Part shown: positions 1 to 20,023 of the stretch, in pieces | How the letters are laid out: each line of letters opens with the position of its first letter | Numbering within the stretch: the first letter of the stretch is position 1 | From: a virus | Strand: one strand, 5' to 3' | Virus genome (UHGV): UHGV-0242051 | DNA: 20,023 bases | The notes under the pieces: model-generated | What the model was told of the DNA's origin: nothing | Database searches by the model: none | Seen by the model: the letters and a program-made list of their open reading frames with translations, nothing else | Translations under genes and position numbers: made by a program

Positions 1-2134
1 TAGCACCTCCAATGGCGCTGCCGATACTCCCGACAATCCCCACCATTGCCTGCTTAAGCAGAATTTCTGTCATCATGGACAGCACGGAACGGGTGAAGCT
101 GCGCCAGTTCTGCTCACTGCCGGTCAGCATCGCCGCCATATTCTGTGCAATACCATCAAAGGTCTGCGTGGCTGCACTTTTTACCTGCGACATACTGTCC
201 GTGGCGCTCTCTTCCCACTCACTCCAGCCGGACTTCAGGCCTGCCATCCAGTTCCCGCGAAGCTGGTCTTCAGCCGCCCAGGTCTTTTTCTGCTCTGACA
301 TGACGTTATTCAGCGCCAGCGGATTATCGCCATACTGTTCCTTCAGGCGCTGTTCCGTGGCTTCCCGTTCTGCCTGCCGGTCAGTCAGCCCCCGGCTTTT
401 CGCATCAATGGCGGCCCGTTTTGCCCGTTGCTGCTGTGCGAATTTATCCGCCTGCTGCGCCAGCGCGTTCAGGCGCTCCTGATACGTAACCTTGTCGCCA
501 AGTGCAGCCAGTTGGCGTTTGTACTCCAGCGTCTCATCTTTATGCGCCAGCAGGGATTTCTCCTGTGCAGGCAGCTGGCGACGTTGCGCCGCCTCCTCCA
601 GTACCGCGAACTGACTCTCCGCCTTCCACAAATCCCGGCGCTGCTGGCTGATTTTCTCATTTGCTCCGGCATGCTTCTCCAGCGTCCGGAGTTCTGCCTG
701 AAGCGTCAGCAGGGCAGCATGAGCACTGTCTTCCTGACGATCGCCCGCAGACACCTTCACGCCGGACTGTTTCGGCTTTTTCAGCGTCGCTTCATAATCC
801 TTTTTCGCCGCCGCCATCAGCGTGTTGTAATCCGCCTGCAGGATTTTCCCGTCTTTCAGTGCCTTGTTCAGTTCTTCCTGACGGGCGGTATATTTCTCCA
901 GCGGCGTCTGCAGCCGTTCGTAAGCCTTCTGCGCCTCTTCGGTATATTTCAGCCGTGACGCTTCGGTATCGCTCTGCTGCTGCGCATTTTTGTCCTGTTG
1001 AGTCTGCTGCTCAGCCTTCTTTCGGGCGGCTTCAAGCGCAAGACGGGCCTTTTCACGGTCATCCCAGTAACGCGCCCGCGCTTCATCGTTAACAAAATAA
1101 TCATCCTTGCGCAGATTCCAGATGTCGTCTGCTTTCTTAAACGCAGCCTCTGCCTTAATCAGCATCTCCTGCGCGGTATCAGGACGACCAATATCCAGCA
1201 CCGCATCCCACATGGATTTGAATGCCCGCGCAGTCCTGTCTGCCCAGGTCTCCAGCGTGCCCATGTTCTCTTTCAGGCGGCGGGTCTGGTCATCAAACCC
1301 TTTCGTTGCGGCCTCGTTCGCCGCCTGCAATGCCCCGGCTTCATCGCCGGAACGCTGCAACTGAGCAACATACGCAATCTGCTCCGCCGTCACGTTATGG
1401 AACTGGCGTGCCATCGCCGTCAGCCCCGACGTCGGGTCTGTGGTCAGCTTCCCGAAGGCTTCAGCGACCTTGTCCACCTCCACGCCGGATGCAGAGGAGA
1501 AACGCGCCACACTCTGGCTGATGGACGCAATCTGAGCCTCACCGCTTACCCCCGCCTTAACCAGTGCGCTGAGTGACTCGCTGGTCTGGTTAAACGTCAG
1601 CCCTGCCGCCTGCCCGGCTCTGGACAGGACCAGCATACGATCTGCCGTCAGTCCCGCCTGATTGCCGGAAAGGACCAGCGTTTTGTTGAAATCGGACAGG
1701 GTTGAGTTGCCCTGATACCATGCATACGCCAGCGCACCGGTCGCCACCGCCAGCGAGGTGGCCCCCACCATCGGCAGGGTGATCGCACCGGCAAGCCCCC
1801 TGAACATGGGGATCATCCCGCCGAAGGAGTCCTTCACCTGCCCCCCCTGTTGCAGCAGGATCAGCCACGGACTTTGCCCGCCTGCAAGCTGCGTGGCCAC
1901 GTCGGTGAACTGTGCAGGCAGCATACGCATGGCGGCTTTATACTGCCCGACGGAAATCCCCGCTTTCTGTGCAGCCAGCGCCTGTCGGCTCAGCGACTGT
2001 TCAACGACTGCCGCTGTTTTTTTCGCATCACTTTCCGTACCGGAAAAATGACGCCTGACTCTGGCCATCTGCTCGTCAAATCTGGCCGCATCCAGACTCA
2101 AATCAACGACCAGATCGCCTACCGGTTCAGCCAT
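1..2134 (-). CDS. H: Tail tape measure protein, 5' portion only (about 711 codons); 3' end lies beyond window start
   Basis: ATG at 2134..2132 overlapping the T stop; minus-strand translation starts MAEPVGDLVVD and the codons at the window start read ...LLKQAMVGIVGSIGSAIGG, both matching remembered lambda gpH; reading frame is the same at both ends. Absent from the ORF track because no stop codon falls inside the window. Confidence 0.9.
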   Translation of the reverse strand, partial: MAEPVGDLVVDLSLDAARFDEQMARVRRHFSGTESDAKKTAAVVEQSLSRQALAAQKAGISVGQYKAAMRMLPAQFTDVATQLAGGQSPWLILLQQGGQVKDSFGGMIPMFRGLAGAITLPMVGATSLAVATGALAYAWYQGNSTLSDFNKTLVLSGNQAGLTADRMLVLSRAGQAAGLTFNQTSESLSALVKAGVSGEAQIASISQSVARFSSASGVEVDKVAEAFGKLTTDPTSGLTAMARQFHNVTAEQIAYVAQLQRSGDEAGALQAANEAATKGFDDQTRRLKENMGTLETWADRTARAFKSMWDAVLDIGRPDTAQEMLIKAEAAFKKADDIWNLRKDDYFVNDEARARYWDDREKARLALEAARKKAEQQTQQDKNAQQQSDTEASRLKYTEEAQKAYERLQTPLEKYTARQEELNKALKDGKILQADYNTLMAAAKKDYEATLKKPKQSGVKVSAGDRQEDSAHAALLTLQAELRTLEKHAGANEKISQQRRDLWKAESQFAVLEEAAQRRQLPAQEKSLLAHKDETLEYKRQLAALGDKVTYQERLNALAQQADKFAQQQRAKRAAIDAKSRGLTDRQAEREATEQRLKEQYGDNPLALNNVMSEQKKTWAAEDQLRGNWMAGLKSGWSEWEESATDSMSQVKSAATQTFDGIAQNMAAMLTGSEQNWRSFTRSVLSMMTEILLKQAMVGIVGSIGSAIGGA

Positions 2135-2567
2135 ACCGGACTCCTCCTGCGATCCCTTCTGATACTGTCATCAGCATTACGTCATCCTCCGTCATGTCCG
2201 CCACATCCGGGGAAGCGGGGATAACTTCATTCCCGTCCGGGCCAAAGCGGACACCTCCAGCAAGCCCTGCCGCTTTCTGCATCAGCACATCATCTTCAGG
2301 CTCTTCGTCAGCCTCGCGCCGGTTCAGCAGACTGAAATCCAGCGGATGCATATCCGGATCGCTGAAAAACAGGCTGAGCACGGTGTACGTCAGCCCGGAA
2401 AAGTGCATATCCAGCAGAACATCATGAAAATAATGGGTACTGTAAAAGCGGTGCCAGTCGGCATACTCCGTGGATGACATCCCGGCAAGCATGGCACGCC
2501 AGTCGGGTCGCCCCATCTCACGCGCCAGTTTCAGGGCAAAACTCAGCTCACCGTCGAACACTTTCCC
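2127..2567 (-). CDS. T: T-frame segment of the G-T fusion protein, reached by -1 programmed frameshift from G
   Basis: Track ORF 2127..2561 (VFDGELSFALKLAREMG...) is in the -1 frame relative to G and starts at the slippery heptamer; its stop overlaps the H start by 8 nt, as in lambda. Confidence 0.85.
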   Translation of the reverse strand, partial: GKVFDGELSFALKLAREMGRPDWRAMLAGMSSTEYADWHRFYSTHYFHDVLLDMHFSGLTYTVLSLFFSDPDMHPLDFSLLNRREADEEPEDDVLMQKAAGLAGGVRFGPDGNEVIPASPDVADMTEDDVMLMTVSEGIAGGVRYG

Positions 2568-2965
2568 GCAGAAACAGGCTCTGCGGGCCCGGCGTCCTCT
2601 GTCTGTTCAGGGGCATTATTCACCACAAACTCATACATACCAGACAGCCGGTACACCACGTTTTCAGCATGAGAAATTGCCTCCGTGGGCCAGGTGGTAA
2701 GCACGTCCTGCTCAATCTGTTTAACGGCTTCATTCATGGACGGCATCTGCGTCTTCTGCGGATGGTTATGCCACAGGGACATCGCCACCAGAAACGCGCC
2801 GGTTCTGATGGCGTCTTCCACAGTAAACTTCCGGTTGCTGTCTGACTCCGCCTGTTCTGCCTGCCGTTTCATCAGGGCGAGATGCTCAATGCGCTGCAGG
2901 GCTGACAGTTCAGAAAGCGTGACGGTCACACCGTTATGTTCAAATGATTCGGTTTTCAGGAACAT
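2543..2965 (-). CDS. G: Tail assembly chaperone G
   Basis: 140-aa track ORF (MFLKTESFEHNGVTVTLSEL...) matches remembered lambda gpG in length and sequence. Confidence 0.95.
   Translation of the reverse strand: MFLKTESFEHNGVTVTLSELSALQRIEHLALMKRQAEQAESDSNRKFTVEDAIRTGAFLVAMSLWHNHPQKTQMPSMNEAVKQIEQDVLTTWPTEAISHAENVVYRLSGMYEFVVNNAPEQTEDAGPAEPVSAGKCSTVS
2561..2567 (-). promoter_or_regulatory. Slippery heptamer G GGA AAG for the G to G-T -1 ribosomal frameshift
   Basis: Plus strand reads ctttccc here, so minus strand reads GGGAAAG, positioned so GGA and AAG are the G-frame codons 7 codons before the G stop. Confidence 0.8.
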
Positions 2966-2980
2966 CGCTGACTCTCCGGA

Positions 2981-3721
2981 TTAACTGGCGGTGACGTTGA
3001 TTTCTGCAACCGCAGCAAACTCACCATTACCGGATACCACCGGAATGTTGACCTTACCTGCAGCAACGCCGTTCACGGTGATGGTCATACCACTGACCGA
3101 CACGGTGGCTTTTGTTTTATCCGCAGACACCGCACGGAAGCTCTTGTCGGTTACGCCTTCCGGCTGGAATGCCACGGTCAGCGTGGTGCTCTGCCCTTTC
3201 ACTACGGAAGCACTGGCTGGTGTTACCGTCATGCCGGTTGCCGCTGTTACTGTGCTGCGATCTTCTGCCATCGACGGGCGTCCCACATTGGTGACCTTCA
3301 CCGTGCGGGTGATCACTTCCTTCGCCGTCACCGCCTTACCGATACTGCTGACCCAGCCACGGAACACATCGACCGTGCCGTTCGGGAAGCGGATTTTATA
3401 GGCACGGGTATCACCTTCATTAAACCACGCCAGCAGCGCCTGCTGCCCCTGCTCTCCGGGCATCCACGCCAGCGTGAAGCTGGTATCTCCGGCTGATTTC
3501 TGCCCCTGCCCGGTCGCAGTCCAGTCTGCATCTTCATCATCGAGATAGCTGTCGTCATAGGACTCAGCGGTCAGTTCGCCGGGCGTCAGGTCTTTAACTT
3601 TAGCCAGACGCGACCAGTCAACGTCTGAAAGCGGGTTCGCATAAGGGTCACCGTTCCCCTTATAAACCCACAGTGTGGTCCCGGCACCTTTCACCGGCAT
3701 TGTTGGATTTGGTACAGGCAT
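2981..3721 (-). CDS. V: Major tail tube protein V
   Basis: Track ORF 2981..3751 contains [22 protein letters not shown]...; start moved in-frame to Met11, giving 246 aa like lambda gpV. Confidence 0.95.
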
Positions 3722-3728
3722 AGCGTCC

Positions 3729-4124
3729 TCACATTTCATAGGTAATGACATACGTCAGATCGGCTGAACTCCACAGGCCCGCATCATCGTCGCGCCGGTA
3801 GTCATAGCCACTGGCCACCATACTGGTGATCAAATCTGACAGTGCCGGGATATCGCTCATCACCGGATAAATCCGGGACTCCATCCACGAATCCAGCTCT
3901 GAATCCGGCACCTGAGCAGGCAGGAAAACTTCAATATGCAGCTCCGCCTGCCAGGTATCGCTGTCCAGCTCTTCGCCCGTGTATTCAGCGCCGGTGAGAT
4001 AAACGGCAATTGCCGGAAAATCTTCCTCATCAAAAACAGCGGGGCGACCATCAAAAAGCGTCGCCCCGGTGTCATGCTTCTCCAGTGCATCCAGTACGGC
4101 TGCACGGAGTTCAGTATGTTTCAT
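3729..4124 (-). CDS. U: Tail terminator protein U
   Basis: 131-aa [29 protein letters not shown]... matches remembered lambda gpU; start overlaps the Z stop. Confidence 0.95.
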
Positions 4125-4699
4125 CGCTTTATTACCATTCTCAGTTGATGCTGCAGCGCATAGCCCAGCTCTTTCGGAAGACGTTCACGCCGTATCCGTT
4201 CAATATTCTGTTTAAACGCCGTGGTAAGCGGCACCGCCATCGGGATTTTCACCACATCAATGGGGTAACGGTTTTTCCCGGCCACACGCTGCATGACATG
4301 CCACCGGCCATTTTTCAGTTGCTGAATAAACGCGCCGGGAATACGACGGTTCCCCACCACAAGCACGCTGCCGCCACCTTTCAGGGATGAACGCTGCCCC
4401 TTTTTACGACGCCTGCGGCGGGACAGGACAACCCGCGCATTACCCAGCTTGATTACGGGCAAATCCCCCCGGTTAACTTTGATTCTGGCCTGCGGGTTTT
4501 TGACCGTGGCCCTTTTCAGCCTGGCCCTTTCCTTTACCAGTTTCCGGCGTACCTTTGTCTCACGGGCAACCTGTGACGCCGACTGCGATATCGCGGATGA
4601 AGCAACGCGGTTAATGGCCATTGCGGCGGCACCGGGCACCGCCGTTTTGCTGATACGGCTGAGGTTTTCAACGGCCTGCTCAAGACCTTTTATGGCCAT
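4121..4699 (-). CDS. Z: Tail completion protein Z
   Basis: 192-aa ORF MAIKGLEQAVENLSRISKTAVPG... matches remembered lambda gpZ. Confidence 0.95.
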   Translation of the reverse strand: MAIKGLEQAVENLSRISKTAVPGAAAMAINRVASSAISQSASQVARETKVRRKLVKERARLKRATVKNPQARIKVNRGDLPVIKLGNARVVLSRRRRRKKGQRSSLKGGGSVLVVGNRRIPGAFIQQLKNGRWHVMQRVAGKNRYPIDVVKIPMAVPLTTAFKQNIERIRRERLPKELGYALQHQLRMVIKR

Positions 4700-4710
4700 A
4701 CATCCCCCTT

Positions 4711-5064
4711 TCAGCGGCGACGGTTAACGGCAGGCGGCACGCCCCGTCCAAGCCAGAGATGACAGCTTCCGCCATCATCCGGCGAAACCCGATCTACCCA
4801 GAAATTTTCCTCACCGATGGTCAGCGTGTCTCCACGCCGCAGCTGCCGCACCTCATCAGTCCGGACAAACAGGGACGGGCTGGAGCCTTCAACGCGCACG
4901 CCCTGTCCGGCATAGCTGATATTTTCAGGGTCATCAAAAACACCACGTATCACCGCACCGGACTGCTCACCGGATGTAATGGTTGCTGACGTTCCCATGT
5001 ACCCGCGTATCGTTTCATCGGCGCGGGCAATGGCAGCATCGAACAGGTTATCGAAATCAGCCAC
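4711..5064 (-). CDS. FII: Head-tail connector protein FII
   Basis: 117-aa ORF MADFDNLFDAAIARADETIRGYMG... matches remembered lambda gpFII. Confidence 0.95.
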   Translation of the reverse strand: MADFDNLFDAAIARADETIRGYMGTSATITSGEQSGAVIRGVFDDPENISYAGQGVRVEGSSPSLFVRTDEVRQLRRGDTLTIGEENFWVDRVSPDDGGSCHLWLGRGVPPAVNRRR

Positions 5065-5075
5065 AGCGCCTCCCG

Positions 5076-5474
5076 TTATTGCATTCTGGCCAGGCCGCGC
5101 TCTGTCATTTCGGCTGCCACACCGGCAGAGACACGAAACGCCGTTCCCGGCAGCACAAATGCCACAGGTTCATCCCGCGTGGCGTGAAGTGCATCAGTAT
5201 GCAGCTTCACCAGTGCCACGACCGTGACCAGTTCAGACGTATCCAGAATCACGGTATCCGGCTGCGCTGATCCCACCTCATTTTCATGTCCGGTCAGCAC
5301 ATTTTCCCGGCTGAGAGGGGTGTCCTGACCGGCAGTTTCATCCGTGTCATCAAGCTCCTCTTCCAGCTCTGCCACACGGAGCGCCAGTTCTTCTTTCGTC
5401 CCCGTCAGGCTGACATCACGGTTCAGTTGTTCACCCAGCGAGCGGAGACGGGCAATCAGTTCATCTTTCGTCAT
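5076..5474 (-). CDS. FI: DNA packaging accessory protein FI
   Basis: Track ORF 5076..5513 contains MTKDELIARLRSLGEQLNRDVSLTG...; start moved in-frame to Met14, giving 132 aa like lambda gpFI. Confidence 0.9.
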   Translation of the reverse strand: MTKDELIARLRSLGEQLNRDVSLTGTKEELALRVAELEEELDDTDETAGQDTPLSRENVLTGHENEVGSAQPDTVILDTSELVTVVALVKLHTDALHATRDEPVAFVLPGTAFRVSAGVAAEMTERGLARMQ

Positions 5475-5515
5475 GGACTCCTCCACAGAGAAACAATGGC
5501 CCCGAAGGGCCATGA

Positions 5516-6541
5516 TTACGCCAGTTGTACGGACACGAACTCATCAGGGTCAGCCAGCAGCATCAGCGGTGCTGACTGAATCATGGTGAACTCACGCGCC
5601 GGATCGCCGGTGGTCACCCAGTTTTTCGGGTAACGGGCAGAGGCGTTAATGCCTTCGCGCTGTGCGTCCGCATCCTGAATGCAGCCATAGGTGCGCAGAC
5701 CGCGTGCCTGAGTGTTCCCCAGCACCATCGTGTTGTCCGGCAGGAAGTTCTTTTTGACGCCGTTTTCCACGTACTGTCCGGAATACACGACGATGGCCAC
5801 ATCGCCATACATCCCCTTATAGGACACCGCTTTACCTAGGTCTTTCACCGCTGTCTCCAGCTCGGAATGAGAGCCGCGACGAGTATCCAGCTTCTCCTTG
5901 ACGGCTTTGAAGGAACGGAACAGCGCCCAGCCTTTCGGATCGAACACGATGATATTCACCACACCGCTGGCGTTCAGCGCGTAGGCTTCGATATCGTCGG
6001 TCGGGTCATACGTGGACTTGTCACGCTTGCTCCACTCCGTGCCGCCGGACTGCGTGATGTTATTCTCCTCACTGCGGCCCATATCCACCTCAACCGGATC
6101 GAAGGCTTCACCGGTCATGGTGTATTTGCCCTTAAGCACGGCAGAAACTGCCTGCATCTCTTCGACCTGAGCAATGGCCAGCTCTTCGTCACGCATGTTC
6201 TGCATGATGATGCGACGGCGGCGGTAAGCCGGGTCCGCCAGATTCTGCGGATCTTCATCCGGCAGGCGACGCAGGGTCATCTGCGGATTCACTTCATGCT
6301 TGGGTTTGACATATCCCGGCGTAAATTCAGAGGTGGAGCCGCCACGGGAACGGATAACCTCACCGGAAACAATCGGCGAAACGTACAGCGCCATGTTTAC
6401 CAGTCCCGGAATTTGTGAGAGATAGACTTTCTCCGTGGTGAAGGGATAGCTCTCACGGAAAAAGAGACGCAGAAACAGCGGATCAAACTTAAATTTCTGC
6501 TCATTTGCCGCCAGCAGTTGGGCGGTTGTGTACATCGACAT
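5516..6541 (-). CDS. E: Major capsid protein E
   Basis: Track ORF 5516..6568 contains MSMYTTAQLLAANEQKFKFDPLFLRLFF...; start moved in-frame to Met10, giving 341 aa like lambda gpE. Confidence 0.95.
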   Translation of the reverse strand: MSMYTTAQLLAANEQKFKFDPLFLRLFFRESYPFTTEKVYLSQIPGLVNMALYVSPIVSGEVIRSRGGSTSEFTPGYVKPKHEVNPQMTLRRLPDEDPQNLADPAYRRRRIIMQNMRDEELAIAQVEEMQAVSAVLKGKYTMTGEAFDPVEVDMGRSEENNITQSGGTEWSKRDKSTYDPTDDIEAYALNASGVVNIIVFDPKGWALFRSFKAVKEKLDTRRGSHSELETAVKDLGKAVSYKGMYGDVAIVVYSGQYVENGVKKNFLPDNTMVLGNTQARGLRTYGCIQDADAQREGINASARYPKNWVTTGDPAREFTMIQSAPLMLLADPDEFVSVQLA

Positions 6542-6596
6542 AAAAAAATCCCGTAAAAAAAGCCGCACAGGCGGCCTTTAGTGATGAAGGGTAAAG

Positions 6597-6929
6597 TTAA
6601 ACGATGCTGATTGCCGTTCCGGCAAACGCGGTCCGTTTTTTCGTCTCGTCGCTGGCAGCCTCCGGCCAGAGCACATCCTCATAACGGAACGTGCCGGACT
6701 TGTAGAACGTCAGCGTGGTGCTGGTCTGGTCAGCAGCAACCGCAAGAATGCCAACGGCAGCACCGTCGGTGGTGCCATCCCACGCAACCAGCTTACGGCT
6801 GGAGGTGTCCAGCATCAGCGGGGTCATTGCAGGCGCTTTCGCACTCAATCCGCCGGGCGCGGTTGCGGTATGAGCCGGGTCACTGTTGCCCTGCGGCTGG
6901 TAATGGGTAAAGGTTTCTTTGCTCGTCAT
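6597..6929 (-). CDS. D: Capsid decoration protein D
   Basis: Track ORF 6597..6935 contains [27 protein letters not shown]...; start moved to Met3, giving 110 aa like lambda gpD. Confidence 0.95.
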
Positions 6930-6938
6930 AAACATCCC

Positions 6939-7544
6939 TTACACTGGTGTGTTCAGCAAATCGTTAACGGCATCAGATGCCGGGTTACCTGCAGCCAGCG
7001 GTGCCGGTGCCCCCTGCATCAGACGATCCAGCGCAGTGTCACTGCGCGCCTGTGCACTCTGTGGTGCTGCGGCCAGAATGCGGCGGGCCGTTTTCACGGT
7101 CATACCGGGGGTTTCTGCCAGCACGCGTGCCTGTTCTTCGCGTCCGTGAGCCTCCTCACAGTTGAGGATCCCCATAATGCGGCTGTTTTCTGCCGCAACC
7201 GCTGCGGTGATCTGCGCGTTCACGTCCGGCTGCGCCGCGCTGGCGTTCTCGCCCTCCGTCGCTGGCACCACGTCAGTAACGTCAGCCTGCGAAGCAGTGG
7301 CTGAAACAGTTGTTGATTGAGTCTCTTTGGTCATTCGCCCTCCTGAGAGACGGGATTTACGTGCATCCAGTGCATCACGCATGACGGTGATCGCATCGGT
7401 GCTGTTAACAAGTTCATCAGCCAGTCCGGCATCAATGGCCTCCTGACCGCTGTACACTGCAGCCTCGGTATCCAGCACAGCCTGCACGGACAGGCCGGTA
7501 TATGCCGACACCTTCTGCGCAAACATCTGGCGGGTTGCGTCCAT
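6939..7544 (-). CDS. Nu3: Scaffold protein Nu3, nested in-frame in the 3' end of C
   Basis: Internal in-frame Met beginning MDATRQMFAQKVSAYTGLSV..., 201 aa to the shared stop, matching the lambda C/Nu3 nested arrangement. Confidence 0.8.
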   Translation of the reverse strand: MDATRQMFAQKVSAYTGLSVQAVLDTEAAVYSGQEAIDAGLADELVNSTDAITVMRDALDARKSRLSGGRMTKETQSTTVSATASQADVTDVVPATEGENASAAQPDVNAQITAAVAAENSRIMGILNCEEAHGREEQARVLAETPGMTVKTARRILAAAPQSAQARSDTALDRLMQGAPAPLAAGNPASDAVNDLLNTPV

Positions 7545-8238
7545 CCGGGACTGCAGTGTCTCCCGGACGTCATCCGGAAGATGGCTGTAGGGGTTGCCAT
7601 CCACCTTATGGCTGCCGCTGTAAATCAGCGTGATTTCCACACCCTGTTTCTCCAGCGCAGCACCGTAATTACTGTGAGCCATCATGACGCCGATGGAGCC
7701 TGTCCGGGCGGTCTGCGTGACCAGACGCCGGGAGGCGGCACTGGCAAGCAACTGACCTGCACTGCAGTTCATGTCGTTGGCAAGCGCCCATACCGGTTTT
7801 ATGTCACGCACACGGGCGATGATGTCAGCGCAGTCAAATGCCCCCGCCACCATCCCGCCGGGCGTGTCCATATCGAGCAGAATGCCGTCCACCATCGGAT
7901 CGCTGGCAGCCTGTTGCAGACGGGCGATAATGCCGTTGTAACCGGTCATCCCCGAGTACGGCTGCAGCGCCCGCGTCCGGCTGACCAGCGTGCCGGACAC
8001 CGGCAGCACGGCGATGCCGTTCATGACCTGATAACTGCGGGCCTGTCGTGGTCCGTCATCATCACCGGATAATGCCAGCGTCGCGAGTGCCTCCTGGGCA
8101 GTCAGGCTGTCGCCGGACACCGCATCCGTCAGGCGGCTGATCCCAAGCTGGCCTGCAAGCGCACAAAAGAAAACCCGCGCATAGGCGGGTTCAAGCATCA
8201 GCGGCTCATTAAAGGCCATGCTGGCAATATGCGGGAGA

Positions 8239-8258
<20 letters not shown>
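6939..8258 (-). CDS. C: Head maturation protease / scaffold protein C (ClpP/S49-like), GTG start overlapping the B stop
   Basis: Track ORF 6939..8393 contains (V)TAELRNLPHIASMAFNEPLMLEPAYARVFF...; counting back 439 codons puts the start on a GTG at 8258, overlapping B by 20 nt as in lambda. Confidence 0.9.
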
Positions 8259-11939
<3,681 letters not shown>

Positions 11940-11965
<26 letters not shown>

Positions 11966-12485
11966 TCAGCAACCCCGGTATCAGTTCATCCAGCGCGGCT
12001 GCTTTGTTCATGGCTTTGATGATATCCCGTTTCAGGAAATCAACATGTCGGTTTTCCAGTTCCGGAAAACGCCGCTGCACCGACAGGGGGAGCCCGTCGA
12101 GAATACTGGCAATTTCACCTGCGATCCGCGACAACACGAAAGTACAGAATGCGGTTTCCACCACTTCAGCGGAGTCTCTGGCATTCTTCAGTTCCTGTGC
12201 GTCGGCCTGCGCACGCGTAAGTCGATGGCGTTCGTACTCAATAGTTCCTGGCTGGAGATCTGCCTCGCTGGCCTGCCGCAGTTCTTCAACCTCCCGGCGC
12301 AGCTTTTCGTTCTCAATTTCAGCATCCCTTTCGGCATACCATTTTATGACGGCGGCAGAGTCATAAAGCACCTCATTACCCTTGCCACCGCCTCGCAGAA
12401 CGGGCATTCCCTGTTCCTGCCAGTTCTGAATGGTACGGATACTCGCACCGAAAATGTCAGCCAGCTGCTTTTTGTTGACTTCCAT
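11940..12485 (-). CDS. Nu1: Terminase small subunit Nu1
   Basis: 181-aa ORF MEVNKKQLADIFGASIRTIQNWQEQGMPVLRGGGKGNEVLYD... matches remembered lambda Nu1; sits directly next to cosB. Confidence 0.95.
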
Positions 12486-12700
12486 TGTTCATTCCACGGA
12501 CAAAAACAGAGAAAGGAAACGACAGAGGCCAAAAAGCTCGCTTTCAGCACCTGTCGTTTCCTTTCTTTTCAGAGGGTATTTTAAATAAAAACATTAAGTT
12601 ATGACGAAGAAGAACGGAAACGCCTTAAACCGGAAAATTTTCATAAATAGCGAAAACCCGCGAGGTCGCCGCCCCGTAACCTGTCGGATCGCCGGAAAGG
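12486..12700 (-). other. cos packaging site: cosB (Nu1-binding R-type repeats), cosN, cosQ-side flank
   Basis: Between the Nu1 start and cosN lie the repeats gaaaggaaacgacag (about 12511), ctgtcgtttcctttc (about 12551, inverted relative to the first) and gaacggaaacg (about 12613), resembling lambda R3/R2/R1; the flank past cosN resembles the remembered lambda right end. Confidence 0.85.
12663..12674. other. cosN: 12-nt cohesive-end sequence (aggtcgccgccc on plus strand = reverse complement of lambda GGGCGGCGACCT)
   Basis: Exact 12-mer read in the sequence, correctly placed about 180 bp upstream of the Nu1 start. Confidence 0.85.
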
Positions 12701-12873
12701 ACCCGCAAAATGATAATAATTATCATCTGCATGTCACAACGTGCATCTACGCCATCAAACCACGTCAAATAATCAATTATGACGCAGGTATCGTATTAAT
12801 TGATCTGCATCAACTTAACGTAAAAACAACTTCAGACAATACAAATCAGCGACACTGAATACGGGGCAACCTC

Positions 12874-13068
12874 ATGTCAACTAAGAACAGAACCCGCAGA
12901 ACAACAACCCGCAACATCCGCTTTCCTAACCAAATGATTGAACAAATTAACATCGCTCTTGAGCAAAAAGGGTCTGGGAATTTCTCAGCCTGGGTCATTG
13001 AAGCCTGCCGTCGGAGACTAACGTCAGAAAAGAGAGCATGTACATCAATCCAAAGTGATGATGAATAA
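12874..13068 (+). CDS. Hypothetical 64-aa protein with a possible ribbon-helix-helix (Arc/CopG-like) DNA-binding fold
   Basis: Track ORF MSTKNRTRRTTTRNIRFPNQMIEQINIALEQKGSGNFSAWVIEACRRRL...; basic N-terminus followed by a strand-helix-helix-like pattern. Opposite strand to late genes, between cos and bor. Weak RBS; fold assignment is a guess. Confidence 0.4.
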   Translation: MSTKNRTRRTTTRNIRFPNQMIEQINIALEQKGSGNFSAWVIEACRRRLTSEKRACTSIQSDDE

Positions 13069-13427
13069 ACATCCCGGTTTCTTCCACCATCGCACCGGAA
13101 AAGCGACTATGAGGGTAACCCTGCGTCTGTCAGCACAGTAAAACCCGGTGTGCATCGTTTTTGATTATTCCCGCACACTCACGCAGAAGGAATTCCCCGT
13201 CGGGCTACGGTCATGGTTAATGCGGGAATACGGCGACGATACAGCGCAGCTAAAAGGGTAATGGACAGAAAGAGCGGTTTATTTCATTCCACAGGATTCT
13301 GAGTGCCCCCCTCCTCCAATAGGCTGAGCATCCACCTATATAGTTTTAATTTTCATCAATCCATTTAACTATCGTTTAATTGTTGTCACATAGGATTCTG
13401 CCGTTTTTAACAATGCAGGATAATAAG

Positions 13428-13721
13428 ATGAAAAAAATGTTGTTTTCTGCCGCTCTGGCAATGCTTATTACAGGATGTGCTCAACAGACGTTTACTGTTG
13501 GAAACAAACCGACAGCAGTAACACCAAAGGAAACCATCACCCATCACTTCTTCGTTTCGGGAATTGGACAGGAGAAAACTGTTGATGCAGCCAAAATTTG
13601 TGGCGGCGCAGAAAATGTTGTTAAAACAGAAACCCAGCAAACATTCGTAAATGGATTGCTCGGTTTTATTACTTTAGGCATTTATACTCCGCTGGAAGCG
13701 CGTGTCTATTGCTCACAATAA
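13428..13721 (+). CDS. bor: Bor outer-membrane lipoprotein (serum-resistance moron)
   Basis: Track ORF 13380..13721 contains MKKMLFSAALAMLITGCAQQTFTV... with lipobox LITGC; 97 aa from Met17; opposite strand to late genes as in lambda. Confidence 0.95.
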   Translation: MKKMLFSAALAMLITGCAQQTFTVGNKPTAVTPKETITHHFFVSGIGQEKTVDAAKICGGAENVVKTETQQTFVNGLLGFITLGIYTPLEARVYCSQ

Positions 13722-13752
13722 TTGCATGAGTTGCCCATCGATATGGGCAGCT

Positions 13753-14214
13753 CTATCTGCACTGCTCATTAATATACTTCTGGGTTCCTTCCAGTTGTTT
13801 TTGCATCGTGATCAGCCTCTCTCTGAGGGTGAAATAATCCCGTTCAGCGGTGTCTGCCAGTCGGGGGGAGGCTGCATTATCCACGCCGGAGGCGGTGGTG
13901 GCTTCACGCACTGACTGACAGACTGCTTTGATGTGCAACCGACGACGACCAGCGGCAACATCATCACGCAGAGCATCATTTTCAGCTTTCGCATCAGCTA
14001 ACTCCTTCGTGTATTTTGCATCGAGCGCAGCAACATCACGCTGACGCATCTGTATGTCAGTAATTGCCGCGTTCGCCAGCGTCAGTTCTCTGGCATTTTT
14101 GTCGCGCTGGGCTTTGTAGGTAATCGCGTTATCGCGGTAATGATTAACAGCCCAAGACAGGCAGACGATGATGCAGATAACCAGAGCGGAGATAATCGCG
14201 GCAACTCTTCTCAC
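13753..14214 (-). CDS. Rz: Spanin, inner-membrane subunit Rz
   Basis: Track ORF 13753..14229; from the internal GTG the product is 153 aa (..[42 protein letters not shown]...), near-identical to remembered lambda Rz; start overlaps the R stop (GTGA). Alternative start at 14229 possible. Confidence 0.88.
13812..13994 (-). CDS. Rz1: Spanin, outer-membrane lipoprotein subunit Rz1 (embedded in +1 frame of Rz)
   Basis: 60-aa [63 protein letters not shown] with lipobox VVGC and proline-rich tail, nested inside Rz. Confidence 0.9.
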
Positions 14215-14744
14215 TGATCTATCCCCCAACAGGCTAATGCGCTTTCCTGGTCACGACGAATAACCTGTCCGTAGCAGTTATTTGAACGTGTGCGGCAATC
14301 ACGCCCACCGTCCTTAATCCACCAGCGAATCGACTCACAGGCACCTTTACGATCACCGGCATTAAGCCGCTTATAAAACGTCGACGGGAAACACTTACCG
14401 GGGCCAATGTTATAGGGGCAAAATGACGCGATACCTGCTTTTTGTGGCTCGGTCAGTGGAACTTTTATATTACGCTCCACCCATGCCAGCGCCTTATCCC
14501 GCTCAATGGCGTTAACCTGGGCGCATTTTTCCTTCGACAGTTTCATGCCCGGAATAACAGGTTTACCATCCACCACCGTGGCACCCCGGCAAATGGTCCA
14601 TATGCCGGAACCATCGCGGTATGCCTTTGTGTGGTTACCCTCTTTTTCGTCCAGAAACTGGTCAAGTATCTGAGGAGCAGACGCGCCTGCGGCAATCAGC
14701 GCCAGAACAGCAGCCGACAGGCCGTATCTGATTTTTACGTTCAT
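14211..14744 (-). CDS. R: Endolysin, T4-lysozyme-type (GH24) with N-terminal SAR/signal-like hydrophobic segment (phage 21 R21-type)
   Basis: 177 aa; N-terminal Gly/Ala-rich hydrophobic stretch ([18 protein letters not shown]) then E35-(8 aa)-D44-(5 aa)-T50 spacing of the T4 lysozyme catalytic triad ([23 protein letters not shown]). Not the lambda transglycosylase R. Confidence 0.88.
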
Positions 14745-14878
14745 GGATATTTATCAGGATTTATCGGTTTCTGAACCCTGGATATGTTAAGCATTCAGCC
14801 CGTCAGTGGTAGGACACTGGCGCTCTGGTTAAGGATTATGGGGGATGCTGGCTGAGCTACCCCATCTGAGGATTTGAT

Positions 14879-15118
14879 ATGCAAAAAGAAGTTTTTATCA
14901 ATATTACAGCTGACTGCTCATCTCCTGCATCAACAGCAAAAGAAATTGAAGCTCTTAAATATATGATTACAGTAATATTTTCCGTATTGGACCAGAATGA
15001 AAAAAATGGAATCATTCATCAATTAAATGAACATGTAAATAATCCATATATCAAAAGCAATCTGGAAATGCTGCTACCAATGAAAGATATTGGAAAACCA
15101 ACTGAAACAAAAGGCTAA
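14879..15118 (+). CDS. Hypothetical 79-aa protein, AT-rich moron ORF of unknown function
   Basis: Track ORF MQKEVFINITADCSSPASTAKEIEALKYMITVIFSVLDQNEKNGIIHQ...; GAGGA Shine-Dalgarno about 7 nt upstream of ATG; markedly AT-rich codon usage versus flanking genes; opposite strand to the lysis genes; terminator-like hairpin downstream. No family recognised. Confidence 0.5.
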   Translation: MQKEVFINITADCSSPASTAKEIEALKYMITVIFSVLDQNEKNGIIHQLNEHVNNPYIKSNLEMLLPMKDIGKPTETKG

Positions 15119-15429
15119 CAACCAGTAATCGAGTTATCTGAACTGTTAATTTTTATGGTATACCGCGCCTCTGAACAGGGGCGCGTTTCTGGCAACAGCT
15201 CGTCCCCTTCACATAACCCGGCAGCAACATCCAGGAAGACCTGTCTGATGCTCCTTCTGGCTGCAGCCTCATAAAACTCCAGCGCGGCACCTTCAACACG
15301 GTCCAGCGAGATGTCCAGGTCAAAAATTTCACCGTCAAAGCGTTTTTTGTCCCGTAACGCTAAAGTTACCGTAACTTTATTCTCAAAATTGCGGATCCCT
15401 TTCACAATCAGTTCATAGTTTTGAGTCAT
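15115..15429 (-). CDS. YdfR-like small protein of unknown function, encoded between holin and endolysin
   Basis: 104-aa track ORF MTQNYELIVKGIRNFENKVTVTLALRDKKRFDGEIFDLD...; position matches the ydfR slot of Qin-type lysis cassettes, from recall. The last ~16 codons are encoded by the AT-rich moron DNA, so the native C-terminus may have been replaced. Confidence 0.6.
   Translation of the reverse strand: MTQNYELIVKGIRNFENKVTVTLALRDKKRFDGEIFDLDISLDRVEGAALEFYEAAARRSIRQVFLDVAAGLCEGDELLPETRPCSEARYTIKINSSDNSITGC
15164..15190 (+). terminator. Possible intrinsic terminator for the 79-aa moron transcript
   Basis: cgcgcc-tctgaaca-ggcgcg stem-loop followed by tttct, about 45 nt after the moron stop. 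It lies inside the 3' coding end of the convergent YdfR-like ORF. Coordinates +/-2. Confidence 0.35.
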
Positions 15430-15433
15430 TGAA

Positions 15434-15649
15434 TTACTCTCCCCGTGCAGCCTTACGCTTATCTTCTTTAATCTTGAAATAAAGGTTTGTCAGGTACGTC
15501 AGCAGGCCAAATACCAGGCTACCCAGCACACCTATTGCCGCCCACTGTGAGGGCGTGACTTTATCGAGCAACTGTAAAAACCAGTACCCGGCACTACCTG
15601 CTGAGGTGCCATAGGCGACACCCGTTGTTAACTTATCCATGGATTTCAT
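15434..15649 (-). CDS. S: Class II holin, phage 21 S21-type pinholin (71-aa antiholin form; 68-aa holin from Met4 at 15640)
   Basis: [71 protein letters not shown]: dual-start motif M-K-S-M, two hydrophobic segments, charged C-terminus; closely resembles remembered S21. Confidence 0.9.
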
Positions 15650-15776
15650 AACCCCACCTCGCAGACAAAGCGGGTGTAAATTAAGGGGATACTACGTATC
15701 GCAATAAAGGCAGAAACGTAACAGATTCGGAGTCAGTGAATAACTCAGGTATTGGGTTATCAGCTAATATCGAGAC

Positions 15777-15810
15777 TCAAAAAATGGAAAAACCCGCTCG
15801 ACGGCGGGTT
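15777..15810 (-). terminator. Intrinsic terminator on the late-transcript strand, about 130 nt upstream of the holin gene
   Basis: Minus strand reads aaacccgc-cgtcga-gcgggttt followed by ttccatttttt. Coordinates +/-2. Confidence 0.5.
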
Positions 15811-16237
15811 TAAGCTGTGTGACGAAGTAACCACTCTTAACAGCATAACCAATTTTTTACGTACGTAAACTACTAAATGATATTTGTGAGAATGCCACCG
15901 AGTGTTCAAAACACCACCACAAATGCATAAGAAAACTTCAACAAATAACCAGTTAATAATTTCCGATGTTATTTTTAGTTTGTTTAAATTAAGCTAAAGA
16001 ATTATAGAGCACTTATAAATAAGTGCCATTAATATAAATTAGCTAATAGATTTATTTTTGTTCAGACAAGAGCCATGAATAGGATTAGATAGAAAAGGTT
16101 CAGATAAAAATAGAGATCTACTTCACAAATTAAATGAGAAACTAAAACTTACATCTTGAAATAATCACATTGATTAGATGAATATTTATCGCGCAGTGAC
16201 ATCATTTTTTAATAAAAGTTCAAAAAAAGGGCGTACA

Positions 16238-17320
16238 ATGAAAAAATTAACAGTGGCAATTTCTGCTGTAGCTGCATCAGTACTGATGGCGATGTCTGCT
16301 CAGGCAGCTGAAATTTATAATAAAGACAGTAACAAGCTGGATCTATACGGGAAAGTTAATGCCAAGCACTACTTCTCCTCTAATGATGCAGATGATGGTG
16401 ATACTACTTATGCCCGTCTTGGCTTCAAAGGTGAAACCCAAATCAACGATCAACTGACTGGTTTCGGTCAGTGGGAATATGAATTCAAAGGCAACCGTGC
16501 TGAATCTCAAGGTTCTTCCAAAGACAAAACCCGTCTTGCATTTGCAGGCCTGAAATTTGGTGATTACGGCTCAATCGATTACGGCCGTAACTACGGTGTA
16601 GCATACGACATCGGTGCGTGGACTGACGTTCTGCCAGAATTCGGTGGTGATACCTGGACCCAAACAGATGTGTTCATGACTGGTCGCACTACTGGTGTTG
16701 CAACTTATCGTAACAACGACTTCTTTGGTCTGGTCGATGGCCTGAACTTTGCTGCTCAGTATCAGGGTAAAAATGACCGCACTGACGTAACTGAAGCCAA
16801 TGGTGATGGTTTCGGTTTCTCCACTACTTATGAGTATGAAGGATTCGGCGTGGGTGCAACCTATGCTAAATCAGATCGCACTGACGGTCAGGTCGCCTAT
16901 GGTAAGAGCAAATTCAATGCCTCCGGCAAAAATGCGGAAGTATGGGCTGCAGGCCTGAAATATGATGCGAACAATATCTATCTGGCTACCACATATTCTG
17001 AAACTCAGAATATGACCGTTTTTGGTAATAACCATATTGCAAACAAAGCACAAAACTTTGAAGCAGTAGCACAATATCAGTTTGACTTCGGTCTGCGTCC
17101 ATCTGTTGCTTACCTTCAGTCAAAAGGTAAAGACCTTGGTGTTCATGGTGACCGAGACTTAGTCAAGTATGTCGATGTCGGTGCTACTTACTACTTTAAT
17201 AAAAACATGTCCACTTTTGTTGATTACAAAATCAACTTAATTGACGATAGTAAGTTTACCAAAACAGCTGGTATTGATACCGACGACATCGTCGCTGTAG
17301 GTCTGGTTTATCAGTTCTAA
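16238..17320 (+). CDS. nmpC: General porin of the OmpC/OmpF family (NmpC/Lc-type phage-borne porin), with signal peptide
   Basis: Track ORF 16178..17320; from Met21 [23 protein letters not shown]|[16 protein letters not shown]..., 360 aa ending VAVGLVYQF (C-terminal Phe beta-barrel signature); closely resembles remembered NmpC/OmpC. Same slot between Q and holin as in DLP12/PA-2. Confidence 0.95.
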
Positions 17321-17338
17321 TCTGACTTACGAAAAAGA

Positions 17339-17375
17339 TATGTTGCGGGAGGCTTTGCCTCCGCAACATATAAGT
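17339..17375 (-). terminator. Intrinsic terminator on the late-transcript strand downstream of Q (candidate tR')
   Basis: Minus strand: near-perfect 15-bp stem (atatgttgcggaggc / gcctcccgcaacatat, loop caaa) immediately followed by cttttt. Coordinates +/-2. Confidence 0.5.
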
Positions 17376-17457
17376 GGAGCCCTCAAGCCACTTCCTTTAG
17401 AAGCACTACCTTGCTTCTTACTATATAAACCTTCTGTTATATATTACCCTTTATTTT

Positions 17458-17482
17458 GGGGGCGTTTCCACGCCCCATTTTT
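17458..17482 (+). terminator. Intrinsic terminator on plus strand (end of nmpC transcription unit, shielding Q from antisense read-through)
   Basis: gggggcg-tttcca-cgcccc followed by atttttaa on plus strand, about 27 nt past the Q stop. Coordinates +/-2. Confidence 0.5.
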
Positions 17483-17508
17483 AATAACTTTTAGTAAACA
17501 ATTGCATA

Positions 17509-17892
17509 TCAATTAGAATTATTAGCAACGATATCCATATCTAACCGGATATCTAATGCCATTAACATCCCTTCAATTATGCCCTCAGCCTTCTGTAACC
17601 TTTTCCCGATATAACCATCCGAGCAGCAATGCTTACTTGCCAGTGACATGAATGTCATACCACATACATAATAATCTACTAATAAATCGTGTAAATCGCT
17701 GTTGTTCTTTTTCAGACGGGCCATGCACCCGCAAATGATCATCGCGTCATCGTCACAACATTGCGGGCGAGATTTTACTTTTGAAGGAATTAATCCCTTA
17801 AAACCGGCGGCAATGGACGACCAGGTCACATCTTCATGATTATTAGCCGCCCACGCACCCCAACGCTCAAGAACCATCTGAATATCACGCAT
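17509..17892 (-). CDS. quuD: Late-gene antiterminator, Q family (QuuD/phage-82-type, not lambda Q)
   Basis: Track ORF 17509..17907 begins at a TTG; likely real start is the ATG at residue 6 ([24 protein letters not shown]...), giving 127 aa; cysteine-rich region [16 protein letters not shown] suggests zinc binding; position between rusA/ylcG and the lysis genes. Confidence 0.8.
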
Positions 17893-17977
17893 CAACTTAC
17901 TCCACAAAAATCAGACCAGAACGCCAATTACAAGCAAAAATCAACAAAACAGTATTAGTTGATTGTTATCTCTGACT

Positions 17978-18118
17978 TCATACTCCTGTTCCTGTCAGGG
18001 TTTTGGCGTAATTCTTCAGTATTCGGTAATCGGTCAAAACAGAACCGAGGAAACGATATAAGCGCAGACGCCCCCAGCGATGGCGAAGAAGTTCTGCCAT
18101 ATTAAACTCAAACATCAT
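17978..18118 (-). CDS. ylcG: Small ORF (about 46 aa) in the ylcG position between rusA and Q
   Basis: ATG overlapping the rusA stop (ATGA); hand translation [23 protein letters not shown]... Below the track's length cut-off. My hand copy of this stretch was inconsistent by one nucleotide, so end and C-terminal sequence are uncertain. Confidence 0.5.
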
Positions 18119-18477
18119 TCATTCCCCATTTCGGTGATGGTCAGTTCCAGCCTCCCACCTTTGGTAACAGGCATCTTCACAACGCGGTAATCAACGACCT
18201 GAGCATCATCCAGCCAGAAACCTGCTTTAGTGAGTGCGTCAAAAGCGGCTTTTTGCAGATTATCCAGGTCACGGCGACGGCGATCCGGCATGTGGCACTC
18301 AATGCGGATTTTCACAGGCATAGCCAGGCCGATATCCAGCATTGCGTTTTTAATGATTCGGGCGACGTTATCGCGGTATGCCTGCCCCTCTGCGCTGACG
18401 TGCGTGCGCCCGCGATTATGGCGGTAATAGCGATTATTGCTCGGAGGCCAGGGTAATGTGATGCTGTAGGTATTCAC
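18115..18477 (-). CDS. rusA: Holliday junction resolvase RusA
   Basis: 120-aa ORF (GTG start) [94 protein letters not shown]... matches remembered RusA. Confidence 0.95.
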
Positions 18478-18600
18478 GCCTTAATAACCCCCTCTTTCAG
18501 CCACATAACCTGTGTTCTCGCCATACCTTCCAGCGCGCATTCTTTTGCATATGCAGCATCGACTTGCTTGGCATGCCCTTTACCGGCAATCTTCTGTATG
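18474..18600 (-). pseudogene. 3' remnant of a ybcO-like gene (about 41 codons), N-terminal part missing
   Basis: Minus-strand frame reads ...[30 protein letters not shown] then TGA overlapping the rusA GTG, matching the remembered C-terminus of DLP12 YbcO; an in-frame TAG sits just upstream and the sequence above about 18600 is unrelated. Identification is from recall only. Confidence 0.5.
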
Positions 18601-18683
18601 CGCTAAACCTAGATAGAATCCACTCTGTGCACATTGAAGCCCGCTCTATGCTTTCTTTCAGGTATTGAAGGGATTGAGATGGG

Positions 18684-19031
18684 CTAAGCATTATTGGCCT
18701 CCTGCATCAGGAGAAAGACAATCATGGCGGCGCGGAGAGGTCTGGTATCAAATATTGGGCTTACGCCTTTTGCATCCACACACCATTCAGTTAACTGGTC
18801 TAAGATAGAAATCCTGTATTTCTCAATAATCGGCCATGAAGCGCTCGGATCATTGCAGTAGTCAGGCAAATGATTTAATGGCTCAAAAGTTGTATCAGCA
18901 TTTCCGTAATACCATTTGTTGGTGTTATTCCCTGATGTTTCCGGTTTACTTGCCCAAAGGCCTTTAAAAATTATGTCTCCTACCATTCTGTTAATTTCAA
19001 AATCACTTAACTGTGAATAATCCATTGTCAT
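18684..19031 (-). CDS. Hypothetical nin-region protein, about 115 aa
   Basis: Track ORF 18684..19067; likely start is the ATG overlapping the ninE stop (ATGA), giving [89 protein letters not shown]... No family recognised. Confidence 0.6.
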
Positions 19032-19204
19032 TTCCTCGCACGATATCTTAGCCACCGGATATCCCACAGGTGGGCTGTGTAATTGAAGGTTTTTACGTCA
19101 GATTCTTTTGGGATTAGCTTGCGTTTATTTCTGGAGCGTTTCGTTGGAAGGTATTTGCAGTTTTCGCAGATTATGTCGGTGATGCTTCGTCGCTGTCGTC
19201 TCAT
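19028..19204 (-). CDS. ninE: NinE-like protein
   Basis: Track ORF 19028..19294; from the internal Met [58 protein letters not shown] (58 aa) resembles remembered NinE; start overlaps the methyltransferase stop. Confidence 0.8.
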
Positions 19205-19728
19205 GCAGCCCTCCTGACGCCCTGCCCGATCGCCATCAATGCCGCTTTGGATACGGTAGTAAACATCCGTCGAGGACTGATGAACGGTCGCCAAATCAGC
19301 AGCATGGAGCCTTTGCTGTTTCCCTTCTTCTCCAGCCCTGTCGATGGTTCGATAAAATTAATCCGTCCATCAGTGATAATACGAACTTCGTCAACACTCT
19401 CCAGAGCCTTGCTGAACCATCCGACAGACATATCCTCTGGCACAAGCATCACTACCGTCTGTCGCTGTTGTATACACTGCTCAGCGGCTTTTTCCACCCA
19501 CGGCCTGATATTGCTGTACGGTGGGTTATTCCAGATTGCACCGTGGCTTACCCACTCAGAATTGAGCGCGTCGTCGTCCTCAGTTAGCCAGTGAGCGCAC
19601 AGAGCATTTTTGTCGCTCGCTGCCGAATCCAGCCAGAATCCAAACTCAATATCCAGTGCATCAAAAAGCCAAAGCGGCGTTTGCCAGCAGTCCTTGTCGT
19701 GTGCTGGCGTATTTGATTTGATAGTCAT
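19201..19728 (-). CDS. Phage Dam-type DNA N6-adenine methyltransferase
   Basis: Track ORF 19201..19788; likely start Met21 ([30 protein letters not shown]...) preceded by GGGGAGA about 9 nt upstream; catalytic motif IV NPPY ([10 protein letters not shown]); 175 aa. Confidence 0.85.
19373..19476. repeat. Arm 1 of a 104-bp inverted repeat (inside the methyltransferase gene, codons about 105-139)
   Basis: Exact reverse complement of 19817..19920 by hand comparison; inner end falls in TGTATACA. Confidence 0.85.
19618..19721. repeat. Copy 1 of a 104-bp (or longer) direct repeat (methyltransferase 5' coding segment)
   Basis: Identical to 19920..20023 by hand comparison (cgctgccgaatccagccagaatccaaactcaat...gtatttgatttga). 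Confidence 0.85.
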
Positions 19729-19816
19729 GCAGCCCGATCTCCCCATCGCGCTTTCCATTCGAGAGCCAGTCGCGCTTCGTCTGACCACTTAACGCCACGC
19801 TCTGTACCGAATGCCT

Positions 19817-19920
19817 TGTATACAACAGCGACAGACGGTAGTGATGCTTGTGCCAGAGGATATGTCTGTCGGATGGTTCAGCAAGGCTCTGGAGAGTGTT
19901 GACGAAGTTCGTATTATCAC
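19817..19920. repeat. Arm 2 of the 104-bp inverted repeat (inverted copy of the internal methyltransferase segment, upstream of the gene)
   Basis: Plus strand here encodes [35 protein letters not shown], identical to methyltransferase residues, and is the exact reverse complement of 19373..19476. Confidence 0.85.
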
Positions 19921-20023
19921 GCTGCCGAATCCAGCCAGAATCCAAACTCAATATCCAGTGCATCAAAAAGCCAAAGCGGCGTTTGCCAGCAGTCCTTGTC
20001 GTGTGCTGGCGTATTTGATTTGA
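19920..20023. repeat. Copy 2 of the direct repeat, abutting inverted-repeat arm 2 with 1-nt overlap and running to the window edge
   Basis: Identical to 19618..19721; true extent unknown because the window ends. Confidence 0.85.

What the first reader, a model, noticed from the sequence alone, without database searches (positions are those of the whole stretch)
14760..15195. AT-rich 79-aa moron inserted inside the lysis cassette, convergent with the YdfR-like gene
Between the endolysin start and the YdfR-like gene lies a visibly AT-rich island carrying a plus-strand ORF (14879-15118) with a strong Shine-Dalgarno (GAGGA) and a downstream hairpin plus T-run, i.e. a self-contained promoter-ORF-terminator moron on the strand opposite to late transcription. 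The protein (MQKEVFINITADCSSPASTAKEIEALKYMITVIFSVLDQNEK...) has no transmembrane segment and matches nothing I recognise. The island also supplies the last ~16 codons of the YdfR-like ORF, so the insertion seems to have remodelled that gene's 3' end. Such morons often encode lysogenic-conversion, immunity or anti-defence functions; I cannot say which.
Basis: partly seen in the sequence, partly recalled or inferred. Interest (0 to 1): 0.65.

Follow-up and report, generated by a model that had tools for sequence, protein, structure and literature searches.

The report
Prophage moron with conserved RNA leader
The AT-rich island is a real, self-contained "moron" gene cassette in a lambda-like prophage; it encodes a small soluble protein related to an uncharacterised phage HK022 moron product, and its conserved, folded RNA leader also sits in front of at least 25 unrelated small genes in related prophages.

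Summary
Window 14879-15118 (+) is an intact 79-aa ORF in a 31-36% GC island, antisense to the late lysis operon of a Perceval/DLP12-like E. coli prophage. Its stop codon overlaps that of the YdfR (DUF1327) gene.

It is a real gene. dN/dS is 0.20-0.27, the lowest of six frames. Homologues at 38-53% identity occur in Salmonella, Klebsiella and Serratia prophages, and it falls in the family of HK022 gp23 ("srb", annotated as a moron product). The function is unknown: there is no Pfam, PADLOC, PDB or fold match. AlphaFold gives a soluble three-helix protein (pLDDT 86).

The main new result lies upstream. An 85-nt 5' leader (14795-14878) has two hairpins supported by covariation and by plus-strand-only G·U pairs, and has no Rfam match. 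The same leader precedes at least 25 unrelated small cargo ORFs (median 79 aa, AT-rich, mostly acidic) in HK022, ES18, mEp213 and prophages of about nine enterobacterial genera. It is always antisense to late genes and usually converges on a late-strand ORF.

Transcription in lysogens is not shown, because the ORF was unannotated in the LF82 RNA-seq study. The closest functional analogue is the phi80 tai/ati "non-contiguous operon".

The parts
14745..14794 (+). Conserved promoter-proximal region of the cassette. It directly abuts the endolysin start codon on the other strand. It contains a -10-like hexamer TATGTT (14783-14788) and the conserved motifs TATCAGG (14752-14758) and CCCTGG (14776-14781, which contains a CCTGG Dcm site).
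   Evidence: The TAnnnT hexamer lies 6 nt upstream of TCAGCC in all 8 divergent lineages. Column conservation was measured over 87 unique upstream sequences. There is no consensus -35, and the promoter scan made no call. The TSS is inferred, not shown.
14795..14878 (+). Structured 5' leader: UCAGCC (14795-14800); hairpin 1 (14801-14822, loop GUAGGA); hairpin 2 (14838-14865, with GGCUGA at 14850-14855 in its loop, complementary to the 5' UCAGCC); SD GAGGA (14868-14872).
   Evidence: Covariance model R1 scores 64 bits, E 3.5e-15, with a single copy in the window. On 55 sequences hairpin 1 is 98% paired and hairpin 2 85% paired; 8 pairs change on both sides; 0 of 500 shuffles reach the observed values; many G·U pairs are valid only on the + strand. 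The + strand folds at -31.5 kcal/mol against -22.9 for the - strand. No Rfam match.
14879..15118 (+). 79-aa cargo ORF (WP_001168526.1; phrog_21218; HK022 gp23/'srb' family). It is a small, soluble, slightly acidic three-helix protein.
   Evidence: ORF; RefSeq annotation; PHROG match; dN/dS 0.20-0.27; homologues; relation to HK022 gp23; AlphaFold pLDDT 86 with helices 16-35, 39-50 and 56-68.
15000..15006 (+). A7 homopolymer inside the ORF, a recurrent frameshift site. A6 gives a 48-aa product and A8 a 54-aa product.
   Evidence: Independent A6 variants occur in two lineages (L002, L006) and an A8 variant in a third (P0008). Contig counts are: the window protein is on >=1000 contigs, while the truncated form of lineage 2 is on 185 contigs against 115 for its full-length form.
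15119..15188 (+). 3' UTR plus terminator-like hairpin (15164-15185) and a short T-run (15186-15188). The whole stretch lies inside the 3' end of the YdfR coding sequence on the other strand.
   Evidence: Hairpin of 9 pairs in the fold; the 77-nt region has z = -2.1. It is conserved in L003-L007, with a better T-run (TTTTCCTTTT) in L005/L006. Not called by the consensus scan.
15115..15429 (-). Convergent late-strand partner gene, YdfR (DUF1327, 104 aa). Its last ~22 codons (RPCSEARYTIKINSSDNSITGC) are encoded antisense to the cassette's 3' UTR and hairpin.
   Evidence: Pfam DUF1327, E 5e-39. The same tail sits on an unrelated 134-aa protein next to the same cargo. The Salmonella 97-aa partner is a distant YdfR relative that includes the tail. 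ES18 gp24 (DUF1327) converges on the same leader cassette.

Best explanation
The island is one copy of a portable moron expression cassette of lambdoid prophages. Reading on the + strand, it consists of:
- a weak or regulated promoter (inferred; -10-like TATGTT at 14783-14788);
- an ~85-nt structured 5' UTR with two hairpins and a possible 5'-end/loop pseudoknot;
- an SD and a 79-aa cargo gene;
- an intrinsic-terminator-like hairpin buried in the 3' end of the convergent YdfR gene.

The cargo is a small, soluble, mildly acidic three-helix protein of the HK022 gp23 ('srb') moron family.

The most likely mode of action has three inferred steps:
1. The cassette is transcribed from the repressed prophage, independently of and antisense to the Q-dependent late operon.
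2. The leader stabilises the mRNA and/or gates its translation.
3. The protein acts by binding another protein, from the host or from an incoming phage, rather than by catalysis or membrane insertion.

On induction, late transcription reads through the cassette in antisense. It expresses YdfR and is expected to damp the moron, as reported for phi80 tai/ati.

Shown here: the anatomy, the coding selection, the RNA structure, the portability and the strand relation. Inferred: the promoter and TSS, lysogenic expression, protein-binding activity and any link to YdfR.
For: **Coding**
- dN/dS is 0.20-0.27 in the annotated frame, the lowest of six frames, across three lineages.
- Homologues of 73-75 aa at 38-53% identity occur in Salmonella, Klebsiella and Serratia prophages.
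- It falls in the same BLAST-linked family as HK022 gp23. hhalign gives 92% probability, E 6e-7.

**Moron features**
- GC is 0.31-0.36 against ~0.52 in the flanks.
- The island is absent from the Qin-type junction, which jumps from 14760 to 15075.
- Holin and endolysin are adjacent in mEp213 and in Salmonella L041.
- It is present in only 102 of 5426 complete E. coli genomes.

**Leader**
- CM hit of 64 bits.
- Covariation and plus-strand-only G·U pairs. The Klebsiella and Serratia leaders, which were found through the protein and not the RNA, carry compensatory changes in hairpin 1.

**Portability**
- The same leader precedes 86 distinct ORFs in >=25 families.
- These include HK022 gp23, ES18 gp25 and mEp213 gp72.
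- All 188 recognisable phage genes within 3 kb lie on the opposite strand.
- 141 of 153 cassettes have a convergent late-strand ORF at their 3' end.

**Cargo properties**
- Median length 79 aa; GC 0.40 against 0.525 in flanks; 49 of 78 have net negative charge; none has a TM-like run.
- AlphaFold gives three helices, pLDDT 86.

**Analogue**
- In phi80, taiEcA is an antisense moron in the Q operon. It is expressed in the lysogen and reduced when Q is expressed (PMC11364771).
Against: - No promoter reaches the consensus thresholds, and there is no recognisable -35.
- The T-run after the hairpin is only TTT in this window.
- The only transcriptome of a strain carrying this exact locus (LF82) did not annotate the ORF, so nothing was measured. 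It is not among the seven Perceval morons listed there.
- Frameshifts recur at the A7 tract, and in one lineage the truncated form is commoner (185 against 115 contigs). The protein is therefore dispensable in some backgrounds.
- No homology or fold match gives a function.
- For most sequences the 5' arm and loop of hairpin 1 were fixed by the search pattern, so covariation there rests on a few independent sequences and on 3'-arm changes.
- The proposed pseudoknot has no covariation.
Confidence: 0.6

Rival explanations
1. Defence/counter-defence pair. The lysogen-expressed cargo is a small anti-phage (superinfection-exclusion or assembly-interference) protein. The convergent late gene (here YdfR, with its cassette-specific tail) is the cognate neutraliser made only during the prophage's own lytic cycle, as with phi80 TaiEcA/AtiEcA.
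For: - The architecture is the same as phi80 tai/ati: an antisense gene interrupting the Q-dependent operon, with an adjacent late-strand partner.
- Tai genes sit mostly 'upstream of the packaging module'. Many cassettes here sit in the same place, with HNH or terminase genes as the nearest neighbours.
- The cargo repertoire is hypervariable under constant expression signals, as expected for arms-race genes.
- The YdfR tail co-varies with cargo type: ORF79 goes with ...RYTIKINSSDNSITGC and ORF90 with ...VWITYKGKLPGRITGSLKTPP.
Against: - There is no sequence relation to Tai or to any PADLOC model.
- TaiEcA is about three times larger (26.1 kDa with tag).
- Partner families are heterogeneous and only a subset is DUF1327.
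- Tail and cargo may co-vary simply because they are physically linked.
- No phenotype data exist.
Confidence: 0.2
2. The RNA, not the protein, is the functional product. Convergent transcription or antisense pairing from the cassette dampens leaky late-strand read-through into the endolysin, Rz and packaging genes in the lysogen, or it tunes late gene dosage. The ORF is incidental.
For: - The cassette is always antisense to late genes (188 of 188).
- Its 3' end overlaps a late-strand gene in most cases.
- The leader RNA is the most conserved part of the cassette.
- The ORF is recurrently frameshifted without loss of the locus.
- There are precedents for late transcription interacting with morons: phi80 and the P22 ant moron.
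Against: - Purifying selection acts on the protein frame.
- 153 of 156 leader copies are followed by an intact ORF with an SD at a fixed distance.
- Cargo lengths cluster at 65-95 aa. An antisense function would not need ORFs, and would not need a leader built around an SD.
Confidence: 0.1
3. A decaying, functionless hitch-hiker: a remnant moron kept only by linkage with the prophage.
For: - It is found in only 102 of 5426 complete E. coli genomes.
- Qin-type prophages have deleted it.
- There are three independent frameshifts at the A7 tract.
- It is not among the highly expressed Perceval genes, although it was not measured.
Against: - dN/dS is 0.2-0.27, with intact ORFs in three lineages that differ by 11-14% in DNA.
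- The family is conserved across four genera at 38-53% identity.
- The exact protein is seen on >=1000 contigs.
- The leader shows compensatory evolution.
Confidence: 0.07

Closest known systems
HK022 gene 23 ('srb protein; moron gene product; gp23', NP_037683.1), one of the morons annotated in the HK022 record
   Same: - Same protein family: BLAST single linkage and hhalign at 92%.
- Same leader RNA: R1 scores 93 bits.
- Same antisense orientation in the late operon, and a convergent small late-strand ORF (gp22) overlapping its 3' end.
   Different: - HK022 gp23 lies between tail genes I and J, not in the lysis cassette.
- It shares only ~24% identity with ORF79.
- Its partner is an unrelated 59-aa ORF rather than a DUF1327 protein.
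- Its function is equally unknown.
Salmonella phage ES18 genes 24/25 (annotated 'possible moron; function unknown')
   Same: The leader cassette (gp25) converges on a DUF1327 gene (gp24), the same two-gene layout as ORF79 and YdfR. Putative terminators are annotated on both strands.
   Different: - The cargo gp25 (95 aa) is unrelated to ORF79 (hhalign probability 0.2%).
- The pair sits between tail genes M and L.
- gp24 lacks the RYTIKIN... tail.
phi80 taiEcA/atiEcA 'non-contiguous operon' (PMC11364771)
   Same: An antisense moron interrupts the Q-dependent late operon. It is expressed in the lysogen and influenced by late transcription, and an adjacent late-strand gene is functionally coupled to it.
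   Different: - No sequence similarity, and Tai is much larger.
- blastn found no copy of the leader in any phi80 record.
- Anti-phage activity has not been tested for ORF79.
Classical morons: lambda bor (here iss, window ~13428-13721), HK97 gp15 (PMC3594210)
   Same: Extra DNA with deviant GC and its own expression signals inside a late operon.
   Different: Those products are membrane or lipoproteins with known roles (serum resistance, superinfection exclusion). ORF79 is cytoplasmic with no known role. They were not seen to share this leader: the CM found a single copy in the window.
Stabilising structured 5' UTRs such as ompA (own knowledge, not tested here)
   Same: A hairpin at or near the 5' end, then a second hairpin, then the SD.
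   Different: No sequence relation. The TSS is unknown here. A possible 5'-end/loop pseudoknot would be an additional feature.

Membership tests
Moron (Juhala et al. 2000, as summarised in PMC3594210) | Extra DNA between genes that are adjacent in related phages | tested here: met
   The Qin-type junction lacks 14761-15074. Holin and endolysin are adjacent or overlapping in mEp213 and Salmonella L041. The island is in 102 of 5426 E. coli genomes.
Moron (Juhala et al. 2000, as summarised in PMC3594210) | GC content differs from surrounding genes | tested here: met
   0.31-0.36 against 0.50-0.54. Across 83 cassettes, cargo is 0.40 against 0.525 in flanks.
Moron (Juhala et al. 2000, as summarised in PMC3594210) | Own promoter | tested here: inconclusive
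   No consensus promoter was called. A TAnnnT hexamer is conserved 6 nt upstream of the leader in all lineages. All upstream genes are on the other strand, so a local promoter is required but is not shown.
Moron (Juhala et al. 2000, as summarised in PMC3594210) | Own terminator | tested here: inconclusive
   There is a GC-rich hairpin at 15164-15185, but only TTT follows it. Relatives have the hairpin with TTTTCCTTTT. A terminator-like site was found after 49 of 86 distinct cargos.
Moron (Juhala et al. 2000, as summarised in PMC3594210) | Expressed from the repressed prophage | not testable with these tools
   The ORF is unannotated in CU651637 and OV696612, so it is absent from the LF82 expression tables.
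HK022 gp23 / 'srb' protein family (phrog_21218 and relatives) | Significant sequence or profile similarity over the helical core | tested here: met
   phrog_21218, E 1.9e-57. Single-linkage BLASTP at 1e-8 joins ORF79, the Salmonella, Klebsiella and Serratia homologues and HK022 gp23. hhalign gives 92%, E 6e-7, over 49 columns.
DUF1327 / YdfR (partner gene) | Pfam PF07041 above the gathering score | tested here: met
   132.8 bits against a cutoff of 25.
Tai/Ati tail-assembly-inhibition system | Homology to Tai or Ati | tested here: inconclusive
   No Tai or Ati sequence was compared directly. PADLOC-DB 2023, which predates Tai, gave no hit. The size differs (79 aa against 26.1 kDa tagged).
Tai/Ati tail-assembly-inhibition system | Antisense gene interrupting the Q-dependent late operon, with an adjacent late-strand partner | tested here: met
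   Gene order and strands. The pattern is general across cassettes.
Tai/Ati tail-assembly-inhibition system | Anti-phage activity and neutralisation by the partner | not testable with these tools
   Needs plaque assays.
Any Rfam RNA family (for the leader) | Covariance-model match | tested here: not met
   No match at gathering score in the window. No match at E<=10 over the leader in the window or in HK022.

The most novel reading that the evidence does not exclude
The leader is an undescribed cis-regulatory RNA: two covarying hairpins with invariant loops, and a 5' UCAGCC able to pair with the GGCUGA in the loop of hairpin 2. Together with a convergent late-strand partner gene, it forms a portable 'plug-in' platform. 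Enterobacterial lambdoid prophages would use this platform to express, and to switch off on induction, a hypervariable arsenal of small acidic proteins. Under this reading these proteins are lysogen-expressed inhibitors of incoming phages or of host factors, paired with late-expressed antidotes. That would make the locus a discovery handle for dozens of new small-protein effectors.
Probability: 0.25. Interest if true: 0.85.

Novelty: new variant of a known kind. Interest (0 to 1): 0.6.

Why it matters
Morons are where prophages keep the genes that change their hosts, yet most are orphans studied one at a time. This locus turns out to be one instance of a shared expression platform. The same folded leader, the same antisense placement in the late operon and, usually, a convergent late gene are reused for at least 25 unrelated small proteins, from HK022 and ES18 to prophages of pathogenic B2 E. 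coli (LF82, NC101, NRG857c).

This has three practical consequences:
1. It gives a simple sequence handle, the leader covariance model, for cataloguing a whole class of lysogeny-associated small proteins.
2. It points to a regulatory RNA that can be tested with compensatory mutations.
3. It reframes YdfR (DUF1327), long annotated inside lysis cassettes, as the partner of a moron rather than a lysis protein.

If the cargo and partner pairs behave like phi80 Tai/Ati, the platform is a reservoir of new phage-defence and counter-defence proteins.

Tried and rejected
**Homology and fold searches for the 79-aa protein**
- Pfam gave only a sub-threshold DUF1514 hit at E 0.022.
- NCBIfam gave IraP at E 0.09, which is chance.
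- PADLOC gave nothing.
- The PDB sequence profile gave nothing below E 1.
- Foldseek against PDB on the first, low-confidence model gave nothing.

**Misleading or empty search results**
- The exhaustive profile search returned large ankyrin-repeat proteins at E down to 2e-23. I rejected these as repeat-amplified weak matches of '...IVKYLI...LLQNDKNG' to the helix-turn region.
- A degenerate-peptide scan of GTDB species representatives found no relative of the ORF.
- The covariance model did not match the ORF90 slot occupants L011 and L012. They share only the first 44 nt of the upstream region.

**Alternative readings of the leader**
- A upstream ORF (uORF) in the leader was considered, because there is an AUG in the hairpin-2 loop. 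I rejected it: the AUG is lost in several lineages (GAUAGCUGA), and the reading frame and stop are not conserved.
- A sigma-54 promoter (GG/GC spacing off by one) and an extended -10 were checked by eye and rejected.
- An RNA hairpin formed by the upstream CAGG...CCTG repeat was rejected, because mismatches there are not compensated.

**Other**
- A type I toxin or membrane protein was rejected: there is no hydrophobic run.
- Literature searches found nothing on this ORF or on the function of DUF1327. Searches on morons, HK022 srb and ES18 found nothing on a shared moron leader.
- The ES18 genome paper (PMC545730) is not held. Juhala et al. 2000, the HK97/HK022 genome paper, did not turn up in the searches and was not looked up. 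Either paper may already comment on the sequences flanking these morons.
Full report
**Context.** The window is a Perceval/DLP12-like lambdoid prophage of phylogroup-B2-type E. coli. The 551 bp around the finding are 100% identical to LF82, NRG857c, NC101 and many others and to phage Perceval. On the minus strand the late operon runs Q (quuD), holin EssD (15434-15649), YdfR/DUF1327 (15115-15429), SAR-type endolysin (14211-14744), Rz (13753-14229), then terminase. The porin and iss/bor genes lie on the plus strand.

**Observation.** All the described features are present.
- The ORF at 14879-15118 (+) encodes 79 aa.
- GC falls to 0.31-0.36 against about 0.52 in the flanks.
- GAGGA lies 6 nt before the ATG.
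- A GC-rich hairpin lies at 15164-15185.
- The ORF's stop codon overlaps that of ydfR.
- The consensus scans called neither a plus-strand promoter nor this terminator, because the T-run is only TTT.

**Is it a gene?** Yes.
- RefSeq annotates it as hypothetical protein WP_001168526.1, and it defines phrog_21218.
- The 246-bp core occurs in 102 of 5426 complete E. coli genomes, in three sequence lineages (>=95% and ~86% identity).
- Between lineages, 27-33 of 240 nt differ yet the frame stays open. Nei-Gojobori dN/dS is 0.20-0.27 in the annotated frame, the lowest of the six frames.
- An exhaustive profile search and follow-up searches found 73-75-aa homologues at 38-53% identity. They are named by their sources as Salmonella enterica, Klebsiella pneumoniae and Serratia marcescens.
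- All of these sit in prophage late regions on the strand opposite to the flanking lysis and packaging genes.

There is one caveat. An A7 tract (15000-15006) is a recurrent frameshift site, with A6 in two lineages and A8 in a third. The exact window protein is on >=1000 contigs, but in lineage 2 the truncated form (185 contigs) outnumbers the full-length form (115).

**What is the protein?** No function can be assigned by homology or fold.
- Pfam, NCBIfam, PADLOC, PDB sequence profiles and two fold searches gave nothing specific.
- Strong-looking hits to giant ankyrin-repeat proteins are repeat-amplified artefacts.
- With an 8-sequence alignment AlphaFold gives pLDDT 86. The model has an extended N-terminus carrying the invariant D12-C13, followed by three helices.
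- There is no signal peptide or TM-like run, and the net charge is slightly negative.

**Comparative anatomy of the island.**
- Qin-type prophages jump from window 14760 directly to 15075. They keep the last 15 codons, the 3' UTR, the hairpin and the same YdfR tail. The junction is consistent with a deletion at GGAT/GCT microhomology.
- Elsewhere the same ORF sits upstream of a different lysis cassette (two holins and an M15 peptidase). There it converges on an unrelated 134-aa protein that nevertheless ends in the same RLCSEARYTIKINSSDNSIAGC tail.
- The Salmonella partner (97 aa) is a distant YdfR relative, at 27% identity and E 2e-5. The match runs into a similar tail (residue comparison).
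- The tail is therefore a genuine peptide that co-travels with the cassette's 3' end, not an accident of insertion.
- Other prophages carry different plus-strand ORFs at the same slot: a 90-aa protein, accompanied by a different YdfR tail, or a DUF1883 protein.

**The leader.** When the upstream regions of all homologues are aligned, about 85 nt before the ATG turn out to be conserved even between genera. The elements are, in order:
- UCAGCC;
- hairpin 1 (CGUCAGUG-GUAGGA-CACUGGCG);
- a variable linker;
- hairpin 2, with an almost invariant loop GAUGGCUGAUUA;
- the SD.

The Klebsiella and Serratia versions were found through the protein, not the RNA. They carry compensatory changes in hairpin 1 (CUGUG/CACAG and CCAUG/CAUGG).

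Pair counts on 55 distinct leaders were as follows.

| Measure | Result |
|---|---|
| Hairpin 1, cells paired | 98% |
| Hairpin 2, cells paired | 85% |
| Pairs changed on both sides | 8 |
| Shuffles reaching the observed values | 0 of 500 |
| Cells paired in slid registers | 29-46% |
| G·U pairs, pair 9-30 | 35 |
| G·U pairs, pair 52-74 | 19 |
| G·U pairs, pair 54-72 | 8 |

The G·U pairs would be A·C mismatches on the other strand, so the plus strand is the structured RNA. The plus strand also folds better (-31.5 against -22.9 kcal/mol).

The 5' UCAGCC is complementary to the GGCUGA in the loop of hairpin 2. Both are nearly invariant, so a pseudoknot or an alternative long-range helix is possible but has no covariation support.

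Six nucleotides upstream of UCAGCC, every lineage has a TAnnnT hexamer (TATGTT, TAAGGT, TAATGT and others). It is preceded by conserved CCCTGG and ATATCAGG motifs. This is the best -10 candidate. There is no consensus -35, and the TSS is unknown. Rfam has no matching family.

One caveat on ascertainment: most leaders were collected with a 21-nt pattern that covers the 5' arm and loop of hairpin 1. Hairpin 2 and the 3' arm of hairpin 1 are unbiased.

**Portability.** Searching for the hairpin-1 pattern gave:
- 14 sites in GTDB species representatives (Citrobacter, Enterobacter, Kluyvera, Atlantibacter, Dryocola);
- more than 120 sites in IMG/VR.

None of the 14 GTDB sites encodes a tblastn relative of ORF79. 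Across 156 leader copies there are 86 distinct downstream ORFs, falling into >=25 BLAST families. Only one further family is related to ORF79 by hhalign (95%).

The cargos have these properties:
- median length 79 aa, and 75 of 83 are <=100 aa;
- GC 0.40 against 0.525 in the flanks, lower than the flanks in 81 of 83;
- mostly net negative charge, with no TM-like run;
- almost all without Pfam matches, the exceptions being DUF1883 and a retropepsin-like 154-aa protein.

The placement is equally constant.
- All 188 recognisable phage genes within 3 kb are on the opposite strand. The nearest neighbours are HNH, endolysin, holin and terminase genes.
- 141 of 153 cassettes have a late-strand ORF of >=45 aa whose stop lies within -120 to +200 nt of the cargo stop, usually overlapping it.
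- These partners are heterogeneous. DUF1327 proteins are a subset, and small 'MTLEQRVEALEK...' coiled-coil proteins are another recurrent type.

**Link to classical phages.** blastn of a typical leader hits 24 phage records.
- In HK022 it precedes gene 23 ('srb protein; moron gene product'), between tail genes I and J, converging on gp22.
- In ES18 it precedes gp25 ('possible moron'), which converges on gp24. gp24 is a DUF1327 protein, and the pair lies between tail genes M and L.
- In mEp213 it precedes gp72, downstream of Rz.
- A covariance model built from the alignment scores 93, 79 and 78 bits on these three phages and 64 bits on the window, where there is a single copy.
- ORF79 is in the same family as HK022 gp23.

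So the finding is a member of a moron family already annotated as such in the HK022 record. The [DUF1327 gene + antisense cassette] pair is a two-gene module that can sit in tail or lysis regions. YdfR is therefore more likely the moron's partner than a lysis protein.

**Expression.** The LF82 transcriptome study defined seven Perceval morons: LF82_152, NmpC, the TonB fragment and SitABCD. This ORF is annotated in neither CU651637 nor OV696612, so it was never counted. Lysogenic expression is therefore inferred from architecture only.

**Mechanism.** The closest worked example is phi80 taiEcA/atiEcA. There an antisense moron interrupts the Q-dependent operon, is expressed in the lysogen and is reduced when Q is expressed. 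A small adjacent late gene neutralises it during the phage's own lytic cycle (PMC11364771).

I commit to the following.
- The cassette is an autonomous, lysogeny-oriented expression unit.
- Its leader stabilises the mRNA and/or gates its translation.
- Its cargo is a small soluble binder.
- Late antisense transcription, together with the convergent partner, provides the switch on induction.

Confidence in the anatomy is high. For the full statement including expression it is about 0.6. For a defence/antidote pair specifically it is about 0.2. The rivals are an RNA-only antisense function and a decaying remnant. Both are disfavoured by selection on the reading frame and by the invariable presence of an SD and an ORF behind the leader.

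**Novelty.** The ORF itself is a new member of a known, uncharacterised moron family. I could not find any description, in Rfam or in the searchable literature, of a covarying leader RNA shared by at least 25 cargo families with constant antisense placement. However, I could not read the original HK97/HK022 and ES18 genome papers (for ES18).

Noticed in passing
window 14745-14760 joined to 15075 onward, compared with L008 1486-1545: The Qin-type (K-12-like) ydfR-rrrQ junction looks like a deletion derivative of this cassette. It keeps the first 16 nt of the upstream region, the last 15 codons of the ORF, the 3' UTR, the hairpin and the YdfR tail, with GGAT/GCT microhomology at the junction.
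   Followed up: partly
L011 1606-1878 and L012 1606-1878 (same slot as window 14879-15118): A different 90-aa plus-strand ORF occupies the same slot between the endolysin and YdfR genes in other E. coli prophages, including one in BL21-AI. It shares only the first 44 nt of the upstream region, has its own hairpin, and overlaps an alternative YdfR tail by 35 nt. A 63%-identical relative sits behind the canonical leader in Citrobacter (L049).
   Followed up: partly
L068 (IMGVR_UViG_2582580856_000003), leaders at 2303-2323 and 4355-4375 (- strand): Two leader cassettes lie 2 kb apart on the same strand. One carries an HK022-gp23-like 73-aa cargo and the other a 154-aa retropepsin-like protein (DTG motif). 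This suggests cassettes can be arrayed. Enterobacter bugandensis carries three copies with three different cargos on one chromosome (L050, L059, L062).
   Followed up: no
window 14776-14781 and the equivalent position in 87 upstream regions: The conserved CCCTGG just upstream of the -10-like hexamer contains a Dcm methylation site (CCTGG). Together with the upstream ATATCAGG it forms an imperfect inverted repeat (CAGG-N20-CCTG), which might be a protein-binding site. Mismatches are not compensated, so it is unlikely to be an RNA stem.
   Followed up: partly
window 14846-14877: An AUG in the hairpin-2 loop opens a 10-codon uORF whose stop (TGA, 14875-14877) lies 1 nt before the main ATG. The AUG, frame and stop are not conserved in other leaders, so it is probably incidental.
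   Followed up: yes
LF82 expression tables (PMC9928086 S1/S4), genes LF82_767 (ydfR) and LF82_2835 (endolysin): ydfR has several-fold more reads per kb than the adjacent endolysin in most conditions (for example 40/27/50/45 reads over 315 nt against 7/14/13/5 over 534 nt). This could reflect moron transcripts overlapping the ydfR 3' end if the counting was not strand-specific. However, Tritos ydfR, which lacks the ORF, shows a similar small excess.
   Followed up: no
L085 (IMGVR_UViG_2808606654_000010), leader at 1250-1270: An IS3-family element is inserted in hairpin 2 of one leader copy: the OrfA-like 92-aa product follows the leader.
   Followed up: no
L005 ~1360-1385, L026 ~3850-3880, L183 ~2485-2510: In many loci, though not in this window, the cassette's upstream edge is a late-strand intrinsic terminator (for example GCCACCCGAAGGTGGC preceded by an A-run on the + strand). 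ES18 annotates it as the terminator of gene 24. Q-modified polymerase would have to read through it.
   Followed up: no
P0009, P0011, P0013, P0015: The profile of the 79-aa family scores E 2e-23 against giant ankyrin-repeat proteins, through many weak repeats of '...IVKYLI...LLQNDKNG...'. This is a caution that summed repeat scores can mimic homology for short helical queries.
   Followed up: yes

Follow-up and report, generated by a model that had tools for sequence, protein, structure and literature searches.

A 933W-type late control region with a porin cassette between the antiterminator gene Q and its predicted promoter in a lambdoid phage genome

The Q–porin–holin region

The window analysed here, a stretch of 20,023 nucleotides of the virus genome UHGV-0242051, carries the genes for an antiterminator and a holin on its minus strand and, between them, a porin gene in the opposite orientation. 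The following features are referred to throughout:

17509–17907, minus strand: antiterminator gene Q, QuuD/Q933W type, 132 aa
17459–17476, plus strand, with ATTTTT to 17482: terminator (GGGGCGTTTCCACGCCCC plus ATTTTT) predicted by terminator scan and folding
17418–17399 and 17391–17374: two small conserved stem-loops where the 3′ regions of Q and the porin gene overlap
17371–17338, minus strand, with a U-run down to about 17332–17330: hairpin 1, a putative intrinsic terminator other than tR′, recognized by fold, U-run, and compensatory changes
16238–17320, plus strand: porin gene, lc/nmpC/OmpD-like, directed against the phage late genes
about 15873–17532: porin cassette of about 1.66 kb, between the body of Q and pR′
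15856–15869, minus strand: perfect 14-bp palindrome TTTACGTACGTAAA, its first six bases being the predicted pR′ −35 hexamer TTTACG
15842–15847, minus strand: predicted pR′ −10 hexamer TATGCT, separated from the −35 by a 16-bp spacer
15819–15840, minus strand: conserved start region TTAAGAGT and leader repeat, with the predicted start near A15835
15834–15819, minus strand: leader inverted repeat GTGGTTACTTCGTCAC
15811–15790, minus strand, with a U-run to 15779: hairpin 2, putative tR′, spanning roughly +25 to +57 of the late transcript
15434–15649, minus strand: S21-type holin gene (essD), first of the late genes and about 186 nt past the predicted start

The Q protein matches Pfam PF06530 over the full length of the family profile (E 7.7e-54, positions 1–118 of 118), is 81% identical to Q933W over residues 5–125, and reaches only 36 bits against Q21 in the PDB; by its sequence, it is a member of the Q21/Q933W family. 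The porin matches Pfam Porin_1 (E 1.9e-151), is annotated as a porin in phage and E. coli records, and has the same layout as lc in the PA-2 record J02580. The holin matches PF04971 (E 2e-35) and is annotated as essD or holin in the matching records.

The edges of the porin cassette are marked on the right by the end, at about 17533, of the DNA similarity to other Q alleles and on the left by position 15872, where similarity to the pR′ region of phage 933W begins. Apart from the porin gene, the cassette comprises an AT-rich upstream region, a spacer with four hairpins, and a replaced Q tail, the last ~8 Q codons (17532–17509) being found specifically in porin-carrying variants. In porin-less relatives, its place is taken by no more than about 50 nt, and some relatives carry other cargo at the same site. 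As the preliminary description of this DNA had noted, the region upstream of the porin gene is AT-rich (27.7% G+C in 15873–16237 versus 52.5% for the window); in K-12, the nmpC promoter lies within 199–210 bp of the start (PMC11677980). Presence or absence of the cargo in otherwise syntenic phages, the AT-rich upstream region, and a plus-strand terminator of its own characterize the cassette as a moron. Most of the 2.5-kb segment is held by ~2,390 of 5,426 complete E. coli genomes (~44%).

Terminator-like hairpins on either side of the porin gene

Strong minus-strand terminators had been described at about 17339–17375, downstream of Q, and at about 15777–15810, between porin and holin. Both hairpins are present, and their coordinates were correct within a few bases. 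The first would be transcribed as AUAUGUUGCGGAGGC-AAA-GCCUCCCGCAACAUAU (17371–17338) and has the formal make-up of an intrinsic terminator, a 15-bp stem with one bulge followed by CUUUUU. Its fold reaches −22.3 kcal/mol (z = −3.5; 1 of 200 shuffled sequences folds equally well), and the consensus terminator scanner overlooked it because of the bulged C. On the minus strand the hairpin is followed by CUUUUUCG (17337–17330), on the plus strand by AAGUGGAG, which lacks a U-run. Its stems differ in three lineages (GCGGAGGC, GAGAAG, and GUGGGAGAU), yet pair in each of them. Hairpin 1 is located 18 nt past the porin stop codon and about 140–180 nt past that of Q, is seen only where the porin cassette is present and, judged from the loci compared, is part of that cassette. 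Most likely, it ends transcripts of the early right operon that read past Q. In the corresponding nmpC/quuD spacer of K-12, an added extra terminator was without effect, which its authors took to mean that terminators already there block read-through (PMC11677980).

Between Q and hairpin 1 lies a terminator on the opposite strand that had been overlooked in the preliminary description. Its RNA (GGGGCG-UUUC-CACGCCCC, then AUUUUU) folds with −13.8 kcal/mol (z = −3.15), it is kept in all porin-carrying loci, and it probably constitutes the end of the porin transcript, ~160 nt past the stop codon. The two small stem-loops, both included in the fold of the whole spacer, show compensatory changes among lineages (AGAAGCA/TGCTTCT versus AAGACA/TGTCTT in one case, GTGGCT/AGCCAC versus GTGACG/CGTCAC and GTGATG/CATCAC in another). 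The entire Q–porin spacer travels with the porin cassette and is missing from porin-less relatives of the same Q. In its 188 nt (17321–17508), a sigma-70 consensus scan of the minus strand detected no promoter-like site, and the spacer holds no copy of the conserved palindrome, the qut-type element described below. A GTTTAC-TAAAA sequence after the Q stop codon (GTTTAC at ~17496–17491) was considered as a decayed second palindrome and rejected: the similarity extends no further, and the sequence is not kept in the lineage of loci L083, L069, and L035.

The second hairpin would read AAACCCGC-CGUCGA-GCGGGUUU (15811–15790), followed by UUCCAUUUUUUG. With eight pairs, five of them G-C, and the subsequent UUUUUCCAUUUUUU, it likewise has the form of an intrinsic terminator and is called on the minus strand by the terminator scan. 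Its fold taken alone is unexceptional (−12 kcal/mol, z = −1.65, 13 of 200 shuffles equally good); the hairpin is taken as real because of its conservation, since more than 30 distinct relatives have a hairpin and T-run at this position, built from many different stems. Terminator pair counts from the MAFFT alignment were blurred by one-base register shifts and were complemented by folding of each sequence, in which a simple search for T-runs misplaced them in a few Xenorhabdus sequences. The U-runs of both hairpins occur on the minus strand only and are kept across lineages. No second terminator before the holin gene was called by the terminator scan in the window. The ortholog of hairpin 2 in 933W is the terminator annotated next after pR′. 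In the Shiga toxin (Stx) phages of strain Sakai, transcripts initiated at the orthologous pR′ run through the ortholog of hairpin 2, the first hairpin on their way, and have their ends at +258 (PMC7547250); therefore, that hairpin is either leaky in Stx phages or gives rise to a short RNA that escaped detection.

A 933W-type promoter unit upstream of the holin gene

Immediately upstream of hairpin 2, the minus strand carries, in this order, the −35 hexamer TTTACG within the 14-bp palindrome, the −10 hexamer TATGCT, a TAAGAGT block, and the small leader stem. Window positions 15872–15788 align with positions 20663–20746 of phage 933W at ~78% identity over 85 nt, and the annotated −35, −10, and terminator of 933W all fall on conserved window bases. 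On the strength of this alignment, minus-strand positions 15872–15779 are regarded as the ortholog of the pR′(qut)–terminator unit of 933W/H-19B. The gene order, with all members on the minus strand, is Q (17907–17509), unit (15869–15779), holin (15649–15434). The unit does not adjoin Q, the distance from the Q stop codon to the palindrome being 1,639 nt, because the porin cassette intervenes; this is a difference of context rather than of the unit.

The palindrome TTTACGTACGTAAA occurs once in the window, compared with 0.02 copies expected by chance, and 15856–15869 remains its only occurrence when up to one mismatch is allowed. Xenorhabdus, Providencia, and 933W carry the variant TTTACGATCGTAAA, which is palindromic still, and the 933W record labels the site as the pR′ −35. 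It is a candidate Q-binding element; a full-text literature search for its sequence returned no relevant paper. Within the −10 hexamer, the T, the A, and the final T are invariant among 32 distinct relatives. The orthologous TATCAT is the annotated −10 of 933W pR′, and variants from Xenorhabdus and Providencia have a TG in front of it (extended −10). As a promoter, the unit matches the consensus weakly, with 4/6 positions in each hexamer, and lies below the threshold of the sigma-70 scan. On the minus strand, for which the preliminary description had suggested promoter prediction, the scan flagged neither 17321–17508 nor the pR′ unit, but did flag a site in the AT-rich DNA (ATGGCA-17-TATAAT, 16029–16001). 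The latter was set aside, as it is located inside the porin cassette, in DNA that is missing in porin-less relatives and outside the 933W alignment.

The start site was transferred from 933W by means of the distance of 258 nt from PR′ to tR′ determined by dRNA-seq and Term-seq in the Sakai Stx phages (PMC7547250), and not by way of the Sakai start coordinate. Together with the T-run of the second 933W terminator (positions 990–995 of locus L145), this distance places the 933W start ~7 nt after the −10. In the start region, TAA...T is invariant in the 32 relatives, and a second −10-like hexamer, AAGAGT, is present at 15838–15833. It begins 9 bp after the −10, whereas the corresponding spacing is 11–13 bp in phage 21 by annotation and 13 bp in lambda. 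Its assignment as a pause element is uncertain because it lies nearer to the −10 than in either of these phages. An alternative register, with TAAAAA at the palindrome end as −10 and TATGCT as pause element, was rejected: it is without a conserved −35-like hexamer where one is required, the A-tracts that directly precede TTTACG and the extended −10 TG of some lineages fit the TATGCT register, and the 933W annotation and the 258-nt mapping both agree with the latter.

The leader repeat is annotated as a CRP site in the PA-2 record. In the alignment of relatives, 88% of the cells of the leader stem are paired, and one pair occurs as GC, AU, and GU. At one position U-G is the commonest pair (24/32 sequences), and therefore RNA pairing fits better than a DNA palindrome. 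An Rfam scan of 13000–20023 with E up to 1 returned no family and thus no StxS-like or other known RNA.

Surveys of relatives link the unit to this type of Q. When loci were fetched by Q homology alone, all 19 informative ones had a single copy of the palindrome downstream of Q and on its strand, in the order Q–unit–holin. In porin-carrying loci it lay just before the holin gene, in porin-less ones 3–50 nt past the Q stop codon, with one exception at 137 nt. The porin-less relatives with the same Q include Shigella, Citrobacter, Pantoea, Providencia, Xenorhabdus, and 933W, all with the unit at most about 50 nt past the Q stop codon; in 933W, it begins inside the end of Q. Conversely, 98 of the 120 viral contigs retrieved with a 15-mer of the motif have this Q type upstream and show the order Q–unit–holin (74 with a porin insert, 15 with unit and Q adjacent, and 9 with other inserts); the remaining 22 comprise 16 with too little upstream sequence, 5 chance matches, and 1 that was not assigned. 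The −35/palindrome, TAnnnT, TAAnnnT, and a hairpin with T-run 40–75 nt downstream are kept in the 32 distinct variants. A second Q allele, 51% identical, differs mainly in the C-terminal half, the DNA-binding part in Q21. With this allele, CGCGGTCCGCA replaces the palindrome while leader and terminator are unchanged. The pairing of allele and element is strict (CGCGGTCCGCA with the 51%-identical allele at 106/106 loci, the palindrome with the present Q at 98/98).

Proposed mechanism, alternatives, and known systems

The arrangement is best explained as a late control region of the 933W/H-19B (QuuD) type in which a porin cargo cassette sits between Q and its promoter, with pR′ at 15869–15842 and hairpin 2 as tR′, a reading to which we assign a probability of roughly 85%. 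Q-family proteins load at a binding element beside a promoter-proximal pause (10.1101/651190, PMC6606751). According to the proposed mechanism, pR′ (−35 TTTACG, 16-bp spacer, −10 TATGCT) would start minus-strand transcription near 15835, and the transcript would stop without Q at hairpin 2 (15811–15779), leaving a leader of ~50–57 nt. Q supplied by the early operon would bind the palindrome overlapping the −35 and load onto polymerase held just past the start, with the conserved −10-like AAGAGT as candidate pause element. The Q-loaded polymerase would then read through hairpin 2 into the holin, endolysin, Rz, and structural genes. Hairpin 1 would stop early-operon transcripts leaving Q and keep them from running antisense into the porin gene, whose own transcript would end at the opposite-strand terminator at 17459–17482. 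The homology, synteny, conserved elements, and hairpins are observed, whereas termination in vivo at both hairpins, the role of the palindrome as the Q site, and the exact positions of start and pause are inferred.

Of the two layouts offered in the preliminary description, the one with pR′/qut between porin and holin and the second terminator as tR′ thus gains support from the orthology to 933W. The predicted promoter lies within 15811–16237, but at the holin-proximal edge (15869–15842) and not in the AT-rich DNA upstream of the porin gene. Late transcription need not cross the porin gene because the late promoter lies just upstream of hairpin 2. The inverse coupling of porin and late-gene expression that was expected from either layout does not follow for the supported one: pR′ and the porin promoter point away from each other and late transcripts begin only beyond the porin gene, so no such coupling is built in.

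It is improbable that the Q-responsive promoter is instead the published sigma-E type ‘essDp’ of DLP12 beside the porin start codon, with the 933W-like unit as a mere downstream terminator region to be passed. In the window, the corresponding motif would be GAACTT-N16-TCACT at 16221–16195 with +1 near 16189, ~320 nt upstream of pR′. The 2015 work of Rueggeberg is said to have found that mutating the essDp −35 lowered Q-dependent expression. PMC7918800 attributes control of the DLP12 lysis operon to a Q-type antiterminator and RpoE, citing Rueggeberg et al. (2013, 2015), and describes a reporter spanning ‘−121 to +650’. The +1 was reconstructed from the reporter primers, which place it at K-12 locus position 4875, equivalent to window ~16189 and just after the sigma-E-like motif. 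However, the reporter also contains the 933W-type unit at ~+322 to +415, and therefore its Q dependence does not discriminate between the two sites. The essDp motif is missing from porin-less phages with the same Q because it lies inside the porin cassette, and these phages must use the conserved unit. Moreover, no counterpart is present in the pR′ regions of 933W or phage 21, and no conserved Q-binding-type element was seen at 16190–16225.

It is also improbable that the hairpins, rather than being terminators, serve mainly to stabilize or process the 3′ ends of the porin and Q RNAs, or as DNA-level sites. Hairpin 1, so close to the porin stop codon, could protect the 3′ end of the porin mRNA, four conserved stem-loops in a row hint at a structured 3′ region, Stx-phage transcripts pass the orthologous first hairpin, and the leader repeat carries the CRP label of the PA-2 record. 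Against this, the strand-specific U-runs are kept across lineages, the U-G pairs of the leader stem fit RNA pairing, and hairpin 2 matches in position and form the tR′ of phage 21, which was validated experimentally according to the citation in its record (PMID 1704887). The other layout of the preliminary description, with the late promoter in the 130 nt that separate the Q stop codon from hairpin 1, with hairpin 1 as tR′, and with Q-modified polymerase running antisense through the whole porin gene and past hairpin 2 to the lysis genes, has only a very slight chance of being correct: hairpin 1 is the stronger hairpin, its distance from Q superficially resembles lambda pR′–tR′, and GTTTAC looks like the beginning of the conserved element, but the spacer has neither a promoter-like site nor a conserved element, is cassette DNA missing in porin-less same-Q relatives, and is not where the 933W pR′ ortholog lies.

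Beyond the 933W-type reading, a wider proposal is put forward tentatively, at somewhat below even odds. It states that the inverted repeat TTTACG(TA/AT)CGTAAA is a head-to-head Q-binding element of the Q933W/QuuD subfamily, unlike the direct repeat of Q21, and that cargo for lysogenic conversion (porin, Rce1-like membrane protease, DnaD_N protein, or Arc plus antirepressor) docks preferentially at the few bases between the Q stop codon and this element, where it stays outside the late transcript controlled by Q. It would follow that the reported Q dependence of the DLP12 lysis cassette acts via this unit and not via the sigma-E ‘essDp’ 320 nt upstream.

The 933W-type reading would clarify how late genes are switched on in common porin-carrying lambdoid prophages, present in ~44% of complete E. 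coli genomes. Porin expression in lysogens would not be structurally tied to lysis-gene control because the porin gene lies outside the late operon. It also provides exact promoter, start, and terminator coordinates for a unit that is left unannotated or labelled as a CRP site in public records. Q may act elsewhere than through the promoter to which the K-12 DLP12 lysis genes are usually assigned, a question that bears on work tying these genes to biofilm and vesicle formation. Finally, the Q protein in control of Shiga toxin expression still lacks a defined DNA site, for which the allele-specific inverted repeat offers a testable candidate.

Among known systems, 933W/H-19B (NC_000924, 20666–20748) shares with the window the 81% identical Q, the −35 TTTACG in a 14-bp palindrome, the −10 pattern, the TAAGAGTGG start region with its small leader repeat, and a near-identical CCCGCC...GCGGG hairpin with T-run at equal distance. 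The centre of the palindrome is TA in the window and AT in 933W. In 933W, the unit and the Q end overlap, and a second terminator at +258 (StxS RNA), tRNA genes, and stx come after the unit, whereas the window has the 1.66-kb porin cassette between Q and the unit, a single terminator before the holin gene, and no tRNA genes. The arrangement matches that of PA-2 lc and DLP12 nmpC (quuD–porin–essD), with the same gene order and orientation and with a pR′ unit in J02580 and K-12 DLP12 that is 97–99% identical to the window; the window is an ordinary member of this known type. K-12 nmpC is interrupted by IS5, while the porin gene of the window is intact. In PA-2 and many prophages, a G-to-T change alters the hairpin 2 stem but is compensated by an alternative stem. 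The matching records carry no promoter annotation at the unit, most having nothing or a hypothetical protein there and PA-2 labelling part of it as a CRP site.

Phage 21 has a Q of the same family (PF06530), although with only distant protein similarity (36 bits), and its promoter directly follows Q as in cassette-free relatives. The comparison with its pR′ proposed in the preliminary description revealed a similarly short leader with a terminator within ~50 nt of the start (−35 7 nt after the Q stop codon, pause element at +2 to +8, terminator at +3 to +50). The Q21-binding element is a direct repeat, ATTGAGCA AATGAGCA, between −35 and −10, whereas the conserved element in the window is an inverted repeat that extends over the −35. 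Phage 21 further differs in having tRNA genes and no porin, its cargo being located downstream of tR′. Lambda, as described by the general model of Q antitermination (10.1101/651190), shares the constitutive late promoter downstream of Q, the short terminated leader, and the Q-dependent read-through into the lysis genes. Its Q belongs to another family (PF03589), and sequence similarity is absent. The lambda leader of ~194 nt contrasts with ~55 nt in the window.

Gene layout and hairpins between Q and holin

The minus strand of the window encodes a lambdoid late region in which genes for Dam methylase, NinX and RusA are followed by the antiterminator gene Q and, after a gap occupied by an oppositely oriented porin gene, by an S21-type holin gene, beyond which lie genes for a DUF1327 protein, lysozyme and Rz. 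Several temperate Escherichia phages match the 2.5-kb Q-porin-holin segment at 99-100% identity. Among 5,426 complete E. coli genomes, ~2,390 contain most of it, under the gene names quuD, porin/ompC and essD. On the opposite strand of the lysis cassette, a 79-aa ORF (14879-15118, plus strand) between the DUF1327 and lysozyme genes matched no Pfam family; it is possibly a second, small cargo gene.

Features between Q and holin
17907-17509, minus strand: antiterminator Q (Pfam PF06530)
17459-17476, plus strand: intrinsic terminator, U-run to 17482 (ATTTTT after the stem)
17371-17338, minus strand: hairpin 1, after Q (fold -22.3 kcal/mol, z -3.5)
16238-17320, plus strand: porin gene, intact, in the Q-holin gap (Porin_1, E 1.9e-151)
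15811-15790, minus strand: hairpin 2, between porin and holin (terminator-scan call, then UUUUUCCAUUUUUU)
15649-15434, minus strand: S21-type holin

Both minus-strand hairpins noticed in the preliminary description exist, hairpin 1 being recognized by its fold and by the U-run CUUUUU, which follows it on the minus strand only, and hairpin 2 by the terminator scan and its T-run; taken alone, the latter is unremarkable (-12 kcal/mol, z -1.65). The plus-strand terminator was absent from that description.

Probable location of the late promoter

Similarity to the window Q protein was the sole criterion for gathering loci from other species, and the majority of these lack the porin. Porin-less loci share one conserved segment 3-50 nt past the Q stop codon (137 nt in one Citrobacter locus), comprising, in order, the palindrome TTTACG(TA/AT)CGTAAA, 8 variable bases, TAnnnT, G(T/A)TAAGAGTG, a small inverted repeat, AGCTTA, a G+C-rich hairpin and a T-run. 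The window copy occupies minus-strand positions 15869-15779, between porin and holin, and has hairpin 2 at its end. The whole window contains the 14-bp palindrome a single time (0.02 copies expected), and 19/19 informative loci likewise have one copy, downstream of Q. A reverse, motif-first search agrees with this placement: the 15-mer used as motif occurs in 120 viral contigs, 98 of which carry a window-type Q ahead of it on the same strand. In 74 of these 98 a porin lies in between, in 15 Q adjoins the motif, and in 9 the insert is of another kind. The remaining contigs are too short upstream (16), chance matches (5) or of uncertain class (1). Moreover, when the 111-nt unit served as query in a sensitive DNA search, it matched the DNA directly following Q in 933W and numerous Stx phages at ~78% identity; the 933W record labels these very bases putative late promoter pR' (-35 TTTACG, -10 TATCAT), with a rho-independent terminator after it, and the window Q is 81% identical to Q933W. 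The second of two layouts proposed earlier, with pR' between porin and holin, is thereby supported and sharpened, the promoter-terminator unit being placed at 15869-15779. The pR' hexamers are weak, each matching at 4/6 positions.

In Stx phages of O157 Sakai, the distance from the PR' start (dRNA-seq) to the tR' 3' end (Term-seq) is 258 nt (PMC7547250), and counting back 258 nt from the second 933W terminator places the 933W start ~7 nt past TATCAT. By homology, the window late start would lie near A15835, with hairpin 2 at about +25 to +46 and its U-run extending to ~+57. Since Stx phage transcripts continue through the first hairpin, the ortholog of hairpin 2, to +258 (PMC7547250), hairpin 2 may be leaky. 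It is the sole terminator ahead of the holin in the window, and such leakiness could, speculatively, permit basal lysis-gene expression, in line with reports of DLP12 lysis-gene expression in K-12 without induction (PMC7918800).

Across 32 aligned, distinct variants of the unit, the invariant positions fall in both arms of the palindrome, in the -10 (T-A-(3 bases)-T) and in the start region (T-A-A-(3 bases)-T). Terminator stems vary widely (e.g., CCCGCC/GGCGGG, CCUUGC/GCAAGG and GCCUCAC/GUGGGGC), every one being followed by a T-run; pair counts show 78.6% paired versus 33-62% in slid controls, 6 pairs are altered on both sides, and most variants fold individually at -10 to -19 kcal/mol. The leader has a 4-5-bp stem (15834-15819; 88% paired), one position of which shows G-C, A-U and G-U. 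The PA-2 lc record of 1986 (L146 1067-1087) labels the corresponding inverted repeat GTGGTTACTTCGTCAC (15819-15834, minus strand) a CRP-binding site, and the 933W record labels part of it 'qut'; that U-G is its commonest pair at one position favours an RNA stem. A second -10-like hexamer, AAGAGT, starts only 9 bp past the -10, and its role as a pause element is therefore uncertain. In many prophages (L024-type loci) and in PA-2 (L146 ~1040-1075), G is replaced by T in the hairpin 2 3' arm (GCTGG), and the predicted fold then recruits the conserved upstream CAGCTT into an alternative stem before the same T-run.

Published work reportedly describes a sigma-E type, Q-responsive lysis-gene promoter of DLP12, essDp, adjoining the porin start. 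A sigma-E-like GAACTT-N16-TCACT at 16221-16195 (minus strand), immediately 5' of the porin start codon and antisense to the gene, coincides with essDp as reconstructed from primers, primer mapping placing its +1 near 16189. It is nevertheless very unlikely that this site is the Q-responsive late promoter, because it lies inside the porin cassette and porin-less phages lack it. The published reporter, moreover, also includes the 933W-type unit at ~+322, so that its Q dependence does not discriminate between the two.

The Q-porin spacer and the porin cassette

The 188-nt Q-porin spacer (17321-17508) folds into four consecutive stem-loops, all with compensatory changes among three lineages. Hairpin 1 is the last of these in the Q reading direction and 17459-17476 the last in the porin reading direction, each with a U-run on its strand; convergent transcripts would thus overlap by ~150 nt, each with its own terminator, and hairpin 1 and the plus-strand terminator (17459-17482) would form a crossed pair. 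The spacer is present only where the porin is present, and neither a minus-strand promoter-like site (promoter scan) nor a copy of the conserved palindrome element (motif search) was found in it. The first of the two layouts, in which pR' directly follows Q and hairpin 1 serves as its terminator tR', is therefore rejected. We infer instead that hairpin 1 stops early-operon transcripts. Other cargo at the Q junction (L037, L072) has its own Q-strand terminator-like hairpin directly after Q. In K-12, an extra terminator placed in the quuD/nmpC spacer had no effect, which the authors read as quuD read-through being already blocked (PMC11677980). Two of the stem-loops are separated by a block, AGGGTAATATATAACAGAAGGTT (17450-17428, minus strand), that is invariant and unpaired. 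Read on the plus strand, the ~160-nt porin 3' region with its U-tailed terminator would have the form of a 3'-UTR-derived small RNA; the spacer 17321-17508 yielded no Rfam match.

Similarity to other Q alleles is lost ~8 codons ahead of the stop (~17533), and similarity to 933W restarts at 15872, 3 nt ahead of the palindrome, which delimits a cassette of ~1.66 kb. Its porin-upstream part has 27.7% G+C. The AT-rich region 15909-16278 is 81-85% identical to unannotated DNA in other E. coli genomes, where Q and holin do not flank it; its K-12 counterpart is listed as a 'promoter island' in the H-NS-binding section of a survey (PMC3661553). Between Q and palindrome, viral contigs (L028, L053, L072, L037) carry other cargo, namely a 274-aa Rce1-like membrane protein (CAAX protease family), a 197-aa DnaD_N-domain protein, and an Arc-like repressor with a P22-type antirepressor; in L069 the junction holds porin, IS5 and a tandem repeat.

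Late transcription would begin downstream of the porin and head away from it. The porin promoter lies in the AT-rich DNA ahead of its gene, in K-12 (nmpC) within ~200 bp of the start (PMC11677980), and fires in the opposite direction. Thus, neither antisense passage of late transcripts through the porin nor an obligatory inverse porin/late-gene coupling, the latter earlier expected of either layout, follows. Porin antisense RNA could come only from early transcripts escaping hairpin 1.

A candidate Q-binding site and relation to known systems

The palindrome, which overlaps the pR' -35, is conserved far beyond the needs of a -35 hexamer, and its palindromy is kept when the centre switches from TA to AT. 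The 1720a-02 phage type of Q, a second allele, shares 51% identity with the window Q and differs mainly in the C-terminal half, the DNA-binding part in Q21 (PMC6606751). Loci of this type retain the -10 pattern, start region, leader and terminator, while the palindrome is replaced by CGCGGTCCGCA, containing the inverted repeat GCGG-T-CCGC (L148 1260-1350, L150 860-950 and 120 viral contigs from L151 onward, most with a 0.6-1.7 kb insert between Q and element). Among viral contigs with an upstream Q match, Q is of the 1720a-02 type in 106/106 with CGCGGTCCGCA and of the window type in 98/98 with the TTTACG palindrome. These observations suggest the palindrome as a candidate Q-binding site. Q21 is known to bind a direct repeat located between -35 and -10 (PMC6606751); an inverted repeat would, in contrast, represent variation within the family.

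The compact geometry of the window unit resembles that of phage 21, a fully annotated member of the same Q family, in which the -35 is 7 nt beyond the Q stop, the pause element spans +2 to +8 and the terminator +3 to +50. Phage PA-2 (lc) and the cryptic K-12 prophage DLP12 (nmpC) share the gene arrangement of the window, whose system is an ordinary representative of the 933W-type class of Q/pR'/terminator units in this known PA-2/DLP12 context.

Follow-up and report, generated by a model that had tools for sequence, protein, structure and literature searches.

The joint between ninX and rusA in this lambda-like Escherichia coli prophage is most likely a scar, the remains of a ninE-ninX-ninF-nuclease-rusA layout from which the middle has been lost. 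The DNA that we analyzed (hereafter the window) is a stretch of 20,023 nucleotides from the virus genome UHGV-0242051. It corresponds to the right half of the prophage, with the early-right operon on the minus strand, where all the genes and gene fragments of the joint described below are located. On this strand, the genes follow each other in the order ninB-dam-ninE-ninX, then the scar, then rusA-ylcG-quuD. The joint itself is composed of ninX, a 5' fragment of ninF (ninF'), 65 bp, a 3' fragment of ybcO ('ybcO) and rusA, and homology breaks at two points, 18629/18628 and 18564/18563. The sequence is P22-like to the left of the joint (ninE-ninX-ninF') and DLP12-like to its right ('ybcO-rusA-ylcG-quuD-porin). 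A first-pass annotation of this DNA had described a mosaic joint with a truncated ybcO beside rusA and a new gene brought in; the joint and the truncation were found again here, while the arrival of a new gene is doubtful.

Segment 18400-19100 was 100% identical to E. coli CFT073, and the same 1.4 kb was present at 99.9% identity in many B2-type strains, e.g., Nissle 1917, UTI89, APEC O1 and ATCC 25922. The CFT073 gene order is ren, IS3, ninB, a Dam-type methyltransferase gene, ninE and a gene for a "phage protein NinX family protein," followed by a 90-bp DUF1364 pseudogene, rusA, ylcG, quuD and, on the other strand, a gene for an OmpC-type porin; beyond the porin gene are essD-rrrD-rzpD and the lambda-type head and tail genes. 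The two genes that border the region of interest were readily identified. Upstream, ninE (19028-19204, 58 aa) matched Pfam NinE with an E-value of 1.8e-41 and is annotated in CFT073 as a NinE family protein. Downstream, rusA (18115-18477, 120 aa, GTG start) encodes a Holliday junction resolvase that matched Pfam RusA (PF05866) over its full length (82 bits for a cut-off of 22.8, E 6.9e-23) and is named rusA by PGAP. Genes of the nin region are tightly packed, with ATGA overlaps, and mostly non-essential (bioRxiv 10.1101/2020.10.05.325894). This stretch of the window is very probably an ordinary part of the nin region, itself non-essential, in a lambda-like prophage of E. coli.

The end of the window differs from its relatives. 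Its last 207 bases (19817-20023) consist of two exact 104-bp copies of internal sequence of the methyltransferase gene: 19817-19920 repeats 19373-19476 in reverse complement, and 19920-20023 repeats 19618-19721 in direct orientation. In CFT073 and in 50 related IMG/VR loci, the sequence goes on into ninB from about 19817-19822 in place of these copies, which look like a contig-end or assembly artifact. Between 19151 and 19822, the window was 99.85% identical to CFT073 with a single-base length difference (672 versus 671 aligned bases) that falls in the methyltransferase/ninB 3' region. The methyltransferase itself is 195 aa long in the list of open reading frames, from an upstream GTG, versus 175 aa in PGAP.

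As the first-pass annotation had reported, a 115-codon ORF is present at 18684-19031 on the minus strand, and its ATG overlaps the stop codon of ninE (ATGA at 19028-19031). It had been presented as unassignable, a view contradicted by its Pfam match, its PGAP name and the gene order of phage ST64T. The protein matched PF10765 (Phage_P22_NinX) with 62 bits for a cut-off of 22.6 (E 8e-17), residues 4-110 covering profile positions 1-114 of 114, i.e., the full length of the family. A protein search returned 229 homologues, nearly all with PF10765 and named NinX or DUF2591, from Escherichia, Salmonella, Citrobacter, Enterobacter and Klebsiella. PGAP calls the same ORF in CFT073 a "phage protein NinX family protein." Moreover, ninX is located directly 3' of ninE in ST64T, TUM9754 and ev207 as well. 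Because of the PF10765 match, the homologues and the ST64T gene order, this is a known nin gene in its usual place, an outcome that the first-pass annotation had itself named as one that would refute its reading. By its sequence, the 115-aa ORF is an intact NinX/DUF2591 member in the canonical slot after ninE. PGAP places the start at the second ATG (19025), which gives 113 aa and is better spaced from the upstream AGGA Shine-Dalgarno sequence; initiation at either the first or the second ATG is possible. The structure model of NinX was confident, and its only clear fold neighbours were two uncharacterized proteins.

On the rusA side, we found the reading frame of ybcO (DUF1364) with its TGA overlapping the rusA GTG at 18474-18477, and an in-frame TAG 41 codons upstream of this stop, both as described before. 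YbcO/DUF1364 proteins are His-Me finger (HNH-like) nucleases whose usual neighbours include RusA and Q (PMC5714182). The frame ends in ...KEGVIKA. The remnant previously put at about 41 codons is real but shorter: it comprises the last 29 codons and the stop (18474-18563), the 12 further codons up to the TAG not being ybcO. DNA identity to the DLP12 prophage of K-12 was 97.3-97.6% from 18563 rightwards, and the alignment at 97.3% is 1287 bp long, crossing rusA, ylcG and quuD and ending within the porin gene (18563-17279). At the protein level, 27 of 29 residues were identical to residues 68-96 of K-12 YbcO (18563-18477). The Pfam YbcO profile (PF07102) gave only 17.7 bits on the remnant, below the cut-off of 29.9, and aligned over positions 62-92 of 92, while the intact K-12 protein scored 144.8 bits. 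In agreement with this, PGAP annotates exactly these 90 bp as a DUF1364 domain-containing pseudogene, "missing N-terminus."

The N-terminal two thirds of YbcO, with the conserved Cys/His residues and a start codon, could not be recovered. The ybcO frame upstream of the remnant contains two in-frame stops and no ATG, GTG or TTG start. A tblastn search of the whole window in any frame with two divergent YbcO proteins found only residues 67/68-96, and DNA alignment detected no similarity to K-12 ybcO upstream of 18563. There are ybcO genes in other strains that are complete apart from frameshifts (P0017-P0020), and a full-length gene masked by frameshifts could have been imagined here too; the tblastn and K-12 DNA alignment results refute it, and we give it practically no chance. 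To judge from the parts that are gone, i.e., the start and the catalytic and zinc-binding, cysteine-rich part, the YbcO fragment is dead.

The sequence upstream of the remnant had been taken as unrelated. Yet it begins with codons 1-21 of ninF (18629-18691), identified by DNA homology and tblastn, with an ATG at 18691-18689 that overlaps the ninX stop. From ninE to 18629, the window was 98% identical to ninE-ninX-ninF of TUM9754, and homology ends at 18629; in P22-like Salmonella phages (ST64T, L and others), an identity of 94-95% likewise ends at 18629. Only residues 1-22 were recognizable by tblastn with NinF. The Pfam NinF domain (PF05810), a CxxC zinc ribbon, occupies residues 20-44 of the intact 58-aa protein, which scored 47.3 bits in TUM9754. 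The NinF fragment, which lacks the zinc ribbon, is dead as far as its coding content tells.

Between ninF' and 'ybcO are 65 bp (18564-18628) that bring stops into the ybcO frame; past the ninF codons, the sequence continues as ...CTEWILSRFSAYRRL... These 65 bp were invariant among 17 distinct DNA versions from IMG/VR. A low-stringency blastn search of 5426 E. coli genomes and 50,697 phage records returned only the same joint and a remnant of Stx1 type, and protein searches with the ninF-frame ORF or the ybcO-frame peptide found no intact gene containing them. The only other context found is a 101-bp stretch, 88% identical to window 18657-18557, located after ninE in Stx1 phages and STEC prophages. 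In E. coli 2014C-3051 (locus L003, 1477-1640) and in the phages AU6Stx1 and SH2026Stx1, it corresponds to unannotated ninF codons, about 11-21, plus the 65 bp. As in the window, the 65-bp segment is joined there to an internal piece of ninF; unlike in the window, this piece directly follows ninE without ninX and is followed by an AT-rich insert rather than by ybcO-rusA. The AT-rich insert carries a large hypothetical gene on the reverse strand.

Read from the retained ninF start, the joint contains a chimeric ORF of 64 codons (18497-18691), made of the start of ninF, the 65 bp and ybcO out of frame, whose TGA is directly before the rusA Shine-Dalgarno sequence, 19 nt from the rusA GTG. It is probably translated as a by-product and would not be a NinF. 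Two RefSeq phages, NC_049949.1 (ev207) and NC_049953.1 (ev099), carry this ORF labelled "protein ninF," despite its 21 NinF residues and the absence of the domain. That it is a working NinF variant, as these records would have it, agrees with the preserved start overlapping the ninX stop and with a frame open in 77 of 77 related IMG/VR loci, although sequence diversity is too low for this count to carry weight. Nevertheless, neither the Pfam NinF domain nor any other Pfam family matched the 64-aa ORF, since residues 20-44 have been replaced, and the last third of the protein comes from ybcO DNA translated in a different frame. The substitutions observed (5 synonymous and 11 non-synonymous) were no better than in another frame and give no signal of selection. 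We therefore regard a functional NinF at this position as very unlikely. The "protein ninF" label is misleading because the NinF domain is gone. No promoter or terminator was predicted in 18480-18700.

How the joint came about was approached by comparison with known nin regions. In the P22-like phages (P22, ST64T, L), the order is ninB-ninD-ninE-ninX-ninF-...-rus/ninG-ninH-ninZ-Q, and precisely ninB-ninD-ninE-ninX-ninF-hyp-HNH endonuclease-rus-ninH-ninZ-Q in ST64T. In these phages, as in the window, ninE, ninX and the ninF start follow one another with the same overlaps, at 94-95% DNA identity over 19100-18629, but in the window ninF is cut after codon 21 and the genes that separate ninF from the resolvase are gone. 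The prophage of E. coli TUM9754 (ninB-ninE-ninX-ninF-KilAC antirepressor-DUF1364-RusA-ninH) presumably presents the undeleted layout. Over ninE-ninX-ninF', its identity to the window is 96.8-98%; its DUF1364 and RusA genes, by contrast, are an allele so diverged that no match to the window could be detected at the DNA level, which makes TUM9754 a model of the layout rather than a direct ancestor. DLP12 of K-12 (ninE-ybcO-rusA-ylcG-quuD-nmpC) shows the opposite resemblance, with 97.3% DNA identity over 18563-17279 and an identical overlap of the ybcO stop and the rusA start, but it has a complete 96-aa ybcO after ninE and neither ninX nor ninF.

These comparisons most likely point to an ancestor of the form ninE-ninX-ninF-(optional cargo)-His-Me/HNH nuclease-rusA, as found intact in TUM9754 and ST64T, from which the segment starting within ninF, including its 3' part and the cargo, and reaching two thirds into the nuclease gene from its 5' end would have disappeared. 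This could have occurred by deletion, or by recombination of a P22-like left module with a DLP12-like right module. The presence of the ninF 5' fragment indicates that the left module once extended past ninX, and therefore loss from ninF to the nuclease explains the joint at least as well as the import of a gene. Ribosomes starting at the retained ninF ATG would read the 64-codon ORF and stop before the rusA Shine-Dalgarno sequence, so that the chained translation of the operon would stay covered across the scar, which may help initiation at rusA. Ribosomes probably do cross the scar; a translational bridge to rusA is a further step that we infer, and substitution patterns give it no support.

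In the history proposed by the first-pass annotation, a module was replaced in a DLP12-type ninE-ybcO-rusA region, whereby ybcO lost its 5' part and a new gene came in, with a candidate junction at about 18600-18683. This interval contains the break at 18629/18628 and misses the one at 18564/18563. Present-day sequences cannot prove in which direction the events ran and, viewed against K-12 DLP12, where ybcO directly follows ninE, the joint does look like an insertion or replacement. The abrupt start of the DLP12 homology at 18563 and its extension over 1.29 kb are in line with this history. In Stx1-type prophages, the ninB-dam-ninE sequence in common with the window ends at 19031, beyond which they diverge; in this respect ninX behaves like a cassette that may be present or absent. 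However, the imported gene is not new, being NinX in its standard position, and the ninF fragment and the 65 bp add at least two further breakpoints, for which a single replacement is insufficient. In addition, layouts with ninX, ninF and an intact nuclease gene exist in TUM9754 and ST64T. Overall, we consider the replacement history rather unlikely and favor the scar of a longer ninX-ninF-nuclease layout.

Among the protein matches of the chimeric ORF and of the ybcO-frame peptide were many short ORFs that are fusions, with an unrelated N-terminus leading into ...KGMPSKSMLHMQ... or ...KGHAKQVDAAYAKE... Their DNA came from prophages with large deletions that have one common right endpoint, a TA dinucleotide at 18581-18582. 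With a slash at the junction, the minus strand reads ...GATTGCCGGTA/AAGGGCATGCC... at this point, also written GCCGGTA/AAGGGCATGCC, and the deletion loci read ...TA/AAGGGCATGCCAAGC... (TA/AAGGGC). The sequence around the endpoint is GGTAAAGGG, and the flank kept to the right of the junction is AAGGGCATGCCAAGCAAGTCG. At least 13 different left partners were joined at this exact endpoint (loci L006, L008, L010, L017/L100, L027, L080 and L103-L109): codons 33 and 47 of lambda P, about codon 64 of lambda O, a 434-type cro, another cro-type gene, codon 6 of dam, the sieB-ral spacer, the end of sieB, the DUF1317/exo region, an Ea22-like gene, the TraR/Ea22 region, the xis region by a lambda-type int at ybhC, and a site next to a 387-aa integrase. 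For the mapped ends, the deletions span from about 0.7 kb (from dam codon 6) to about 15 kb (estimated from gene maps). All retain rusA-ylcG-Q-porin-lysis, and the larger ones lose the immunity, replication and nin genes. They were found in 4 of 589 complete genomes and in 3 of 83 IMG/VR contigs.

Each native left partner has a TA at the crossover, and the common homology is 2-6 nt. The native base after the TA was a C in 7 of 10 left partners, and several junctions had GTA at the crossover. Two left sites were used twice, namely lambda P codon 33/34 (GCAGGTA/CAGCAG, in L006 and L010) and the sieB-ral spacer (CTCGTGTA/CCCC, with CGTGTA, in L080 and L109). The scan with the ybcO-frame peptide could detect endpoints anywhere in 18474-18599, and the TA was the endpoint in 9 of 11 cases (p about 7e-6, even when only the seven TA dinucleotides in this range are counted). 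The reciprocal case, in which the left side is kept, was seen only once (L015, joined to the 3' end of ylcG) versus 13 cases keeping the right side. We observed no hairpin at the TA, where predicted secondary structure was no better than in shuffled sequences (z 0.44), no Chi site near it and, in 5426 complete genomes, no IS at the endpoint. A probe for the right junction expected from IS excision gave no case in complete genomes, which leaves that model unsupported. Symmetry around the TA is weak (TGCC-GG-TA-AAG-GGCA), and the partner sites have little in common apart from TA or GTA.

An IS21-family element (left end TGTCACGAACGG..., IstA starting MVTFETVMEIKILH) was present inside the scar in two draft genomes, at points 30 bp apart: at about 4114 in L013 (window about 18579, after GGTAAA, 2 nt from the deletion endpoint) and at about 4144 in L014 (window about 18549). 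Its IstA start is IS100-like, and the element differs from the ISEc10 copy in the CFT073 prophage.

The recurrence of one endpoint raises the tentative possibility that the TA at 18582-18581 is a site of DNA breakage, nicking or site-specific recombination. The 13 left partners, the scan result, the excess of right-keeping cases and the reuse of two left sites in different events all speak for it. On the other hand, no enzyme, motif or structure emerged, the microhomology of 2-6 nt is also compatible with plain replication slippage, the deletions are rare, and the independence of some of them is uncertain because nested deletions share ancestry. A true hot spot of breaking, nicking or stalling is conceivable though doubtful; candidates for its cause would be an enzyme resembling a topoisomerase or a recombinase, a nuclease that nicks DNA, or a barrier to replication. 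If it existed, the right end would be joined through the microhomology to sites 0.7 to about 15 kb upstream, with repeated loss of the nin genes upstream of the scar and, in larger cases, of the replication and immunity genes, whereas rusA, Q, the porin gene and the lysis genes would be kept.

One further feature of the endpoint was read from the sequence. The bottom strand is GCCCTT/TA, and the junction lies exactly after CCCTT, which is the pentamer of the poxvirus-type topoisomerase IB, with its cleavage point at the junction. Work by Shuman from 1991 is reported to have dealt with illegitimate recombination in E. coli by vaccinia topoisomerase I at CCCTT. E. coli is not known to have a type IB topoisomerase. 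As in illegitimate recombination driven by a topoisomerase or a recombinase, the deletions have one endpoint that is constant to the nucleotide and partners that differ, but the partner sites are without CCCTT and the motif was spotted after the fact. The match can thus be offered as a lead only. Template switching primed by microhomology, after a nick at a specific site or a stall of replication, would be as good a fit.

The identical joint was present in 559-585 of 5426 complete E. coli genomes, roughly one in ten of the sequenced E. coli. It was also present in 27 phage records, among which are the RefSeq phages ev207, ev017, ev099 and 2G7b and the phages mEp332, PhiR57_1 and Lambda_2E9. 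Public annotation already has names for both the gene and the pseudogene, and this common scar is one more mosaic joint in a notoriously mosaic region. Its distribution suggests that it is old, successful and apparently harmless, fixed in a widespread prophage and phage lineage. Accordingly, ninF and ybcO appear dispensable, and the joint in sequenced phage genomes offers natural evidence for the dispensability of ninF and of the YbcO nuclease. Further study might be worthwhile only for the deletion endpoint that recurs. If the hot spot were real, it would provide a sequence-directed route to grounding prophages and, if many independent deletions do go to one nucleotide, prophage decay would have here a specific molecular cause that can be tested in the laboratory.

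Follow-up and report, generated by a model that had tools for sequence, protein, structure and literature searches.

Inverted and direct gene copies at the end of an Escherichia coli prophage sequence are probably a technical chimera

Introduction

How did two pieces of one gene, the first inverted and the second direct, come to be joined at the very end of a prophage sequence? The question is raised by the final 207 nucleotides (19817-20023) of the E. coli prophage sequence UHGV-0242051, the whole stretch of which (20,023 nucleotides) was analyzed here and is called the window below. A preliminary description of this DNA, made from its letters alone, had noticed both copies in this tail and offered several origins for them, some of them biological and one of them technical. 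We therefore ask whether the tail belongs to the prophage genome and, if so, by which event it arose, or whether it was made on the way from DNA molecule to assembled sequence.

Results

The window is a lambdoid E. coli prophage whose nin region contains rusA, ninX, ninE, a Dam-family methyltransferase gene and ninB. Phage lambda contigs share 99.3-99.4% identity with the left ~13 kb, which holds the tail, head and packaging genes. Lysis genes, a prophage porin, quuD, ylcG, rusA, ninX, ninE and the methyltransferase make up the right ~6 kb. This part has 99.4% identity to strain TUM13773, and its last 924 nucleotides share 99.9% identity with the prophages of Nissle 1917, ATCC 25922 and other ExPEC-type strains. 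Among complete genomes and phage records, the best match to the whole window has ~98.4% identity. The one contig found to encode the same 256-amino-acid tail protein V, from E. coli H588, is 97.5% identical over 2-4839, and the contigs that share the head-decoration protein, which are those of phage lambda and its relatives, are 98.5-99.4% identical. The proteins at the right end of the window are each found on at least 1000 contigs, and so is the exact methyltransferase protein. The region occurs in a median of 2 and up to 10 copies per carrying genome, and these paralogues are mostly 95-99% identical.

Several other features of the window are worth recording. It is a mosaic of a lambda-like structural and packaging part (1-13085) and an ExPEC-type lysis-porin-Q-nin part (13772-19816, 99.4-99.9%), and its portal, Nu1 and Z proteins bear lambda's names in the protein collection. 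A segment of ~1 kb (12725-13772), missing from the close relative TUM13773, is a typical lambdoid moron region, in which a small DUF3950-like ORF (12874-13068) is accompanied by an ORF for a Bor-like lipoprotein (within 13380-13721). The prophage porin gene (OmpC/NmpC-type, 360 amino acids, 16238-17320 on the plus strand, called "porin OmpC" in the references) sits between the lysis genes and the Q antiterminator on the strand opposite to its neighbors. Between rusA and ninX (~18474-18563, minus strand), the references have a truncated DUF1364 pseudogene ("incomplete; missing N-terminus"), a remnant that appears to be present in the window too. At the left edge (1-14), the first 8 nucleotides differ from all relatives at positions 1, 5 and 8, all synonymous third-codon positions of the tape-measure gene, and identity is perfect afterwards. 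Every BLAST alignment begins at base 2, which places the left edge exactly on an allele boundary and hints that the window may be a whole contig, broken at a repeat or mosaic boundary.

Both copied pieces come from the methyltransferase gene near the right end (Table 1). The product of this gene matches the Pfam family PF05869 over its full length (219 bits against a cut-off of 28.1; profile positions 1-167 of 169), and collinear genomes annotate it as "phage N-6-adenine-methyltransferase". In the reference genomes, the methyltransferase gene is followed by ninB, ren, P and O.

Table 1. Features at the right end of the window
Feature	Position	Strand	Remarks
Intact phage Dam-family N-6-adenine methyltransferase gene, 175 amino acids	19201-19728	-	PF05869, E = 3.7e-65; source of both copied pieces
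Segment A, internal piece of the gene, recurring inverted at 19817-19920	19373-19476		104 nt, 100% complementary; ends in TGTATACA
Segment B, 5' coding piece of the gene, recurring directly at 19920-20023	19618-19721		104 nt, 100% identical
Authentic ninB 3' end, last ~29 codons and stop, overlapping the methyltransferase start	19725-19816	-	Identical to E. coli ATCC 11775 through 19816
Junction 1, ninB (GCCT) to reverse complement of segment A (TGTATACAAC...)	19816-19817		Natural ninB has G at 19817
Copy A', exact inverted copy of 19373-19476	19817-19920		Repeat comparison
Junction 2, end of inverted copy (...atca-c) to segment B (c-gctgcc...)	19919-19921		1-nt overlap
Copy B', exact direct repeat of 19618-19721, reaching the window end	19920-20023		Repeat comparison
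Spurious 70-amino-acid ORF over both junctions	19811-20023	+	Stop codon 20021-20023; Dam profile positions 83-122 only

An exact repeat comparison reproduced the coordinates given in the preliminary description for the inverted and the direct copy, together with their overlap of 1 nucleotide, which is base 19920 (c). The flanking bases mismatch on each testable side, including the left flank of the direct copy (T versus A), so that both repeats are exactly 104 nucleotides long; the direct copy ends where the window ends. The palindrome TGTATACA, said to lie at the inverted junction, is present at 19469-19476 and again at 19817-19824, and the distance reported between the inverted copy and the start codon is also correct (ATG at 19728, 88 nucleotides ahead of 19817). 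No 20-mer outside the two repeats is repeated on either strand of the 20,023-nucleotide window, and the exact 104-nucleotide repeats are therefore not a product of chance. Since both copies are 100% identical to the window's own gene, whereas paralogous prophage copies are mostly 95-99% identical, the tail derives from the window's own sequence. In this arrangement, perfect inverted arms of 104 nucleotides flank 19477-19816, a segment that comprises the methyltransferase start and the upstream region.

The plus-strand ORF that spans both junctions had been described as a chimera of the two pieces, and this is borne out. Its match to the Dam profile is restricted to positions 83-122 because the ORF reads the inverted gene piece; it results from the copying and is not a gene. 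An in-frame TGA at the very end of the window makes the ORF resemble a complete gene of 70 amino acids; with its Dam-domain match, it could be mis-annotated as a methyltransferase fragment. The products of the junction-spanning ORFs (34, 43, 56, 70 and 101 amino acids) were absent from ~15 billion proteins in an exact look-up, and so was the tape-measure product that is truncated by the left edge of the window.

Where does the authentic prophage sequence end? Collinearity with the references stops at 19816, 88 nucleotides into the 3' end of ninB, and the translation of the preceding stretch from 19725 is the C-terminus of NinB. Past this point, the references read G-TATAAGCTC..., whereas the window reads T-GTATACAACAGC..., the beginning of the inverted gene piece. 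The intact ninB continuation is GCCTGTATAAGC..., and in the window the ninB frame is broken by stop codons after the ~29 remaining codons. The upstream nin neighbors had been reported as missing; ninB, however, is only partly missing from the window, as its last ~29 codons are in place.

We then compared the alleles of ninB at the breakpoint. The base following 19816 in ninB is G in at least 120 IMG/VR contigs. T and A at this position gave one isolated match each, that for T being an unrelated chance 18-mer, and C gave none; T, A or C was found in no genuine ninB in IMG/VR. Mosaic boundaries of lambdoid phages are located at the border between the methyltransferase gene and ninB (window ~19725-19760), and a further ninB boundary in IMG/VR contigs lies ~30 nucleotides past the breakpoint (~19845), after ...GCAAATTCG. 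At this further boundary one contig (L116, 4684-4760) turns to unrelated sequence, and another (L019) ends exactly there. A natural fork at 19816 in a polylysogen was considered and rejected, because G is found in all genuine ninB alleles and the mosaic boundaries lie at the two other places. The end of the authentic sequence at 19816 is thus not accounted for by natural variation.

The main clue is the equal length of the two repeats, on which the preliminary description had not remarked. The longest repeated word in the window is exactly 104 nucleotides, with two such words (starting at 19817 and 19920), and the number of repeated 105-mers in the 20,023-nucleotide window is zero. The new 105-mers, 207 in number (starts 19713-19919), form one unbroken chain. 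The tail is the union of all 105-mers that hold junction 2 (a-c-g), and it is 207 rather than 208 nucleotides long because of the 1-nucleotide overlap at this junction. If the direct copy continued, its next 105-mer (19920-20024) would be expected to equal the genuine word 19618-19722, which would account for the halt at 20023 in a graph with k = 105. We estimate that the two lengths of 104 nucleotides would coincide by luck, through an arbitrary cut of the window or through biology, in about 1 in 100 cases or fewer. The tail also shows two features of a chimeric graph edge, namely flanks of the fixed length k-1 without a repeated k-word and junctions that are not reproduced in independent assemblies of related genomes. 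The anomaly is located at one end of the window, and the other end falls on an allele boundary.

The two junctions are different in kind. At junction 1, the parental sequences TGTATA (19816-19821) and TATACA (19471-19476) form the sole 6-nucleotide inverted repeat at the breakpoints. The join contains an extra T, whereas a clean switch would read GCC-TGTATA-CAACAG. In simulation, a near-match of this quality to an inverted repeat has a chance of ~0.7%, which suggests that a DNA molecule, whether cellular or in the library, switched strands and so gave rise to junction 1. Junction 2 has no inverted repeat of 5 nucleotides or more within 15 nucleotides on either side. With 1 nucleotide of homology and no inverted repeat, it seems a poor fit to an in vivo polymerase strand switch primed by base pairing.

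The same structure was sought elsewhere with a 201-nucleotide query across both junctions. Only the separate parental pieces were found in 5,426 complete E. coli genomes, 50,697 phage records and 72,556 plasmids, and the best place covers 52% of the query. Exact junction patterns of 33-34 nucleotides were likewise absent from GTDB species representatives, IMG/VR and JGI metagenomes. A comparison with related prophages had been proposed as a check on the arrangement; the junctions occur in none of them, and in the references ordinary ninB follows the methyltransferase. Our search for literature specifically on a contig-end artefact of this sort found none.

Discussion

We conclude that the tail 19817-20023 is probably a technical chimera on the end of a draft contig and does not belong to the genome. 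Four things are observed directly: the exact repeats, the k-mer arithmetic, the collinearity up to 19816 and the absence of the junctions elsewhere. A technical origin is favored by the location of the anomaly at the very end of a sequence whose left end also falls on an allele boundary. It is favored as well by the 104-nucleotide repeats, which are the only repeated words of 20 nucleotides or more, and by the identity of the tail with the 105-mers over junction 2. The perfect identity of the copies to the window's own gene and the absence of the junctions from all collections searched argue in the same direction, as do the lack of a natural fork at 19816 and of an inverted repeat at junction 2. 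From these observations we infer that 20023 is the end of a contig, that the assembly was made with k = 105 or with some other fixed unit equivalent to 104 nucleotides, and that read support for the tail is low.

Such a chimera could have formed in the following way. Authentic prophage sequence would run to 19816, within the 3' end of ninB, and a short piece would come thereafter. In this piece, position 19373 on the bottom strand of the methyltransferase gene would be connected with position 19619 on the top strand. The points linked by this inversion-type junction would be 245 nucleotides apart and hence within one library fragment, a pattern typical of chimeric library molecules and mis-joined read pairs. 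With k = 105 in a de Bruijn graph, one junction would give rise to a new edge with 104 nucleotides (k-1) of known sequence on each side, and with an overlap of 1 nucleotide this edge would be exactly 207 nucleotides long, spanning 19817-20023. Its placement after the true contig end may be due to another chimeric junction at the short natural inverted repeat TGTATA/TATACA, or else to scaffolding or gap closing. Illumina libraries are documented to yield, as an artefact, inverted chimeric reads in which the strand changes at a short natural inverted repeat or palindrome (PMC10908179). Among the origins proposed beforehand, an assembly chimera comes closest to this conclusion, but it had been pictured as one between similar prophages, whereas the copies are 100% identical to the window's own gene.

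Some considerations weigh against a technical chimera. A valid path with k = 105 through both junctions needs a spacing of exactly 104 nucleotides between them. If both junctions came from real molecules, this spacing would be a coincidence of roughly the order estimated above for the equal lengths; if junction 1 were a plain scaffolder abutment, its placement on the 6-nucleotide inverted repeat would be the coincidence, with about the probability given by the simulation. Low-coverage chimeric words are removed by most assemblers, and the contig crosses segments A and B the first time unbroken, which suggests that the junction words were supported or resolved by reads. To our knowledge, k = 105 is not a default of common assemblers.

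We also examined whether the tail could consist of concatenated mates of 104 nucleotides from read pairs left unsplit. In the reverse direction, it can be read as 19722 down to 19619, then 19373 up to 19476, then from 19816 downwards. The inserts of 350 and 444 nucleotides are plausible, and the middle 104 nucleotides are explained. This was kept only as a technical variant, as it leaves the clean 19.8-kb contig unexplained and the end falls one base short. An argument from junction topology was dropped, since every inversion junction, taken in one of its orientations, reads like a forward-reverse mate pair and is therefore uninformative.

The main rival, which we regard as unlikely, is a real, one-off and strain-specific template switch during replication of ninB. 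After leaving its template at 19816, the nascent strand would have paired with the opposite strand at TGTATA/TATACA, copied 104 nucleotides backwards (19476 to 19373), gone back to the first template at 19619 and continued there. Such an event would insert 302 nucleotides into ninB, namely a 104-nucleotide inverted piece and a 198-nucleotide duplication of 19619-19816, and the assembler would then have broken the contig inside the new 198-nucleotide direct repeat. The sequence after 20023 is predicted to be TAGTCATGCAGCCCG..., leading onward to intact ninB. The path up to 19816, down from 19476 to 19373 and up again from 19619 has the geometry of a two-step switch within 444 nucleotides, and a reverse-complement tract from nearby followed by a return to the first strand is seen as far as the window extends. 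That junction 1 falls on the sole 6-nucleotide natural inverted repeat at the breakpoints (chance ~0.007) and that the junction words survived assembly are also in accordance with a real event, and a break 104 nucleotides into a longer direct repeat is the outcome expected of a graph with k = 105. In E. coli, mutation by template switching at quasipalindromes is established (PMC7202029), and long perfect hairpin arms or inverted repeats can be created by template switching (PMC8794818).

On the other hand, such a switch requires the inverted piece to be exactly k-1 = 104 nucleotides by coincidence (~1 in 100), junction 1 is made unclean by the extra T, and junction 2 has 1 nucleotide of homology and no inverted repeat. 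The absence of the structure from other genomes and collections is compatible with a one-off event and adds no support to it. Documented quasipalindrome events are much shorter. The earlier proposal of a quasi-palindrome template switch or inverted duplication retains its place as the main rival; junction 1 does fall on a natural 6-bp inverted repeat, but the unclean join and the unsupported junction 2 speak against it. Should the tail be real, it would be one of the rare instances in which a large prophage insertion made by a two-step template switch is fully resolved. Its interest for the study of mutational mechanisms would be modest, and the only gene disrupted would be the non-essential ninB.

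It is very unlikely that the tail reflects real recombination with another prophage that lies beyond the window and carries a second methyltransferase gene, or that two similar prophages of a polylysogen were merged in assembly. Copies of the region are common (median 2, up to 10 per carrying genome) and often break assemblies, and other contigs have a natural ninB mosaic boundary and a contig end only ~30 nucleotides away. The pieces are, however, 100% identical over 207 nucleotides to the window's own gene, in contrast to the 95-99% identity of most paralogues. In addition, the first piece is inverted and just 104 nucleotides long, the junction homology of 0-1 nucleotide does not resemble a homologous crossover, and no such joint occurs in any of the 5,426 complete E. 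coli genomes. Perfect identity and the lack of the junctions in all other records searched accordingly weaken the idea, raised earlier, of a recombination joint with a paralogous copy.

Still less probable is a combination in which the tail is real, its 104-bp inverted repeat was born of a template switch, and RecA-dependent inversion could now toggle the methyltransferase as a newborn phase switch. RecA-dependent inversion between 104-nucleotide arms of this kind is physically possible. If this were true, a newly arisen methyltransferase phase switch would have been caught at birth.

The least credible of the readings is a functional invertible switch, in which a 340-nucleotide flip of the promoter and 5' half of the methyltransferase gene would turn phage Dam methylation on and off. 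Formally, the perfect 104-nucleotide inverted repeats do flank the 5' half of the gene and its upstream region, so that inverted repeats surround the promoter or 5' end of the gene as in such a switch. The arrangement is nevertheless absent from thousands of related prophages and destroys ninB, and the arm length equals that of the truncated direct copy, which points to a technical origin. Conservation in relatives and the presence of both orientations would be expected of a switch, and no other record with the arrangement, in either orientation, was found among E. coli genomes, phages and plasmids. The annotations of the collinear regions list structural, lysis, porin, Q, rusA, nin, ren, P and O genes only and contain no invertase or recombinase, although RecA could also mediate inversion. 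The recombinational switch that had been listed as a less likely option therefore finds no support: no relative has the arrangement, no recombinase is annotated, and the lengths are better fitted by the k-mer arithmetic.

If the preferred reading of the tail as an artefact is right, self-copied contig-end tails with equal k-1 lengths can mimic inverted duplications, gene fragments and invertible switches, and they should be filtered before biological interpretation. The diagnostic applied here, which is cheap and reusable, is to find the longest repeated word in a contig and to ask whether the tail equals the k-mers that span one junction.

How does the tail compare with known systems? It shares with invertible phase-variation switches of DNA methyltransferases and restriction-modification specificity genes gene-internal inverted repeats that flank the 5' end of the gene. 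It differs from them in having no recombinase, no conservation and no evidence of two orientations, and in that the second arm lies in a truncated neighbor gene at the end of the sequence.

The likeness to quasipalindrome template switches (PMC7202029, PMC8794818) is greater in form: a nearby stretch of the opposite strand is copied in inverted orientation, a return to the first strand follows, a short inverted repeat is found at the first switch, and a long perfect inverted repeat is made. In contrast to these switches, the tract here is 104 nucleotides long and the jumps (340 and 245 nucleotides) are far above the typical size. At one switch the microhomology is imperfect, at the other there is none, and the event is a single occurrence that bears the length signature of k-1.

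Library strand-switch chimeras (the PDSM model, PMC10908179) and fold-back artefacts likewise join opposite strands of one short region, and junction 1 falls on a short natural inverted repeat and the palindrome TGTATACA, as in PDSM chimeras. Unlike in that model, there is an extra base at the join, and junction 2 is without an inverted repeat. Moreover, PDSM and fold-back artefacts have been described for single reads and do not normally find their way into contigs.

Finally, a chimeric edge of a de Bruijn graph differs from the tail in one respect, since the join at junction 1 would be a k-1 overlap only if another chimeric junction lay at a distance of exactly 104 nucleotides. In the other respects, the tail agrees with a chimeric edge or tip: it is positioned at the end, its flanks have the equal length k-1 = 104 with no 105-mer repeated, it consists of the words over one junction, and independent assemblies lack it.
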